Positions 1 through 64,000 of a stretch of DNA of 64,000 nt are shown here, one piece after another. The position numbers and the translations under genes are program-made. The notes below the pieces were generated by a model, which was not told the origin of the DNA, ran no database searches, and saw only the letters and a program-made list of their open reading frames with translations. This DNA comes from Mobula hypostoma (Eukaryota), in the NCBI RefSeq assembly GCF_963921235.1, contig NC_086108.1, positions 61,630,001 to 61,694,000 on the forward strand, written 5' to 3'. Position 1 is the first letter of the stretch, and the number at the start of each line of letters is the position of its first letter.

Positions 1-1035
1 ATGACCATACACTTCCCAACACTGTATTTCATCTGCCATTCCTTTGTCCACTCTACTAATCTGTCTAAGTCTTTCTGTAGCCTCTCTACTTTCTCAAAAC
101 TATCTGCCTCCCCCATCTATCTTCGTATCATCTGTCAACTTTGAAACAAAGCCATCAATTCCATCATCCAAATCATTGACATATAATGTAACAAGAATCA
201 GTCTGAACACAGACTGAGGTCAGACTAACTGGCCTATAATTTCCTTTCTTCTGCCTCTCTCTCTCCTTGGAGTGGAATGATTTTTGCAGCTTTCCTGTCT
301 TTCAGAACTATGCTAGAATCTAGTGATTCTTGGAGATCAATACTAATGCCTCCATGATCTCTTCAGCCACCTCTTTCAAAATCCTGGGGTGTACACCATC
401 TGAATGATTTATCTTCCTTCAGACTTTTCAGTTTCCCAAGAATCTGGTCTCTGGTTATGGTAACTTCACACATTTCATGGCCCCTTTCACCTGGTACTTC
501 CATCATATTGCTAGTGTCTTCCACGGTGAAGACTGATGCAAAATATTTATTCAGTTCATCTTCCATTTCGTTGTCTTCCATTGCTACCTCTCCAGTATTG
601 TTTTCCAGTCTCGCCTCTCTCGCCTCTCTTTTACACTTTATTTACTGAACAAACTTTTGGTTTCTTCTTTAATATTATTGGCTAGCTTACTTTTGTATTC
701 CATCTTTACCATCTTAATTACTTTTTTAGTTGCCTTGTGTTGGTTTTTAAAAGCTTTCCAATTCTCTAACTTCCCACTAATTATTGTTCTATTGTATGCC
801 TTCTTTTTGGCTTTTTGTTGGCTGTGACTTCCCTTGTTAGACACAATTGTGTCATCTTGCCTTTAGAATACTTCTTCCTCTCTGGGATGTAAATATCCTC
901 AGTTTTCAAATTGCTTCCAGAAATTACAAACATTGCTGCTCTGCAGTCATCCCTGCCAGTGTTCTTTTCCAATCAATTCTGACCAACTTCTCTCTCATGC
1001 CTCTGTAATTCCCTTTACTCCACTGTAATACCGAT
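1..1035 (-). mobile_element. CR1 LINE ORF2 fragment with internal deletion
   Basis: Minus-strand translation gives ELNKYFASVFT (ORF 363..581), NYRPVSLTS (~215-240) and an RT segment LYVNDLDDGIDGFVSK..DDTK (~120-210). NYRPVSLTS is joined almost directly to the GSV motif, so the intervening RT core is missing. Confidence 0.9.
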
Positions 1036-1737
1036 ACATCTTTAATTTATGTTCATAATCTTTTACTTTATTTATTGTGCAAAAGCCTTTCAGAAAAAGA
1101 TGCTGCTAATTTGGTTTCCAATTCTGGTGTTATTCAAAACAGCCAAATTACTCCCCTTCCTTGTTTCCCAAAGGACAGTCTTGTGCCACCTTTTTTGTCC
1201 CCAATGGTACACCAGGCATTCAACATCAGTGTCGTATACTAGGAGCAGAAATCAGCGGAGTGCAAATGCTTCACCCCACTTCCAAAATTCAGTTATATTG
1301 AAGTCAATGTAATCTCATCTGTCAATACAATACAGTTTTAGCATATGCAGCTGAGTGAATTTCTTTCCTTTTAGTGTCAAAGAGCTATTTATTCAAAAGA
1401 CCTTCAGTTCTGAAGTGGGTCGAATACTGGGTTCAAATGTTGAACTGCTGAAGCCAAGACTACCTAACTGAAAGAAGATCAAATTGGTCTATATCATTTT
1501 AGTTTCAAGAACAGTGACCTTCTTCTGACCAGATTATCAGAAGGCCTGCAGAAGTGTCTTTCATATAGATCAGGGAGGTGATTAAAAATCACGCTGACAA
1601 CATTGTAAACAACAGAATCGTGAAAAAGGTTCTAGTGTTTTCCCAGAATATATGACGAATAAACTTCAAGGCAGGTACAGATATCAATTATAACCAACGT
1701 TTCAATGACAAATTCTGCCAAACAAAATCATGAAATA

Positions 1738-2266
1738 CACTCAGTGGCCACTTTATTAGGTACAGGAGTGAAACCCAGTGTGGTCTTCTCCATTGTAGCC
1801 CATCCACTTCAAGGTTTGACATGTATATTCAAAGATGCTCTTCTGCACACCACATGATTATTTGAGTTACTGTCTCCTCCCTGTCTGCTTGAACCAGTCT
1901 AGCCATTCTCTTCTGATCTCTACCATTAAAAAGGTATTTTTGCTCACAGATCTGCTGTTCACCAGATATCTTTTGTTTTTTGCATCATTCTCTGTAAACT
2001 CTAGAGACTGTTGTGTGTGAAAATCCTAGGAAATCAGCAGTTTCTGAAACATTCAAACCACCTCGTTTGGCACCGACACTGATTCCACGGTCAAAGTCAC
2101 TCCTATCACATTCCTTCCCCATTCTGATGTTTGGTTTGAACGGCAACTGAACCTCTTTACCATATCTGCATGCTTTAAGCATTGAGTTGCTGCCACATGA
2201 TTTGCTGATTAGATATTTGCATTAATGAACAAATATAGGTGTACCTAATAAAGTGGCCATTGAGAG
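1738..2266 (-). mobile_element. Tc1-like non-autonomous DNA transposon
   Basis: TIRs CACTCAGTGGCCACTTTATTAGGTACA / TGTACCTAATAAAGTGGCCATTGAGAG with TA on both sides (1736-37, 2267-68). ORF 1985..2182 encodes a Tc1 N-terminal HTH (SDFDRG..VGAKRGG..VSETADFLGFSHTTVSRVYRE). Confidence 0.93.
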
Positions 2267-2521
2267 TATTATTCCCTTCTTTTAAGGAAATGAAACTTTT
2301 TCAACAAACCTGTCACCAAAAGCTAACACACTTGGTAAATGTGGTGTCAAGTATGAGTTTCAGCCTCTCGACACTGGGTAATATTATTACTGAAGCAAAT
2401 CAGTAAACTGCTAAATTTTCATATTCTGCTCTCTATCAAACTTCAAACCTATAGAATTTTAATTAAGGCCAGAAAACTAGCATTACAATGCAGATTTTTG
2501 GGTGTTGAGGATATTTTTAAT

Positions 2522-4700
2522 CATAGGAACGTAAGAAATAGGAGCAGGAGTAGGCCATCTGGCCATTCATGCTTGCTCTGCCATTCAATAAGATCATGGC
2601 TGATCTGACCATGGACTCATCTCCACCTAACTGCCTTTTCCCCATAACCCTTAATTCCCCTAGTATGCAAAAATCTATCCAACCTTGTCTTAAATATACT
2701 TACTGAGGTAGCCTCCACTGATTCATTGGGCAGAAAATTCCACTCTTTGGGTAAAGCAGTTCCTCCTCATCTCCATCCTAAATCTACTCCCCTGAATCAT
2801 ATAGCTATGTCCCCTAGTTCTAATCTCGCTTACCAGTGGAAACAACTTTCCTGTCTCTATCTTATCTATCCCTTTCATAATTTTATATGGTTCTATAAGA
2901 TCTCCTCTCATCCTTCTGAATTTCAGTGAGTGGAGCCCCAGGCGGCTCAATCTCTCCTCAGAGCCTAACCCCCTCATCCCTGGAATCAACCTGGTGAACT
3001 TCCTCTGTACTGCCTTCAAAGATAGTACATCCTCCCTCAAGTAAGGAGACCAGAACTGCATGCAGTACTCCAGATGCAACCTCACCAGTACCCTATACAT
3101 TTGCAGCATAACCTCCCTGTTCTTGAATTCAATCCTTCTAGCAATGAAGGCCAACATCCCATTTGCCTTCTTGATGTCTACCAAATGTTGAAAGGACTAG
3201 ATAGGATGGCTGTGGCGAGGAGGCTTCTTATGGTGGGGGTATCCGGAACTAGAGGGTACAGCCTCACGACTGAGGGGAGACCTTTTAGAACAGAGGTAAA
3301 GAAGAATGTTTTAGCCGGAGACCAGTGAATCTGTGGCATGCTCTGCCACAGTCTGCGGTGGAGGCCAAGTTCATGTGTATGTTTAAGGCAGAAAGTGATC
3401 ATTTCCTGATTGGTCAGGGCATCAAAGTATATGGCAAGAAGGCAGGTGTATGGGGTTGAGTGGGTTCTGGGATCAGCCATGATAGAATGGTGGAGCAGGT
3501 TCGAAAGGCTGAATGGCCTAATTCTACTCCTATGTCTTATGGTCTTATCGCCTTCTGCACCTGCAAACCAATCTTTTGCAATTCATGCACAAGCACTCCC
3601 AAGTCCTTCTGCACAGCAGCATGCTGTAATCTTTTACCATTTAGATAATAATCTGGTCTTCCATTTTTCCTTCCAAAGTGGATGACCTTGCATTTACCAA
3701 CATTGTACTCCATCTGCCAGATCCTTGCCCACTCACTTAGACTATCTATACCTCTCTGCAGACTCTTCGTGTCCTCTGCACAATTTGCTTTCCCACTCAA
3801 TTTAGTGTCATCAGCAAATTTCAATACACTACACCTCTTCCAGATCGTTAATATATGTCATGAACAGTTGCAGGCCCAGCATCAACCCCTGCAGCACATC
3901 GCTCACCACTGATTACCAACCAGAGAAACACCCATCTATCCCAACTGTCTGCTTTCTATTCTATAACAAATTCTCTATCTATGCTAATACATCACCCCCA
4001 ACTCTATGCATCCTTATCTTATGGATAAGTCTTTTATATGTCACTTTATCGAATGCCTTCTGGAAATCCAAGTAAATAACATCCATCTGTTCCCCTCTAT
4101 CCACTGCACTCATTATATCCTCAAAGAACTCCATTACAATTGTCAAACAGGACCTGCCTTTGCTGAATCCATGCTGCGTCTGCCTGATGGATCCACTTCT
4201 TTCCAGATGTCTGGCTAGTTCTTCTTTAATGATAGTTTAAAGCATTTTTCCAACTACAGATGTTAAACTAACTGGCCTATAGTTATCTGCCTTTTGCCTA
4301 CATCCTTTTTTTAACAGTGGCATGACATTTGCTGTCTTCCAATCTGTCAGGACCTGCCCATAGTCCAGAGAATTGTGGTAAATCATCACCAAAACCTCTA
4401 CTATAACTTCTGCCATTTCTTTCAGTACCCTGGGATGTATTCCATCAGGACCAGGGGACACACCTATCTTCAGACCCACAAGTGCTCAGCAGCACCTCTT
4501 TAGTGATAGCTATTGTATCGAGGTCTTCTCCTCCCAACACATCCATATCATCTCTCTTCGGCATGTTAGACATGTCCTCCACTGTTAAAACCGACACAAA
4601 ATAGTCATTCAAAGCCTCGGCCATTTCCTCGTTACCCAATAGCAATTCCCCCTTCTCATCCTCCCAGGACCTATGTTCACTTTGGTCAATCTTTTCCACT
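2522..4700 (-). mobile_element. CR1 LINE, 5'-truncated (RT domain to 3' tail), interrupted at ~3173-3548
   Basis: ORFs 4445..4699, 4237..4479 ([27 protein letters not shown]), 3537..3824 (KFADDTK) and 2723..3184 (LVRLHLEYC.QFWSP). CR1 3' UTR and short tandem tail near 2522. Confidence 0.93.
3173..3548 (+). mobile_element. CR1 3'-end fragment nested antisense in another CR1
   Basis: YQMLKGLDR...TRGYSL..GRPFRTE C-terminal motif, followed by the 3' UTR ending TCCTATGTCTTATGGTCTTAT. The host CR1 reading resumes on each side. Confidence 0.88.
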
Positions 4701-4824
4701 TTAGAAAGGAAAAGACGGCCATTTGAATGCCTAGGGCATTATCCTAATTGGATGTTTGTGACCAGCGTGTTCTGCAAGTATCAGTGCTGGGATCTCTGTT
4801 GTTTGTTTTATATATAAAAGATTT

Positions 4825-5779
4825 TGTCACTGTCCCGACTGTTAATTCCCCTTATTCTCCTAATTCCCTTTTCCCCGTGTTCTCCTGGGCTCCTTGATTG
4901 CAGCACCTGATTCTCATCTAAATCTACAGCATAAAAACCCCGGCTTTGCATCCACTCGTTGCCAGATCGTTGCTTCAGCCAGTGTGGTAATTCACGTTCC
5001 CAACTGCTTAGAATGGTGCATTCTAGGTTTTACTTCAGTACCAAGGTTTACCTGTGTAACTCTGTCTCTCCATGTCAAGGTAAGTAATGCCTGCCATTTG
5101 TCTTTCCATTTGCCGCTCCATGTCAAGATTAGGATTGCCTGCCATTTGCCTTTCCATTTAACACTCTGTGTGAAGGTAAGTGTTGCCTGCCACCTGTCTC
5201 CCATTTGCCATTCAGCTCCAGCAACGCCCTGTGTCAAGAAAAGTATTATCTGCCATTTGCCTTTCTATGTAACGCTCTGTGTCAAGATAAGTGTTGCTGG
5301 CCGCCTGTCTCCTGTTTGCCGTTCACCCTCAGCAATGCCCTGTGTCAAGAAAAGTTTTCCCTGTCTCTTGCTCTTCAGTTCATCCACGCTGTTTGCCTGT
5401 GTTAACCCTGTCTCTCAGCCATTTAGAATTGTGTATTCTGCTTCCGCGCTGTTTGCCACTGTTAACTCTGTCTCTCCGTGTTAACAGGAGCATGGCATGC
5501 CGCCCGTCGTTCTCCCCCAGCCACGCTCATCCCCTTGTCCGCATCCCTGCTCTGCCTCGTCCCGCTGTCCGTCTACACTCTCCGCTGGCTCAGTGGTTAA
5601 ATGCCATGTTCTCACCGTAGTGACCCAGGTTTGATCCCCGGTCCAGCCTCTCTCACTCCTCAGCTTTCCTCTGCCTAATCCTCGCTCCCCGGCCTTCTCT
5701 GCAACCATTAATAAAAACACTTCTGATTACACTATCTCCATGTGTCCTGCATTTGGGTTCACCCATTCTCGCTGCAACA
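4825..5779 (+). mobile_element. Solo LTR (Gypsy or BEL type)
   Basis: TGTCAC...TGCAACA termini and a perfect 5-bp TSD GATTT (4820-24, 5780-84). CATAAAAA TATA-like box at ~4930 and AATAAA at ~5710. Confidence 0.9.
5060..5360. repeat. Degenerate tandem repeat inside the LTR (48/63-bp units)
   Basis: TGTCAAG/TGTGAAG anchor recurs at 5073, 5121, 5169, 5232, 5280 and 5343. Confidence 0.85.
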
Positions 5780-7899
5780 GATTTTGGTGAAGGTGTAGGT
5801 AGGCTGGTTAGTAAGTTTACAGATGAAACAAAAACTGGTGGAGTCATGGATAGTGAGGAAAGTTGTCAAAGGATTCAGCTGGAAAATGGACAGAGAATTG
5901 GCAGTTCAAGAAACTGTGAGGTCTTGCACTTTGGTAGGTCAAATATAGGAGGAAAGTACAAATCACATGACTCCTCAGTGCATAGATATACTGATCATTG
6001 ATGCAAATCTATAGCTGCCAGAGAATGGTAACACAAGTAGCTGGGGTGGTAAAGAGGTGAATGGCATACCTGCCTACTGCACCAGTCAAACTATTGAGTA
6101 TAAAAGTTCAGACGTTATGCTGCAGCATGGTATATAAATATGATTTAGCAGTACTCGGAGTATTGTGCTCAGTTCTGGTCACCCATCACAGGAGGGATGT
6201 AGAGAGGCTTTGGAGAGGGTGCAGGAAATTAATCCAGTATGTTGTCTGGAGTAGAGAGAATTAGCTATAAGGAGAGGTTGAATTGTTTTCTCTGGAGCAT
6301 TGGAGGCTGAGAGACATCTTGATAGAATTACATAAAATTATGAAGGCAGATGAGATAGAATCTTTTTTCCCCACGGTAAAAATGCAAAATACCTAGAATA
6401 TAGCTTTAAAGTGAGAGGGGGAAAGTTAAAGGAAATTTATCTGACAGGTTTTTTTTACACAGAGGGTGTTACATACCTTCCAAAGGAGGTGGTGGAAATT
6501 GGTACAGTAGCAATGTTTAAGAGGCATTTAGGCAGTTGTATAAACAAGCAGGGTAACAGAGGATATATACCACATGCAGGCAGATGCCAACTGGCACCAT
6601 CGTTGGCACAGACATTGTGAGCCACAGTGCCTGCACTATTTCAAGTTCTATCTGACAATGAAAGAGGCCTTTCTGTCCCTATACCTGTCCATGCATCAAG
6701 TAGTACTCAAAACATGCAACTAGTATCTGTGGATTTCTTGGACACAATGGGGATTAATATAAATGGGTGGTTCATGGATCAATGGGTCTCTATCTGTGCT
6801 GTATTTTTCTATGACTCATGGATTCTAATGCTGCAAGATTCAATGATTCTGAGAAACTCAAGTGACCAAAATAAAAGATCTCAATCAAAGAATATTTCAA
6901 ATTGAACAACATTGTAACTCTCAATTAATAATTATTATTTGCGTAGATAGAATGTTATTTGCTTCACAATGGATGACCAATTGCTCCCATCCAATTTGCA
7001 CAGGTCTGCTTCTGACTTACTGCCAATGTACCATGGGTTAAGTTAAGAACACTCACCTTGAAATGCCCAAAAACATGGTAGCACTAACCAGTAGGCACAT
7101 TTTCAACAATGAGAAAATTAGATGTAAAAATTCATCTTGAGCAATCAAGGTCGTCAACAGTTTAAGATTGGACTTTTGAGAGCCCTGGAAAAATCAGGAA
7201 TAAATTCTACAGCGAGGCATTTCAAGGATAAACATATGAACCATTATTTAACATCACTGAAGGACATACTTTTGATGAAGTAATTCTGAAAGTGGTTTGT
7301 CTTGACATCACACACCTTGAATACAGCAATCTGTGGAAGATTTAGACATTTTCAAGTAGAATTCTCAAGGATATAAGATAGAAAATAGCAGGAAATAAAG
7401 GAACTAGTAAAAACAAAATTAACTTCTAGTAGGTAACTATAAAAGCTAGTGTGCCATATCAAAGAATTTAAGAATGTAAGCCAATGTAAATAAACTGACA
7501 ATGCCAGATGAATTTTTAATGCATCAATGTAAATCATATGTCATTTTGAAGTGGAAGCATGAAATAAATACACAATGAATAGTTTCAGATTAACACAGGT
7601 GAAAAAGGGTCTTCGTTATAATTACTGGCCGTATGTTGACAAAATCCAATTAATTTTGCCCGTGTGTAAATGTGAGGTAATAAGAACTAAGTTCAGCTCA
7701 AGGGTTTTGGTTGTGTCAAATTAGAATTTTTTTTAATTTTCCATAAACTGCTGGTAGGACTACACTTTAAATATGAAATGACTTTCAAAAAGTATATTGT
7801 TGCATAGGATAAAATTCAGAATCACAGATAATTCTGGTATTTATGGTTACATGTTATGGAAAAAAAATTACAAAAGTGAACTAGCATTTCACAGAAAGA

Positions 7900-8270
7900 A
7901 AGAAATTGTAAATATATCAACTGCTATATTGAAAAGGGGCTAAGGTTGAGCTGTCTAATTATAGACCTGTAAATCTCACATCAATTGTGGGAAAATTGCT
8001 TAGGGCAGTATAAAGAATCATCTCAGGAGACACAGATTAACAGGAAGCAGGCAGTCAGGTTTTAGAAATGGGAGGTCATGTTTTGCCAATTCTATTCATT
8101 TTTTCTCGATGAAGTTATTGACATTGTGGATTAGAGTGAGACAGTAAATGTTACTTACCTGTGTTTGAAAAAGGCATTTGACCCAGTCCCACGTAAAAGT
8201 TCAGACCCATGGGATATATGGAAAGGCTAATAAATAGGAAGTAATCTGCCTGAGAGATAGTGATGTGCTA
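7900..8270 (+). mobile_element. Old CR1-like RT fragment
   Basis: SNYRPVNLTSIVGKL at ~7955-8000, then degenerate Q.GFR.GRSC and KAFD.VP motifs. Confidence 0.75.
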
Positions 8271-8561
8271 CAGAGATTGGTGCTTGACTTCCACAGAACG
8301 AACATAATACCTAAGAGGTTATTTGGTACACCAGCCAAGAGGATGGATTAGATAGTGTTAGGCAAAATGTGCTGGGAATCACATCAACTGTGTCTCCTTA
8401 AATTTTTGCATTAGCACTAAATACTGGAAAGACAAAGGTAACATCATAGAAAATCAAGGATCCTTAAATGAAGTAATGTATAAGTACAGGCAGAACATAG
8501 AACAGTACAGCACAGTACAGGATCCTCGGTCCAATAGTATAACCAGCTCCAAGATCAATCT

Positions 8562-8685
8562 CTAACAAGAGAAAATCTGCAGATGCTGGAGGTGTAGGGG
8601 CAGGTGTAGTTAGTGAGTGGTGAGGAGTACTCTTTTCCATAGATGCTGCCTGGCCTGCTGAGTTCCTCCAGCATTTTGTGTGTGT
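8562..8685. mobile_element. Short PLE pseudo-LTR insert with an inverted end
   Basis: Contains pLTR sequence in both orientations; flanked by the 14-bp direct repeat TCCAAGATCAATCT (8548-61, 8686-99). Confidence 0.8.
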
Positions 8686-9064
8686 CCAAGATCAATCTAA
8701 TGCTTCCCTCACACATAGCCCTCCATTTTTCTTTCATTCATGATTCTCTTAAATGTCCCGAAGTATCTGCCTGTAGGATTATCCCTGGCTGTGCTTTCAA
8801 CACATCCATCCCTCTCTCCATATAAAACACCTGCCTCTGACACACACCACTATTCTTTCCCCCATCACCTTAAACTTATTATTATCCATTTCTGCCCTGG
8901 GAAAAAGCTGTCCGCTGGCTGCCCACTCTATTTATGCCCCTCATCATCCTACACACCTATATCAGGTCACCTCTCATCCTCCTTCGCGTCAAAGAGAAGA
9001 GCCCTAGCTTCCTCAACCTTTCCTCAAAAGACATGCTGTCTAATCCAGGCAGCGTCCTGGTAAG

Positions 9065-9346
9065 TGGGGTTGCCACGGTAGCGTAGCAGTCAGTGCGACA
9101 CTACTCCGGCACTCGGAGTTCAATTCTGGCAGTGTCTGTACGGAGCTTGTGCACTCACCCTGTGACCATGTGAGTTTCCTCTGGGTGCTACGGTTTCCTC
9201 CCACAGACCAAAGACATACTGGCAGTAGCTATATTGATCATTGTAAATTGTTCTGTGACTAGGCTGGTGCTATGTAGGTGGTGCGGCTCAATAGGGTGGA
9301 AGGGCCTGTTTCGTGCTGTACCTCTAAATAAAATCAAATGAAATGA
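9065..9346 (+). mobile_element. tRNA-derived V-SINE (HE1-like)
   Basis: A box-like CGGTAGCGTAGCAG, B box-like GAGTTCAATTC, V-domain GTTTCCTCTGGGTGCTACGGTTTCCTCCCACA, and an A-rich (AAATN)n tail. Confidence 0.85.
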
Positions 9347-9764
9347 ATCTGCTCTGCACTCTCTCTAAAGCTTCCACATCCTTCCATAAGAACTGAACAC
9401 AACATTCCAGGTGTGGACTAACCTGCTTTATCGAGCTGCAACATTACCTCGTTTGAATTCAGTCCCATGACTATTAAAGGCCAAGACACCATGTGCCTTC
9501 TAATCACCCTATCGACTTGTGCATCAACTCTGAGGGATCTATGGATATGAACTGCAAGTTCCCTCTGTTCCTCCACGCTGATAAGAATCCTACCAGTTAC
9601 CCTGCACTCTGCTTTCAAGTTTGGCCTTCCAAAGTGTATTACCTCACACTTTTCTGGAACAATTCCCATCTGCACTCTTGAGCCCAGCTCTGTATCCTTT
9701 CAATGTTCTATTGTAACCGACAACAACCTTGACACTATCCACAGCCCCACCAAACTTCATGTCA

Positions 9765-9990
9765 TCTACTCTCACAGCAACCTGGATTATACCTCTTCCC
9801 ATCCTATTACTGGTAAAAATGCCATCTCCTTCTTTCAATTCCTCCGTCTCCACCGCATCTGTTCTCAGGCTGAGGCTTTTCAATCCAGAGCTAAGGAGAT
9901 GTCCTCTTTCTTCAAAGAAAGGGCTTCCCTTCCTCCACCAATAATGCTGTGGACTTCTGTCCTCTCCTATCAGATCCACACTTCTCCAGC
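9765..9990 (+). mobile_element. Penelope-like internal fragment
   Basis: LDYTSSHP...AISFFQFLRLHRICS...MSSFFKERASL, homologous to the start of ORF 15544..15960. Confidence 0.75.
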
Positions 9991-11517
9991 CCTGTATCCC
10001 TGTGTCTATAATTCCCAGGATTAGCCCTATTATTTTCCTAAAACAAATGCATAAAAGTTGTCTCCCTCCAGTTTTCTGGTACTATTCCTGTGGCCATGAC
10101 AATGCAAAGATCATTGTCAAAGGCACAGCAATCTTTTCCCCATTTCTTGTGTTAACCAGGGGTATGTCCCATCTATCCCTGGGGACTTATCTATTCAACA
10201 GTTCTCAGAAGTTCCAGTACATCCTCTTTCTTAACAGGATGTCAGCCTACTCTGTGTTGTCCTCACATTTGTCATGATCCCTTTCACTAGTGAATATTGA
10301 AGTAAAATATTCATAAAGGACCACCCTACCCCCTCCATTTTCCTTAATTCCACTTGCCAAGGCATTCTCATGTCCCCCTGTAGCTGACCTAAATCCATTC
10401 TTAAGCTCCTTCCTCGCTACCTTGTAACTCGCCGGAGCCCTCTTGCTTCTGAAACCTTAAGTAAGCTTCTTGCTTCCTCTTGGCTGGACCTTCTACATCT
10501 CTCGTCAACCATGGTCCCTTCACCCTACCATCCTTTCCCTGCTACAATGGAACAAACCTATCTAGAACCCCATGAAGTACCCCCTAAACAACCTCAACGT
10601 TTCTCTTTGTGCATTTCCCTGAGTACGCCTGTTCCCAATTTACGCTCTCAAGTTCCTGCCTATTAGGGTTATAATTTGCCCTCCCCAATTACTTTACTTT
10701 TCCATTCCGTCTGCTCCTATCCCTCTCCAAGGCTATGGTACAGGTCAGGGAGTTGTGATTTGTGGTCACAAGTGTTAAGGCTTAAACCAAAGGTGTCAAC
10801 AAGTTGGAAAAGACCATAGTTTCTTGGTTAACTCTTTGCACATTACAACAATGAATTCTGCTTCTTCATTAATTTGAGACCATCAAAAATCCTCCCAAAA
10901 TACATTGGTATGACAGTTAACATTTAAAGAGATTTATATGTCATTAGTCATTCAGAAGGGTTAATATTAGTAATAAGAATACTTAAAAAGAACAAGATGG
11001 TCTTTCATGCTAATTGTTTTATGCGTATTTGAAATAAGATGTGATAATTAATTTCATACTTAAACTATTTATGTCACCAGTTTACATCAATGTAAAACAG
11101 AAAAAAATGAACATATAATTAATGAGACAGTTATTGTTGAATTCTGCCCTACTATAATGATATTATTCTTTGTCATTGGCACCCCACATATATAATTATT
11201 TGAAACGTGCAAAAGAAATCTCCGAAAGGAATATGTGTATGCACGTGGAAGGGGCTAATGGTCTCTGATCTCTCAGCAACACTAATTTCGAGCACGTTCT
11301 CCAGAACGTAATGCTTTACCTTCTGCCACCCACCTCCCCCCACCACCTGCAGCACAATTGGTGTGAGCTGCCATGGCACGGTTTTGTTTAGAGCAGACAC
11401 TCTGGTGCAACGTTGACAGAAAGCTACACTCTTGGAGAGGAGCTTTTCAAATGACATATTAAACATAGGTCTGGCCTCTCAAATAAAAACATAAAAGATT
11501 CCATAGCAATAATGAAG

Positions 11518-11621
11518 AAGAACAACACGCACAAAATGCTGGAGGAACTCAGCAGGTCAGGCAGCATTAATGCAAATACATAAACGGTCAACTTTTCAGG
11601 TCCAGACCTTCACTGGGACTC
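11518..11621 (-). mobile_element. Short PLE pLTR insert with degenerate hammerhead
   Basis: CACAAAATGCTGGAGGAACTCAGCAGG...GGACT; 9-bp TSD ATAATGAAG (11509-17, 11622-30). Confidence 0.82.
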
Positions 11622-11694
11622 ATAATGAAGGAGAACCTCTATTTTAACCAACTGCTGAGTTCCTATCCAATACTGCAAGACAGATTATCTGTAT

Positions 11695-11843
11695 TTTCCC
11701 CTCTCTTTGTGCACTACTTATTTAATTTAATATTTTATACCATATATACTTATTAAAATTTATAGTTTTTAATATCATGTACTGATGCTGCAAAACAACA
11801 AATTTCACTACATATGCCAGTGATATTAAACTTGATTCAGATT
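11695..11843 (+). mobile_element. Rex1/Babar-type 3' end
   Basis: TGTACTG..GCAAAACAACAAATTTCA..TGATATTAAAC(TTGATT)n; same terminus as 19800-19865. Confidence 0.6.
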
Positions 11844-12714
11844 GTTCATCAAGGGAATTTGTTATTACAAAGGTCACCTACACTTCAAAATTTCTATTAT
11901 GACCCTAAAGTGCATTGCCGAATCCTGTAAAACTTTTTGCTTTCTTTCATAACTGCAATTTTTTTTGGTTATTTGTGATTATGGGAAATTTTTTTTGCAT
12001 ATTATAATCGGTGAATTATGAAAATGTGATAGAAATAAAAAACAGCAACATCAAAAGAAGAAAAATATACAGCCGCCACTTAACCTGCTAGGATGAGTGT
12101 TATCAAGGCTCAGCAGTCACGATGTAGATTGTAGACTTTGTCATGCACAAGAAATCTTATTATAAAGACATAGGGTTAATTCATTTGGACTGACAGGAAA
12201 CCAAGCATCCTCTATACACTTTTCCAGTCCCAGGATTAAACTTCCCAGCTTCTACTGCTTGCCTTTGTGTGTAGCCAATCCTCCATTATTACTAGCTGGC
12301 AGCACTTGATCAAAGATATTCTAATTTTGGAAGCCTGATCTCGGGTCCTGGCAGATAGATTGCCAGTCTCAATACAATCAAACCAGAGCCATGGAACATA
12401 ATCCTCCAGTCTGCATCAGCTGCTGAACCTATCTTGCTTTCTTTGTTTCACTATCAGTTTATTGTATGGAAAGAAAAGAAACTAGATGCTTTTAAAAGAA
12501 GGAAACCTATATTTAACACTTATTAAATTCAAGGAAGCTATTCTTAATGTTGTCTAATGTTGTACTTCAGACTCTGTTTATTATACATTATTTAACAATT
12601 TATTAGAGAAGTCTAGAAAATAAGCACATTGAATGATAACGTATATTTAACTTGTTTAATTTCAATGTTTATGTTAGCTTCCAGTTCTCCTGGTCCTGAC
12701 TATTATCACAAATG

Positions 12715-12950
12715 GTTGGTGGCGTCCATTAGTCTGGTGAGACCATGGATCTGCGCCTGGAATTCTCTAGGGTGCAGGCCTGGGCAAGGTTGTATGGAAG
12801 ACCAGCAGTTGCCCAAGCAGCAAGCCTCTCCTCTCCATGACACCGATGTTGTCTGAGGAAAAGGCAAGGGCCGATACAGCTTGGCACCAGTGTCGTCGCA
12901 GGAGTTGCCAGGACGAGGTTGAAAGCAACGTTGGACTGCCTCAGCTCCGA
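12715..12950. mobile_element. Interspersed repeat, probably RTE-associated non-coding fragment
   Basis: GC-richer block with sharp edges in AT-rich DNA; family call is from recollection only. Confidence 0.35.
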
Positions 12951-14250
12951 TATTTTCCTCAGGGTTATCACAAATACTCCATGGTTTATGTAAATGTTAT
13001 CTATTATTCACCTCCTTCTCGGATCACAGTGAGAGACACTTGATCTCAATGCAGCTACAGTTTGATCTAAAACAATCTTTACAAGCAACCCATGCAAAAC
13101 ACATTCATGTTTAGCAAGAGACAAACACTGAGATAACCAGGCAGCTAGCAAATGAACCAATTGTGAGCAATGAACTCACAATTACCCAATTAAGTTCAGA
13201 TAACACATGGGAACAATCTCAGAGCAAGCTCATTTGCCAGTTGCCTGATTAAAAAAGGGACAGTTTGAACATAGACTTCCCAGAAGTAAACTGGCAGGTA
13301 TTTAAATGAGGAATGCCTTCCGTCATTCTGCTGCCTTCCCACAGACTTCAATTTTAATATTTCTGATCTAGCAGCAGGGACACCAACTGTAACCATTAGG
13401 ATTCCTCATTACATTTGGAGATCAGACTCCAATTATGCCTTCAAAGTCCAACTTCGATTTCCATTTGTGAGCTCTTATGGTCTCTCTGCCACATAAAAGT
13501 AAAGAGATGATAACTAGAGGCTAGAATAGCAGACAAAACAAGAAAAATTTATGCCTTCATTCAAGCTAAAATCCTCCCCAAATCCACTTTACTCGTTTCT
13601 GGATGAGTGCTCTCAATTGTTCCCTCAGCCCTAACTTGTAATCCTCTGCTGCCACTGTTTCTACAGACAAGTTTCTACTCCCCACCCCACCCTCATTTCA
13701 GGTACGAATAAAGGAAAGTCATGCTGAATTTAAAAGTACTTTTTAAATTGTCATAATTAAAATCTGAATATTGAGAAAATGCAAAGAAATAAACAATATA
13801 AACTAAAACAGTTTGAGCATTAATTGACAGAAAAGCTTGGTATTTAGTTATGTTGAGACTTAAATTATAGTTAGGTACCAGGAACGTAAGAAAGCAATCG
13901 GGAGAAAACTGAAAGAGCTGAAACACTGAATGGTGTATGATAACTGTAATGTTGCTAGGTGACAGATGGTCCCCAGAAATATATCAAGGATGTGTTGTAA
14001 CAGCACTGCCTGCTCTCAATGGACTGCAGTATCACTTGAAATAAAAGGGATATTTTATGCAAAATATTAGAAAAATTTGACAAAAGTAAAAAAATTCATT
14101 AAAATTAAAACTATTTTGGAAAGGTTCAAAATAACTGTTCATTCAAACACTGATGTGAACTCTGATTCTTTTGAGATGTATTTGAATGTCTTTTCACTCA
14201 GAGCCCATTTACTTAATAATACCAGGCACAATGACAATTAATTAAATATA

Positions 14251-14251
<1 letters not shown>

Positions 14252-14333
<82 letters not shown>
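14252..14333. repeat. Compound microsatellite (TG)n-(TA)n-(CA)n
   Basis: Directly visible. Confidence 0.97.
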
Positions 14334-14866
14334 TATAATGTATATGTGACAATGTTGATGGAAGTTCCAGATGAATGCTTGAGCATTTTTTTATTTAAAG
14401 TTTTCACTTAGCTATTGGCAGAATATTTGAAAGCTGCTCTGGTTTTGTTTCTGTTTGAAGCGGGTAATGTCTAAATTCCCAACAACAGTTGGATTCCACT
14501 GCCAGTTCTGCAGGGCAGCCAAACTATCAGAGATAATTGATTTATCTGATTAGCATGAATAATCATAGACAATTGTCTGGCCAGACATTGTTCTGACAAC
14601 TGTGTTATTCACTGCAGATTGGAATGGATGGATGGTGTTTTCTGTTAATTGTAGAAGCAAATTTTGGTTCCTTCACAATCCTTTATAATCATTCGAATTT
14701 TGCATAATTTGAATTTATTTTCGATCAGTTCTGGTAGCCCCAGTTTAGAAATATCATACTTTTTCTTTGGAGGAAGGTAATATATAGCTACAGGCTTGTT
14801 AGATCAACACACATAAAAGTTGCTGGTGAACGCAGCAGGCCAGGCAGCATCTCTAGGAAGAGGTGC

Positions 14867-14902
14867 AGTCGACGTTTCAGGCCGAGACCCTTCGTCAGGA
14901 CT
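14867..14902 (-). ncRNA. Minimal type I hammerhead ribozyme in PLE pLTR
   Basis: Minus strand AGUC-CUGACGA-AGGGUCUCGGCCU-GAAA-C-GUC-GACU: intact core, stem I AGUC/GACU, palindromic ACGU stem III. Confidence 0.8.
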
Positions 14903-15220
14903 AACTGAAGGAAGAGTGAGTAAGGGATTTGAAAGTTGGAGGGGGAGGGGGAGGGGGAGGGGGAGGGGGAGGGGGAGATCCAAAATGATAGGAGAAGACA
15001 GGAGGGGGAGGGATGGAGCCAAGAGCTGGACAGATGATAGGCAAAAGGGATACGAGAGGATCATGGGACAGGAGGTCTGGGAAGAAAGACAAGGGGGGGG
15101 GGAACCCAGAGGATGGGCAAGAGGTATAGTCAGAGGGACAGAGGGAGAAAAAGGAGAGTGAGAGAAAGAATGTGTGTATAAAAATAAGTAACAGATGGGG
15201 TACGAGGGGGAGGTGGGGCC

Positions 15221-15960
15221 TTAGTGGAAGTTAGAGAAGTCGATGTTCATGCCATCAGGTTGGAGGCTACCCAGACGGAATATAAGGTGTTGTTCCTCCA
15301 ACCTGAGTGTGGCTTCATCTTTACAGTAGAGGAGGCCGTGGATAGACATGTCAGAATGGGAATGGGATGTGGAATTAAAATGTGTGGCCACTGGGAGATC
15401 CTGCTTTCTCTGGTGGACAGAGCGTAGATGTTCAGCAAAGCGGTCTCCCAGTCTGCGTCGGGTCTCGCCAATATATAAAAGGCCACATCGGGAGCACCGG
15501 ACGCAGTATATCACCCCAGCTGACTCACAGGTGAAGTGTTGCCTCACCTGGAAGGACTGTTTGGGGCCCTGAATGGTGGTAAGGGAGGAAGTGTAAGGGC
15601 ATGTGTAGCACTTGTTCCGTTTACACGGGTAAGTGCCAGGAGGGAGATCAGTGGGGAGGGATGGGGGGGACAAATGGACAAGGGAGTTGCGTAGGGAGCG
15701 ATCCCTGTGGAATGCGGGGGGGGGGAGGGAAAGATGTGCTTAGTGGTGGGATCCCGTTGGAGGTGGCGGAAGTTACGGAGAATAATATGTTGGACCCGGA
15801 GGCTGGTGGGGTGGTAGGTGAGGACCAGGGGAACCCTATTCCAAGTGGGGTGGTGGGAGGATGGAGTGAGAGCAGATGTACGTGAAATGGGGGAGATGCG
15901 TTTAAGAGCAGAGTTGATAGTGGAGGAAGGGAAGCCCCTTTCTTTAAAAAAGGAAGACAT
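15221..15960 (-). pseudogene. PLE ORF C-terminus: linker, Cys motif and GIY-YIG endonuclease (one frameshift in the G/C run at ~15720)
   Basis: ORF 15544..15960 (RVPLVLTYHP) plus ORF 15221..15673 (C..NKCYTC, GVIYCVRCSRCGLLYIGET.RRLGDRFAEH, HFN, E..LI..L..LQPDGMN). Confidence 0.92.
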
Positions 15961-16699
15961 CTCACTCGTCCTAGAATGAAAAGCCTCATCCTGAGAGCAG
16001 GCTTGTTAGATGTCTGATTGCTGATTGGCAATCCAGATAGATACATTATCCATGATGATTAGCAGATAAAAGAGAATATGACCTAGAATCTGTACTGCAT
16101 TACACAACCTTTTTAATGCGGTACCTAATTCAATCTAAATCCTGATTGCTAAATGCAAATGGGTGCATGCTTCTACAAATTCACTTTTAGTGGTCTGTGC
16201 ATCTGGCAGTATACACACAGATGCCACTGGGCAATGTACAGTGATGTCAATTAATGCAAAATTAGGTGTGATTTCAATTTTAATATATACAATATTGACA
16301 AGAACAAGTCTCTAACACTAGACCAAATCTGAATCTGAGGTTTACCTATTCTAGCTTTAAGAAATTATTCATACTGAGGGCATTGTCAAAGATTCACTGA
16401 GGATTCATCTATCTTTCATGTGGCATATTGGAAAACAATGAAGGAAAGGTCTTTGTGTACAAGATGCATGCACAAGACCATGATTTTCTTATTTGAAGAA
16501 ATGCTAATCCTGCATATTTCCCCACAGTTCCCTTTCAACAGTTTCACCAGTTTGAGAATAACTTGCTTCATCTCTGTTTCTGTGGGTTCTGAGAAGACTG
16601 ATGAAGCCAATGTGTGATCTGCAGAATTTGGCAAGGTGGGGCAGAAGGTGCTTAGCAGAGCAGTTCTGTGAGTCATTTCAGATAATGCGTTCTTTACAC

Positions 16700-17075
16700 G
16701 ATTTATGCTGGAGTTTTGTGTGCTCTTAAAACATGGGTTCAGTTCTCAGTGCCTTTCTACACACTCCTTCATTTTAAACATTCATGGACCAGGAGTCAGT
16801 GAAGATGTTGCATTTCTTCAAGGAGGTTTTGAGAAAATCCTTGAATCTTTTCCTCTATTCATCTGCGGTCTCTTTCCAAGACAGAGTTTGGAATGGATTG
16901 TCCATTTCAGGAGCCTGATGTTGGGAATGAGAACAGAAGCTAGGCCTTGATGTTGACTCTGGAGAAAGTATTGGCATCGGTACAAAATCCAGCAAATAAA
17001 TTTTGTAGATTTTGTGAGTGCAGCTTTGGAGCTAGCTCTCCAGTGCTTCTATGTGCCTCCTGTAGTTAGTTTCCA
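16700..17075 (-). mobile_element. RTE (BovB-like) LINE 3' fragment
   Basis: Minus strand encodes a degenerate GKRPQMNRGKDSR...LKKCNIFTDSW C-terminus; similar to 58620-58930. Confidence 0.6.
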
Positions 17076-17087
17076 GAGTATTACACT

Positions 17088-17363
17088 ATGATGATGATGA
17101 TGATGATGATGATGACATCGACTCAGACCTGAGAGGCCAGAGTCGAGCATTTTCATGCCTTACAAGGCACAGTTCGAAAGGCCGTGTGGGGCGCCACTCC
17201 TTGCACAGACATTTTGCAGTATTATTTTACGAGGCCTAGTTGTGAGCTCGCCATCAACCCGGCGCAGATGGAGAGCGCGTACAGGGGCAGTCTATAACTG
17301 GATTGAGCTCGGGAACCTCTGTTCTCGAGCCCGGCGCTGATCTCACTGCGCCACCAGCCGACC
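17088..17363 (-). mobile_element. tRNA-derived SINE with (CAT)n tail
   Basis: Minus 5' end GGTCGGCTGGTGGCGCAGTGAG (A box) ... GAGCTCAATCC (B box-like); CpG-rich body; (GAT)n at 17089-17115. Confidence 0.78.
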
Positions 17364-19254
17364 TAATGAATAGAATTATAACAATGTATCAGATGTACAT
17401 GAAAGTTAAAGTGGTCTTTTTTTTAGCCAAGCGAATCACGTTTTAATTTTCTTTGAAAAAAATTCTGAGTAAATTAGAATTCATTAAAGTCAATAAAGCA
17501 GACTGAGAAGTAAAGCAGCAACAATTTGAACTCATACAGCAGGGTTGCAGTTGCTTCAAAGAGTGAGTGGAAAGGGGTTTGCACAAAAAATCAAGACAGA
17601 ATGATAAAATTGTATGGAGGGGGCAGAAATTATAGAGCTTGCTGCATCTATATAGAGTAGCAGATATAGTCAGACCATGAATAAACCTTTATTAACATGC
17701 TGGCTAGGAAATATCGTTGGATCCATTCAACAGTACTGTTATAGTAATTTATGTTTGAATTAAAACTTGATAAAGAATAAAGTAATTTGAAGAAAAAGAT
17801 ACCAAAGTACCTGCAGTAATATTATCATTCGGGATAGCTGAGCAACCACAATCTAGAGGTGGTAGCATTGTGGAATATGGCAGAAGGAGGAGCTTTTGTG
17901 GTCCTCAGAACAGACACCAGAACCCTTATAGCCTCTTTTCAGATCCGGGCAAGGAAAACTCCTCCAGATAATCAGTGCTCTTTCATGTTGAACAGTGCTT
18001 GGTGGATACACTGCGAGTAACAAGGACACAATACTGTATATACAGTACTCTGGATGGGAGATTTCATTGCCTTTCATGAAGAGGGAATGAGTAATATATG
18101 TATTGACTCAATTGGCTGCATCCTGAAGGACATAATTGCAGACTTGGAATGCAACAGCAAGAGTAAACCATTGCAAGAGATAGGTCTAGCTGGCCTTGCC
18201 TGAAATAGTCTGTGCCAGATGCAGCTATGCACGATAGCACTGGTAGAAGAAACTTCTGCATACTCTTTACATCATGTTTTGTGGCACCACATATGGGCCA
18301 ACTGGGTAGACTCAAAACAGATCTGGTACGTCCAAGCTGGGCATCATAGAAAGTTAGAGTTAAAAAATGGGAAATGTAGGAGAAGGAGCAGGCCATTAAA
18401 CCTTTCAAACTTATTCTGGCTGATTATCCAAACTCAGTACCCTGTCCCAGTTTTCTCCACATATATTTGGATCTCTCTAACCATTAGAACTAACACCTGG
18501 GTTTGGAACCATGAGATGCTATCCTGGCAGTTAAGTCAGTTCCATTATTCAGTTAGGGTGTGTTGCATACTCAGAATGCCCACAACATTTAATCAAGTGC
18601 TTTTAAAATGTAGTTACCTTTGGCATGAAGATTTTTTTTTGTCAGAAGTCCATTTATTTATTTTGGATTTGTAACATTTAATACCTTTCAGCTTTCGTAC
18701 TCACAACTGACCTCACTGAAATGACTTTTTGGATAGCAAGTTTCAGATTTCCATCAATTTTCAAAATTCTCTATTTACCCTACCAAATCCTTTAATCATC
18801 TTAACCAATTAAATAAATCCTTAATCTGCCGTGCTCAAGGGAATATAAACTGATTCTATGCAAGCTGTTCTCAAAATTTAACCCTTTTATCCCTCAGATG
18901 ATGCTGGTAAATCTGGCAAAGATTAAGATGTCCTTCCTAAACTGAGATTAAGAGGTATTACCTTAAAATCAGATCAAGGTGGCATTGCCTACTGGCATAC
19001 CATCTATCCAGATTCATAATTCTTTTTTGCTAGAATTAAGGAACAGTGTTAATAAAAAAAAATGGGAAGGCAGCAGTCTGCACATTTGTTTTAGGTTTAT
19101 TAATGTGGCACAATGGAGTTGCATCAATCTGCCAGAGTTATTTGGTTCCTATGCTATTTCATTGCATGTATTAGCTCATTGATTTTTTAATTGCCTAATT
19201 TTCTATCTCAAATGATGAAGGGGAAATCACTTCACAGTGCAAAAGCTGCACCTC

Positions 19255-19491
19255 AGAAATTTTATCCAGAAGATACAGCCAGACCAAGCAGCTGTTGGAG
19301 AAATTATATTTTTGGGCACGGATAGCATATTTGAAAATGGTCTTTGCACACTTCATCACCAACCCCACCACAGAAGTTTTATCCAGAAGAAACAGCCAGA
19401 CATAAAGCAGACCAAATGGCTGTTGAGGAGATTATATTTTCAGGCACACTGAAAGCATATTTGAAATTGGTCTTTGCTCACTTCATCACCA
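19255..19491. repeat. Imperfect tandem duplication of ~110-120 bp
   Basis: CAGAAATTTTATCCAGAAGA..CAGCCAGAC..AGCATATTTGAAA.TGGTCTTTGC.CACTTCATCACCA occurs twice. Confidence 0.9.
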
Positions 19492-19865
19492 CCTGGTATA
19501 GACACTCTGATGTATGGGATCAAAGGAGGCAGCCGAGGGTTGCAGACTTGGCCTGCTCCATCATGGGCACTACCTTCCCACCATTGAAAACATTTTCAAA
19601 AGATAGTGCCTCAAGAAGGAAGCATTCGTCATTAAGGACCCTCATCTTCTGGAACATCTTCTCATTTTTTGCCAAGAGTCTGAGGGCCCACATTCAAAAC
19701 CTTTTCCCCTCCACCAGCAGATTGCTGAACTGCTCATGAACCCAGGAACTCTCTCTCTTTCTTTAGGGCTATTTATTTATTGTAACTTAAAAAAAAATTG
19801 TACTGTGGCCACAAAACAACAAATTTCATGATGTATCAGTGAAAATAAAAGCTAGTTTCTGATTT
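19484..19865 (+). mobile_element. Rex1/Babar LINE 3' fragment
   Basis: ITTWYRHSDVWDQRRQPRVA...IMG (ORF 19344..19739), then the typical 3' terminus. Confidence 0.7.
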
Positions 19866-19923
19866 TAATTCCTCTGACTGATATGAGAATGATTACATTC
19901 AGTGGAGGCAAGTATAATTTGCT

Positions 19924-20022
19924 GCAACACACACAAAACGCTGGAGGAACTCAGCAGGTCAGGCAGCATCTATGGAAATGAATGAACAGTTGACACTTCA
20001 GGCTGAAACCCTTCTTCAGGAT
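19924..20022 (-). mobile_element. Short PLE pLTR insert ending at the hammerhead core
   Basis: GCAACACACACAAAACGCTGGAGGAACTCAGC...CCCTTCTTCAGGA; minus strand CUGAAGA..GAAG (degenerate). Confidence 0.8.
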
Positions 20023-21939
20023 TTGTTGCTCTGTTTAGCATAGTTTTCACAAAACTTCCTACCCTAAGCAGGCAGGATGCCAGACTTATCATAAAATGGA
20101 ATTGATGAAAAGTAATGATTATAGAGAAGGAATAGTAATCCTCACAATTCTTTGAATTATTAGATAGAACTTTTTTTGATGATGCTTCAAATTCGGCCCA
20201 GACTATTGACTTGAAGATCACCTACTTGTTAGCCTGAATTTGGGTAGCCTTCTTCTTTTCTCTAATGAGCCCAAAACAAAAACCTCTCTAATATGATACT
20301 AATGACGAATAAAATTTGACCACATCCAAGAAATGCCAGGACAGTGTTACAGCACTTAAAACACTCCCAACATCCACTGATTAATATAGTACAGAAGGAA
20401 GCCACACAGACCACCACTCCTGCTCTGGCTCTGCAAAAGATTTGCCAATTAGATACATATCCCTGCTGTTCTTACACATTCTTACAAATGATTCCTTTAT
20501 ACATTGGAATCCATTTCCTTTTTGAAGGTTGAACTAACCATCATTCTTTTAGGCAGTACATTCCTGTAAAATAAATTCTCCTCATCTCTTTCCCAGCCCC
20601 GTGATCAGGCACTGACCCTCCTGCCAGTGAAATCCATTTCTCTCTGTCTGCTGCTTTGAAATCCCTCAAGCTGTGTCTACACAGAATGGAGATCCAGCAG
20701 AGCTTATTACTGAAACCTGCTGTCCTAAGTGGAACAAAGTCCCAATCTCCCAGCTTAAGATTGTTCATAATAAAAATGTATCTCCTGTGAGAAAATCGCA
20801 ATTATTTGCCCTTAAACTGTTACCCTGCAGGCATGTTGCTGCCTGTTCTAACATTTCTAGCAATGGATTCCCAGCTTTCTAAGTTTCATTGTGTATTGTG
20901 AAAGAGAAAAACAAAATTGCACATTGCATTAAGCATGCACCTTATTACAACATAACATACAAAGTATAGTGTTTATAACTGTAATGCATCAAATAGGGAA
21001 GTACATAAGAACATAAGAGAAAGGGCCAGGAGTCAGCTAGTGGATTTCTCAAGCATGCTCTGTTTTTCAAACAGATTGTGGCTGGTTAAACACTACTTTT
21101 CAACACTATCTCCATACCCCTCGATTCCCTTGTGGTGCATGTGTTCCTCTGAAGAAGACACAGCCTTAAGCTTTAAACTAATTCTTTGCTAAACTTGTTT
21201 TTGAATTAATAAGATTCTTTCTAAATAAAAATATTCTGGTTCTTGGTGCTATTGATTCAATGTATTCAGATATTGTATTCGAAAATTGCTAACAGTAATG
21301 GAACACGCTGGCAGAATAGCATTCAAGTGAAGAAAATCAAATGTCAAGTTTATGATTATTTGGAAAAAGGAGCAGCGCAAGATTTTCAAATAGTCTGAGA
21401 AATCAATGTAAAGGTCAGTTTCTGTTTTAATATTATAGCACTGCCTTACATGAAGTAGATGTTTGTTTAAATTACCAGAGAAGCAGTTGATACCATTGAT
21501 GTTCAACATAGATGATAATAATTGAATGCTAGATTTGTATATTATTCAAAGAGGGAATTCAATACAGCAGGTCTGTTCTGAAGTTGAGAAACACAAACGG
21601 GCAGGTTCTTGAAATGTCTATCTGGATTTAATTGTGGAGCTCGATTAGATTGTCTCCCAAAATTTTACAAAAAAATTGGTGGGTTTTGAGCAGGAAGGCT
21701 GTCTGAGAAAGCTGGAGTATTTGGCTGGTAGGGTTTAGGGAAGGGGGTGGTGAGTTGAGAAGAAGTCTGGATGAATAGGCAAAGAATCAATGATGGCCAT
21801 GGAAGAGGTAAGATGGCATTCAAAGGGGTTGCAGACAAGTTATGGGGCGGGTCTAATAGCAGTGTGTTAGTCCTGAGATAGCTGTGTAGCCTCAGATGAT
21901 TAGGCTTTAAGCCACAGTGTTGCCTGTTTACAGCCGCTC

Positions 21940-22270
21940 AGAAGAGAGATGTCGGAGAAGGTGCACTAAGCCAGAGGCGATGTGGTGCACCATCCAAGAT
22001 GGAGACGGTGCTTCCCTCCAGTATTTGCTCAGCTCAAAACAAGTTGTATTGTGTTCGATGGCAGACTGCTGCAACACTCACGGACTCAGGGTCTCCAACT
22101 TTATTTTTTTTGTGTCACTGTATTTCACTGCTATCTTATATGTGCTCTATGTGCCCAGTACTGTGTGTGACTGTTGGCACTGTGTTTTGCTCCTTAGCCC
22201 TGGAGTAACACTGTTTCATTTGGCTGTATTCATGTATGGTTGAATGGCAATTAAACAGAAACTCGAACTT
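21940..22270 (+). mobile_element. Short non-autonomous Rex1/L2-type retroelement
   Basis: CCAAGATGG.G 5' motif and a 3' end CAATTAAAC..AACT.GAACTT similar to 50330-50442. Confidence 0.45.
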
Positions 22271-24699
22271 CCTGACCTACAAGCAACAGGCACTTAGCTC
22301 ATGAAGTCAGCCTGAGGGCCGAGCAAATCAGTGAGCAGCAATTAAAGATAGAATGAAAATGAAAAACAGTACTGCTGCTGGAAAACAAAACACTCAGCAC
22401 ATCAGACAGCTTCCGTGAAAAGAGAAACAGAGTTAACGTTTCAGTTGAGAGACCCTTTGTCAGAATGTGTGGAGCACCTATAAATTAGAAGCTATGCAGC
22501 CTCATTATACCATTATTCGACCAATGTTTTTCCAAAACAAAAAAAAATATCTTTGATTCCTGTTCCAAAAATTTAGATTAACTCCTTATAAAACCATATC
22601 TAATTCTTGGGAAATAAGAATCAATTCCTCCTGAAGAATAAACATTAAACATGTATCTTTCATTTTCCCTAGTTTTTCTGTTCTGTATTACTGAGAATGT
22701 TGATCCTTGTCTAGGCATGGTTGCACTAGCTCTACAGTGTTGCAATGAATGTTAGCTAGCCCAGTGACCAGAAGCAGGTTACAGGTAACAGGTAATAGGT
22801 AATCCTACCTATAACATTCTAATGAAAGGCAAACCCTTCACTTTTCATAGTATTTTCTACAATTGTGATTTTATTTCAACAATCCAGACTACATCTGGCG
22901 TCCAACAAAAAAAGATACTAGATGTTTATGCAGGCGGGTACATGGTTATAAATCTGAAGAAAAGCATCTCAATAACCTCTCACTGTAATATGAAGAACTT
23001 CAAGGTGTACAGTGCTATAATACGTGGAACAGCAATTAGGCTGCCCTCGGTGAAATCACCGCGGAACAGAAATCTAAACCATTCTGTGGAATGGATTCAC
23101 TCAATTTATTTAAAAAAACAATAATTGGATAACCATATGGGGATTTCAGTTAAGGGTGAAGAAGAATGGCAAACTGAAGTGTTCTTGGAAAAGTACAAGT
23201 AAAACATCTAAGGGCGAACGATACAGAGACATATCAGGGAATAAATATTGGCATTGCAGTGGTCCAAGTCCTATGAACAAAGAAAACAAACACCATGGCA
23301 GCTGGCATAAGTCTCATTAGCCACTTGCATGATTGGCCATACATCTCTTGGTCTGTGATTATATTGTTGATCAGGTGTTTTTTTTTAATTGACTAAGAAA
23401 GTAAGCCAAAATTGCCAAAATTGTTCTCTGCACTTGATAGAGCACATTCCAGAGAAATTAAAATGTCTTTAAGCTAGCACATATTAATATATTTTCAATG
23501 AATGTTACGCAGGCATGACAGACTATTAATTATATGGGTTCCTGAAATAAATAATATAAAAGCATTCTTGCAGAAATCTACCCAGGACAACCTTGTTTTT
23601 GCATTTCTTGTACCAATAAAACCATTCTTAAATTTGTTTTGTTAGTTAATTATAAGCAAACACCAGGATTTAATAGTGTAATATGGGAAACTAAAACAAT
23701 TTGATTTAGTCAGCCAACCTATGATCACAAGAATCTTATCACTTGGTTTGATGGAAGGTGTGAAATAAATTGTCCTCTGCGTATGGTAAATCCTGCTGTC
23801 TTTCTTACTAAGTAAAATCTCCAAGAGTTCATGTACATTAACTGTTCTTTAATGGTTGCCTTTGCATCAAATTATATTTACACTACTAAATTTCAATGCA
23901 CTATACAGTCCATAAATGCAAAAATTGTGCTCTGCAAAGTAGAAAGCAATGAGGACTGGTGAACTAATTAATAATAAATACCATAATGATAAATACAGTA
24001 ATGTGCAAAATTAGATAGTATAGTCTATTCCAATTAACACTAGTTCATGAAAAAAGACATTAAGAAATGATGCAATGCTTTTAGCACTCAATTTAAAATC
24101 CATCATACAAAAAATAATTTTTATTCTCTATCATGAACTATCATATTATTAAACACCACACAAGTAATTTTGTATAAGAAAAATGAACTACATGAAGAAC
24201 AGTTCTGATATCCTTGCGCAGAATATTTTAGGAAGATGACCACATACTTGGAGGATGTTTTGAAACAGATAATGTTTAAAATTGCAGAAACCTAGCCCTT
24301 TCTCTTTGATAGAAACCTCACTTTTGCATCCAATCCTATCCCTTTTCAGAAGGGGTTTGATCTGGCTCTTGAGTTTTACCATATTGTTCTCCTCTAGAAC
24401 TACTAAGCAAAAAAGAAACTTTGCCTAACATTTTTTCTGCTGGACCTCATTTTGTGTTCCTTTTGATTTCAGCATTTGAACATCTTTGTCATAACGAATA
24501 AACATCAATCAACATTTTCCCTCAAGTTTGAAAACTTCACTTAAGTCACCTTAAATTGTTTTCACATTTCTGAAGAATACAATACTTTCCTGATTATTTC
24601 CCCATAAATAGACTTGATAGTTTAGTTCCTCCATGCCTTCCTATGGTAGCAATTGGTCAGGCTGTGCAGCTCATTGCTAAGAAATGAATATTATGAGAA

Positions 24700-24810
24700 A
24701 ACATAGAAACATAGAAAACCTACAGCACAATACAGGCCCTTCGGCCTACAAAGCTGTGCCAAATATGTCCTTACCTGAGAAATTACCTAGGGTTACCCAT
24801 AGACTATTAT
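24700..24810 (-). mobile_element. CR1 3' terminus
   Basis: Near reverse complement of 58375-58471 (AAACATAG tandem tail). Confidence 0.85.
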
Positions 24811-25759
24811 GGTTCAACATTTGAGAATATTATTTTTATAGTTGATTATTGCAATAAAGTGCAATATTCTTGAGCATGAACATGGAAGGTACTGGGTAAG
24901 CTGACAAACTTAGAACTTACACGCTGGACAGTTCCTGAGCTGGTATGCTCATATAAAATATCTTCTGCTTGTTCAGTTAAAACTGATGCAGGCCACCGCT
25001 AAAGTAACTGAAAGCAATTTTCAACAAATATATTTGCGGTATTTGGAGTAATTTCAAGATTTCTATTTTTTCTTGGATAAATCCTGATGTATAAAAGCTG
25101 TGGTTTCCAAATTCAGAGTTAACATGCAGTAAATGAGGGGGAAAACACACTCACAGCTATTGCTGAGCTTTAATCAGATAAACTGCACAATTCACAGCTA
25201 CTTAGACAATGCTGACCCACCTAAAGATCAGTCTCTTGGTCATGAACACTTCCTTTGATTACAAATTAAACTTATTTTAAGCAGTTAATAGTTTTAAAAT
25301 ATGACACTCAGACTTAAAAATGTTAATCTGCTCAACATTTTTCACTGATGTGAAACACTGTTCCCATTTCTCCATCAACTACCTCTGTGACTCTTTTGAC
25401 CAAAACAAGAAAAACCGTATTATGACTCTCATTTGATTTTTGCAGAATCACATAACATTATTCTCCAAATTGAAATGCTAGGTTCAACTCAGGGTAATGC
25501 TTACTCACATGTCACTGAGACTCCATACAATAATTCAGATGAAGTTGCTTAAGTGGTTCATTTTCTCTCACTCTCTGGACACACTAATCCAAAATTCTGC
25601 ATTTCAGGTGCTCATAGCCTCAGTTCTGTTAAGAAACTGGAAAAAGAAAAAAAATCAGCAATTTCAGTCAGAGTATCCACTGTAGGATATGGAAATGTAA
25701 CATTGAGATCTTGGGCTAGTGAGTTTCATATATTTTGCTGAAACAAAGATATTGATTTT

Positions 25760-25974
25760 AAGCAACACACATAAAAGTTGCTGGTGAATGCAGCAGGCCA
25801 GGCAGCGTCAATAGGAAGAGGTACAGTAAATGTTTCGGGCCAAGTCCTGACGAAGGGTCCCGGCCCGAAACGTCAACTGTACCTCTTCCTATAGATGCTG
25901 CCTGGCCTGCTGCGTTCACCAGCAACTTTTATGTGCATTGCTTGAAATTCCAGCATCTGCAGATTTCCTCGTGT
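25760..25974. mobile_element. Fold-back PLE pLTR with hammerhead at its centre
   Basis: Inverted arms 25760-25841 and 25862-25943; + strand AGUC-CUGACGA-AGGGUCCCGGCCC-GAAA-CGUC-AACU at 25843-25878. Confidence 0.9.
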
Positions 25975-26602
25975 CTTTACTGATCTTAACCAATTTTCAC
26001 CTGCACCCTGTATAACTTTGGAGGATAGCACTGACACAAACTACCAAAACTGAAAAACATTTCCACACCCATCACTGCCAAGCATCTCCTGAATGTGCAT
26101 TAAAACCATTTAAAAATTAAAAGATTAAAGAGAAGGAATAATTATGGCAAATAATGTTTTAGTTAAATGCTAATTACTCAATCAAATAACTGAAATGATT
26201 GAGGTGACAGGATTCAGCAACATAATTGCATACATAATTGTGTCAGTTACTTAATGAGACATGCATACCATGTATAAAATATTAGATCTATAGCCTGAAT
26301 TTCATTGGTCTATTTCAGGACATTTACCAAGATGCTAACATTATAAATAGTACAGTAAGCTACTAATCCAAAAAGGGTACATTGACATTAATGCTATCTC
26401 TGGGAGCTATAATTTTTAAATACCTGCATATAGATATAGAAGTAAATTTGGGAGCCATTTATTGCACACCATCACAAGATCTACCGAACAGACTTAACTA
26501 AATTGTACTGAAAATAAGGGATGAAACTGCAAAACAACTGTTCTGGTTCAGTCTAAAATGATTAACATCGCAACTGTGATGAGTTGAAGTCCATCAGCAA
26601 CT

Positions 26603-26740
26603 CTTTTTTTAATATACAGTACAAAAGTTTATTCACTAACAAAAATACATACAATTATCGGGGGTTCACAAAACTATTTACAATTTCAAATTAAAATGTG
26701 TCGACTATTATCTGCAAAACATTCAAGCCCTTCTGGGGAC
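26603..26740 (-). mobile_element. L1/Tx1-type LINE extreme 3' end
   Basis: Minus strand ..PEGLECFADNSRHILI*, short 3' UTR, AATAAA and oligo(A). Confidence 0.5.
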
Positions 26741-27137
26741 AGTAACTCTGTTTGATACAGTAAAATTACCAGGACCTGAATGAATGGTTGCCTGAATAAT
26801 CTGCACCATTTCACAGTAACTAACACCATACCTGTACCCCCTACAGGAGATGGGCTTTTGCCTATAATTACTTGGCATAGATCATATCAGAGCAGATAGG
26901 TGATTAGACAGGAGATTCTGGGAGATAGTTTGATCGAAGCCATCTCTGTCCAAAAGACCAGGAAGTCACTGTGAGACTTTCCTTTATTATGTGCCTTGGA
27001 GACAGTTCATGGAATATTCACTTGACTGAATCCAAGGATGAGGGTATTTCCCTTTGAAGAAAGATTGCGTAAGGCATGATGAGAGATGATTACATTGAGG
27101 CATTGGTTTTGAAAGGGATTAGGAAGGTAGATGCTGA

Positions 27138-28902
27138 TAAAGCAACACACACAAAATGCTGGGGAACTCAGCAGGGCAGGAAATGAATAGATACTCAACG
27201 TTTGGGCTGAAACCTTTCTTTAGGACTGAGAATGAAAGGGGAAGGTGCCAGAATAAAAAGGTGGAGAGAGGGGGAGGAGGCTAGCTGGAAGGTGAGAGGT
27301 GAAGCCAGACGGGTGGGAAAGGTCAAGGGCTGGAGAAGAAGGAATTAGATAGGAGAGGAGAGTGGACCATATGAGAAAAGGAAGGAGGACAGGACCCAGA
27401 CAGAAGTAATAGGCAGGTGAGAAGAGGTAAAAGGACAGAGTTGGGAATAGAGGAAGGGGGGTGGATGGGGAAATTTGTTTACTGGAAGGGAAAATTGGTA
27501 TTCATGTCATCAGGTTGGAGGCTACCCAGAGGGATATAAAGTGTTGCTCCTCCATCCTGAGGGTGGCCTCATCTTGGCCCAAGAGGAAGCCATGGACTGA
27601 TACTTTGGAACAGAAATGGGAATCAGAATTAAAAAGTTGCGGCTACCCAGAAGTCCTGCTCGTGATGGACAGTGCAAAGGCGCTCGATGAAGCAGTCCCC
27701 CAATTTACGATGACTCTCACCAATGTAAAGGAGGCTGCATCGGGAGCACTAGACCTTGAATTGAGGTGAGGGAATAGGGTTACGGGCTGCTGTAGCGCTT
27801 AGGCTGCTTACAGAGATAAGTGCCATGAGGGAGATAAGTTGGGAGGGATGAATGGAGAAGGGAATCGTGGTGGGAGCAATCCATGTGGAAAGCGGAGGGG
27901 AGGGGGAAGTTAAAGATATGTTTAGTTGTAAGATCCCTTTGGAGATGATGGAAGTTGCAGAGGATTATCTGTTGGACGTGGAGGCTGATGGGGTGGTAGG
28001 TAAGGACATGAGGAACTCCATCACGTTAAGGTGGCGAGAAGGTAGGGTGAGCATGGATATAGGAGATATGGAGGAGGTGTGGGTGAGGGCAGCATCAATA
28101 ATGAAGGGAGGGAAACCCGATTCTTATCCCTGTAAATGTCCTAATTTCTACACCTGCCCATGCACTTCCTCCCTCACCTCCATTCAGGGTGCAGACAGTC
28201 CTTCCAGCTCAGGTAACACTTCACCAGTGAATCTGCTGAGCTCTACTGTTGTGCCTGGTGCTCTCAGTGTGGATTCCTCTACACTGGTGAGACGCGACGT
28301 AAATTGGGAGCCCACTTTGAGAAGCACCTTCGCACCATCCACCACAAGCAGGACTTCCTGGAGGCCAAATATTTTAATTCCCATTCCCATTCCAACATGT
28401 TGGTGCATGGCCTCCTCTTGTGCCGAGATGAGGCCATCCTCATAGCGGAGGAGCAACACCTTATATTGCGTCTAGGTAGCCTCCAACCTGATGGCATGAA
28501 TATTGATTTCTCCTTCCAATAAACATACTACTCCCTTCCTCTATTACCCACTCTGACCTTTTACCACTTCTCACCTGCCTACCACCTCTCCCTGTATCCC
28601 CTCCTCCTTCCCTTTCTCCTATGTTCCACTCTCCTCTCCTATCAGATTACTTCTTCTCCAGCCCCTGACCTTTCTCACCCATTTAGCTTCAAATATCACC
28701 TTCTACCTAGCCTCCTCCCCCTGCCCCCACATTTTTATCTTAGCATCTTCCCCCTTCCTTCTCAATCCTGAAGAAACTTCCTGGTCCAAAACATTGATTA
28801 TCTATTCCTTTCCATGGATGCTGCCTGACCTGCTGAGTTCCTCCAGCATTTTGTGTGTGCTGCTCTGGAATTCCAGCATCTGCAGACTTTCTTGTGTTTA
28901 TG
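27138..28902. mobile_element. Penelope-like element with two inverted GIY-YIG/pLTR halves
   Basis: 27138-~28120 matches the 14805-15997 element on the minus strand; ~28120-28902 matches it on the plus strand (ORF 28304..28522 EEQHLILRLGSLQPDGMNIDF). 9-bp TSD AGATGCTGA (27129-37, 28903-11). Confidence 0.9.
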
Positions 28903-30305
28903 AGATGCTGAGTGAGTTGTTTTTTCTTAGCTGGAGAATCTTGCACCAATGGAAACTGACTCATAAAATAAAAAAGTTTCTTTCTGCTGTGGGTTCTGAA
29001 GCTTTGTAATTCTCTGCCACAAGAACTGCAACTTACAGTCAAGAGTAGATCTAAGTTTCAAATCAAAAGATATTTGGATACTAAAGGAATCAGTGGATCT
29101 GGGAAGTTGATGCGAAAGTGGATTTGAGACAAAGAATCAGCAATGATATCACAGGCAAATCTGGTTTATGAGGTCACATGGCCTACCCTACCATTGTTTA
29201 TATTTCATTGCTTATATTAAGAGTGGTTATGAAGATGCCAGTTAACCGCACCATTTTGGTGCAGCACAAACTCAAACTCCATCACAATGGACAGAATTGC
29301 ATGTATCAAGGCTTGTCATGAATTGCAACTTTTCCATGGTGGGAATCCCGCTGAAAGTCAAGAGTCGATTATGACTGATACACAACAGCCAATTTCTTGC
29401 AACTTGTCAAATTGAGAATATGGTTTATATTGATCCCTGCAATGTTAAGAGTGAAGCACTTGGCAAAAACAATGTATTAGATCCACAAGCGGAAGTAATT
29501 TGGCTCTCCCCTGTTGGAAGTTGTCATTGCCTGGCTTCTGTTTGGCACGAATCCAACTAGTCACTTTTTGATCCAAACTAAACATGGGGTCCAAGCTTTG
29601 CTTGAGGCTGGCTCCATTATTCTCATTTGCCAAGCCATGATACTGTTTTAAATTTCTTCTTAAAGGAACAGAAACGGAAGTTAGCCATTCGGCCCCTTGT
29701 GTCAGCTCTGCTATTCAGTAAGGTTTTACCTCAAAACCATTTTTCTACACTAACCCTTCAATTCCCTTGGTATCCAGCATCTTCTGTTTTGTTTCAGATT
29801 TTCAGCACCTGTAGTATTTTGCTCCAAACAGTAGAGATTTTCAGTGGTTTAAATAATAACATCAAAGATTAGACAAAGTCAAGGAGTTTACTGGTAGAAT
29901 TTTCATTTAATAATGTAAATCTGCTGCCAAAGCAGCATTGACAAGATCATTAAGCAAAATTGCCATGTGCTTTTCCTTCAGAGCAGCAAAGGTAGACCAA
30001 AAATGATTTCCATAGTCCAATGAAATGATTATTTTCTGTACTGTAATTTACAGTAATGTAGAAATCAGGAAATATTTTATGGCATTTTCCACATACTTGC
30101 AGATACATATTAACATATGGTGGACAGAGAACAATTAAGCAAATGCTCCAGATTTATTGAATTCCACATATTGCAGTCTTGAATTAATGTCATGACCTCC
30201 TCAATTTACAGTTCAACAAAAGCTCTTGAGTGTTACCAATTTGAGCTAATTAACTACACAACCACAACTGTGGAAAAACACAATAATTTTGGTAATTGTA
30301 ACAAT

Positions 30306-30480
30306 GGGTGGCTGAGTGGCTCAGAGGGTTAGATTAATACTGCCCTTTCAGCCCTGGAAACTGTTTGGAATCCTGCCCAGAATGATTGGATAAGACTTCC
30401 CTCTCTTACTGCCTTTTAGTTGAAATTTGAATGAAGCAAGCTTGGGTGATGTAAACCCAACTCAGCTTCAGGTTTACATG
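30306..30480 (+). mobile_element. Ancient tRNA-derived SINE head
   Basis: AGTGGCTCAGAGGG (A box) ... CCTTTCA ... TTGGAATCCTGCCCAG (B box-like). Confidence 0.4.
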
Positions 30481-31199
30481 GGTCAATATCATAATGTTCT
30501 GATTGAATTGGCACACATCAAAAGGATATATAGACAGCTGGTGCAGTAATACTTCTACAGTAAACAATATTCTTTTCTGTAGTTTAATTTAGGTTTATTG
30601 TCGAAGTGCAGCAGAGATACTTTCTACACAGGTTGTTTTGTTACTGGCATTAGGTGTCGTTTTCCTCCATCTTACTAATTGCTAAGTAATAAAAACACTT
30701 ACCAATAACAGAAAGTACAAGATAATTTTATATTAATAGATTATAGGAAAAACAGTGATAGGTGGAAAATGGCCCAAAACATCCAGTGAGCTGTCTTTGC
30801 TTGTCACAAGCTTCAGTATTTTAGTCCAAACTCACCTTTTGCTGATCCACCAATGCCAACTTCCCGTAAAGTGCCAAAGCCATTTCGGTAAGTGTGCTTT
30901 TGCACATATCCAAGGCCTTCCAAGTGTCAATCTCTCAAATGGGTAAAGTGGGTTAGAATAAGCCCACAAACAACCCATTATAATCATTGTCAGACAGCTA
31001 CATCATACTATTAAACTATTAAAAGCCTTCAAAAGTATTGAAATGTTTGAAAGAATTAAAACAAAACATATGAACCTGTAACATCTAAATCAACTAAAAC
31101 AATTTTAATAAAGGTAAATAAACGAAAAATTATTTCTACTCTTACAGCACCTTTCTTCATTCATATGAATAGAGATGCATTTTGACAGACTTTGACCCA

Positions 31200-31620
31200 G
31201 CTATCCAAGGCCTCCTTGATTGACAGAAAGAGGCCCAATGAAAGCAAGGGGAATAACACATCATTTTCTATCTGGGCAAACTGCAATATTCCAGGTTCAA
31301 TACTGAATTCTTCAACTTAGAATAACTCGCTTACATTGTCTCTATCAGAACTGGCCATTTCAGATGAAAGTCACCCATTTGTGATTTTAGTTCAGTTTCT
31401 TTCTCCTATAGTACATCCTTCCTTGCTATTAGCAACACCTAAACAAACTTAGACACATATTGATCTTCTAACTGCTCATGAACATATTTGACCAGATTTC
31501 ATCCACCACAGAAATTCCCTTTGCCTAATCATCCTTCCTGCCATCGTCCCTGCAATTTGAAACAACCTTTTATCTCTCTTTCCCAGTTCTGACCAAAAAG
31601 GCTATGACCCAAAACATCAG
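31200..31620 (+). mobile_element. Old PLE 3' fragment
   Basis: E*HIIFYLGKLQYSRFNTEFFN at ~31250-31318 and a decayed hammerhead CAGTTCTGACCA..CCCAAAACATC at ~31585-31618. Confidence 0.55.
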
Positions 31621-34096
31621 ATATTACGTGATATGCAAGTGATATTAAAGTAATGAGATCACCACCAAAATCTAAGAGTGCTCAATTATTGATGTTTGTT
31701 TTTGGCTCATAACTTGTTACTCTGTGTCTTGTCCAAGAGGTACACCTACTTGTTCATAAAACACCGAAAAGGTATTTAATTCTATTTTACAGAAAATGTA
31801 AATGAGTTCAATCCAATAATTTTGATCAGGCACATTAGAATAAACTAATGCTGACTGGCAAGGTTTTTACAGGTTGCTTGTGACTGGGCCTTTTCCCTCC
31901 TCAGAAACAGCAATTTAAACTGGTCAATTAACCTAGCATCCCACAGATACTTAGGCGGTGTGAGGAAGCACACAGGGTCACAGGGAGAATGTGGAAACTC
32001 TATCAGAGGTCAGAACTAAACCTGCATTTCAGAAGTTCTGAACGGTGGTGCCATTGTGCTCCTTACCTCTTTAATTTAAGAGATTGAAACATGAGCAGGT
32101 CCATGCAGGAGCCCACTAAGAAGAATCAAACTGGCACTTTTCTCATTGCTTTGAAGGGATTTTTCCCTTTATAATTGCTCACTTCATGTATCTATATTTT
32201 GTCATTATGTAAGGGCACAATCATCTCATTTTCCTGCTGATTTGAAAATATTCCCTAATGGAATATATAGCATTTCAAGTAATAACAACATGGGAATTCA
32301 TTTTTTTAGTTGAAACTAATTTTTTTCATAATAGTATTCATGTTCATTAGATGAGATTCTGGGATAATTATAAGACAGAGTCTTCAGGGTTTTTGTTAAG
32401 TCTGCAACCAATGAAGGGCAACACAAAAGTAGAATACTAGAATCAGAAAACCTGCCATTCCAGATGCAATTTGGAAGACTACAAAGACTACAAAGATGTG
32501 ATGTCTCAGTTGTGTGATTTTGTGCTTTTATCAGAGTGCAAGATGATCAGAATTTAGATATTTCTTATTTAGTTCACAGAATTAAAAGGAGTTATGATAG
32601 AAGGTTGAAGCATGTTATATTTCCACATTTGCTCCTACTTAAAATTAAATAATTTATTAATTGCATGAAAGTTTTCAGAGTACAGAATTACCTAAATTGA
32701 CCAACAAAAGTGTGCTGTAAAGGCTAAATATTTCATTAGTACAGTTGAAGTGGAATCTCATTGACCTGAAATACTGATGTTAATTTCCTCTCTACAGATG
32801 CTACCTGGCCAACTAAAACACAGGGATTGCTAAAGAGTTTTCATTGTTGAAATACACTTTGTATCAGTGGTTCAACTCAACAAATAGAGTGGGGTTTGAA
32901 AACCAGTTGCTATAGTTTGCTGAATATTAACCAACAACAATATGGGTGGTCTTTGTTTTCATAGGAGTGAAAAGCTCTTCAGGCAATTTCATTGTGGTGC
33001 TCTGTACTGCTATGCCAACCACTTAGTGCTTCTTGAACACAGGCTCCAATTTTAAACTCACCAAGTTAAATCACTCACTCACTAGAAATCCATTAACGGG
33101 GTTGCTTAGGTTTGAAAGCCCAGAATATGAAAGCATTCCTGTGGTTAAATGTTCACCTTGTGTCTGCACAAGGCATTATACAACTTTATCATGGCTTTGT
33201 AGACAACATGAGAATAACTGTCTGTAGCAACTAAACATCACACTCAGAAAATTACTTTAAATATGAAATGCAAGTTTGGTAATGAGTGCTGCTTTATAAT
33301 CAATTTTAGAGGCAGCTTGGCGGAAGTACATAGGACTAAGATGTCTTTAGAAATTTAACACAGAATCACAAAATGGGTGAAAGCACGATGAAGCAAAGAG
33401 CGTGGATGATTGCAATGTTGCCAATGTAGTCCCGAAGACTTATGCTACAGTACAAGCTGTGCCTCTAGCTAAACTGTCCCAGTATAGCTACATTACAGGC
33501 ATCCAAGTGACAATGCACAAAAAGGAGTGCAAGATCAATATGGCTAATTACCATCACTTCAATTTGCTCTCAGTCATCAGCAAAAGCTGTCAGTGACAAT
33601 GCCTTCATTCTAACATTCTCCCTGTGGCATTTGAAAGGTTATCATGACTGAACCATCTAGCACCAGTTCAAATGGAGGTGAGGGAGAGGGGTAGTTTACA
33701 ACTGAGCGGAAACTTAACTGTGCTAGCTGTAGCTATGGGAAGTGGTGAAGGACTGAGTATACGCAATAGCTTTCCATTACTTGTAGAGCTTTGATGGAAT
33801 ATTCTCCACTTCCCTGGTGCAAGTGTTGCTTATCTGCCCTAAACAGAATGCAGGAATAAGCAGCTAACCTATCATTCATCTTCACTGGTGCATGGAGGCT
33901 GCAGTTCATGCTTACATCCTTTTGCATGATCTCAACTTGCCAATGTGTCTTCCACAGAATCTTTCAAATCTGCAGGGTCTTCTACATCAGTGAGCAAGAG
34001 AAACAAGTACATGGAATTTCAGTTTCTTCTTATTGCTGGACAAATACTCAGAACTCTTACAATGGTGTGGAAGCACCGCCTCCAAACATTCGACCA

Positions 34097-34327
34097 TGTG
34101 ATGCACTATCAAATACTCCAAAAGACTGGAAGTAGAGTAAATACTGAAAGGCTTTTATTAACAGTAAATGGACCAACGTCCATGCTGAGTATCTGTCCTG
34201 GACTGAGGGAGGAGCAGTGACACAATCGCCTTTATTCGGAGGTCTGTGGGAGCAGTCAGCAGAGGGGCGTGTCCAGGCATGTCCAGACAGGTAACCTGGT
34301 TACAACCTATATACATGGTTTACCACA
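34097..34327. mobile_element. Short solo LTR
   Basis: TGTG...TACCACA termini with CCA(T) on both sides; TTTATT motifs suggest minus orientation. Confidence 0.55.
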
Positions 34328-35039
34328 CCATGGTTCAGCATCACCCAACTTTTCAAGGGTAAAAAGGATTGGACAACAAACGAAGACCTCATAGCCCATG
34401 AATGAATAAATTAAGAAATGGTAGACAACCCTTCATCAGTCCACTCCTTAAATGATCTTCCCTGAAACATAATTACTCACTTCGCTCTTTTATTGTGCTC
34501 TTTGACTTTAATGGATGACATTATCATCAAAATTCTTGGCTCATATCATGGATAAAGATTGGGTCCTATGCCTTGTTGAACCTTTTTTTATTGCTTTTAA
34601 TGTGTGCAGTAATTTAAACTTATTAGAAGATCACATTAAACTGTATGAACTTCAAGCATTAAAAAGAAATACTGCAAATGATGGAGTTGAAAGTCACCGG
34701 CAATGCAGAATCACCCCCATTTGACAGATTGGATTAAAACATGGTGAATCAACAGGAACCAACTAATGCACAGAATTAGTGAAATAACTTGAATGGTACA
34801 TCAATGTTCAGGAGGAATGTTTGATAGAAGTCACAACTGTAAATTAAGTTCAATGGATTGAACTTTATGTCTCATCTTTCCTGTCCATACAGCCTCACAG
34901 CCATCCTTTCCCAACTATGCTCTCTATTACAAAGCCTATAGTGACGTACAGTATCTATATCACCAGCTACTAGTCCTACTCATCCACATCCATTGCCAAG
35001 CCTCACAGGCACCATGAAATGGAAAAGCTGCCCAGTGAA

Positions 35040-35390
35040 CACTACCTAGGCAGAAACTACTCAGATTGCAGGTGTCGTTCCTCAAAATTGAGCTTAGCCC
35101 CATCTTAGCATTAGAAGAGTCCATGGACTGACATGGCAGAATAGGACTGGGAAGTCAAACTGAAATGGATAGCCACCAGGAGATCTTGCATTTTACAGTG
35201 GGCAGGGTGAAGGTGCTCAATGAAGCTGCCCTCCAATCTATGTTGGGTCTCATCGATGTAGAGGAGGCCATACTGGGAGCACCAGATACAACATTTGACC
35301 CTGACAGACTCATGTTAGAAGTGTTCCCTCACCTTTAAGGACTGGTTGGGGCTCTGAATGATGCTGGAGAGAGAAGGTGCAGGCCATTTA
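35040..35390 (-). mobile_element. Degenerate PLE GIY-YIG fragment
   Basis: Colinear with 15260-15600 (GGTGTCGTTCCTC.., GGGTCTCATCGATGTAGAGGAGGCC.., GGGAGCACC). Confidence 0.8.
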
Positions 35391-35411
35391 TTTCTCTGAC
35401 TTCCAATAATT

Positions 35412-36122
35412 TGTAGCCTCCTGGTAAGCCTCAGGCTCACTCAGCTCGCTTTCGTCTAGGGGGAGCAGCCTTTGGCCCCGCCAAACTGGGTAATCAAGCT
35501 TGTGTGGATGCTGTGTGATGTACCCCACCATGCCAAATAACAGACAGTACACCATATGTGATTAAATGATTACACTTTATAAGTATTTCTTGGTGATGGG
35601 TTAGTAGAAACAAATACAATAAAGGTGTCAAGTCAGTAACTCTATCAGTTCTGTGCACAAATAATTCGTTGGAGCTCTTACAGAACCGGGTCTCCCTTTC
35701 CTCCAGTTGATGTCCTCCGAACTCCGCTGACCCTCGAATGGGACCACCCTCAGTGGTCGGCCAAACGCTCCACATGAGTCTGTCCTCATCTCCTCTCCTT
35801 GCCGAAGACCCTGGGCCTCGGACTCCCGCTCGGGGTCCGTTCCGTCACGCAGCTTACAGCATCGCGTCTCCTCTCTTTGTCCCCATCGCGCCTTCTACCC
35901 GAAGCCCGCGAAAAGAATAGCTTACAGACACACTCGAAAGAATGACATCTATCCCAATTGGTTAGCAAATGAATACAATTCTTGTTATCAGTAACGATAA
36001 CCCAAACAAGCTGCTACCGTTAACTCAGCAGTTAACATTACAGAGAAGCCATTTTATTATAACATAACAAAGAAGCCATTTTATTAGCCTTAGCAGTGAC
36101 ATAAAAGAAGAAACCCCTTTCA
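35412..36122. mobile_element. Solo LTR
   Basis: TGTAG...TTTCA termini, 4-bp TSD AATT (35408-11, 36123-26), CpG-rich interior. Confidence 0.85.
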
Positions 36123-36149
36123 AATTCTTCACCCTTCCCCGCCGCCCCC

Positions 36150-37100
36150 CCCCTCACTTTACTAAACTCCAGCAGAAACAGGCCTAGGTTGTCCAACTTC
36201 TCTGCACATGATAATCAACCAACTCATGTTGTTTGTCTAATACAGCTTTTCTGAATGGCTTCTAATGAAATTAGATCCTTCCATAAATAAGGAGGTCAGT
36301 ATTACACCCAATACTTCGGATGTGGTCTAACCAATGTCTGATACAACCTAAGCAATACTTCTCTCCTTATTTATTCAATTCATGTAGCAAAATAGGACAA
36401 CATTCTTAATTACTTGGAAGACTTGCATATTAGCTTCTCACAAGTCATGCACCAGGACACCCAGGTGCTTCTGAGCCTGCACTGCAATCGTTCACGACAT
36501 GTTATCTATAAAATTAAGGGTAATGTGGAAGGGAAGCATTAGATTGATCTTGAAGTAGGTTAAAAGGTTGGCACAACATCGTGGGCTGAAGGCCCTGTGC
36601 TGTGCTGTATTAAAGTGCAGTATGGTCTTTTAATGTTTGTTATAACGTTGGTGTGGCATCCAAGAGAACTGTTGGAATTCATTCACCTCATGGAAGGCAA
36701 GGCAATTAGTAATTCATATTCTCAAGGATGATTAGGGAAGAGTCAATGCCCGGCAAAACTCCTACCCATGAATGAGTAAATAGATAAGGTCATAAAACCA
36801 CAGGACATAGGAGCAGAATCAAGTCTGCTCCACCATTTGATCATGGCTGATTTATTTTCTCTGTCAATCCCATTCTTCTGCGTTCTCCCTGTAACCTTTA
36901 ATGCCCTTACTAATCAAGAAACTATCAACCCTTGCTTCAAATATCCCCAATGACTAGGCCTCCATAGCCATCTGCGACAATGAATTCCACAGATTCACCA
37001 CTCTCTGTCAAAAGACATTCCTCCTCACCTCTGGTCAAAAGGGACATCCTAAGGCTGTGCCGTCCTTCCAACTATTAGGAACATCCTCTCCATGTCTACT
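36150..37100. mobile_element. Cluster of CR1 3' fragments
   Basis: Minus-strand C-terminal fragment 36170-36480, plus-strand tail 36515-36612, minus-strand 3' end 36790-37100. Confidence 0.7.
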
Positions 37101-38219
37101 GTCAACTGTGTACCTGCTTTATCGGACTCTTATCTAATGTTCTTATCAGAACTTACATCATCAAATAATACCACTGTTGTCTTTCAGTTGATTTTGAAAT
37201 ACTTAGGTTCCCTTGAACATGTTTGTGCTGTATCCAGCTACTAAACACTGCTCTTTTAGTGCATGTGATTTGTTTTGTATTGTATGCTCACTGCAGTTTG
37301 AATTGTAAATGCACTACTTTTTATTGATTACTTAAAAATTTAAAAATTGGACAATAGTACAACAGTCAATTGATTGGTGACAGCTGGGGAATTACTTCAA
37401 AAGGAACAAGTTCACCTGCTGTTCTGTGAGCACACTCTTCTGACTCGTTAATTGTTAACAGCGAACTTAATTCTTTCCATCGGAGATTTCTCAGGCCAAC
37501 ACTCAACCTTTATGCATTAGTGGCATGTATCTTGAATTTTTCTAATCACACACTGCTAAGAGCTGGCCAAAAATTGATTTCTGCTTTGATCTTGAACTCT
37601 TTAAGCTTGTCTTATTTGCTTGAGCGGGACAACTAATGACATAACTAGATTTTGACTGACCTGTATTTACTTATCAAAACCTAAGCTCTCAATAATTCTT
37701 CAATGTCGTTGAAGCATGATTAAATCAAGAAATTTTGATTTTTTTTAGCAATAGGCATAAAATGCTGGAGGAACTCAACAAGTCAAGCAGCATCTATAGA
37801 GGGAAATAAATAGTCAACATTTTGGGCCAAGACAGTTCATCAGGGAGTAGAAGCCAGAATATGAAGGTGGGGAACGGGAAGGAGTATGTTTATATGTATG
37901 ATTGCATGTAATAGTGGGCAACTCGGTGATCTTGCAGGTAGTGGTGACTCTATTTGTCTTATGGTCTTTTGTATCGAGCTGACAAAAAATTAATGAGTAT
38001 ACCCAATGCTGTCTGAGTAATTTTGTTAAATTGCTGGTCCGCGTCTTATGAGAACAAATACACTTCTGCTGTGGTATGGTGGTGTGCAGGGTATATTGAG
38101 TTGTTATATCCACATGTACTGATATGCACAAAAGCTTTTGCTTTGTGTGTAATCCAGACAGTATTATGTTAATATATATTGGATTATATGTACAATATAT
38201 TAACATATTATTAATATAT

Positions 38220-41200
38220 AAAGAAGATTCTTGAAGGACCTAGCATTCTAAAATCAGAAATTCGAGCAGCCGTAAATAAAACAAAACATAACAGAGCAAC
38301 TGATCCAGACAACATCGCTGTTGAAATGATACTGGCCTTAGAAGATTTTGGAATAGAGAAAATAACAGAAATAGCAAATGAAATCTATGATCATGGGGAG
38401 ATACCAGATGATTTAAGTAAATCAGTGTGATTACTGACTATTTTACTTATTTGGGAGTTAAAATTACTAAGAGACATAAGGATCTATTCAATTTCAACCT
38501 TTCACCATTAATTAATCAGGTTAAACAACTGATTACTAACTGGTCCCTTTTGTCTCTATCACTGATTGGCCGTATTAATGCTATTAAAATGATTATTTTA
38601 CCCAAATTTTTATATTTATTTCAAGCGATACCGATTTTTATTCTTAAATCTTTTTTGATACTATTGACTTTAAAATTTCCTCTTATATATGGTAAAATAG
38701 AAATCCCAGATTAAGTAAAAAATACTTACAGAAATCTAAGAAAGAGGGTGGTTTGGCATTGCCTATCCTAAGATTTTACTATTGGGCAATTAATATCCGA
38801 TATTTAATATTTTGGGCACAAGATTGGAATACAACTCCAAGCCCATATTGGGTAAACCTTGAAGGCCATTCTGTACAAGGGTTTTCTTTAGCTTCCATTT
38901 TAGGAACTTCACTGCCTTTTGCACTATCTAAATTGAATAAACAAATTTTCAACCCTATAGTTAAACATACATTGCAAATATGGTTTCAATTTCGTAAATT
39001 TTTTGGCCTGAATGAATTTATGTTAACAAACCCTATTATATCTAATTTCTTTTTCCAACCCTCGGTAATGGACCAAGCCTTTTTGATATGGAAAATGAAA
39101 GGTATAATATGTTTTCGTGATCTATTTCTGGATAACTGCTTTATGTCTTTTGAGCAGTTATCTGAGAAATTTGATTTGCCTAGATCCCATTTTTTTAGAT
39201 ACCTACAAATAAGAAATTTTTTAAATACTATGTTGCCTATTTTTCTGACTTCAAATCCTTCTGGCATTTTTGATAAAATTTTAGGTTTTAATTCTTTGCA
39301 GAAGGGATTAATAGCAATAATTTATGATATAATTATGAAATTACAGCCAGATATATCTGATAAAATCAAAAATGAATGGGAAAGGGAACTTCAACTTTCC
39401 CTACCTGTAGAGAAATGGGGGGAAATTTTTCAATTAGTTAGTACTTCTTCTATATGCGCTAAACACACATTAATACAATTTAAAGTAGTACACAGAGCTC
39501 ATATGTCCAAAGATAAACTAGCTCGTTTTTATTCCCATATAAACCCTACTTGTGATCGATGCCACTCTGAAGTGGCTTCTTTAACTCAAATGTTTTGGTC
39601 CTGTCCTCTTTTGGAAAAATATTGGAAAGACATTTTTGATATTATTTCAACAGTTCTACGCTTCGATTTAAAACCCCATCCTATTACGGCAATCTTTGGA
39701 TTGCCAATGGTAGAACATAGATCTTTGTCTTCTTCAGCCTGTTGAATGATAGCTTTTGTTACTTTAATTGCAAGAAGATCTATTTTGTTGAACTGGAAGG
39801 AAAGCAATCCTCCAACTACATTCCAATGGTTTTCTCAAACCATATTAAGTTTAAATTTAGAAAAAATTAGAAGTGATATTTTTGACCCTTCGATTAAATT
39901 TGAAGAAATTTGGAAACCTTTTATGCAACATTTTCATATGATGTAATCTGACCTTTCCGAATCTTTTTTCTAAACTTAAATTATATGATGAGAGGAGCGG
40001 AGTTAATGACATTATTGAACATGTCTGATATAAGCTGTTGGTCTAGCCCTGTTTTGCTTTTTTTTGGTTTTTTTTTCTTTTTTTCTTTTGGTTTTTTTTG
40101 TTTATATATATTTTTTTCTTTTTATTTCTTTTTTTAATGATTAATTTCATTATGAGTTTGGAAGTCTTTTATATCTATGTTACTTAAAATTCATTTTATA
40201 TATGCTGATGAACATTATTCCAATCTCTTTGTACTAACTTTGTTATTGAGTTTATAATTTTGAAAAATTAATAAAAAGATTTAAAAAGAAATCAGTGTTC
40301 ATCACACTTCCAAAGAAAGAGGGAGCAACAGAATGTGAGTTATATCGTACAATAAGTCTGATGAGCCACGTGGCAAAAATTATTCTCAGAGTAATCATGA
40401 TGAGAGCAAGACGCTGTATAAAACCAGAAATCAGTAAAGAACAATGCAGCTTTGTGGAAAACACTGGAACCAGAAATGCAATTTTCATGCTGCGGATAAT
40501 CTGTGAACGAGCCATCCAGGTACAAAAAGACATCTACCTATGTTTCATTGACTATACAAAAGCTTTTGACACTGTCAGACAGCAAGATCTTCTGGAAATG
40601 CTTCAAGATCTTGACATAGATGGGAAAGATATACGTTTCTTAAGAAACTTATACTGGGACCAGACAGCATCCATCAGAATAGAAGGAGAAGTGAGTGAGT
40701 ATGTGAATATCATGAGAGGAGTCAGGCAAGTTTGTGTCTTTTCACCAGATTTATTCAACCTGTATAGTGAAAATATCTTGAGAAGCATCAAAGACATCAA
40801 AGGATTCACAATTGGAGACCATAATATAAATAACATCAGATATGCTGATGACATCGTACTAACAGCTGACTCAGAAACAAATCTTCAAGAACTACTCACT
40901 ATAGTGGCAGCAGAAAGTAATCACAGAGGCCTCTCAATCAACACCAAGAAGACAGAAAGCATGGTCATCTCCAGAAAGACAAACATCCCACAATGTGTGA
41001 TCAAGATTGGAAATACAAACATCAAACAAGTCAACAAATTCAAGTATCTTGGCAGCCTAATAACAAGTAATGGCAGGTGCAACACAGATATCAAATACAG
41101 AATAGCAATGCGAAAGAAGCTTCCCAAAAAATGAAGACCATATTAGCAGACAGAAAGATGAGCACATACACTAAAAACAGAATACTGCAGTACTACATTT

Positions 41201-41625
41201 ATTCTATCCTGACTTATGGAAGTGGATGCTGGACCATTTCTCCAGCAATGGAAAAGAGACGAGAAGCAGCTGAATTATGGTTCTACAGGAGAACGTTAAA
41301 AATATTATGGACCACACACACATCAAATGAAGAAGTTCGCAGAAGAGCCCAAACAGTTCGATCACTCATACCAACAATAAGAGAAAGACAACTCAGATTC
41401 CTAGTTCACATCATGCGGAAAGATGAACTAGAAAAACTCATACTCTCTGGAAAGATTGAGGGGAGTAAACCTAGAGGAAGACCTCAGCTTATGTACATCA
41501 AAAGCATAGCCAGGTGGCTACACCTTGAGGAAATGGAAGTCATCCAAAAAACAAAGGATAGATCTATATGGAAAACCATGGTCACCAAAGTCCGCATCGG
41601 ATATGGTACCTAGTCAGACAGACAT
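38220..41625 (+). mobile_element. RTE-clade LINE (RT to 3' end), interrupted by L1
   Basis: GPSILKSEIRAAV...GEIPDDLSKSV continues after the L1 as FITLPKK..YRTISLMSH..CFIDYTKAFD..GVRQ.C..SP.LFNLY..RYADD (ORFs 40295..41134, 41077..41613); (CAGA)n tail. Confidence 0.95.
38429..40288 (+). mobile_element. L1-clade LINE, 5'-truncated (ORF2 C-terminal part + 3' UTR)
   Basis: FTYLGV, LSLIGRINAIKM.ILPKFLYLFQ, GGLALP and CDRC..QMFWSCP knuckle; T-rich 3' UTR, AATAAA at 40270; 10-bp TSD AAATCAGTGT (38419-28, 40289-98). Confidence 0.95.
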
Positions 41626-41672
41626 ATGTTATATATTATGTCATTATGATATAAATTAAAATACATTATATA

Positions 41673-43219
41673 CGAGGGGTGATTGATAAGTTCGTGGCCT
41701 AAGGTAGAAGGAGTCAATCTCAGAAAACCTAGCACATTTATTTTACAACATAGTCCCCTCCTACATGTACACACTCAGTCCAGCGGTCATGGAGTATATG
41801 GATCCTTCTTTGTGGAAGTGGTCCATAGCAGGGGTGATTGATAAGTTCATAGCCTAAGGTAGAAACATAGAAAATAGGTGCAGGAGTAGACCATTCGGCC
41901 CTTTCAGCCTGCACTGCTATTCAGTATGATCATGGTTGATCATCCAACTCAGAACCCTGTACCTGCCTTCCCTCCATACCCCTGATCCCTTTAGCCAAAA
42001 GGGCCATATCTAACTCCCTCTTAAATATAGCCAATGAACTGGCCTCAACTGTTTCCTGTGGCAGAGAATTCCACAGATTTACCACTCTCTGTGTGAAGAA
42101 GTTTTTCCTCATCTCAGTCCTAAAAGGCTTCCCCTTTATCTAATCTGCGACCCCTCATTCTGGACTTCCCCAACATTGGGAACAATCTTCCTGCATCTAG
42201 CCTGTCCAATCCCGTTAGAATTTTATACATTTCAATCAGATCCCCCCTCAATCTTCTAAATTCCAGTGAGTATAAGTCTAGTTGATCCAGTCTTTCATCA
42301 TATGAAAGTCCTGTCATCCCAGGAATCAATCTGGTGAACCTTCTTTGTACTCCCTCTATGGCAAGAATGTCTTTCCTCTGATTAGGGGTCCAAAACTGCA
42401 CACAATACTCCAGGTGTGGTCTCACCAAGGCCTTGTACAACTGCAGTAGTACCTCCCTGCTCCTGTACTCGAATCCTTTTGCTATGAATGCCAGCATACC
42501 ATCCTTTTTCACCGCCTGCTGTACCTGCATGCCCACTTTCAATGACTGGTGTACAATGACACCCAGGTCTCGTTGCACCTCCCCTTTTCCTAATCGGCCA
42601 CTATTCAGATAATAATCTGTTTTTCTGTTTTTGCCACCAAAGTGGATAACCTAACATTTATCCACATTAATTTGCACCTGCCATGAATTTGCCCACTCAC
42701 CTAACCTATCCAAGTCACCCTGCATCCTCTTAGCATCCTCCTCACAGCTAACACTGCCACCCAGCTTCGTGTCATCCGCAAACTTGGAGATGCTGCATTT
42801 AATTCCCTCATCTAAGCCATTAATATATATTATAAACAACTGGGGTCCCTGCAATGAGCCTTGCGGTACCCCACTAAGTCATTGCCTGCCATTCTGAAAA
42901 GGTCCCGTTTATTCCCACTCTTTGCTTCCTGTCTGCTAACCAATTCTCTATCCAAGGAGATGAGTTATTAACTTCAAACTTTCTGCATTATCACTCAAAG
43001 AGTTGAACTGCACGTGCATGTAACGAGAGCGCCTTGAACCTCCAGGTGGTCCACAGCAGGGGTGATTTACAAGTTCGTGGCCTAAGGCAGAAGGAGATGA
43101 GTTATACAGCTCTTGTACATGTACGTGCAGTTCAACTCTTTGAGTGATAATGCAGAAAGTTTGAAGTTAATAACTCATCTCCTTCTACCTTAGGCCACAA
43201 ACTTATCCATCACCCCTCG
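41673..43219. mobile_element. Mariner-type MITE carrying a CR1 insertion
   Basis: TIRs CGAGGGGTGATTGATAAGTTCGTGGCCTAAGGTAGAAGGAG / CTCCTTCTACCTTAGGCCACAAACTTATCCATCACCCCTCG; TA on both sides. Confidence 0.9.
41865..42953 (-). mobile_element. CR1 LINE 3' portion (young)
   Basis: ORFs 42651..42854 (SKFADDTK), 42120..42578 (LVRPHLEYCVQFW) and 41930..42112. Confidence 0.95.
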
Positions 43220-43439
43220 TATAATGTTACCACATAAAATTATTGTGCATATTATACAAATTATTATAAAGTATACATTTCCTTACAAAAATACGTGATT
43301 ATAAATGAGCAATATCACCATTTTTGATTATTTCAGCCCCAATATTAGTTGCAACCTCAGCAAAAAGTGGATCCATGTTGGTGAGCACTACCTCGTTCTT
43401 TGGGTTAGAAAATGCAGAGACAAATGTCCCCTTTTTGGT

Positions 43440-43635
43440 CACACAAAATATTCTGCAGATGCTGGGGTCAAAACAACACTCACAACATGCCGGAGGAACT
43501 CAGCAGGTCGGGCAGCATCCGTGGAAACAATCAGTCAACGTTTCGGGCCGGAACCCTTCATCAGGACTGAAGAGGGAAGGGGCAGAGGCCCTATAAAGAA
43601 GGCGGAGGGAGGGTGGGAAAGAGAAGGCTGGACAG
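43440..43635 (-). mobile_element. PLE pLTR fragment
   Basis: Reverse complement of the 56498-56624 insert, plus extra purine-rich sequence. Confidence 0.88.
43531..43570 (-). ncRNA. Minimal hammerhead ribozyme (best-formed copy)
   Basis: UCAGUC-CUGAUGA-A-GGGU-UCCG-GCCC-GAAA-C-GUU-GACUGA: perfect 6-bp stem I, and stem II capped by a UCCG loop. Confidence 0.8.
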
Positions 43636-43934
43636 CTCCTGCTGCCATGTGCACACTAAATGTGCAACCTTCAGTCCTGGAAAAGGAAGGGAGGTGTGTC
43701 ATTGCGTGCTGAGGCAGTCTGTTGGGTGACATTATTGTCGTGGTTAACTTGCTGGCAAGATGTGCAGACGGTTGTGAGTTGAAGGCTAGCAGCAGTGTTA
43801 ACTTTGGGAGCATAGTATCAAACAACTGAACGTTAGTTATGCGTGCTACAAAAAATTGTTGGTAGGTCAGTAATGGAGTTAATTAGTTGAGTAACACACT
43901 GAGCAGTTCCACAAAAAGGCACTTGAAGATGTTT

Positions 43935-44102
43935 TCATGGCCTTGACTTTTTTACTAAAACCATAACTTCTTGTGCATCTGGATCCTTGGACCTTGATTT
44001 TTGGTCTCTAAGCTCCAGCAGATACCAGGTAACTCTCTTCATTTCTACCTCCTCCACCAGGACTTCTAGATCGGTGTCTAAGAACTTTGCACACCATTTT
44101 CT
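43935..44102 (-). pseudogene. Possible Myb/SANT-like (Harbinger-type) DNA-binding domain remnant
   Basis: Manual translation RKWCAKFLDTDLEVLVEEVEMKRVTWY... resembles the first helix of NAIF1/Harbinger Myb-like proteins. Confidence 0.4.
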
Positions 44103-44790
44103 CCTTCAATATTTCCAAGGTTTGGTTCATTTCCTGCAAACCTACCAAGATCACATCTCACTAAAAGGCTCTTACTCTTCAAGAGCTGCAGGCTTGTATT
44201 ATTCATCTCCTGCAGAAGTATCCAGCCAATCAACAGCAGGAACCGCAGTGGCTGGGCGATGGCAATCAAAATGAGTGGAGGGCACAAAGTGAGTCAGTTG
44301 ACTCTATTGTAATCAACAAGCTCATACATCACCAGACGTCATCGTCTATGCACCTATTTTTAGTATTGATTTTAGCCCCTTGTGCCAAACATGGGATATA
44401 CCCTGTTCATCCCATTCCATTGCACTATTAATCTGAATTGATATCCACAGTCAAAGCAAAATTGATCTTTGCTTCGTGATGATCAATCATTTTGTTGGGT
44501 AAAAAGAAATCAACAACCCTTATTTATTGTACCATAATCGTGCTTGTAGATTGTTGTACCGAGTTGTATGATGGATCAGTGAACTGCAGCATTCACTACA
44601 GATTAAAACCCACTACATCGATCACAATACTTTGACCAGTGAGAATATCTGACCCTTTATTTTTTAGCATTCAGATGCACTTTTATGACTTAGGCAAATC
44701 GAGGGTTAAGACAGCTGTATAGATGTTGTTCTACATTTCCGCATCTTCTTTATTTATCGAGATGCAATGTGGAATGGGCCCTTCTGGCCC

Positions 44791-45252
44791 AGCCTAATCA
44801 CGGGAAAATTTACAGTGACCAATTAACCAACCAACCGGTTTATGGAGTGTGGGAGGAAACTGGAGCACCCAGTGGAAACCCATGCAGTCACAGGGGGATC
44901 ATTCAGACAGTGGCGGGATCTTGAAAGATGAAAATACTGAGCGATGTCTCAGGATGCCTTATGAAGCTGGCTATAATGCTCAGCTCACACGTCTTTAACT
45001 CTATTTTTTTTCAGGACCCATGTAGAGCATCACTAAAATTATTGTATTCCTTGCTGCTCAGAATATGAAATGTTACATGCTGAGCAGAGAATGGGCCTGA
45101 TGTTTATTTACAATACAATGATAAAGTAAAGTCCACAATGCCAATCATTTGATGAAAGCATTCCTATTTGTGTGTTACATTACTACTGTTAACACGTGAA
45201 ATTTACTATGTATAACAAATTCACAACAGTTATCAATAGTGAATAACAATGA
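44791..45252 (+). repeat. Local duplication, copy 1 (begins within a minus-strand V-SINE)
   Basis: Colinear with 47894-48340. Confidence 0.93.
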
Positions 45253-46192
45253 ATATCTGGATGACAGTGATTATCAGGAGCACCTTAGGGAGAGAGGTTA
45301 CCCTCCAACATGGGATGCCGTCTACCCCTCTTTTCCCTGTGATGGTAGTATCTAGTTTTCCGGAGGAAATGGAAGGGAAGCAGTCTTCTAGATCAAGGAT
45401 ATTGACATCAAGGTCATGTGACCTGGGTGACTCACCGACGCCTGAGGAATGGAAAAGGAGATAAGCTGAGAAGATGATGGAACACAACGATGCTTTTCCT
45501 ACTGATGAATCACATATTGGCTGCTCCAAGAGTACCTGCCACACTATTAGAGCGACCGAGGACACCCCTTTCCAAGGGAGGTCTCACCGGTTAGCACCAG
45601 CGGAGGTTGAAGATGTTCAGCTGCACCTGCTTAAACTGGGAAAGTTCAGTCACAAAGCAGGAGGACCTGAGCTGCCAGGAGATATGAGCGATAGGCAGGG
45701 GGAGTCTCCCTCTAGTAGAAAGGAAGCTAGAGAAGTTGAAGAGATAAAGAGGTCTCAGAAAGCCAGGAAGACCCCAGCTAGGCTGGCAGAGGATGCACCT
45801 GGGAAGCAGAGTGTTATGTCCATTGCCATGGTGATATTCATGACTTCCATTTACTAATGATTGTGGGTCCTGGAATTCATATGAATACTGTGTTATTAAT
45901 AATGGTTTAATGAGTTCCAAAAGATCATGAGGACATGACTATTTTTGGTGGGAGGAGGGTGGGAGAGTGTAATGCCCTGGTTAAGATTTTTATTGCTGAG
46001 CTGTAGGTATTTTATTTTATTTTTAGAATGTTTTGTTTTGGCTAAAAGATAAGGGGCTATGATGTTCAACTTAGGAATGCTGTGCCAGCCAGTGAGGATG
46101 GTGGAACTGGGAGACAGTTTGAGAGAGATTTGTGATGGACTGTGGTTCACAGGGTTTTGTTTAGGTGGGAGCTGTGGAGATGACAGGAGGAA
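45253..46192 (+). mobile_element. Gypsy LTR retrotransposon remnant (deleted internal region, PPT, truncated 3' LTR)
   Basis: HTIRATEDTPFQGRSHRLAPAEVEDV pol linker (ORF 45474..45857); polypurine tract ending at 45967, then TGTAATG LTR homologous to 48345 onward. Confidence 0.82.
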
Positions 46193-46454
46193 CAATTATT
46201 TTCCCCTTTTTTAACATTATCATGTATATATTTCCCTTGTTAATACAACTAATTGAACACCAGATGGGACAATATCAGTCCTGATCAAGATGCCCCATGT
46301 GAGAGAATGCCAGTCCCCAACTGAGTGCGAACCTCAGTGTGAGATGTTGAAATGCTAAGGGTATTCATGTAACTTCAGCTAGAACTTTGCAATACAGGGA
46401 CATAAATGGATGATCACACTCCGTACCTTGAACCAGTGGTAACATTTACTCTGA

Positions 46455-46610
46455 CTTCTCCCCTTCCTTTCCAGTCCTAAAGAAGGGTCTCAGCCTGAAA
46501 CGTCAACTATTTACTCTTTTCCACAGATGCAGCCTGGCCTGCTGAGTTCCACCAGCATTTTGTGTGTGTTGTCTCAATTTCCAGTCTCTGCAGATTTTCT
46601 CATGTTTGCG
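46455..46610 (+). mobile_element. PLE pLTR fragment with mutated hammerhead core
   Basis: CAGTCCTAAAGAAGGGTCTCAGCCTGAAACGTCAACT followed by the standard pLTR tail. Confidence 0.85.
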
Positions 46611-47893
46611 ACACCACTTAATTAAATCATGACTGTATCTCAGTTTCCTGGTTCCATAACTCACTGTAAGTTTGGGGCAATCAATCTCAGTTCTGAAATT
46701 TCCAATCAACCTACCATTAGTGGCGTTGTTGTTGGGAAGAGAATTCCAAATTCCCATGATCCTCTGAACCACTCTTTGTGACAATGCATCTGAAGAGTCT
46801 AGCCCTGAAGTTAAGGTCCTCACCCCCACCTACAGGTTTGATTTTCACTTATTGCATTTTTTCTTTGGTTATACACCTCAATTAGATGAACTGGGACTAT
46901 GATTATGATTTATGATTTTCTTTAATCTCTTGAATCTAAAATTAGTCTATACAATACACCATATCATATAGTTTACCTCTTTCAGCCTGCTTTTATTTTA
47001 GTGACTCTGTGAATGGGCAGAACAAGCTGATAACTGGCCATGAGCTCTGCAGTGAACTGGTGACGAGGTGCAGTGCACATAGAAGGCAGTTCTGCATCTG
47101 TGCAAAAGTTGTGCACATGAACCTGACTTCTTACTCTGTCTTTTAGTAAATCTGAGGATTCCCTGAAATGCTGTTAGACAGACATTGTATCTGCGGCCCT
47201 TCAGTTTTATACCTAGTCTTAAAGGTGCTTCAAGCTAGGCCCTTTTGTTCAAAAGGGTTCACTGACTTCCATTTAAAAGGTGAGCCTACGTAAGTTGTCA
47301 TTTGACCGTATATTTATGCTTTTAAATCAACTTACAGTGGCTTAGTGCTTGAATAAATTTAACATTTAAAATAATGGACATTTGGACATTTTAAATTACT
47401 TATTACATTAAATTCTTTCAGACCCTTATGGGCACTTTGAAACACTGCAAAGGCCTCCAGCACCATAGGTTAAGACCTGTATAAAGTTTTATACAGCAAC
47501 AAACAACCTGATGGAGGAACTCAGTGGACAGTGCAGCATTTGTGAAATGTATAGGCATGGCCAAGTAGGGGAGAATAGAAATCTTGCTTCAGGACGGAAT
47601 GGAGAAGCAAGCTGGCTAATGTTCAGGGAAGGGAAGTGGTGAGTCAGGAGTCTGATATGATTGGTGGAAACACCTCAGACTCCTGTCTTACCACTTGTAC
47701 CAGTGTGTTTCTGCTAAGGAAGCCTAGATACATTTGCTTTAGTAATCAAACTTGTAATATTCCCTATCATTTCCAAAGCTTTATATGCCTATACACCTTG
47801 CTTCCTCTGTACCTGCAGATTCGTTATTAATATGCCATTAAGGGAATGTCTTTCAACATTATTTCTACCACTCAGCAACCCTTGACATAATCC

Positions 47894-48340
47894 TAGCCTA
47901 ATCACAACAATTTACAATGACCAATTAACAAACCAATCAGTTTTTGGAGTGTGGGGGGGAACTGGAGCACCCGGAGGAACCTCGTGCAATCATGGAGAGA
48001 ACATTCAGACAGTGGCAGGATCTTGAAAGGTGAATGTCTCAGGGCGCCTTATGAAGCTGGCTAGAATGCTCAGCTCACACATCTTTAACTCTTTTTTTCA
48101 GCACCCATGTAACACATCACTAGAGTTATTGTATTCCTTGCTGCTCAGAATATGAAATGTCACATGCTGAGCAGTTAATGGGCTTGATGTTTACTTACAA
48201 TACAATGATAAAATAAAGTCCACAATGTCAATCAATTGGCGAAAACATTCTTATCTGTATATTTACATTACTACTGTTAACATGTGAAATTTACTATGTA
48301 TAACAAACCTACAACATTTATCAATAGTGAATAACAATGA
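47894..48340 (+). repeat. Local duplication, copy 2
   Basis: Colinear with 44791-45252. Confidence 0.93.
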
Positions 48341-48344
48341 CATA

Positions 48345-49180
48345 TGTAATTAAGAATATTACTGCTAAGCTGTAGGTATTTCATTTTACCAGTTCTGTAA
48401 AAGCAGTGTGTATGCTTTTAGAATGATTTGGTTTTAGCTGAAAGATAAGGGGCTATGATGTTCAGCTTAAGGATGTTATGTGAGCCAATCAGGATGGTGG
48501 AATCGGGGGAAAGTTTGACAGAGCGGGGCAGAGAGAGATTTGCGATGGACAGTGTGGTTCAAGGAATGTTTTTGGCAGGAGCTGCAGAGAAGATAGGAGT
48601 GAACCTGGCTGAGAATGCCAGAGGAAGCAGCTTCTTGTTGCATGAAGTGCTTTGTGCAGATGAATGGCTCCAAGGAGGAAAGGCCAATACTCCCAAGAGG
48701 GGTCCCTTTTGTCTGAGATGGATTTCAAGCAAAGTTCAGAATGTGGTGTGTGCTTTCATATAGATCATGGGTCCAGCGCCTAAGTAAGAAGACAACTTCA
48801 AGATGAGCTCCAACTTTATGTGCACATTTGAACTGGGGTAACTTAGTAAGCCCTTTTATTTTTTTTTCTTTTCTTTTTCTGACTGTTTGATAAAGCTAAC
48901 ATTTGTAAATATACATCCTTTAAAATTTTATGTGGTGTACGATTTATTACTTCTTGCCAACCAATTATTCTATATGGGCAGTATATATACAGCATTTGGT
49001 CAAATTGGAGTTTCTTTAATTGGGGCATCACATCACTCCTGTTTAGCTCAACCCCAAATCATATCGACCCTAGACGTATATTGTTTATCATATCTGGTCT
49101 TCTCACCACTGAGTCCCATGGCTGTTAGCAGAGCCAGCTAAAGGACCAAGTTTGCATATGGACCTGCTGAGGGGGCTGCA
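48345..49180 (+). mobile_element. Gypsy solo LTR
   Basis: TGTAA...CTGCA termini, 4-bp TSD CATA (48341-44, 49181-84); homologous to 45968-46192. Confidence 0.85.
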
Positions 49181-50549
49181 CATATCATACAGCAAGTTTG
49201 ATGGAATGCTTACTCCTAAATCCAGAAAATATTCCACAAAAATGTATGTCTAATTAATTTTAAAATATTTAAGCATCATCCTCAAATGATGTACATACCT
49301 ATTTCTCAGTTAGTCAATAGCGGCAAAACCAACTTTCTTAGTAAAATATTAAGTCAAAAGGCACACCTAGTGACACTCCTTTTCAAAATTATAATTAACC
49401 CTAGCACCCTTCTCTATCCTGCTAGATTTGCTAAATAAAATGTATTGCTCAAATTTTATAAACAACTTTAATTTCCATGATACGTAGACCTGAAATCTTA
49501 GAGGCAGTCAGAAGTTGATCATATTTGCATTTGATATCAGATTTCATTGCTCTATGGAAATTATTTTTCCCTTTTCTAACATTATCATATAAACACATGT
49601 CATTCAATTAAAGGCAGATGTCATTAATTACAGTACAGTATCATTTATTTTCCTTTTTTTTTGATGAACCCACAGTTGATTGGCCCACTAATTCCAAAGC
49701 TTTATATGCATGTACACCCAGCTTTCTTTTTCCCTTGCAGATCAAGAAAAAACTCTCCGAGCAAAGCACACCAGTCTCTACTATTATCCATTAAAAAAAT
49801 ACCACAATCCATACTTGATCCAATGTATACTCAGTGGCCAATTTGTCAGGTACCTCCTGTACCCAATGAAGTGACCACTGAGTGTATGTTCAAGGTCTTC
49901 TGCTGCTGTAGCCCATCACTCGAAGGTTCAGTGTAATGCATGGTTTTATGCAGTATGGTTCCTTTCCTGTCAGCTTGAACCAGTTAGGCATTGTCCTCTG
50001 ACCCCTCTCATTAACAAAGGCATTTTCAACCACAGAACTGCCACTCTCTGGATGATTTTTTTTTGTTTATCACACCATTCTCTGTAAACTCTAGAGACTG
50101 TTGTGTGTGAAAATCCCAGGAGATCAGCAGTTTCTGAGACAGTCGAATCACCCCATCTGGTACCAATAATCATTCCATGGTCAAAGTCAAGGAATTGCCG
50201 TGTGCTGATTCTTGCAGAAGCATGGCTCCAGGAATTGACTGAGCACCATCAATCTTCCAGCCTTGCCACTCAGGGGTCTCTGCTAATATTATTTTGTTCC
50301 TGGATGTGCTATTGTAGCTACACGTTCTGTGTGCTGTGAGCAACTGTGTGTACTGTGGTTTAAACCCTGGCTCCGGGGGAGTGCAGTTTCAATTAGCTGT
50401 AAACATGTGTGTGATGGAATAACAATTAAACTTGAACTTGAAAAATCTAATCAGCTAATTGTATGGCATCAATGCATAAAAGCATGCAGACGTGGTCAAG
50501 GTGTTCACTTGTTGTTCAGACCTAATATCAGAATGGGGAAGAAATGTGT

Positions 50550-51749
50550 CAGAGGTCCCCAACCACCGGGCCGCGGACCGGTGCCGGGCCGCAAAGCATG
50601 TGCGAGGAAACGATATGATTTGGCGATATGAGTCAGCCGCACCTTTCCTCATTCCCTGTCACGCCCACTGTTGAGCTTGAATGCACGCGAGGTCATTACA
50701 CATGCAAAGTCATTACCCGCGCGTCATCCATGTCCGTGCGGGAAGAAGATCAAGTCCTTGAGCTTGCAAATGACGGCAGGCTGAAAAGTATGTTTGACAT
50801 AACATCTCTGCTGGCATTCTGGATCAAAGTCAAGGCTGAATTTCCTGAGATAGCCATGAAAGCACTGAAAACGTTGCTTCCATTTCCAACATATTTCTGC
50901 ATAAATGCAACGAAAACTAAAATGCGGAATAGACTGGACATAAGGACCCCCCTTCGAGTATCCCTGTCTCCCATCACCCCTCGATGGGACCACCTTGTTT
51001 CTGGGAAACAAGCCCAGGGCTCCCACTGATTCAGCGATATTGGTGTGTTGCAATGATTTTAGATGTTCATACAGGGAAAATATGTGCTATGTGTTTAATA
51101 TCCAAACGTTACTTAAAACGTTATGATGCTATTGACTTATAAGTGACTTATATAACCATATAACAATTACAGCACAGAAACAGGCCATCTCGACCCTTCT
51201 AGTCCGTGCCGAACGCTTACTCTCACCTAGTCCCACAGACCTGCACTCAGCCCATAACCCTCCATTCCTTTCCTGTCCATATACCTAACCAATTTTTCTT
51301 TAAGTGATAATATCGAACCTGCCTCTACCACTTCTACTGGAAGTTCATTCAACACTTACTTCAAGCTCCCCTGTCTTCCCCTGATAATTGACTTATCACT
51401 ATATTCATGCGAGGAAAATATGTGCTGTGTGTTTAATATTAAATTCGTTAGATAAACCCTTTTATAAATGAAATTGAGTGTATTAGCCACCTATCACCTA
51501 TATTCCGGTCGTGACTAACACCACTCCCTGAACAGAAACGCCAAAAACGATTTATAGAAAAAAAATCGGCAAGTACACGCATGCGCACACAGCTGCCCAT
51601 GCAAGGCTTCATGGTCATGGTAGTCTTTTTTGGGGTAAACACAACGTATTTGACTGCTGGCAACCCTACCCCTCCCCCAGTCGGCCAGTCCACAAGCATA
51701 TTGTCAATAATAAACCGGTCCGCGGTGCAGAAAAGGTTGGGGACCCCTG
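50550..51749 (+). mobile_element. hAT-Charlie/Buster non-autonomous transposon
   Basis: TIRs CAGAGGTCCCCAACC / GGTTGGGGACCCCTG; C-terminal dimerisation domain FWIKVKAEFPEIA.KALKTLLPFPTY...KTKMRNRLD..LRVSLS..QAQGSH (ORF 50628..51029). Confidence 0.92.
51150..51355 (-). mobile_element. CR1 3' end inside the hAT element
   Basis: TATAACCATATAACAATTACAGCACAGAAACAGGCC..CCCATAACCCTCCATTCC, a CR1-type terminus. Confidence 0.7.
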
Positions 51750-51829
51750 CCTTATCTCACCCTGCATTAACGAGCAGGTGTACAAGTGTACCTAATAAAG
51801 TGGCCACTGACTGTATAATCCATGCTGTC

Positions 51830-52400
51830 AGAAACCTCTTTTTCTAAGGACCTCAATTTCGCCTACCATTCTTTGTTTCCAAAGAACTTTAAGTGCCTTC
51901 TCAAAATCTATATAGATAACACCTCTTGCATTCCCTTCATCAATCGTCTCTGTTATCTCACAGAAAAATTCAATCAGATTAATGAAACACAATAGATCTG
52001 TGCCAGCTCTATTAATTCTAACTTCTCCAGTCCACATTGTTATTTTCCTTGATCATTGTTTGTAAAGCTTTCTCAACCCGCTGAGGTTAAACAAACTCTT
52101 GCAATGTTGACATTGTCCCGACCCCTACTTTTGAACAATTTAAGTTTTTTCTCATGCCACTACAGATCGTCTTGTTAGGATTGACCATGGCAATTCTCCT
52201 TCAATTACCACACCTCTTTTTGTTCAACAAACTAGGACACATCCAACCCAGACCTGGTAATTTGTTTACTTCAAGCATTCTTTCCAATACCTCTCTTCAT
52301 CAATTTCACCTCATCTGTTATCTCTACTCTCCACTCTAATGAGATATTGCTATCTTCCCTTATTAAAAGTACTCATTAAATATTCTACCACTTCCTTTAT
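51830..52400 (-). mobile_element. Old CR1 RT fragment
   Basis: NLIEFFCEITETIDEGNA.GVIYIDFEKA (ORF 51828..52037). Confidence 0.75.
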
Positions 52401-52611
52401 ACACAGATTGCTTTCTTGATCTATAATTAGTCTTCCTTATAATACTACCCTATTCAAATGTCTATGAAGGATTTTTTTTCTTTATGTTTTATGTTAAATT
52501 CTATTCTATTATCATATTGTTTTACCTTTATACTACTCCTCACCATTTATTATATTCAGACTTGTAATCACTTGAATTATTCACCTGGTATGTATTGTTC
52601 AATCTCTATTT

Positions 52612-52650
<39 letters not shown>

Positions 52651-53297
52651 TCCAGGAGCCCTGGTACTTGTACTTTTTCTATTCATGGGGAATAAATGTA
52701 GCCTGTAGAACTTTACCTGCCAATCTTGGGTTCCACATGATGTCATACAGATCCACTGGAATTTAGCTACCCTTCAGTTAAGGATTCTGCTTTAGACTAC
52801 TCTTTGTCCCTTTCCATCAGACATGTTCTTCTACTTTAAGATTATGCCATCCACATTACCTTTCAATACCAGGAAAATCCACTACACAAGCACTATTTCC
52901 TGGAGTGCCAATCACATTTTGCCAATATACTGATTATCAATAGCTCCTCAGAACCTCACTTTGGGTTCTGTAAAAATGATCCTCTCCGATCAGATCATCA
53001 ATTATTCAAATGCTCAATCAATTGGTCTCTGTTAACTAATTAAATAAAAATCCAAACCTGAGACTAATAACATCCATAGCTTCTTGGTTTATCAAACATT
53101 CTTAAAATAATTGAATAATAACTTCAATAAAATTTTGTTTTATCTTTCTCAATTTTTTTTTCCTTTTCTTTTTTTCTACATTTTTTCACATGGATTTCTT
53201 TATGCAGCTGTCCCCAATAAATTATACTAATTAACTACTTTTGCTATTTTGTCTTCTCATACAAAAATTAAAAATACCATTATAAAGACATTGTTCT

Positions 53298-53495
53298 TGT
53301 TATGTTTTGTAACTCCAAAACATAAAACTAATCGAAAGAAAAACACAGAACCGGGAATAAATTGTGTACTCTAGTTTCGTTTTTACTTTTAGTAAGGCAC
53401 ACACTTATGACATGATGGCATAATGACGTAAGCCATTCACATTCTTTTACGTATAACCCATAATAAATTATTTAAACAACAAAGAATGCTTAATC
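53298..53495. mobile_element. Short LTR-like repeat, copy 1
   Basis: Begins TGTTATG; colinear with 54374-54565. Confidence 0.6.
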
Positions 53496-53684
53496 GCTTT
53501 TATCTTTCTGATGGAGTCAATCATTTCAGCTTACTTTTTAAAATTTATTTATGATTATTATCACACAGTACTCACTGTTTATGAATGCATGAATTTAATC
53601 TATTTTCTTGCTTAATTCAATTGTCTTTCTCCTCCCCTTGTGAAGATACAAAGGTGCTGCACTTGTTTTTAAATCAAAAGTCTC

Positions 53685-54347
53685 CAAAAGACCACAAGAT
53701 ACAGAAGCAGAATTAAGCCATTTCATCACGGCTGATCCATTTTTCCTTTCAGCCCCAATCTCCTTCCTCCTCCCTGTATCCCTGCATGCCCTGACCAATC
53801 AAGAATTTGTCTACCTCTCCCTTAAATATACATAAAGACTTTGCCTCCATAGTTGCCTGTGGAAAAGCATTCTACAGATTCACCACTCTTTTGAGGAAAC
53901 CATGCTGACTACAGCCTATTTTATCATGTGCCTCCAAGTACCCCTAAACCACATCCTCAACAATCGACTCCAACATCTTCCCAAACCACTGAGGTCAGAC
54001 TAACTGGCCTACACTTTCCTTTCTTCTGCCTCTCACCCTTCTTGAAGAATGGAGTAGCATTTGCAATTCTTCTGTCTTCCAGAACCATTCCAGAACCTAG
54101 TGATTTTTGAAAGATCATTACTAATGCCTCCACAATCTCTTCAGCCATGTTTTTCACAACCCTGGGGTGTACACCATCTGTTCCAGGTAACTTACCTACC
54201 TTCTGACCTTTGAGTTTTCCAAGAACCTTCTCTCTAGTAATGGCAACATCACACACTTCTGACACCTGACTCTCTGGAACTTCCACCACACTGTTGGTGT
54301 CTTCCACAATGAAGACTGATGCAAAATACTTAGTCAGTTCATCTTGC
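53685..54347 (-). mobile_element. CR1 fragment with internal deletions (same family as 1-1035)
   Basis: ORF 53957..54307 (PG.DGVHPRV, RPVSLTSVV) joined to the 3' end. Confidence 0.88.
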
Positions 54348-54373
54348 TATGTTTCAACTAATAAGGCATTAGA

Positions 54374-54595
54374 TTTATGTTTTGTAACTCCAAAACATAA
54401 AACTAATTGAAAGAAAAAAAAAGCTGGGAATGGAGTGTGTATTCCAGCTTCGTTTTTACTTTTCGTAAGGTGAACACTTATGACATGGTGGCGTAATGCT
54501 GTATGCCATTCACATACTTTTACACATAACCCATAAGGAATTATAATAACAAAGGATGCTTAATCAGTTTGAAATTTTAACTGCTGAACACAACA
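54374..54595. mobile_element. Short LTR-like repeat, copy 2
   Basis: Colinear with copy 1; ends ACAACA. Confidence 0.6.
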
Positions 54596-55271
54596 ATTCT
54601 TGCGATTTGCTATCGCTAAGTCAGATTATACTGGAGCTTTGGACTCTTACTGTTCTTTAATTTTACCTACATTGTCTCCAATTTGTATTGCTGATTTATG
54701 GAGGTTAAAGAGAACAGATTTTTTTCTCTATAGGCCTATTTCCTTACTGAAATCTTTTCTTTCTATTGTTGTTTCTTCTTAAACATTATAATTCCCCAGC
54801 AAACTGCTCTTTTTCCATCATTTCTACAGATGTTATGATCTGAGTTTTACAGGGTCTCCCTATGTGACATTTACAGTACCATTTTTAAGGGACCTTTTAA
54901 AAATATATGAATAAATTCTGTGAGTGCTTAACCATATGCTATTACTCCTGTTCTTTGTGCTAGCTTAATTATCAAGTGCACTATTTTAAAAGATGACACT
55001 GTCTTTCCAAGCAAGTACTTATTATAAACACATCATTTGGAAAAGCTTCTGTGTATGTGAATTTGGTGCTGAGTGTCTGACAATAGGTCCTGGAGGGCAA
55101 AAGTCTAAAATCAAATCCTAAACAGCAATGTTTCTCTGTGAAGAAAACTCACTGGGGATTTATGTCAAATTATAGGAATGCAAGCCCTGTTTCCAAATGC
55201 TTTCCATCAAAGAACGGATCCAAAATCAAACTCAATGTCTAGAAACTATACATAAAAAATTGGTTTGAAGA

Positions 55272-55490
55272 AAAACGAAGCTGCTGGAGGAACTCAACGG
55301 GTCAGATATTACCTGTGGAGGAAGATGTATAGTTAATGTTTCAGGTCAAGATCCTGCATTAGCACTCTGCAGGTTTTCAACCCATAAAATCAACAACTCC
55401 TCTGCCTCCACAGATCTTGCCGCACCCACTGAGTTCCTCGAATAGTTTGCTTTTGCTCCAGTTTACTGCAGCTGCTGTCTGTTGTGTCTC
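55272..55490. mobile_element. Old fold-back PLE pLTR
   Basis: CTGCTGGAGGAACTCAACGGG..CTGTGGAGG (minus arm) versus CCTCCACAG..CCCACTGAGTTCCTC (plus arm). Confidence 0.65.
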
Positions 55491-55619
55491 TAAAAAGTTG
55501 ACTTGCTCTCTTCACAACTACTGCCCATTTACTGCATGTTTTCAAAACTTCTGAGGTTCGTGGTTATTCCATTTCATTTTAAATTATAGGGAAATTTTTC
55601 ACAATTTGGACATCTAAGC

Positions 55620-58471
55620 AGCTGAGCTTAGAGCGTGGATCAGTATTTGGAGCTATGATGTTGTGGCCATTACAGAGACTTGGTTGGTGCAGGGGCAGGA
55701 ATAGTTACTTCAAGTGCCAGGCTTCAGATGTTTCAGAAAGGACAGGGAGGGAGGCAAAAGAGGTGGGGGCATGGCACTGTCGATCAGATATAGTGTCACA
55801 GCTGCAGAAAAGGAGGAAGTCATGGAGGGGTTCTCTACAGAGTTTCTGTGGGTGGAAGTTAAGGATAGGAAGGGGTCAATTACTCCACTAGATGTTTTTA
55901 AAGACCACCCAATAGTAACAGGGACATCGAGGAGCAGATAGGGAGACAGATTCTGCAAAGGTGCAATAATAATAGGGTTGTTGTGTGGGAGATTTTAATT
56001 TCCCTAATATTGGTTGGCATCTCCCTAAAGTGAGGGGTTTAGATGGGGTGGAGTTTGTTAGGTGTGTTCAGGAAGGTTTCTTGACACAGTATGTAAGTAA
56101 GCCTACAAGAAGAGGGGCTGTACGTGATCTGGTATTGGGAAATGAACCTGGTCAAGTGTCAGGTCTCTCAGTAGGAGAGCATTTTGGAGATAGTGATCAC
56201 AATTCTACCTCCTTTACCATAGCATTGGAGAGGGATAGGAACAGACAAGTTAGGGAAATGTTTAATTGGAGTAAGAGGAAATATAAGGCTATCAGGCAGG
56301 AACTAGGAAGCATAAACTGGAAACAGATGTTCTCAGGGAAACGTATAGAAGAAATGTGGCAAATGTTCAGGGGACAAGAGGAGCTTATGAAAGGTTCAAA
56401 AAACTAGGTAATGGTAGAGATCCAGAAGATTATAAGGCTAGCAGGAAGGAGCTTAAGAACGAAATTAGGAGAGCCAGAAGGGGGCCGTGAGAAGGCCCCT
56501 GATGAAGGGTTCCGGCCCGAAACGTCGACTCATCGTTCCCACAGATGCTGCTCGACCTGCTCAGTTCCTCCAGCGTGTTGTGAGTGTTGCTTTGACCCCA
56601 GCATGCAGATTATTTTGTGTTTACGAGAAGGCCTTGGTGGACAGGATTAAGGAAAACCCCAAGGCATTGTACAAATATGTGAAGAGCAAGAGGATAAGAC
56701 ATGAGAGAATAGGACCAATCAAGTGTGACTGTGGAAAAGAGTGTATGGAACCGGAAGAGATAGCAGAGGTACTTAATGAATACTTTGCTTTGGTATTCAC
56801 TACAGAAAAGGATCTTGGTGATTGTAGGGATGACTTACAGCGGACTGAAAAGCTTGAGCATGTAGATATTAAAGAAGATGATCTGCTGGAGCTTTTGGAA
56901 AGCATCAAGTTAGATAAGTCACCAGGACCAGACTGGATGTACCCCAGGCAACTGTGGGAAGTGAGGGAGGAGATTGCTGAGCCTCTGGCAATGATCTTTG
57001 CATCATCAATGAGGACAGGAGAGATTCCAGAGGATTGGAGGGTTGTGGATGTTGCTCCCTTATTCAAGAAAGGGAGTATAGATAGCCCAGCAAATTATAG
57101 ACCAGTGAGTCTTACTTTACTGGTTGGTAAGTTGATGGAGAAGATCCTGAGAGGCAGGATTTATGAACATTTAGAGGGCCATGATATAATTAGGAATAGT
57201 CAGCATGGCTTTGTCAATGGCATGTTGTGCCTTACGAGCCTAATTGAATTTTTTGAGGATGTGACTAAACACATTGATGAAGGTAGAGCCATAGATGTAG
57301 TGTATATAGATTTCAGCAAGGCATTTGATAAGGTACCCCATGCAAGGCTTATTGAGAAAGTAAGGAGGCATGGGATCCAAGGGGACATTGCTTTGTGGAT
57401 CCAGAACTGGCTAACCCACAGAAGGCAAAGAGTGGTTGTAGACGGGTCATATTCTGCATGGAGGCCAGTGACCAATGGTGTGCCTCAGGGATCTGTTCTG
57501 GGACCCCTACGATTTGTGATTTTTATAAATGAGCTGGATGAGGAAGTGGAGGGGTGGGTTAGTAAATTTACTGATGACACAAAGGTTGGGATGTTGTGGA
57601 TAGTGTGGAGGGCTGTCAGAGGTTACAGAGGGTCATTGATAGGATGCAAAACTGGGCTGAGAAGTAGCAGATGGAGTTCAACCCAGATAAGTGTGGCGAT
57701 GTTCATTTTGGTAGGTCAAATATGATGGCAGAATATAGTATTAATGGCAAGACTGTTGGCAGTATGGAAGATCAGAGGGATCTTGCTGTCCAAGTCCATA
57801 GGACACTCCAAGCTGCTACGCAGATTGACTCTGTGGTTAAGGAGGCATACAGTGCATTGGCCTTCATCAACCATGGGATTGAGCTTAAGAGCTGAGAGAT
57901 AATGTTGCAGCTACATAGGACCCTGATCAGACCCCACTTGGAGTACTATGCTCAGTTCTGCTCACCTCAATACAGGAAGGACGTGGAAACCATAGAAAGG
58001 GTGCAGAGGAGATTTACAAGGATGTTGCCTGCATTGGGGAGCATGCCTTATGAAAATAGATTAAGTGAACTCGGCCTTTTCTCCTTGGAGCCACAGAGGA
58101 TGAGGGGTGACCTGATAGAGGTGTACAAGATAATGAGAGGCATTGATCATGTGGATAGTCAGAGGCCTTTTCCCAGGGCTGAAATGGCTAGCATAAGAGG
58201 ACATAGTTTTAAGGTACTTGGAAGGAGGTACAGAGGAGATGTCAGGGGTAAGTTCTTTTACACAGAGAGTGGTGAGTGCGTGGAATGGGCTGCCGGCGGT
58301 AGTGGTGGAGGCGGAAACGATAGGGTCTTTTAAGAGACTCCTGGATAGGTACATGGAGCTTAGAAAAATAGAGGGCTATGGGTAACCCTAGGTAGTTCTA
58401 AAGTAAGGACATGTTCAGCACAGCTTTGTGGGCTGAAAGGCCTGTATTGTGCTGTAGGTTTTCTATGTTTC
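55620..58471 (+). mobile_element. Near-complete CR1 ORF2 (APE endonuclease + RT) and 3' end; disrupted
   Basis: DVVAITETW, GDFNFP, DLVL and SDHN endonuclease motifs; RT ORF 56487..57725 ([34 protein letters not shown]); stops, frameshifts and a deletion at ~56372; (TTCTATGT) tail. Confidence 0.96.
56498..56624 (+). mobile_element. 127-bp hammerhead-bearing PLE mini-insert
   Basis: Starts C-CUGAUGA-AGGGUUCCGGCCC-GAAA-CGUC-GACU; perfect 9-bp TSD GAGAAGGCC (56489-97, 56625-33). Confidence 0.92.
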
Positions 58472-58619
58472 TGTCTCTAATTAAGTGGCTTGCTGAGCAA
58501 TTTGAGAGTCAACTATATTAATGTGTTTGGAGCTACATAGAGAAAAGTCAGCCACTTGTCTCTCTTGAAGCCCACTGGCAAACTATCCTGTCGTTTTTGT
58601 ATGCTTTTGGGATTCGACA

Positions 58620-58930
58620 TATTGTGAGCCTGGAGGTTCTCAACTCTGTCTCAGATGCTTCTTCTCAACTTTAACTTGTCACAATACCGAGATTTCCAGG
58701 AGTTAATGGGGGTGCTGCATTTCTTCAAGGAGGATTTGAGTATGTTCTTTATTCTTCTATCTGTCTGGAAACCTTTTCCCATGATGGATCACAATAGATT
58801 GTACATTTTGGGGGGGATGGTGTTAGGCATATGAATAATGTGACCTGCCCCATTGATGATATTGGCCTGGAGGAAGACACTAATGTTAGCTTGGTTATTG
58901 ATCCAGTAACTTTGAAAGATTTTGAAGACA
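58620..58930 (-). mobile_element. RTE (BovB-like) 3' fragment
   Basis: Minus strand ..MPNTIPPK...GKGFQTDRR..KSSLKKC..PINSW; similar to 16700-17075. Confidence 0.6.
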
Positions 58931-59029
58931 CAACATGAGTGGGTTGAACCAGGTAGGCTTTCACTGGAATCATGCTGTTTTGTGGTCATTGATGATTATT
59001 TTGAGTTTCAATTCAGAAAATTCCTTACG

Positions 59030-59545
59030 GTTGTTATAGCTGGGGGTAGTAATCGGGACAAGCTCCCTCTACCTATTAAATGCTTCCAATGGCATGCTTT
59101 CAAACAGCCTCTGTTTGCTGGCTATCTACTAAGTCTTGCAGAATGATTCCAACTGACAGGAGGAGGGGCAAAGGCTGGCTACTGGCGCCTTAAAACTAGT
59201 CACTTCAGGTAGACGGGGCTCATCAACTGTGGTTGGCAGCTCATCTAGGAGAAGAAAAACTCTGATGGCAAACCTCCGCTGCTTTGCGTCTGTACCCAGT
59301 GATGGGGAAGGCTTTGGGAGAAAACTCAAGGGAAAGATCTGGAGCTGATGTCTCTAATGTAGTCCGACATTGAGTTCAATGCTGCTGGTGTCACACTGTA
59401 TTAGTCTCTGTCATTAGATGCATAGAGAGGGGGAGCGTGCCACATGGGTAACAGCTTGCTCTCCATATCGTACAGCCCAGGCTTGCTTATCAAGACAGCT
59501 AGGACACAACATCCATGGTCGGCCCTGACCGACGGAAGCCTCAGT
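59030..59545. mobile_element. Interspersed repeat, probably RTE-associated SINE or 5' UTR
   Basis: Discrete GC-richer block; family call is from recollection only. Confidence 0.35.
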
Positions 59546-59689
59546 TCTGGATTAATTAGTAATCTGAATTTAAATTCTGCAGTTGCCATGTTAAGATTTG
59601 ACCCTAGGTGTCTGGTTTGTTAGCTGCTAACTTAACCACCATACCACCACTGTGCCCTGATCATGCAACATACAAATATTAGATAGTTT

Positions 59690-61240
59690 ATAAAGTCAAA
59701 GTCAAGATTAATGTCATACACACAAGTACATATATGCCTATTTACAATGAAAAAGCAACATCACAGGCACCTAATCTCATATAACCACCAGTCACAAGAA
59801 AAACACCAATTATACATATACTTTACAAGAAAGAACACAATTAGAACAAGAGTCCATTTTAGTGCAACGTGATCAAAGTGGTCATAAAGTTACTAAACCA
59901 CAGTAATTAGTGATTTGACAGATGGTTCAGAAACTGAATTGTTGAACGGAAGTAGCTGATCTTTAACCTGCTGGTGTAGAACTTACGGTTTCTGTACCTT
60001 TTGCTTGATGGTGGCTACGAGAAGGTGGCATATCCCGGATGATGGGGACCTTTAATGATGGATGTTGTCTTCCTGAGGCAGCACTTAGTGGGAAGGGATG
60101 TGCCCACCATGGTGGTACTGGGCAGAGTCCACTACACCCTGTAGCTTATAACTCTCCTGTGTATTCTAACCTCTGTACTAGACAATGATGGAACTAGGGC
60201 AAGTTTGACTGTTGGAGTTATGTTTTGGGCCCAGGACAAGTCATCTGATATTTTAACACACAAGATTTCAAAGCTGCTGACTCTCTCCATCACCGATCCT
60301 CATTTGTAGACTGACTCATCCCTGCCATCAAGTCAGGGATCCTATCTCACTCCAGTAAAATGACTCATCAGTTCTTTTGAATCATCCAACACAGCAGGGC
60401 TGCTGGCATATCTGAAGACTGCACTGGAGCTTTGCTTAGTCATGCAATCATGTTGGCATAGAGTGTAGAGTAAGAGGCTAAGTACACACACTCTGTGACA
60501 TTGATCAGTGAGGAGGAGATGTTGTTGCCAATCCTCACTGACTGAGGTCAGCCATTGTGGTAGCTGACCATCCAGTTGCAGAGATGAGTACAGAAGCCCA
60601 GGTCTTAAAGCTTGATGATAAATGAGATGCTTTTGTTGAACGCTGAGCTATAGTCAATGAATAGCAGCTTGAGGTATGAGTTCCTGTCCAGAACAGAGCA
60701 AGGAGCCAGAGAAACTACATCTGCTGTTGACCCGTTATGGCAATATGCAAACTGAAGCAGAACCAGGTGATCTTTGAATTGCGCCATAACCAATCCCATG
60801 AAGCACGACATTTCGGTTGATGTAAGCGCTACTGGACAAGAATAGGCAGGTCACCACACACTTCTTAAGCAATAAATGCCTTTTGATGCAGGTGGGACCT
60901 CAGACCGTAAAAGCGATAGGTTGAAGATATCTGTAAATACTCCAGCCTGTGAGTCTATACAGATCTTTAGTACTCGGCCAGGTATGTTATCCCTTTTGTG
61001 GATTCATCCTCTTGAATGATGCCTGGATGTTGGCCTCAGTATTGAGATTACAGGATCATCTGGAGATTTGGGAGCTCATGTCAATGTGTCATAGTTTTCC
61101 TTATCAAAGTGTGCATAAAAGGCATTGAGCTCACCAAGAAGTGATAGCTCATTGCCATATATGCTACCCGCTCTTAAATGTTAGGAAGTGATATTGTGCA
61201 AGCCTTACAACAGCTGTCAAGTGCCCATGTGTGCATCCAG
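59690..61240 (-). mobile_element. Rex1/Babar LINE, degenerate RT to 3' end
   Basis: ORF 60605..60811 QFAY..NGSTAD....SYLKLLFIDYSSAFN; (TTTGAC)n tail at ~59692-59705. Confidence 0.82.
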
Positions 61241-61332
61241 TGTAATAGAAGTGCAATAATGTACTAAAGGATGAGTCATTCAGGTGCCTGTGACTCTAAC
61301 CAAATTGCTGAAAAAATATCTGTATTGCATTT

Positions 61333-61470
61333 AGTCCTAAAGAAGGGTCTCAGCTCAAAATGCGACTTTCTATTTATTTTCATAGATGCTGCCTGACCTG
61401 CTGAGGTCCCCCAGTAGGTTGTGTGTGTTGTTCAAGATCTCCTGCATCTGCAGAATCTTTTGTGTTTACG
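61333..61470 (+). mobile_element. PLE pLTR fragment starting at a decayed hammerhead
   Basis: AGTCCTAAAGAAGGGTCTCAGCTCAAAA..ATAGATGCTGCCTGACCTGCTGAG. Confidence 0.8.
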
Positions 61471-63099
61471 ATGCTGCAAATTTATTCTCTTTAAAATGGA
61501 AATTAGAGAACAAAACACAATCAAAGTGTAAATGCAGGAAATCCGAAACAAATGTAAAGAAAGCACTCAGTAGGTCAGGCAATATCTGTGAAAAGAACAA
61601 ATGAGGGAACACTGCAAACGCAGTTCCTCAATGTTGATTTTGATTCTGGACTCTGTTCTTTGACAGCTGACGTTTGAAAACAGGCCTTGTATGTATAATT
61701 TGACAGAAGTCCCCAGTGAGTTTTCTTCACTAAACATTGCTGTTTAGAATTCGATTTAGACTTTTGCCTTCCAGGGCCAATTGTCAGACTCTCAGCACCT
61801 ACTTGACACACACAAATGCTTCTCAGCATAAATTGCTTCAAAGAGGTATTCACTTGAATCTGCAGAGCTATCTTTTACCATAATAGGTTGATAATTAAGC
61901 TAACACACAAAGGATAGCGCTAATAGCAGAGGCTATCAATTCAATGGATGGATTTGAACATCTTATCCCTCATACGGCATGCTCAGATTTCAAATATTGA
62001 GACGCCTTATCATATTTAATGATTTTTTGCTGAATGCTTTTATTCTGAAAATGAAAAAAGAATTGTTATGCCAACTTGATTGGACTCTCCACAGATGTTC
62101 AATGTTTCTAAGATTTTCTGTCTGTTTCAACTTGTACAAATTTGCTTTTATCCTCTTAAACAAATGTGTCTGATTAACAATCTCATATGCACGTCTCAGG
62201 TTTAAAGGCAACATTTCTGGACAAACTTCTAAAATATAACATAAATGTGTTTGTGTTGGCATGTGTGTATGCATATATTTGCACGCATGCTTGCATACCT
62301 ATACACACGTACCTGCTGATACATAGTGATTAGGTTCACATACGTTTGTTCATGTGGCAGGATATTAAAGGAATTATGTCCTAGAATATGTCAGTAGTAC
62401 AAGAAAATTGGGGGATGGGAGTCATGGAATCTGCTGATCAGAAGACCATTTCAAAGAGCACCCTAAATTTATGAATCTCATTACGTCACACAAACTGTAA
62501 AGATACAGCATGCACTTAAAGGCTGCAACATTACAAAAGTGCAGGGAATGGAACAGGGCTGAAATAACCCAAGTTTCCCTGAATTAGAAGCATGTATCCT
62601 GAAATATTGCATAACCGGTGACGTGACCCAACTACAATATCTTTTGTCTTATATCCAGTAAAGAATAAATAGAAATTGCATCTCTCGGGCAGCCCCTCTT
62701 AGTCAAGGATAAATTTCTTTCAGGTGAGTCTTATGTGGGGTTCACAGGCTGTGCCACAGGTGAGTCAGCAGGAGTTTAAAACGCAGGCATGTCGATAATT
62801 CTGTTTATATTATTCCCCATGTGATTGTATCATACAATCCTGAGGCACTCAGAGCTTGCATGAATTCCCTTGTTCCAGTTTGTTTGATTTGGGTCTGGGA
62901 CTCCCCCAAGTCACTGAAAACATTACCTTTAAGGATACCCTTGAAGATTTTTTTCTCTCTCTCTCTCTCGCTGTTCTCTGCCGTATTGGAATGGACTGCT
63001 TGTGAAAGGATTCAGGAATCAGGTTTCAGGCTTGCAGACAATACAACCAGAGCTGGTTGCATGTGATCAGAGTCTTGATTCCGGGGTGTTGGCCAAGAG

Positions 63100-63990
63100 G
63101 ACACTGCCATCAACTTCTATAGACGCACTGTAGTAAGTAACCTAATGCTTGCATAATGACAATGCACAGAAATGAAAGAGGCTACAAAGTGTAGTGGACA
63201 TACCTGGTCCATCATGGACACAGCCTCCCACCCCCACCACTGAAAAGATCAACATGTGCAGTCCCTCAAGAAGATGGAGCCTATATCAAGTATCCTCTCC
63301 ACCTGGGCCGTGCTCTCTTCTTTGTGCTACCATCGGGCCGGAGATACGCAAGCATGAAGTTCCTCACAACCAGCTTCAGGAATGGCAATTTCCGACTACC
63401 AGTGAAACAATGTTCATTAGAGGGATCTCATAGAAACATGTCGAACATTGAAAGGCCCTAGATAGAGTGGATATTTCCTTTAGAGCAGGAATCCAGGACC
63501 AGAGTGCACAGCCTCAGAATAGAGTGATGTCCCTTTAGAACAGATATGTGGAGGAATTTCTCATGGTGAATCTGTGGAATTTATTGCCAGGATGGCTCTA
63601 GAGAACAAGTCATTAGGTATATCTAAAACAGGGGGTTGCTAGGTTCCTGATTAGTAAAGGTGTCAAAGGTTATGGGGAGAAGATAGGATAATGAGGTTTA
63701 GAAGGATAATAAATCAGTCATGATGGAATGGTAGAATCGATGGGCCAAATGGCCTAATTCTGCTCCTATGTCTTATGGTCTAATCAATCCTATCATAGTA
63801 ACAAAACAACACCTTGCACTACAATACACTTGTTTCTTGTGGAGTTTCTTTTTGCAATATTGTCTTGTTTTGCAGAATGTGATTTATGTATAATTTATGC
63901 TCTGTGCATTGTCTCAATCTAATGATTGTGATACTGCTGCAAGTAAGTTATTGTTTCAGTACCTCATTTCACTTGTGCATATTCCGATAA
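63100..63990 (+). mobile_element. Rex1/Babar 3' fragment interrupted by a CR1 3' end (~63415-63782)
   Basis: NFYRRTV..KRLQSVVD motifs; the internal block matches 3173-3548 and ends TCCTATGTCTTATGGTCT. Confidence 0.72.
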
Positions 63991-64000
63991 CCTCAATAGC

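Follow-up and report, generated by a model that had tools for sequence, protein, structure and literature searches.

Results

A PLE stub within a broken LINE

The insert studied here is a short PLE copy that interrupts a LINE, inside a window of 64,000 nucleotides from Mobula hypostoma (the whole stretch of DNA that was analysed). Breakpoint positions are counted from C3 of the hammerhead as 0, which is 56499 in this insert. The features at the locus are the following.

55705..58385, + strand: host LINE, presumably CR1/L2-type, with APE-type endonuclease and RT, frameshift-broken (RVT_1, E 1.7e-24; Exo_endo_phos_2, E 0.0044, below the cut-off)
56489..56497, + strand: 5' copy of the 9-bp TSD (sequence; empty site)
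56498..56624, + strand: PLE stub of subfamily A, 127 bp, beginning at -1 of the hammerhead core and extending to the downstream RT start site at reference +127
56499..56530, + strand: minimal type I hammerhead remnant (sequence; minimal-hammerhead features as in PMC4209133)
56499-56505, + strand: hammerhead core
56507-56518, + strand: hammerhead helix II
after 56526, + strand: predicted hammerhead cut site
56527-56530, + strand: 3' strand of hammerhead helix I
56584..56624, + strand: approximate "tail" between two RT start regions, reference +85..+100 and +120..+132 (bimodal 3' ends; PMC11167929)
56625..56633, + strand: 3' copy of the 9-bp TSD (sequence; empty site)

The first-pass annotation of this DNA described a 127-bp insert with a perfect 9-bp TSD, starting one base before the hammerhead core, and both statements are borne out. 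The flanking direct repeat is exact, although two of its nine bases could equally derive from the 3' continuation of the element, and 14 other copies of the host LINE cross the insertion point with neither insert nor duplication. The start at 56498 immediately precedes C3. The 56498 copy is without the 5' strand of helix I (-4..-2), and its hammerhead fold has a z of +0.86 compared to -2.19 for the intact copy at 43530-43571; by this modelling it is unable to form helix I or the hammerhead fold, unlike the intact copy. An Rfam scan of the window up to E 1 detected no hammerhead, in keeping with the minimal nature of the motif, and alternating dinucleotide microsatellites at 14252-14346 produced spurious microRNA-family matches below gathering scores. 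The RT frame of the host LINE is open across the stub (56469-57725, + strand, 418 codons from stop to stop), which is likely a coincidence because the stub's own frame is open there.

Several further PLE copies were found in the window.

11518..11621, - strand: PLE stub with a 9-bp TSD (11509-11517 / 11622-11630), one extra G, then start at -4 (by eye)
14805..16005, - strand: longer, 5'-truncated subfamily B copy with GIY-YIG coding part, pyrimidine-rich 3' UTR and hammerhead (BLAST, translation, Pfam)
19924..20022, - strand: PLE stub, start at -4/-2, without clean TSD (BLAST with the query; by eye)
22390..22465, - strand: older, diverged PLE-like stub, start near -1/-2, no TSD seen (by eye)
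25763..25974, no single strand: two-arm inverted PLE insertion of subfamily B, forward arm starting at -4 (25843) (BLAST)
43441..43630, - strand: subfamily A copy with intact hammerhead, reaching upstream of -4 (BLAST, fold)
61333..61470, + strand: PLE stub, start at -4, without clear TSD (BLAST with the query; by eye)

The earlier claim that other short copies share this 5' boundary stands as far as position is concerned, since all four start within four bases of the core, but a clean TSD is present only in 11518-11621, so that together with the 56498 insert two of the five listed window copies have one. In 11518-11621 the extra G is absent from the target and the hammerhead core is decayed. 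The 22390-22465 stub belongs to an older, diverged subfamily, and BLAST with the query gave no match there. The longer copy at 14805..16005 continues through the -4 point.

The parent element

The genome searched comprises 3.48 Gb in 200 contigs and holds 5,183 exact matches to a marker 25-mer of subfamily A and 14,151 to a marker 27-mer of the sister subfamily B. Long copies encode an RT, a cysteine linker and a GIY-YIG domain, with Pfam scores at or just under the cut-offs (GIY-YIG, E 1.1e-4 and 1.8e-4, 22.9 and 22.1 bits against a cut-off of 22.6; RVT_1 on a long-copy fragment, E 4.7e-5, below cut-off), and RT and GIY-YIG share one frame in the internal reference. By eye, a CX2-5CxxC linker is present between RT and endonuclease. 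Such a linker is described as a Neptune feature in PMC8557442, and the element is an EN+ PLE that, judged by its linker, probably belongs to the Neptune clade. In long copies the ORF is followed by about 300 pyrimidine-rich bases, the hammerhead and about 128 further bases. Beyond +128 some copies continue with the ORF start, so that the hammerhead region is a pLTR with a minimal type I hammerhead and the ORF start downstream; the frame is open through the hammerhead. The 3' ends are bimodal (about +85..+100 and +120..+132), 78 of the 192 arms sampled below adjoin an inverted piece, and the TSD mode is 13-15 bp.

A pLTR, a one-sided tail of 30-40 bp, an inverted copy and a TSD are the layout of EN+ PLEs (PMC8557442, PMC3846280). 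Neptune-type elements, as far as described in the available texts, have the same RT with C-terminal GIY-YIG, cysteine linker and pLTR with minimal hammerhead, and also the same 5' truncation, adjacent inverted copy, one-sided tail of this length and TSD (PMC8557442, PMC3846280, PMC4209133). The PLE origin proposed for the insert is thus supported by the marker oligonucleotides, the long copies with RT and GIY-YIG and the pLTR layout. The minimal hammerhead expected in the pLTR is seen, and it folds in the copy at 43530-43571.

Some copies deserve separate mention. In most two-arm insertions (L020-L240) the arms differ in their start, +120..+132 for one and +85..+100 for its partner, as if each target strand used its own RT start site. 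One apparent full-length subfamily A element of about 3.8 kb runs from -160 to +93 (L392; G000:C71:13661500-13667986, minus strand), and a chimera (L351) is subfamily B upstream and subfamily A downstream, with the switch inside the hammerhead region.

5' ends accumulate at the foot of helix I

To describe the 5' breakpoints we used the first 90 listed subfamily A matches and 102 subfamily B arms (n = 192), all on contig C1 and all anchored downstream of the hammerhead, which makes the sample blind to the 5' end. For A and B together the stop rate per base is 0.0027 at +55..+32, 0.0068 at +31..+20 and 0.0047 at +19..+12, then 0.0197 at +11..0 and 0.0425 at -1..-6, and again 0.0046 at -7..-20, 0.0039 at -21..-50 and 0.0024 at -51..-100, with an upstream minimum of 0.0011. 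The stretch from -6 to +11 of the core holds the stops of 61 of the 192 arms, where 9.6 are expected (Poisson P ~1e-28, with bins set post hoc and arms that are not fully independent, some B arms being pairs from one insertion), and truncation is indeed non-random at the ribozyme, as first proposed. The peak is present in each subfamily (A, 31/90; B, 30/102). Its highest single positions are -4 (9 arms) and -1 (8 arms), while -2 has 3, and it ends in a cliff at -4/-5: over a few bases the stop rate drops about nine-fold there, and helix I begins with the base at -4. The peak spans 18 bases, and of the arms in this unbiased sample only 9 have their end exactly at -4, three of them with a G. Smaller excesses of stops occur at +20 and at +9..+11.

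The peak is also present among simple arms (those joined to target DNA): 17 of 96 stop at -1..-6, a rate of 0.032 per base against 0.0013-0.0024 on either side. A TSD accompanies 45 of the 61 peak arms, although the shortest (7-9 bp) may include chance matches, and 34 of the 61 lie within two-arm inverted insertions. Half of all arms (96/192) continue in alignment into the pyrimidine tract. Only 5/192 stop at the predicted cut site (+27..+29), which rules out the self-cleavage site as the stub boundary and agrees with the earlier observation that the boundary lies upstream of the core and off the GUC cut site. Simple stubs make up 9/90 of A and 17/102 of B, corresponding to about 500 and 2,400 among exact-match copies if C1 is typical.

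Other end positions were seen in small numbers. A few subfamily B arms (L157/L158, L202, L090, L056, L213) stop at -8/-9, where another initiator-like motif, a possible second start site, lies upstream of helix I. About seven subfamily A copies end at -158..-162 (L091, L376, L377, L375, L138, L015, L008), possibly a minor upstream start or a microhomology hotspot; a second sharp end near -158 was rejected, as the number of copies is small and two have one common junction. Five ORF-start-bearing copies stop at +70..+77 (L123, L128, L134, L145, L147), a cluster that is absent from the unbiased sample.

An extra G precedes junctions at -4 in subfamily A

A genome-wide pattern for junctions exactly at -4, which excludes C by design, found 177 places. 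Among the 100 of these that were listed, the base before -4 is, by eye, G in 51, A in 21 and T in 28, with 17 of the T cases being long copies. Before -1 (88 places, by eye, T excluded) it is G in 20, A in 31 and C in 37, and the G:A ratios of 51:21 and 20:31 differ with p 0.0008. We fetched 90 of the 177 loci, dropped 18 as long or subfamily B copies and retained 72 true subfamily A junctions. In these, with C again excluded, the preceding base is G in 44, A in 20 and T in 8. The G is found at simple joints (21/31) and at inverted joints (23/41), and it itself follows T in 27/44. At inverted joints whose filler comes from neither arm, this filler ends in G in 19/28, compared to 10/33 of the non-C fillers elsewhere (Fisher p 0.005). 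Thirteen simple G junctions bear a TSD; here the G is extra in six and inside the target duplication in seven, as if the added bases had annealed to the target. The 2.5-kb ORF-bearing copy L391 has, by eye, a 14-bp TSD and one extra G, followed by -5, and the 56498 window copy shows no extra G.

The G accompanies every main sequence variant and either 3' start site, which rules out a single G-bearing master copy, and none of 40 long subfamily A copies has G at -5. Fold-back onto helix I was rejected as its source, since it predicts C for 35 of the 44 G cases. Subfamily B junctions have a G:A ratio of 24:26 by eye (p 0.43; simple joints 6 G of 12), in a list that is mixed with other subfamilies and contains many inverted joints. 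In a comparison with L140:990-2100, single contigs of another organism, of presumed RNA origin, carry the same two extra bases ahead of -4. An extra G at the 5' junction of full-length L1 insertions is described as a mark of cap copying in PMC11702581. By analogy, the extra G before -4 in subfamily A suggests that a capped RNA end has been copied.

Stubs share the variants of long copies

Short and long copies are not separated by diagnostic sites: among 20 tests in A (31 short and 40 long copies) the best p is 0.045, and among 10 in B (30 and 50) it is 0.09. Divergence is 4.8 vs 5.1% in A and 3.2 vs 3.0% in B, and stub ends vary at both the 5' and the 3' side. A separate, SINE-like stub lineage was therefore rejected, as there are neither diagnostic substitutions of its own nor fixed ends. 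A tandem of two complete hammerheads occurs in 0/192 arms (three direct neighbours and one jump were seen, none qualifying).

Non-LTR (animal) retrozymes share with the stubs a type I hammerhead, PLE pLTR ancestry and the lack of coding capacity, but according to PMC7761336 and 10.64898/2026.07.22.740005 they are tandem units of 150-300 bp with at least two complete hammerheads and with circular RNAs. The Mobula stubs are single, often incomplete and variably ended, and form no lineage. The stubs are hence not retrozymes: they are not tandem, have no lineage of their own, end variably, and the 56498 copy is without helix I, unlike copies starting at -4, which would retain the 5' strand of helix I. 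The first-pass description of retrozyme-like mini-retroelements is not upheld by these data. Furthermore, PMC11167929 reports that the Anolis PLE protein needs the first 172 bases of ORF RNA and not hammerhead cleavage; by this analogy the stubs, which are without ORF-start RNA, are likely dead on arrival.

Direct dimers with periods of about 301, 320 and 250 bp exist at L136 (G000:C2:22393892 region), L413 (C12:162167289 region) and L121/L016 (C81:11157403 region). They contain the UTR end, the whole hammerhead, the RT start sites and the ORF start, and an unusual junction occurs twice (of five bases only in L121). The dimers suggest that RT circled a small circular RNA, or re-read an RNA, more than once, and it is these 250-320 bp dimers, not the 100-130 bp stubs, that are the retrozyme-like candidates. 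When 40 of 202 candidates were scored, the L136 junction turned up at its own locus only. In two of 430 hammerhead-bearing arms (L266, L232) the 3' end coincides exactly with the predicted cut base, +27, and L266 spans -4 to +27, the expected 5' cleavage fragment; these two give a faint hint of in vivo cleavage.

Discussion

A proposed run-off to a capped start

We propose, with reasonable though not high confidence, that the 5' ends of PLE stubs pile up at helix I because RT starts about 90 or 127 bases downstream and runs off a capped RNA start at -4/-5. The stubs are then likely to have been copied from the first part of the element's own mRNA. We take the -4/-5 site to fit an Inr-like initiator consensus, and Pol II would start there at a pyrimidine-flanked A and the transcript would be capped. 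A capped start at this position is suggested by the extra G at -4, the cap mark known from L1 and the initiator-like site in combination. RT would initiate internally, near the mRNA 5' end, in line with the internal initiation that requires ORF-start RNA (PMC11167929), and would run off the cap, adding C opposite it and then often A. End-joining would trim 0-15 bases, of which the 56498 copy would have lost three, and priming of both target strands would give the inverted two-arm form. In this mechanism the hammerhead would mark the spot as the 5'-terminal structure of the mRNA, and its cleavage would be unneeded.

Long copies call for additional sources of sequence. Only 3/16 ORF-start copies stop at -4..-12, and most ORF-bearing copies extend past -4. 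Seven independent longer-ORF copies reach the hammerhead and end at -5 (one), +14 (one) and between -158 and -466 (five); four near-identical loci at -381 are set aside here, and the -5 copy is one of the 3/16 loci. Since many ORF-bearing copies extend upstream, many templates or jumps would supply upstream sequence; its possible sources are the downstream pLTR/ORF junction in tandem transcripts, a template jump and circular RNA.

A more tentative extension is that the run-off is an LTR-like first step, with a strong-stop cDNA from -4 to +127 as an R region at both RNA ends. RT primed on target DNA would copy from the internal start to the cap, jump to the 3' copy and continue. About 40% of the events that reach the hammerhead would fail to jump and leave stubs, and repeated jumps would build the partial-tandem pLTR. 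Retroviral minus-strand strong-stop DNA is likewise a short cDNA that begins internally, close to the 5' end of its RNA. The stub run-off differs from it in being only 90-135 bases long, in being itself integrated by target priming and in using no tRNA primer, and we know of no RNase H domain in PLEs.

Other explanations of the boundary

A defined RNA 5' end at helix I could also exist without a cap, by 5'-to-3' decay halted at a protein-bound hammerhead or by processing at the splice-acceptor-like -2 site, with RT running off and adding an untemplated C. We consider this unlikely, although several observations fit it. The cliff lies at the foot of helix I, upstream sequence is present in most ORF-bearing copies, subfamily B is without a clear G excess, and C added by terminal transferase to an uncapped end would look similar to cap copying. 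Moreover, D. virilis Penelope is described as having its start inside the pLTR and near the hammerhead, as we infer for the Mobula PLE, yet 46 bases upstream of an intron of 75 bp that reaches to the 5' end of helix I (PMC2377424, PMC4209133), whereas the inferred Mobula start lies directly at helix I and spliced copies were not seen. Against an uncapped or spliced end, the single G agrees with the cap copying reported for L1 insertions (PMC11702581). The bases -4 and -3, upstream of the would-be splice junction, are kept in many copies, with more of them ending at -4 than at -2, and the sequences preceding the stubs show no upstream exon in common; a splice-acceptor boundary at -2 was rejected on these grounds.

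It is quite improbable that the boundary reflects structure and no RNA end at all, with RT stalling at the hammerhead, or cDNA folding back or annealing via the inverted repeats of helices I and II, followed by trimming. Some inverted joints do use stem microhomology (e.g. L157), self-priming at inverted junctions has been proposed (PMC3846280), and the small excesses at +20 and +9..+11 would fit. However, the sharpest peak comes from the simple arms joined to target DNA, fold-back predicts C and not G, and the peak lies on the far (5') side of the helices, which half of the arms read through. The earlier suggestion that reverse transcription ends at the ribozyme helix is weakened by the same points: a stall would be expected at the 3' face of the helix, and the G points to a physical RNA 5' end.

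The proposal of a non-autonomous, retrozyme- or SINE-like family, its own small RNA mobilised in trans by the PLE protein, is largely refuted, and we give it very little weight. That there are thousands of copies, with a TSD at most peak arms, would suit such a family; so would a proposed derivation of retrozymes from PLE pLTRs (10.64898/2026.07.22.740005), the likely start site retained by a copy that begins at -4, and the rare direct dimers of 250-320 bp. Yet no site is diagnostic of short versus long copies, their divergence is equal, both ends vary and tandems are absent from the arms sampled. The boundary is off the cut site, the 56498 copy would be unable to form helix I, and the stubs are without the ORF-start RNA needed by the Anolis protein (PMC11167929). 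A separate small RNA is further disfavoured by the placement of more than half of the peak arms in inverted insertions. Finally, PLEs are heavily 5'-truncated (PMC8557442) and three of five window copies are without a clean TSD, but the idea that the boundary is an alignability artefact of the pyrimidine tract, which the first-pass annotation had raised, or ordinary random truncation is hardly credible and is refuted for the sampled part of C1, as copies lie only about 3-5% from the reference, 96 arms align through the tract, TSDs fix the junctions and the stop rate drops so steeply.

Relation to known systems and meaning

The PLE family, the stubs and the two-arm form are already known. The available texts on EN+ PLEs describe truncation but neither a helix I peak nor a cap mark, and our literature search, with supplements, subscription journals and Repbase notes outside its scope, found no report of either for PLEs. 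The closest experimental parallel is the Anolis Poseidon PAc in vitro, for which the available part of PMC11167929 reports a pair of internal RT start sites, likewise downstream of the hammerhead, with both target strands extended, no need for hammerhead cleavage and no RNA reads ending at the cut site. It belongs to a different clade, its ORF starts at stem II whereas that of the Mobula PLE likely starts further downstream, and that part gives neither a mapped start site nor an analysis of genomic 5' breakpoints. For full-length LINE-1, PMC11702581 describes an extra G where RT meets the capped 5' end, as at the stubs.

How PLEs replicate, and what role the conserved minimal hammerhead plays, are stated as open questions in PMC11167929, PMC7761336 and PMC8557442. 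The 90-135 bp stubs offer a testable clue to this replication. They yield a base-resolution prediction from DNA alone, namely a capped start at the first base of helix I and RT start sites 90-130 bases further downstream, which would make a short run-off cDNA a major product. The run-off to a capped start would account for a large part of the single hammerheads dispersed in such genomes, with no new small-RNA element required. If the LTR-like step is true as well, the stubs would preserve in the genome a replication intermediate that has yet to be mapped, and the capped mRNA would have the hammerhead as its 5'-terminal structure.
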